IMG/VR virus record: IMGVR_UViG_2529293042_000023
Span: 1 to 5,739 of that record
Strand: one strand, 5' to 3'
DNA length: 5,739 bases
From: a virus
Taxonomy: Duplodnaviria > Heunggongvirae > Uroviricota > Caudoviricetes
The translations under genes and the position numbers were made by a program. Below the pieces are notes generated by a model. That model saw nothing but the letters and a program-made list of their open reading frames with translations. It did no database searches and was not told the DNA's origin. This document shows, in pieces, positions 1 through 5,739 of the stretch. The stretch's first letter is position 1. Each line of letters opens with the position of its first letter.

Positions 1-3000
1 CCACCGCCGGAATAACAATCTGCCGGTCAAACGGCTGATCGTCATAAACCCTGACGGTAATGGTCCCTGATGGCCACCGTTCCGGTGCACGGGAGTCCCG
101 GGGGAAAGCTTTGCCCACTGTTTTAACGAGATCGCCTTCAATCTGGTTCGCGGACAGTTTTCCCAGAACCCGACAGTTCTCGTTAATCGTGACGTTGTTG
201 AGCGTCCCGGAGTTCGCATTCACACTGCCACTGATATCCGCATTTTTAGCGGTCAGCTTTCCGTCTGATGTCAGGGAAAATGCCGGAGGATTGCCGCCAC
301 TGGTAATGGTGGGAGCCGTCAGATATTTCAGGAACACTTCATTCATGAATATCTGATCGCCCTGACCAACAAACATCGGCTTTGTGTTGCCATTCGCAGG
401 ATTAATCATCGCAATCCTGTCTGCTGCCAGCAGCACCTGACTCTGCATGCCGTCAGAGGTGTTCTCAATACCGGCACCGATACCCGCAATATAAAGGCGT
501 CCGTCCTGCATCTGCTGCAGCTTCACTGCCCACATGCTGTTCAGGTTATTATTTGTATCAACCTGAACCTTCTGTATCTGCTGGATCGCTGCACTCTGGT
601 CTTCCAGTTTCTTATTGACGGTCTGTGTTATTTCATTGCTGACATCCGTTATGGACGTCCTGATTTCAGTCAGGTCAGGCGCAAGCTGACCGTTATCAAT
701 CTGCGTCCACAGCTCCTGAGCCAGATGGGTTTTCCCTATCTCGCCTTTGAAAAAATCCAGATAGCCTGATGCATCATCACTCGGCTGACCGACAGCCTCT
801 ACAAATGCCGATTTGCCAACGGTGTTCACACTGCGGATATAAAAGTAATAATCATGGCCCGGTTTGATATTGATACTGGCAGCTATCCAGTACAGCGCCG
901 TGCCAAGATAGCGGGCTGTGGTTTCAACCTGCCTGATATCAGCAATCCGCTTTTCCGAGAACCAGAACTCAAACTGTACCGTCGGATCATAAACCGCAAG
1001 ATGCGGCGTGGCGGTTATCTGAAAATAGCCCGGTGTCAGCTCAATCCGAGACGGCGCTGCCGGTGCGGCAATCCGGAACGATACCGATGCCGGATCGCCC
1101 TGCTGTCCCCACGCATTTACCGCCCGGACTGTCAACCTGTAGTTCCCCGGCGCCAGTTGCGTGAAGCGGTATGTGGTTTCTGTCGTCCTGGCCGTGCTGA
1201 CCAGCCGCTCACTGCCGTCATCCGCTGCCACGGTCAGGCGAAGCAGGAAGCTCACGCCCTTCACCACCTTCGGCGTGTCCCAGCGCGCCAGCACCTGATA
1301 TTCCCCGCTGTCTGCGGTGACTTCGGCGGTCAGGTGCTGCACCGCTGGCGGCGTGACACCATTCACCGTGCCGCTCTGGTCGCCGTCAAAGTGCGCCCCG
1401 TTATCCACGATGGCTTCTTTTTCCGGCACGTGCTGCACCGCCGTGATGGCAAAGGTGCCGTCCGTGTTTTCCCGGATGGAGACACAGCGGAACAGGCGAC
1501 GACGCAGTGACGGCAGGGAGAGTCCCCATACACCGTATGTCTCCACACCATCAGGCAGGGTGCTGACCTGTATCCGGTCCGGCGCGGGGTGTGCAGTGAT
1601 GGCCACGCTCACCGGCTTACCGCTGCCGTTAATCAGGTTCACCGTGGCGGCACCTGTCTCCGGCAGGGTCACCTCACGGTCCAGTGTCAGGGTGCGGCTG
1701 GCGGCATCGATGGACAGGATACGTCCGCCGGTCATGGTCCCGGCATAGTCGTTATCACAGATTTCAATAATGTCACCGGGTGTGTGACGCAGCCCCTGTG
1801 ACCCGAGCGTGAAATCCACCGTCTGCGTTTCCAGCAGTCCGGTCTTTATCACCCACAGCCCGGCACGGTGGGCCTGACCGCGACTGGTGCAGCCGAACGC
1901 ATCCATCTTCAGCAGGTTGCGTCCGTAGCGCAGTATGGCTTCCGGGTCTTCCACCAGTTCCGTGGAGGTCTGCCAGCCGTTCTGCGGGTCGGTGTAATTC
2001 ACCTCCACCGCCGTGTGGCGGTCCTTCAGGGCGCTGAAGCTGTAGCGAAACCCCACGCCGTTATCATCCACCACCACATCACTGCTGGTGTAGGGCCACA
2101 CCACATCTGACGGACGGTCCTGCACGAACGTCAGCGTCTGGCCGTTCCATACCGGCATACAGCGCATCGCCGAGCAGAAATCACTGAGAACGTCCCACGC
2201 CTTACGCTGTTGTGACAGGTACGCATTAAAGGTCATCCGCGGCTCTGTGCCCCCGAAACCATCCGGGACCGTCTGGTCGCAGTACTGCGCAATGGCATAC
2301 AGCGCCCACTTGTCCACATCCGCCGCCCCCAGGCGTTTTCCCATGCCGTAGCGCGGGTGAGTCAGCATGTCCCACAGGCACCAGGCCGGGTTGTTGCTGT
2401 ATGCCGGTTTCAGGCTGCCGTCCCAGATGCCGCTGTACGTGCGTTTTTCCGGGTCATAGTTTGACGGCACCTGGATGATGCGACCGCGGATATGGTAGTT
2501 CACCGTCATCTGCTGACCGCCAAACTGCTCCGCATCCACCTGCAGCCCCACAATCGCCGTGTTCGGGTAGCACTGTTTCACATCGATGATTTCGGTGTAT
2601 GACGACCAGAGCGTCTTATTCTGCAGCTGGTCCGTGGTGCTGTCCGCCGTCTCCCTGACCATCCGGATGTTAAAGGGCCGGGGCGGCAGATTATCCAGAA
2701 TCACCGACGCCAGGAACTGCGAGGTGGTCTTGCCGTTAATGGTGACATCCTTTTCCGTCACCCAGTTACCGTTACGCTGCAACTGAATCAGCAGTCGGAC
2801 AGAAGAGTGATTACGGTCGCCCTTTGAGGTGGTCTCCAACAGTGACTGCACCCCGAAGGTGACCCGCAGGCGGTCAATGTTCGCGGACGTAATGGTGCGC
2901 GTCACCGGCTTTGCCTTCGTCACTTCCACGCCCAGTCCGGTTTCAGCTCCGGAGGACTCAAAGCCTTCCGGTGGTGTCTGCTCCTGCTCCCCGGCACGCC

Positions 3001-3202
3001 AGACCGCGGTCACACCGTGTATCACGGGATTGCCGTCCGTGTCCGTCAGTGGGGTTTTGTTCACCAGAATACTCTGCAGTCCCTTCACCGGACCTTCTAT
3101 CGGTCCCTCACCAATCGCATCAATCACACTCATCATCTGCGTGGATTTGAGATTATCCTTCGCCTCACGAGGCGTGTGTGCCTTACCGCCACCTTTTCCC
3201 AT
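1..3202 (-). CDS. J: Tail tip / host-specificity protein J (central tail fibre), N-terminal ~1067 codons; 5'-partial in window coordinates, as the C-terminal receptor-binding part lies beyond position 1
   Basis: Minus-strand translation from ATG at 3202..3200 gives [27 protein letters not shown], recognisable as the lambda gpJ N-terminus. Spot translations further in give [19 protein letters not shown] (around 2038..1982), [19 protein letters not shown] (around 1018..962), [19 protein letters not shown] (around 538..482) and [19 protein letters not shown] (58..2), all in the same frame and all recognisable J segments. GGGGAAGG lies 4-5 nt upstream of the ATG as a ribosome-binding site. Absent from the ORF track only because no stop codon lies in the window. 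I did not scan all ~1067 codons for internal stops. Confidence 0.93.
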
Positions 3203-3305
3203 ACAGCCTTCCCCTGAATAAATTAACCGCCACTTGCCATTCCGTACAGAAGTCGGATATCCTTCGCCCGAAAAGCATGAAACACATTTCTGCCATGCTA
3301 AAGAG

Positions 3306-3340
3306 AAACCCCGGTATCAGCAGATACCGGGGTTTTCTTT
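3306..3340. terminator. Strong GC-rich hairpin with U-tracts on both strands (bidirectional intrinsic terminator or attenuator) in the J 5' leader
   Basis: Perfect inverted repeat AAACCCCGGTATC (3306..3318) / GATACCGGGGTTT (3323..3335) with 4-nt loop AGCA. On the plus strand the stem is followed by TTTTCTTT; on the minus strand the same stem is followed by TTTCTCTTT. Confidence 0.55.
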
Positions 3341-3399
3341 CATGCCCACCGATAATCCTGTTGGTTAAAACCGGTAATGGCATAAAAATTCTGAATATC

Positions 3400-3435
3400 T
3401 TCACATTTTCACACACTGACTGTGGCGCTTATAAT
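3400..3435 (+). promoter_or_regulatory. Near-consensus sigma70 promoter on the plus strand (antisense orientation relative to the tail genes)
   Basis: -35 TTCACA at 3408..3413 (5/6 match to TTGACA; a second TTCACA copy at 3400..3405), 16-bp spacer, perfect -10 TATAAT at 3430..3435. A/T-rich UP-like tract upstream (GGCATAAAAATTCTGAATATC, about 3379..3399). Predicted transcription start around 3442. Confidence 0.5.
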
Positions 3436-3441
3436 TTCGCT

Positions 3442-3539
3442 GCGTTAGTGTTTTTTTGCCCGAGTAACAAAAACAACTCCTTAACATTGATCTTCATTTG
3501 TCTGTCCCCGCAGCTCCGCGATCACTGCGGGATTTTTTT
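3442..3539 (+). ncRNA. Candidate ~100-nt small RNA encoded in the I-J intergenic spacer (promoter plus intrinsic terminator, no credible ORF); possible target-mimic or sponge sRNA
   Basis: Bounded by the TTCACA-16-TATAAT promoter and the terminator hairpin at 3507..3539. No ATG start codon lies within the predicted transcript on this strand. Contains a C/A-rich stretch GUAACAAAAACAACUCC (3464..3480) upstream of the terminator stem and ends in a U-rich tail typical of Hfq-dependent sRNAs. Boundaries are approximate. Confidence 0.4.
3507..3539 (+). terminator. Rho-independent terminator, plus strand, ending the candidate sRNA just before it would run antisense into gene I
   Basis: Stem CCCGCAG (3507..3513) / CTGCGGG (3525..3531), 11-nt loop, followed by a run of seven T (3533..3539). 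On the minus strand the stem is not followed by a U-tract, so it is unidirectional. Confidence 0.55.
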
Positions 3540-3544
3540 ATGTT

Positions 3545-4225
3545 TTATCCCTGTCGCCCGACAACCACGACCGTTCCGCCCCCGCCTTCATCACGGGTGC
3601 TGATGTCCTGGGATATACGGCGGGAGCCAACCAGCATTTCCCCGTAAGGCACCGGCATCGGGTTCCCCTGGGCAATCATGTTATCCAGCGAGGAAAAGTA
3701 CGTGTTCTGTCTGCCGTTATCCGTTGCGCGGTAATCCGGTGTTTTTGCCTTCGGGGCCAGCATCTGGGCCACACCGCCCAGAATCATGCTGGCTCCAAGT
3801 GAAAACAGCATCGTGGTGGCAGAAAAACCACCGGCTGCCAGGGCTGAACCCCATAACGCCATTGATGCCCCGGCAGTGAAGAAAGAGCCCACGATGGCTG
3901 CCGCCCCCAGCACAATCTGCAGTCCACCCTTTCCGGCCCCGGCCAGTCGCGGCACAATATGGATGACCGTTCCCTCACCCAGCTGTTCGTGAAGACGGGC
4001 GTACACCGCCTCCGGTGCCGTGTCATCACCGGCAATACGTATCTGGTACCAGCCTTCGTTCATCTGACGGCGGAATCCCGGCACCTGTAACGACAGCGCC
4101 CGGATGGCTTCCGCTGCCGTGTTCACATACAGGCTGAGGCGGCGGCCAAATCGTTGTAAATCCCCGTGAAGGCAGATGCGTGCCAGTGGCGGTGACGCCA
4201 GGCTGAATGCGTTCGTCGTTGCCAT
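3545..4225 (-). CDS. I: Tail assembly protein I (lambda gpI family): N-terminal ubiquitin-like domain and C-terminal Gly/Ala-rich hydrophobic region
   Basis: 226-aa ORF in the track (MATTNAFSLASPPLARICLHGDLQRFGRR...TVVVVGRQG), recognisable as the gpI family. Start ATG at 4225..4223 lies inside K in another frame, giving a 103-nt K/I overlap as I recall for lambda. Stop TAA at 3547..3545. Confidence 0.93.
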   Translation of the reverse strand: MATTNAFSLASPPLARICLHGDLQRFGRRLSLYVNTAAEAIRALSLQVPGFRRQMNEGWYQIRIAGDDTAPEAVYARLHEQLGEGTVIHIVPRLAGAGKGGLQIVLGAAAIVGSFFTAGASMALWGSALAAGGFSATTMLFSLGASMILGGVAQMLAPKAKTPDYRATDNGRQNTYFSSLDNMIAQGNPMPVPYGEMLVGSRRISQDISTRDEGGGGTVVVVGRQG

Positions 4226-4866
4226 TTTTCGGAATACCTCTCCCGTTTACTCAGTTGTTCAGGCAGATGGTGAAGCAGCTCACCGTTGCCGCAGTATATG
4301 GCGGCATGATTGGCCACCGATGCGCCAAAGCAGCACAGCAGGATATCGCCAGGCTGTGCGGAAGGCAGGGAAATCCTGTAAAAACCAGTCGCCTCCATAT
4401 TGTCCAGGTACAGGTTCTGACCATTGCGCCACCAGTCATCCTCACGCTCAAAATCCGGCATATCAATTCCCGCCAGATGGTAAGCATCCCGGAACAGCGT
4501 GTAACAGTCCGTCACCCCGTGCTCAAAGCGCCGTCCTGTCAGATGTGGCACACAGCGGAATTTATGAATGTCACCCCGGCAGACCAGCCACCAGGACAGT
4601 GCACTTTTTATCTGCAGCCGCCGGTCGGCCTCGCTCAGCCAGGGCAGACCACCGGGATGACTGTGGACCAGTGCCACAATCTCCCCCTGCATCTCTGCCC
4701 GCAGCCAGTCTTCCGGTGCAATACGAAAATACGCCTCCGGCTCTGCAGAGATATTCACACAAGGGATATACCGCTCCCCCTCCGGCGTTCTCACCACGAA
4801 GCCGCACGACTCCGCAGGCGCACACCGCCGGGCATGCGCCAGAATCGCTGATTCAGTCTGTGTCAT
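4123..4866 (-). CDS. K: Tail assembly protein K (lambda gpK family): N-terminal JAMM/MPN metalloprotease-like domain plus C-terminal NlpC/P60 (C40) peptidase domain
   Basis: Minus-strand ORF from ATG 4866..4864 (MTQTESAILAHARR...) to stop TGA 4125..4123, 247 aa. JAMM motif HSHPGGLPWLSEAD (H-x-H-x7-S-x2-D) at residues 68-81 with a candidate upstream Glu at residue 19. NlpC/P60-like Cys in DCYTLFRDAYHLAG (residue 121) and downstream His residues. The track's 334-aa version (from 5127) is an out-of-frame N-terminal extension running through the 3' end of L and is rejected. Confidence 0.88.
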   Translation of the reverse strand: MTQTESAILAHARRCAPAESCGFVVRTPEGERYIPCVNISAEPEAYFRIAPEDWLRAEMQGEIVALVHSHPGGLPWLSEADRRLQIKSALSWWLVCRGDIHKFRCVPHLTGRRFEHGVTDCYTLFRDAYHLAGIDMPDFEREDDWWRNGQNLYLDNMEATGFYRISLPSAQPGDILLCCFGASVANHAAIYCGNGELLHHLPEQLSKRERYSEKWQRRTHSAWRHRHWHASAFTGIYNDLAAASACM

Positions 4867-4876
4867 AAACCGGGAT

Positions 4877-5575
4877 TTACTGCGAAAGTTTATTAATGGA
4901 AAGGAAACCGCCAAAATTAGCCACCATGCCGCGCATCTCACACCCGCGCATGCACTTGCTGCATCTGTCCTTACGGATATCCGTGGTGGGGTTGTCGAAC
5001 TCATCCGCCACAGCCCCGCCCGTGTAACCACACTCATCAGAGCGGTAGGTCCACATACAGGTATTCGCCAGCATGATGCGACCGGGAAACAGCGCTCCGT
5101 CCGTCTCGGTCGGTGTAGCCAGCACAAACGAGGCCGTCATGGCTGTCAGCTGCGACATCTGCTCCACCACCCAGCGGTCACTCAGCTCCTGCTCCGGGTC
5201 CGCCTCCGGATTGCCCGCAACGAAATTCACCGCATCCAGAAAACGGGCATACACCCGGCGGCGGACCACCGTGGCCCCCACCAGACTCTGCAGGTCCTCC
5301 GCCATCCCGGTGACAAGGCCAAACAGATTGGACACCGTCAGTGACGGGCGGGCACTGCTGCCCTTCCCGTTCATCTCAAAACCGCTGCCGTCAATCGGGT
5401 ATGCCTGATATTGCCGCCCCTGCCAGGTGACCGCCTCCCCTTTTTCATTCAGCTCATTACAGAAAAAATACCGCTCACCACCCTGCACCGTCAGGTCGAT
5501 TTCCCAGAGTACCACCCGCGGTGACTGCTCTGATTTAACCGACTCGTTCAGACTTTCTTCATGAATGTCCTGCAT
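4877..5575 (-). CDS. L: Minor tail protein L (lambda gpL family, tail tip complex; C-terminal cysteine cluster)
   Basis: 232-aa ORF in the track (MQDIHEESLNE...GGFLSINKLSQ), same length and clearly recognisable as lambda gpL. Start ATG 5575..5573 overlaps the M stop codon (ATGA arrangement). Stop TAA at 4879..4877. Confidence 0.95.
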   Translation of the reverse strand: MQDIHEESLNESVKSEQSPRVVLWEIDLTVQGGERYFFCNELNEKGEAVTWQGRQYQAYPIDGSGFEMNGKGSSARPSLTVSNLFGLVTGMAEDLQSLVGATVVRRRVYARFLDAVNFVAGNPEADPEQELSDRWVVEQMSQLTAMTASFVLATPTETDGALFPGRIMLANTCMWTYRSDECGYTGGAVADEFDNPTTDIRKDRCSKCMRGCEMRGMVANFGGFLSINKLSQ

Positions 5576-5739
5576 CAGTTCACCACCTGCTCAATCGTAC
5601 AACTGAAATCACTGTACCGGGCGTTATCCGTGACGCTCCACTCCCGGCACACAACCCTCACCGTCCGGTTATGTTTCGGCGGTCGCCACAAAAAGGCACG
5701 GTAACCACCATGCCAGGATAAAAACTCTTCCAGCCAGCG
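5575..5739 (-). CDS. M: Minor tail protein M (lambda gpM family), C-terminal 54 codons only; start lies beyond the window end
   Basis: Minus-strand translation from 5739 in the frame ending at TGA 5577..5575 gives RWLEEFLSWHGGYRAFLWRPPKHNRTVRVVCREWSVTDNARYSDFSCTIEQVVN*, matching the remembered lambda gpM C-terminus (...LESFLEEHGGWKSFLWTPP...EFEQVVN). Its stop overlaps the L start codon. Confidence 0.85.
   Translation of the reverse strand, partial: RWLEEFLSWHGGYRAFLWRPPKHNRTVRVVCREWSVTDNARYSDFSCTIEQVVN

Follow-up and report, generated by a model that had tools for sequence, protein, structure and literature searches.

What lies between the tail genes I and J in a lambdoid phage whose other tail genes leave hardly any room between them? 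The question is raised by the stretch of viral DNA analysed here (the window), 5,739 nucleotides of a Caudoviricetes record in IMG/VR (IMGVR_UViG_2529293042_000023, positions 1 to 5,739). A sequence-only reading of this DNA had drawn attention to a 342-bp gap between I and J, described it as AT-rich DNA with its own promoter and terminators, and proposed that it is a moron-like insertion inside the tail-tip operon. Morons of lambdoid phages (Juhala et al. 2000, cited by Tree 2014, PMC4104026) include lom and bor of lambda and, at the PR' site, stx.

In this study, the spacer was compared with phage records, complete Escherichia coli genomes and published small RNAs. It is very probably an insert of two non-coding modules within the tail-tip operon of a lambdoid (pro)phage: the small RNA unit pasB and a J-proximal segment that is a putative terminator/insulator. 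Identity, position, anatomy and distribution were determined in this analysis, expression and Hfq dependence are taken from the literature by homology, and we infer the seed, the mechanism and the role of the J-proximal segment.

Results

The I-J spacer is extra DNA in a tightly packed tail module

All genes of the window lie on the minus strand: L at 5575..4877, K at 4866..4123, I at 4225..3545 and J from 3202. L and K are 10 nt apart and K and I overlap by 103 nt, so the tight packing from which the sequence-only reading started is real. Pfam recognised Phage_tail_L in L, JAB and NlpC/P60 domains in K, Lambda_tail_I in the tail assembly gene I (ORF 3545..4225, minus strand; E=6e-16), and the GpJ domain set, with FNIII, Ig, Phage-tail_3 and tip domains, in the tail tip / host specificity gene J (2..3202, minus strand). 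The open frame of J runs for 1067 codons to the window edge, and the window holds only the 5' 3.2 kb of the gene. Its ATG is at 3202-3200 and is preceded by the Shine-Dalgarno-like sequence GGGGAAGG at 3214-3207.

Gene coordinates give an I-J intergenic spacer of 342 bp (3203..3544), as had been noted, with the stop codon of I (3545-3547) as its right border. Its GC content of 43.6% (0.396 as a fraction in the right half) compares with 60.5% in I and 57.7% in J, in agreement with the AT-richness described earlier. The I-J gap of lambda, given in that reading as about 60 bp, is exactly 60 bp (in J02459, from the end of I at 15444 to the start of J at 15505), and that of phage cdtI is also 60 bp. 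A spacer of similar length and sequence in most lambdoid phages, lambda included, had been named as the sign of an ancestral leader; lambda has no such spacer, and compared with lambda and cdtI the spacer of the window is extra DNA.

The promoter and terminators ascribed to the spacer were recovered in part: a promoter scoring 11/12 and one terminator were called, and a 13-bp inverted repeat in the J-proximal half was left uncalled by the terminator scan. The strand of these signals had gone unstated. Both the promoter and the terminator are on the plus strand, and the signals therefore oppose the tail operon.

The right half of the spacer matches the published sRNA gene pasB

On the basis of sequence identity, the right half of the spacer is the published Hfq-dependent sRNA gene pasB. 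PasB (pathogenicity-associated sRNA B) is an 83-nt RNA of the EPEC O127:H6 strain E2348/69, encoded in prophage PP6 (Pearl Mizrahi 2021, PMC8550237) on the minus strand of NC_011601 at 1466343..1466261 and detected with the northern probe AATCCCGCAGTGATCGCGGAGCT (Table S6, PMC8550237). The RNA matches window positions 3457-3539 on the plus strand in 82/83 nt, and the probe is the exact reverse complement of 3512-3534. The lone difference is a C to A change at position 27 of the RNA (window 3483). According to the accessible text of a recent preprint, PasB and its variant PasB-2 differ by one nucleotide at this same position 27 (Zhu, Shabalina and Storz 2026, 10.64898/2026.05.13.724894). The mismatch in the window fits this polymorphism, and by position alone the window allele would be assigned to PasB-2.

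The two loci also agree in layout. In E2348/69, I ends at 1466255, PasB occupies 1466261-1466343 on the minus strand and gpJ starts at 1466496, which places PasB inside the I-J spacer, in antisense orientation and 5 nt from the I stop. The window likewise has the sRNA between I and gpJ on the opposite strand, with the same 5-nt end distance. Promoter, terminator, position, strand and 82/83 nt are thus common to both, whereas between the promoter and J the window has 176 bp and E2348/69 has about 80 bp that are unrelated to it in sequence. This longer J-proximal segment accounts for a spacer of 342 bp in the window against 240 bp in E2348/69. Expression and Hfq dependence of pasB in the 342-bp form are assumed here, being carried over from the 99% identical E2348/69 gene, which has a different upstream module.

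Covariance models added nothing to this identification. A scan of the window with Rfam 15 at E<=1 matched zero families, and the I-J spacers of E2348/69 and of Sakai Sp15 and Sp14 gave no match either, with STnc100, AgvB and AsxR found at other sites only. Since Rfam 15 holds no PasB model, this null result was not counted against membership in the PasB family. Identity with the anti-sRNAs AgvB or AsxR was rejected: those genes are located at the PR' moron site and their models have no match in the window.

Anatomy of the pasB gene

The gene opens with an upstream box, ATAAAAWTTCTGAAnnTCTTCACATTT, at 3382..3408 on the plus strand, about -60 to -34 from the predicted pasB start. Apart from the degenerate W and nn, this box does not vary among 13 distinct pasB-type spacers whose identity elsewhere is 70-100%, and it may be an UP element or the site of a regulator. 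It runs into a predicted sigma-70 promoter, TTCACA-16-TATAAT, at 3408..3435 (plus strand), with a scan score of 11/12; 0.6 promoter-like sites were expected by chance in shuffled sequence. The -10 hexamer is conserved across alleles, and transcription is predicted to start near 3442, at a conserved GCGTTA. By the annotation of E2348/69, the mature RNA of 83 nt corresponds to 3457..3539 (plus strand). A start at about 3442 would give 98 nt instead of 83 nt, which implies either processing or an imprecise 5' end.

The RNA contains an A/C-rich tract (3466-3477), an anti-Shine-Dalgarno-like CTCCTT (3477-3482) and a conserved ATCTTC (3490-3495). It ends in an intrinsic terminator at 3507..3539 on the plus strand (called by the scan as 3515..3531 plus T7), with a 7-bp stem CCCGCAG / CTGCGGG at 3507-3513 / 3525-3531 and a T7 run at 3533-3539 that stops 5 nt short of the I stop codon. 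This terminator is likely to be the Hfq-binding 3' end. Its stem is constant in 10/10 diverse PasB alleles, and RNAalifold on these 10 alleles predicted the terminator stem alone and found no compensatory pairs; there is no covariation because the stem is invariant. Structure beyond the terminator was considered and set aside, as the covariation analysis of the 10 alleles gave it no support. Over the 13 alleles, the conserved elements are the box, the -10 hexamer, GCGTTA, a U-run, the A/C-rich tract, CTCCTT, ATCTTC and the CCCGCAG/CTGCGGG stem with its U-tract. The promoter box and the terminator are constant, and the RNA body is variable.

Published properties of PasB

In E2348/69, the resident prophage expresses PasB without being induced to lytic growth, the northern band of PasB agrees with the size seen in RNA-seq, and the stability of the RNA depends on Hfq, with RNA-seq log2 fold changes of -6.8 and -2.4 in an hfq deletion (PMC8550237). 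It is more abundant in non-activating conditions (PMC8550237). The RIL-seq summary statistics of the same study count 258 PasB fragments under activating and 1820 under non-activating conditions, and show it to be the second RNA of the chimera in 99-100% of cases (PMC8550237). They give 37 partners, 30 of them CDS or 5'UTR and 0 sRNA, nearly all from the core genome, with an accessory-genome fraction of 0.5-2%. As no sRNA is counted among the 37 partners in these statistics, PasB is apparently not an anti-sRNA. The accessible text of the 2026 preprint reports 1,158 PasB hits, states that PasB is often the sole Pas gene in non-EPEC/EHEC strains, and suggests that the seed lies immediately before the terminator (10.64898/2026.05.13.724894).

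EcOnc22, EcOnc23 and EcOnc24 map to the same locus

EcOnc22, EcOnc23 and EcOnc24 of O157:H7 Sakai were described as Hfq CRAC peaks and listed as mutual homologues (Tree 2014 Table S2, PMC4104026). EcOnc22, in Sp15 at 2902714-2902774 (plus strand), gave a northern band of about 85 nt and was destabilised in an hfq deletion; EcOnc23 is in Sp14 and EcOnc24 in Sp11 (PMC4104026). A 2021 review enters the function of all three as unknown. In NC_002695.2 the I-J spacers of these prophages are at 2902691-2902930 (Sp15), 2676622-2676861 (Sp14) and 2166672-2166911 (Sp11), with the tail genes on the minus strand. The published EcOnc coordinates belong to an older genome version, and the shift was therefore calibrated on AgvB. 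AgvB1, published at 1941783-1941835, is matched by its Rfam model at 1941920-1941981 of the current record, which puts the shift at +137 to +146. This range is contained in each of the ranges that place the EcOnc22, EcOnc23 and EcOnc24 peaks inside pasB-like genes (130-152, 132-153 and 131-154). All three peaks fall within the I-J spacers, on the antisense strand.

The peak positions and the calibrated shift lead us to regard EcOnc22-24 as probable PasB homologues. They resemble pasB of the window in their I-J location, antisense orientation, promoter box, ATCTTC motif and CCCGCAG/CTGCGGG terminator, but share only about 74% identity with it over the pasB unit and have a different 5' body. Judged from sequence and position, EcOnc22-24 of EHEC and PasB of EPEC apparently form a single family that occupies one conserved locus. 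This equivalence is stated in neither the PasB nor the EcOnc publication (Tree 2014).

Distribution and classes of I-J spacers

The 342-bp spacer was searched against phage records and 5426 complete E. coli genomes. It matched 147 phage records, 13 of them over the full length at 100% identity, including PPompW prophages, phage ASU11 and vB_EcoS-569R3. The other 134 records matched only at query positions 177-342, the pasB unit; 127 of these were at 60-80% identity, and those among the matches listed were at about 74-78%. Some match was present in 1813/5426 complete E. coli genomes and a match over at least 80% of the 342 bp in 1445/5426. Genomes with the 342-bp type include ST131, CFT073, APEC BEN2908, O157:H7, O26 and O145.

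Spacers extracted from annotated records fall into three classes. Lambda and cdtI have a 60-bp spacer with no pasB. A spacer of 239-254 bp with pasB and a short J-proximal segment is found in E2348/69, VT1-Sakai/Sp15, Sp14, Sp11, JLK-2012, BP-4795, PhiR5_1, PhiR12_1, PhiR12_2* and 1720a-02, and is standard in Stx and other lambdoid phages. The window, CFT073 and BEN2908 have pasB with a long J-proximal segment, 342-343 bp in all. The wide occurrence in phages and E. coli indicates that the pasB locus is old and stably placed in this lineage rather than a recent insertion.

Two modules reassort at the promoter box

Between the 342-bp and the 240-bp class, homology starts at about 3381, at the constant box, and continues through pasB to the I stop. 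Left of the box, the window has 176 bp and the 240-bp class has 75-90 bp of unrelated sequence; identity to E2348/69 over the J-proximal stretch is 17-36%. A comparison with CFT073 gives the complementary picture. The window is 100% identical to CFT073 from J through 3402, 76% identical across 3403-3502 (the pasB body), and 91-100% identical in the coding flanks; the flanks that enclose the pasB body are 97-100% identical. Long and short J-proximal segments occur with both pasB alleles: long with allele 1 in the window, long with allele 2 in CFT073, short with allele 1 in E2348/69 and PhiR12_2*, and short with allele 2 in PhiR5_1 and JLK-2012. These four combinations indicate that the J-proximal segment and the pasB cassette reassort independently, and the constant promoter box is the likely recombination joint between them. 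The concentration of divergence in the sRNA body suggests that it is exchanged like a cassette or that target specificity is under diversifying selection. Alignment of the I-J junction with lambdoid records, which the sequence-only reading had expected to outline the inserted segment, did reveal extra DNA relative to lambda and cdtI, but in the form of two independently assorting modules and not of one insertion.

The J-proximal module

The long form of the J-proximal module (3203..3378) is a non-coding, nearly invariant segment of 176 bp. It is at least 99% identical in 1442/1451 matching records (from 1446/5426 complete E. coli genomes), and searches of E. coli genomes, phages and plasmids at blastn sensitivity found no diverged homologues. 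In a scan of viral contigs, the 13-bp hairpin described below occurred at 113 loci and the full J-proximal segment in 106 contigs, and the module adjoins J in the distinct variants aligned. Two contigs (L029 and L083) have unrelated sequence to the right of the module; these junctions are probably rearrangement breakpoints.

The most prominent feature of the module is a perfect 13-bp inverted repeat, AAACCCCGGTATC / GATACCGGGGTTT, with a loop of 4 (3306-3318/3323-3335). The G/C-rich core of the repeat is followed by the U-rich runs UUUUCUUUC on the plus strand and UUUCUCUUU on the minus strand, and the fold z-score of the region is -6.25 (plus) and -3.4 (minus). As modelled from its fold, the hairpin most likely serves to terminate transcription in both directions or to insulate J; the simple terminator scan of the window left it uncalled, and its status as a terminator is accordingly inferred. 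A small second hairpin, GCATG...CATGC, appears at 3275..3298 in the minimum-free-energy fold of the minus strand, and UUUUCGGG comes directly after it on the operon-sense strand. In lambda and the 240-bp spacers, too, the operon-sense strand has a hairpin with a U-run behind it, shortly before the ribosome-binding site of J. Lambdoid phages may for this reason generally have a terminator or insulator at the I-J junction that can be read through, of which the window would contain a longer, bidirectional version.

Discussion

The spacer feature that stood out in the raw sequence is already known, as PasB (2021 and 2026) and as EcOnc22-24 (2014). We propose that pasB (3382-3539, plus strand) is a self-contained unit that would be transcribed from its own sigma-70 promoter, convergently with gene I, up to its intrinsic terminator. 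The product would be an RNA of about 83-98 nt, largely unstructured except for the terminator, expressed from the resident prophage and bound by Hfq at its 3' end. With the help of Hfq, PasB may pair in trans with host mRNAs at ribosome-binding regions. The complementarity of the motif CUCCUU to Shine-Dalgarno sequences suggests that ribosome-binding sites are occluded, and CUCCUU and AUCUUC are the putative seed motifs. In this way pasB would act as an RNA moron, a cargo through which the phage rewires the gene expression of its lysogenic host. The J-proximal hairpin would insulate the pasB unit from J by terminating transcription both ways, and Q-antiterminated late transcription would pass through it.

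It is also conceivable that PasB works mainly in cis, pairing with the late I-J mRNA during lytic growth and altering J expression or mRNA processing, with the late mRNA titrating PasB and trans targets being secondary. The gene lies wholly within the I-J intergenic region on the antisense strand and is fully complementary to the late mRNA there; its exact position is kept in every phage and prophage examined; and a stable position with a variable RNA body is tolerable for a cis-antisense RNA, whose complementarity is automatic. However, the RIL-seq summary statistics name 30 CDS or 5'UTR partners that are almost all core genome (accessory fraction, 0.5-2%; PMC8550237), the RNA is present in lysogens that have not been induced and whose late operon is silent, and the conservation of the short motifs CTCCTT and ATCTTC across alleles suggests selection for trans pairing. 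A mainly cis role is accordingly unlikely. A similarly low probability is given to a second sRNA encoded in the J-proximal module (3203-3378), either a plus-strand RNA of about 70 nt from a promoter at 3234-3263 to the hairpin at 3306-3335, or an operon-sense RNA derived from the I 3'UTR with the same hairpin end. A promoter-like site (9/12) at 3234..3263 on the plus strand is indeed followed by the strong hairpin and UUUUCUUUC, the fold z-score is -6.25, and the module is at least 99% conserved in 1442/1451 records across unrelated E. coli lineages. This promoter is weak, though, with about 0.4 such sites expected by chance in that stretch; Rfam gave no match at E<=1, a published Hfq peak or sRNA at 3203-3378 was not found in the literature, and the conservation may merely follow from linkage to the well-conserved 5' end of J. 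We therefore doubt that a second sRNA is made here, and favour pasB next to a terminator or insulator.

Two further explanations deny the spacer an RNA gene altogether. It could be a small protein-coding moron, for example through the minus-strand ORF of 66-77 aa at 3183-3416, which is annotated as a 'hypothetical protein' (ASU11_gp9c) in one phage record (ASU11); in PhiR12_1 and 1720a-02 the spacers likewise have small ORFs annotated as hypothetical. The ORFs of these two phages, however, are elsewhere in the spacer, antisense to pasB and non-homologous. The ORF at 3183-3416 crosses the 13-bp hairpin, has no Shine-Dalgarno sequence ahead of it and overlaps the start of J in another frame; Pfam and PHROG gave no match at E<=0.1, and RefSeq PGAP annotation is absent at the spacer among the E. 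coli genome matches listed. A protein-coding moron is for these reasons highly improbable. Even less credit is due to the view that the spacer is an ancestral leader or UTR of J with no autonomous function, whose promoter and terminator arose by chance. AT-rich DNA does yield promoter-like hexamers by chance, and some hairpin upstream of J is present at every lambdoid I-J junction examined, but lambda and cdtI need just 60 bp, and northern, RNA-seq and RIL-seq have all detected the RNA, as has Hfq CRAC under the name EcOnc22. With PasB detected in published work, this view is already contradicted. Protein-coding cargo was rejected for the spacer as a whole, as all three of its ORFs lack a Pfam or PHROG match and the ORFs cross hairpins.

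The likeness of the pasB unit to the classic morons of lambdoid phages is considerable. In both cases extra DNA of deviant base composition, with its own promoter and terminator, stands between genes that are adjacent in relatives, and is expressed in the prophage independently of the late operon. The pasB unit differs in that its cargo is a regulatory RNA and not a protein, in that it is antisense to the surrounding operon, and in its place at the I-J junction, whereas the classic sites are downstream of PR' or J. Operationally, a moron is defined as a self-contained unit of promoter and terminator. Among the marks of a moron, the spacer has extra DNA, a predicted promoter and terminator of its own, whose function the published transcript supports, and deviant GC; it has no protein-coding cargo. 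The moron-like insertion that had been proposed therefore stands as far as an autonomous promoter-terminator unit of deviant composition, not found in lambda, is concerned, and has to be amended in that the cargo is an antisense RNA and the insert is widespread and composite. The anti-sRNAs AgvB and AsxR (RF02702 and RF02703) are comparable to PasB as short Hfq-binding prophage RNAs with a variable 5' region and a conserved terminator. They differ from it in their PR' moron site and in having no sequence similarity to it (Rfam, window).

In this study, a published prophage sRNA gene was re-discovered from raw sequence. The analysis goes beyond the published papers in placing PasB and EcOnc22-24 in one family at one locus, in describing an extra invariant 176-bp module in the window-type spacer (1445/5426 E. 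coli genomes), and in locating the divergence in the sRNA body, between a constant promoter box and a constant terminator. A wider speculation, to which we assign little probability, is that the lambdoid I-J junction is a dedicated two-part RNA regulatory locus, in which PasB would also act in cis on J or be titrated, and the J-proximal module would be a second RNA element, either a terminator/insulator or an sRNA. If this were true, free reassortment at the promoter box would let prophages exchange sRNA 'seed cassettes' with one another. Where the genes of a late operon are otherwise tightly packed, an oversized, AT-rich gap can serve as a signature for RNA morons.

Results and Discussion

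In all I-J junctions examined, namely those of lambda and cdtI (60 bp each) and of the 240-bp and 342-bp classes, the operon-sense strand carries a hairpin with a U-run after it, just ahead of the J ribosome-binding site. This element lies at approximately 590-640 of the lambda locus (L004; AAACCGCCTGCGGGCGGTTTTGTCATTT), at 3298-3335 on the minus strand of the window, and on the operon-sense strand of the spacers of loci L001 and L005-L010. The hairpin sequences are unrelated among lambda, the 240-bp class and the long module of the window. The element looks like a terminator or insulator, located within the late operon and conserved in position. Several phage records annotate small 'hypothetical protein' CDSs within the I-J spacers, as in ASU11 (L002, 2981-3181), PhiR12_1 (L008, 723-821) and 1720a-02 (L010, 751-903); these CDSs, which probably represent over-annotation, either overlap the hairpin or run antisense to pasB.

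Two IMG/VR contigs retain the left module and then switch to sequence without relation to pasB, from approximately window position 3354 in L029 and 3414 in L083. The switch points are probably deletion or rearrangement breakpoints inside the spacer.

The pasB-like copies of O157 Sakai prophages Sp15, Sp14 and Sp11 are mutually identical across 151 nt. Coordinates of the Hfq-bound RNAs EcOnc22, EcOnc23 and EcOnc24 (Tree et al. 2014) were compared with Sakai loci L018, L019, L135 and L020 of the current RefSeq record, NC_002695.2. The published positions are offset from this record by approximately +137 to +146 nt, at least over 1.94-2.90 Mb, and once shifted by this amount the three RNAs coincide with pasB-like genes. 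Strong matches to STnc100 (RF02076) were also observed in Sakai at L021 1038-1247 and L020 428-620 (Sp15 and Sp10), where they adjoin stx1B and AgvB. These positions agree with a preprint that notes STnc100-like RNAs alongside the PR' moron site (Zhu, Shabalina and Storz 2026, 10.64898/2026.05.13.724894); the matches bear no relation to the I-J locus.

Over window positions 1-900, the covered stretch of J closest to the 3' end of the gene, GC content falls to 0.48-0.55, against approximately 0.62 in mid-J, and below approximately 1400 the identity of the window to EPEC E2348/69 drops to 62%. Both features fit an exchange of the receptor-binding end of J.

Upstream of the pasB -35 element, the window carries a 27-nt box at 3382-3408 (ATAAAAWTTCTGAAnnTCTTCACATTT), which includes a TGAA-N4-TTCA dyad at 3392-3403. 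Among the 13 pasB alleles compared, this box shows stronger conservation than either the promoter spacer or the RNA body. It is a candidate UP element or binding site for a regulator. The tail regions of the window and the CFT073 prophage (L012) are otherwise near-identical, and their divergence clusters within the transcribed pasB body: window 3403-3502 shares 76% identity with L012 1400-1500, whereas the flanks share 97-100%. This concentration suggests that the sRNA has undergone allele replacement or diversifying selection.

Follow-up and report, generated by a model that had tools for sequence, protein, structure and literature searches.

The closest described system is PasB (pathogenicity-associated sRNA B), an 83-nt RNA from prophage PP6 of EPEC E2348/69 (NC_011601, minus strand, 1466343-1466261; northern probe AATCCCGCAGTGATCGCGGAGCT; PMC8550237). 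The E2348/69 allele gives a northern band of ~83 nt, and its level goes down in an hfq mutant (log2 fold change of -6.8 and -2.4; PMC8550237). PasB is present in uninduced cultures and is more abundant in overnight static LB than in DMEM. RIL-seq lists 37 interactions for it, with 1820 chimeras in overnight LB vs. 258 in DMEM (PMC8550237). A 2026 preprint from the Storz laboratory names PasB-2, a variant that differs from PasB at position 27, and reports that other PasB variants are more prevalent than the E2348/69 sequence (10.64898/2026.05.13.724894).

EcOnc22, EcOnc23, and EcOnc24 are homologous Hfq-CRAC peaks on the plus strand of the Sakai prophages Sp15, Sp14, and Sp11. These Hfq-bound RNAs measure ~85 nt on northern blots and are destabilised in an hfq mutant (PMC4104026), and chimeric CLASH reads give their sequence (PMC5286369). 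Three other systems resemble PasB in part. AgvB and AsxR (EcOnc01, EcOnc02; RF02702, RF02703) are, like PasB, prophage-encoded, Hfq-binding, and expressed in lysogens, with an ARN motif that in their case sits in the 5′ variable region. They form convergent sRNA pairs at a moron site that follows PR′, flanked by the moron gene on one side and the lysis genes on the other, whereas PasB lies in the tail operon. They are also shorter (51-60 nt, with a family-specific 42-nt 3′ domain, against 83 nt), and AgvB has a CACAACA motif that PasB lacks. SroC, the core-genome sponge of GcvB, is Hfq-associated and pairs with another sRNA, as PasB does. Finally, HnrS (EcOnc10/11/12) shares with PasB a prophage location within late genes, Hfq association, and an intrinsic terminator; it is multicopy, accumulates in early stationary phase, and is a 66-nt RNA that represses hha, whereas PasB has 83 nt and no defined target (PMC13502914).

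Here, we analysed a window of 5,739 nt, the whole stretch taken from a Caudoviricetes record (IMGVR_UViG_2529293042_000023, positions 1 to 5,739). We conclude that a unit on its plus strand is very probably the gene for PasB, an already known Hfq-dependent base-pairing sRNA. Window positions 3457-3539 are identical to E2348/69 PasB at 82 of the 83 nt; the exception is position 27 (3483), with A instead of C. The 23-nt PasB probe, read as its reverse complement, matches window 3512-3534 without a difference. PasB of E2348/69 is likewise flanked by the I and J genes, here those of PP6, and in antisense to them, and the two loci have in common the terminator, Rho-independent and with a U-tail in the window, and the promoter region. 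The window differs in an I-J gap that is ~100 bp longer and in its upstream hairpin.

The window allele is probably PasB-2. Among complete E. coli replicon records, about 847 of the 963 that match the 83-nt query carry the exact window sequence; thus, the window encodes the commonest PasB variant. Of 5426 complete E. coli genomes, 1611 have the broader segment 3300-3560, as do 129 phage records, mostly of Stx-converting phages. The exact variant is present in roughly one-sixth of the complete E. coli genomes, and the share rises to ~30% when related I-J alleles are included. An earlier note on this DNA had suspected a new GcvB sponge, which is corrected here to the commonest variant of a published sRNA. 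It had also advised a search of Rfam and of the published prophage sRNAs. The first search returned nothing, since cmscan matched no family to the window (E<=1) nor to the E2348/69 and Sakai loci (E<=0.1), and PasB, PasA, and EcOnc22 are absent from Rfam 15. The second found matches to both PasB and EcOnc22/23/24.

The minus strand of the window carries the lambda-type tail genes L, K, I, and J, as shown by the ORF list and by a locus of 100% identity in E. coli E2865 that RefSeq annotates. Tail gene L is located at 4877-5575 and the gene for tail assembly protein I at 3545-4126, and positions 1-3202 hold the 5′ part of the tail-tip gene J, which has its ATG at 3202 and runs off the left edge of the window. 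The I-J gap, from the I stop codon at 3545 to the J start at 3202, spans 342 bp, vs. 60 bp in phage lambda, and its GC content is 44% vs. 58-59% in the flanking genes. As the sRNA unit is confined to this gap, it is antisense to the tail operon, the orientation that the earlier note had proposed, and overlaps no CDS. The greater length of the gap and its lower GC give it the appearance of an inserted, independent unit of the 'moron' type: extra DNA relative to lambda, with a promoter and a terminator of its own and a deviating base composition. We suggest that the PasB gene would be an AT-rich insertion of this type in the I-J gap of lambda-like prophages. Its promoter would face against the late tail operon, and transcription would stop at its own intrinsic terminator, so that the 3′ end lies 6 nt from the I stop codon. 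With this promoter of its own, PasB is made in uninduced lysogens. Expression as an sRNA from a repressed prophage, which had been predicted from the sequence, is borne out by published northern, Hfq-CRAC, and RIL-seq data for PasB and EcOnc22/23/24 from uninduced cells.

The putative promoter is of the sigma-70 type, with TTCACA (3408-3413), a 16-nt spacer, and TATAAT (3430-3435) on the plus strand. A consensus scan ranks it first among the promoter-like sites of the window, with 11 of 12 positions in agreement, and the earlier note had described it as near-ideal. Among alleles, the -10 is kept as TATAAT, AATAAT, GATAAT, or TATCAT, and the -35 is variable. Such elements as a class are not enriched: the window has four generic promoter-like sites and six terminator-like sites, vs. 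3.0 and 4.9 expected from shuffled sequence. The case for the unit rests on the quality of this promoter, on conservation, and on published transcripts, because the generic counts match those of shuffled sequence. These counts, together with an RNA fold whose stability does not exceed that of shuffled sequence (z of roughly -0.8 to -0.9), are what would be seen if a promoter-like site had arisen by chance beside a structural hairpin, with no dedicated RNA product. However, when the window was simulated 1000 times with a first-order Markov model, only 1.8% of the simulated sequences held any site of at least 11/12, and alleles that have diverged still keep both the promoter module and the terminator module. 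Above all, the RNA was detected in two pathotypes by northern blot, Hfq-CRAC, RNase E-CLASH, and RIL-seq. We dropped the idea of a chance site, whose probability is next to nil, as refuted by the published transcript data for a near-identical allele.

Regarding the 5′ end, the start at ~3442 anticipated from the sequence agrees with the promoter, which predicts transcription from ~3441-3443, but not with the published RNA, whose 5′ end corresponds to window 3457, 22 nt downstream of TATAAT. With this end, the mature RNA is 83 nt long. For the near-identical EPEC allele, a discrete transcript is thus on record as foreseen, at ~83 nt and from the equivalent of 3457 instead of the ~100 nt first estimated. 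For the TATAAT promoter to be the source of the mature RNA, a leader of 15 nt has to be removed. From the position of the promoter and the published 5′ end, we infer a putative 5′ leader GCGUUAGUGUUUUUU (3442-3456, plus strand) missing from the published mature RNA; these 15 nt would be either removed by processing or outside the transcript altogether. Alternatively, a core promoter of far lower strength might initiate transcription at 3457-3459. Sakai CLASH reads of the homologous RNA begin at the equivalent GCCUG (PMC5286369). In the predicted fold of a 98-nt transcript, the U-run of the leader pairs with the A-rich tract, and removal of the U-rich leader would also free the ARN tract described below.

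Upstream of the promoter, the allele alignment delimits an A/T-rich block (3383-3408, plus strand) that is kept in all promoter-bearing alleles despite the divergence of the adjacent -35 and spacer. Within it, TCTGA-N6-TCACA (3390-3405) departs from the CRP core pattern at a single position; by chance, a window should hold 0.17 matches of this quality. The centre of this core lies at about -44.5 from the predicted start and about -60 from the published 5′ end. Judging by sequence, the block is a CRP-like candidate and could also serve as an UP element. The higher level of PasB in LB than in glucose-containing DMEM is compatible with CRP control, without being specific for it. A CRP-like block upstream of every promoter-bearing allele offers a testable regulatory input.

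The mature RNA (3457-3539, plus strand), assigned by its match to E2348/69 PasB and here in its position-27 variant, ends in an intrinsic terminator (3507-3539) identified by scan and folds. A 7-bp GC-rich stem, CCCGCAG (3507-3513) with CUGCGGG (3525-3531), encloses an 11-nt loop and is followed by an A and U7 (T7 at 3533-3539). A GC stem followed by seven U had been reported for this unit, as had the lack of an ATG, and there is indeed none in 3442-3539. The terminator stem is invariant in 10 alleles, with loops that vary and no covariation, and RNAalifold on 10 alleles recovered this stem alone.

The C/A-rich stretch that had also been pointed out, GUAACAAAAACAACUCC, is present at 3464-3480. 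Its triplets read as an (ARN)5 tract, AGU AAC AAA AAC AAC (3463-3477, plus strand), which is unpaired in the predicted 83-nt fold, and other alleles keep (ARN)2-4. Motifs of this type are reported for the Hfq distal face in AgvB and in mRNAs. By its sequence, the stretch is more likely an (ARN)5 motif for the Hfq distal face than a decoy for GcvB, and following published motif rules Hfq would bind at 3463-3477. The suggested check on whether the stretch is single-stranded gave a split answer: it is unpaired in the 83-nt form and paired with the U-run in the hypothetical 98-nt transcript. A U7 tail after the terminator combined with an internal unpaired (ARN)5 is what class II-like Hfq sRNAs present. 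In the working that we propose, the Hfq-bound RNA would be the 83-nt form, with the A/C-rich tract on the distal face, the U7 tail and terminator, which probably hold PasB on Hfq, on the proximal face, and positions 3494-3506 as the seed.

The original interpretation of the same stretch was that of a target mimic or sponge for GcvB, in which 3464-3480 titrates GcvB by binding its GU-rich R1 seed, as AgvB does. The stretch is A/C-rich and single-stranded in the predicted mature fold, a hand alignment allows an interrupted helix of 5+4 bp with GUUGUGUUUG of GcvB R1, and PasB resembles AgvB in being Hfq-bound with an ARN tract. The pairing, however, is no better than that of shuffled sequence. 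The best RNAduplex pairing of PasB with R1 has -15.4 kcal/mol, vs. a shuffled mean of -14.0 (sd 3.1), and 33% of the shuffles are as good, in a test of low power because any A/C-rich sequence pairs with R1. A partial AgvB control reached -20.2 kcal/mol with a near-continuous helix, whereas the PasB duplex has several internal loops. Full-length GcvB as the duplex target gave long looped duplexes without meaning. Moreover, the published GcvB target consensus CACAACA is absent from the PasB unit, and conservation, the other check proposed for the stretch, failed: the C/A pattern is lost in the other alleles of the alignment, which keep A-richness alone.

Interaction data point the same way. The top blocks of both EPEC RIL-seq condition sheets (PMC8550237), the section that lists pairs of two sRNAs or intergenic RNAs, contain no gcvB::pasB chimera, the allele there differing from ours at position 27. 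In these same blocks, GcvB-SroC accounts for 945-1222 chimeras, and both GcvB and PasB are abundant on Hfq. We consider a GcvB mimic very improbable. The location of AgvB between I and J, tentatively named in support of it, was mistaken, as AgvB is found at the moron site downstream of PR′. PasB does not belong to the AgvB/AsxR families, with no RF02702 or RF02703 match at E<=1 and a different locus.

With PasB as the identity of the unit, the question of its partners can be approached from the RIL-seq data. Within the parts of the sheets considered here, the main PasB partner is pasA.E2348C_0689.IGR (774 chimeras, three libraries, odds ratio of 24.7), and pasC.E2348C_1247.IGR::pasB, involving the equivalent RNA of prophage PP5, adds 54 chimeras (PMC8550237). 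The partner is the esterase-holin intergenic RNA of two other prophages, PP2 and PP5. In PP2, the partner occupies the interval from a SASA esterase gene to a class II holin gene, on the late-gene strand, and its listed read starts (743482-743611) precede the holin start by 100-230 nt. An intrinsic terminator closes the partner region ~55 nt before the holin gene begins. Phage 434 has the same 183 bp region with 100% identity, and its annotation includes both the terminator and the holin.

From the predicted duplex, the probable seed of PasB is UCAUUUGUCUGUC (3494-3506, plus strand; PasB nt 38-50), just 5′ of the terminator, which would pair with GACAGACAGUGA of the partner over 9+3 bp. The window allele keeps this pairing, and both partner RNAs have the target site. 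In the centroid fold, 3494-3506 is unpaired, and the MFE fold adds a weak helix of 3+3 bp touching nt 41-45; on these models, the single-stranded segment is most likely the seed. This is in line with the Storz-laboratory preprint, which proposes a seed in the same region of PasB (10.64898/2026.05.13.724894). Since the energy of the PasB-partner duplex is only ~1 standard deviation better than background, the pairing with the holin leader is a lead and not a result. The holin-leader site opposite 3494-3506 in the predicted pairing reads GACAGACAG.

From these motif roles and this pairing site, we infer a possible effect on lysis genes: PasB might control lysis across prophages by pairing with the holin leader and modulating read-through or stability of the lysis-cassette mRNA. 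In a variant of this idea, the holin leader acts as a sponge for PasB. Control of lysis is a specific sub-hypothesis of the PasB explanation. We put it forward tentatively, as possible rather than probable. In its favour, ~42% of the PasB chimeras in overnight LB (774/1820) are with the PP2 esterase-holin RNA and 54 more with that of PP5, the predicted 12-bp site occurs in both partners, and the partner ends at a terminator ~55 nt before the holin. On the other hand, the interaction is known as chimeras alone, the predicted energy is unremarkable, and no phage record holds both the window allele and the esterase-holin intergenic region. The 100% identical allele comes from PPompW-type records; Stx1a phages, 434, H-19B, and similar phages are those that carry the partner region. 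As PasB-type allele and partner region never co-occur in the phage records, seed-target covariation within single phages is not an applicable test, and an effect of PasB on lysis would be strain-dependent. The window's source genome may be without the partner RNA. If true, one phage would encode, in PasB, a regulator that acts on the lysis cassette of another prophage and is possibly under catabolite control, and the predicted 12-bp holin-leader site offers a concrete first candidate target.

The EcOnc22/23/24 loci allowed us to compare PasB with diverged relatives in the same slot. The Sp15 EcOnc coordinate falls in the I-J gap of that prophage, antisense to the tail genes. CLASH reads reveal that the coordinates of the two Sakai record versions are shifted by 135 bp against each other; once this is allowed for, the CRAC peak lies on the RNA body between promoter and terminator, and the published probe is antisense to the body. 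That 33-nt probe is allele-specific, and the window differs from it at several positions. The window and the EcOnc22/23/24 locus are homologous, aligning from promoter through terminator at 72-77% identity (~73% across the aligned unit). They have in common the I-J slot, the orientation, the upstream block, the -10, a 5′ CUGCRUUA, the U-run, the A-rich tract, AAYUCC, AAUCUUCRU, and an identical terminator stem. In EcOnc22/23/24, however, the A/C tract is shorter (AAAAAUAAC), both variable segments differ from those of the window, including the putative seed, and CLASH partners such as yjbJ use CCAUAACGUU, which is absent from the window.

An alignment of 13 I-J gaps from phages and genomes generalises this pattern. 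The conserved modules are the upstream block GAATAAAAWTTCTGAAWWTCTTCACATTT, the -10, CUGCGUUA, the U-run, the A-rich tract, AAYUCC, AAUCUUCRU, and the terminator stem. Two segments are variable: 8-9 nt after AAYUCC, and the linker just before the terminator. A scan with the I protein, one genome per species, returned 13 loci with few informative alleles and several implausible hosts that are probably contamination. A conserved helix between the U-run and the A-run was dropped as a candidate, as alleles folded separately show no common 5′ hairpin.

Different variable segments would give different partners, and this fits the Sakai alleles, whose rare CLASH hybrids involve other segments and other mRNAs, e.g., yjbJ (PMC5286369). 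We raise, as a speculation that we hold to be rather doubtful in its full form, that PasB, from EPEC and ExPEC, and EcOnc22/23/24, from EHEC, are alleles of one sRNA superfamily of the I-J slot in lambdoid phages. A fixed scaffold (CRP/UP-like block, -10, A-rich Hfq tract, AAYUCC, AAUCUUCRU, and terminator stem) would carry two swapped segments serving as interchangeable seeds. Each allele would be aimed at different RNAs, PasB at the holin leader of co-resident prophages. The same slot and scaffold in PasB and EcOnc22/23/24 would unify two nomenclatures and suggest seed swapping. The EcOnc names are absent from the Storz-laboratory preprint (10.64898/2026.05.13.724894), and the PasB entry of Table S6 gives no EHEC homologue (PMC8550237); thus, the link between them may be unrecorded, our search being non-exhaustive.

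The location of the gene raises the possibility of action in cis, as the late mRNA of the same phage contains, at its I-J junction, a perfect complement of PasB, which could act there after induction. It would then regulate the tail operon of its own phage, tuning J or silencing leaky tail-gene expression in lysogens, either through an 83-bp duplex cut by RNase III after induction or through head-on promoter interference with late transcription. Such a role could coexist with trans-acting functions. The gene sits antisense inside the late operon, with 6 nt separating it from the stop codon of I, and all allele groups in lambdoid and Stx phages have it at this place despite sequence divergence. 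The PasB hairpin has no U-tail on the late strand, so late transcription can pass it, which we also count for a role in cis. However, the pairing region overlaps no CDS, and the J ribosome-binding site is 240 nt further downstream. Dependence on Hfq and the numerous trans partners detected by RIL-seq and CLASH also speak for action in trans. We regard cis-antisense control as unlikely, and the trans-acting, Hfq-dependent PasB as the better description of the unit.

Coding or type I toxin readings of the I-J unit were rejected after inspection of the small minus-strand ORFs. The start codon of a 22-aa ORF (ATG at 3496) becomes ACG in several alleles, and a 77-aa ORF (3183-3416) crosses a hairpin and enters J in another frame. 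In PhiR12_1 and 1720a-02, hypothetical CDSs are annotated across the sRNA, and these look spurious.

The gap holds a second hairpin (3309-3332, both strands), 10-bp and GC-rich, with A-run and T-run flanks, in the part that separates the PasB promoter from the start of J. Its fold has -26.4 kcal/mol on the plus strand and -28.6 on the minus strand (z ~ -6.8), and in these models it looks like a bidirectional terminator. Sakai Sp15 and E2348/69 have a different hairpin at the equivalent position.

The published 5′ end of PasB (3457, plus strand) lies 22 nt past the TATAAT of its promoter, beyond the predicted start at about 3441-3443. The CLASH reads from the Sakai strain have their 5′ ends at the equivalent GCCUG, likewise 22 nt past TATAAT, and in one CLASH chimera a U-tail is fused straight onto GCCUG. 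The 22-nt distance implies either that a 15-nt U-rich leader (within 3442-3457) is processed off or that a second promoter is used. For Sakai, Tree et al. 2014 (PMC4104026) and Waters et al. 2017 (PMC5286369) used NC_002695.1 as coordinate reference, and at 2.9 Mb its coordinates are 135 bp lower than those of NC_002695.2. Uncorrected, the peak of EcOnc22, the Sp15 homologue, seemingly falls on the upstream hairpin; with the 135-bp correction it falls on the sRNA.

Upstream of the promoter, we found a CRP-like site, AATTCTGA-ATATCT-TCACATTT (3383-3408; core TCTGA-N6-TCACA). It is kept in every promoter-bearing allele, while the adjoining -35 and spacer diverge. The site is centred at about -44.5 relative to the predicted start versus about -60 relative to the published PasB 5′ end. 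Overnight LB cultures were reported to contain more PasB than DMEM cultures (PMC8550237).

The stretch that separates the PasB promoter from the J start codon (3202, minus strand) contains a strong, GC-rich 10-bp hairpin (3296-3345; stem 3309-3318 with 3323-3332), with an A-run on one side and a T-run on the other. On either strand it folds at -26 to -29 kcal/mol, with a z-score near -6.8, and by appearance it looks like a bidirectional terminator. This hairpin belongs to about 100 bp that are absent from E2348/69 and Sakai Sp15, which instead carry another hairpin, GGCACCC-CGGA-GGGTGCC, at the equivalent position.

In the EPEC RIL-seq data (PMC8550237), the main partner of PasB comes from the esterase-holin intergenic region (1183-1365 of the E2348/69 PP2 locus; 1501-1683 of the phage 434 locus). 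Phage 434 carries the E2348/69 PP2 region at 100% identity, and many Stx1a phages carry it at 99.5%. PasA is encoded on its opposite strand, an intrinsic terminator lies about 55 nt ahead of the holin start, and Rfam has no family for the region.

PasB-family alleles were also found on three short contigs with E. coli-type lambdoid tail genes, labelled as Streptomyces flavalbus, Parendozoicomonas haliclonae, and a Clostridiales MAG (L003, L005, and L012), with I-protein matches at 89-97% identity; most likely, these contigs are contamination in those assemblies. Automatic annotation places "hypothetical protein" CDSs over the sRNA region, on the tail-gene strand, in PhiR12_1 (407-505 of locus L017) and 1720a-02 (432-584 of locus L018); these look spurious, as their reading frames are not kept from allele to allele. 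As for gene I itself, the longest ORF (3545-4225, ATG at 4225) encodes 226 aa and would share about 100 nt with the end of K, whereas the RefSeq call at the identical locus is shorter (193 aa, start at 4126).
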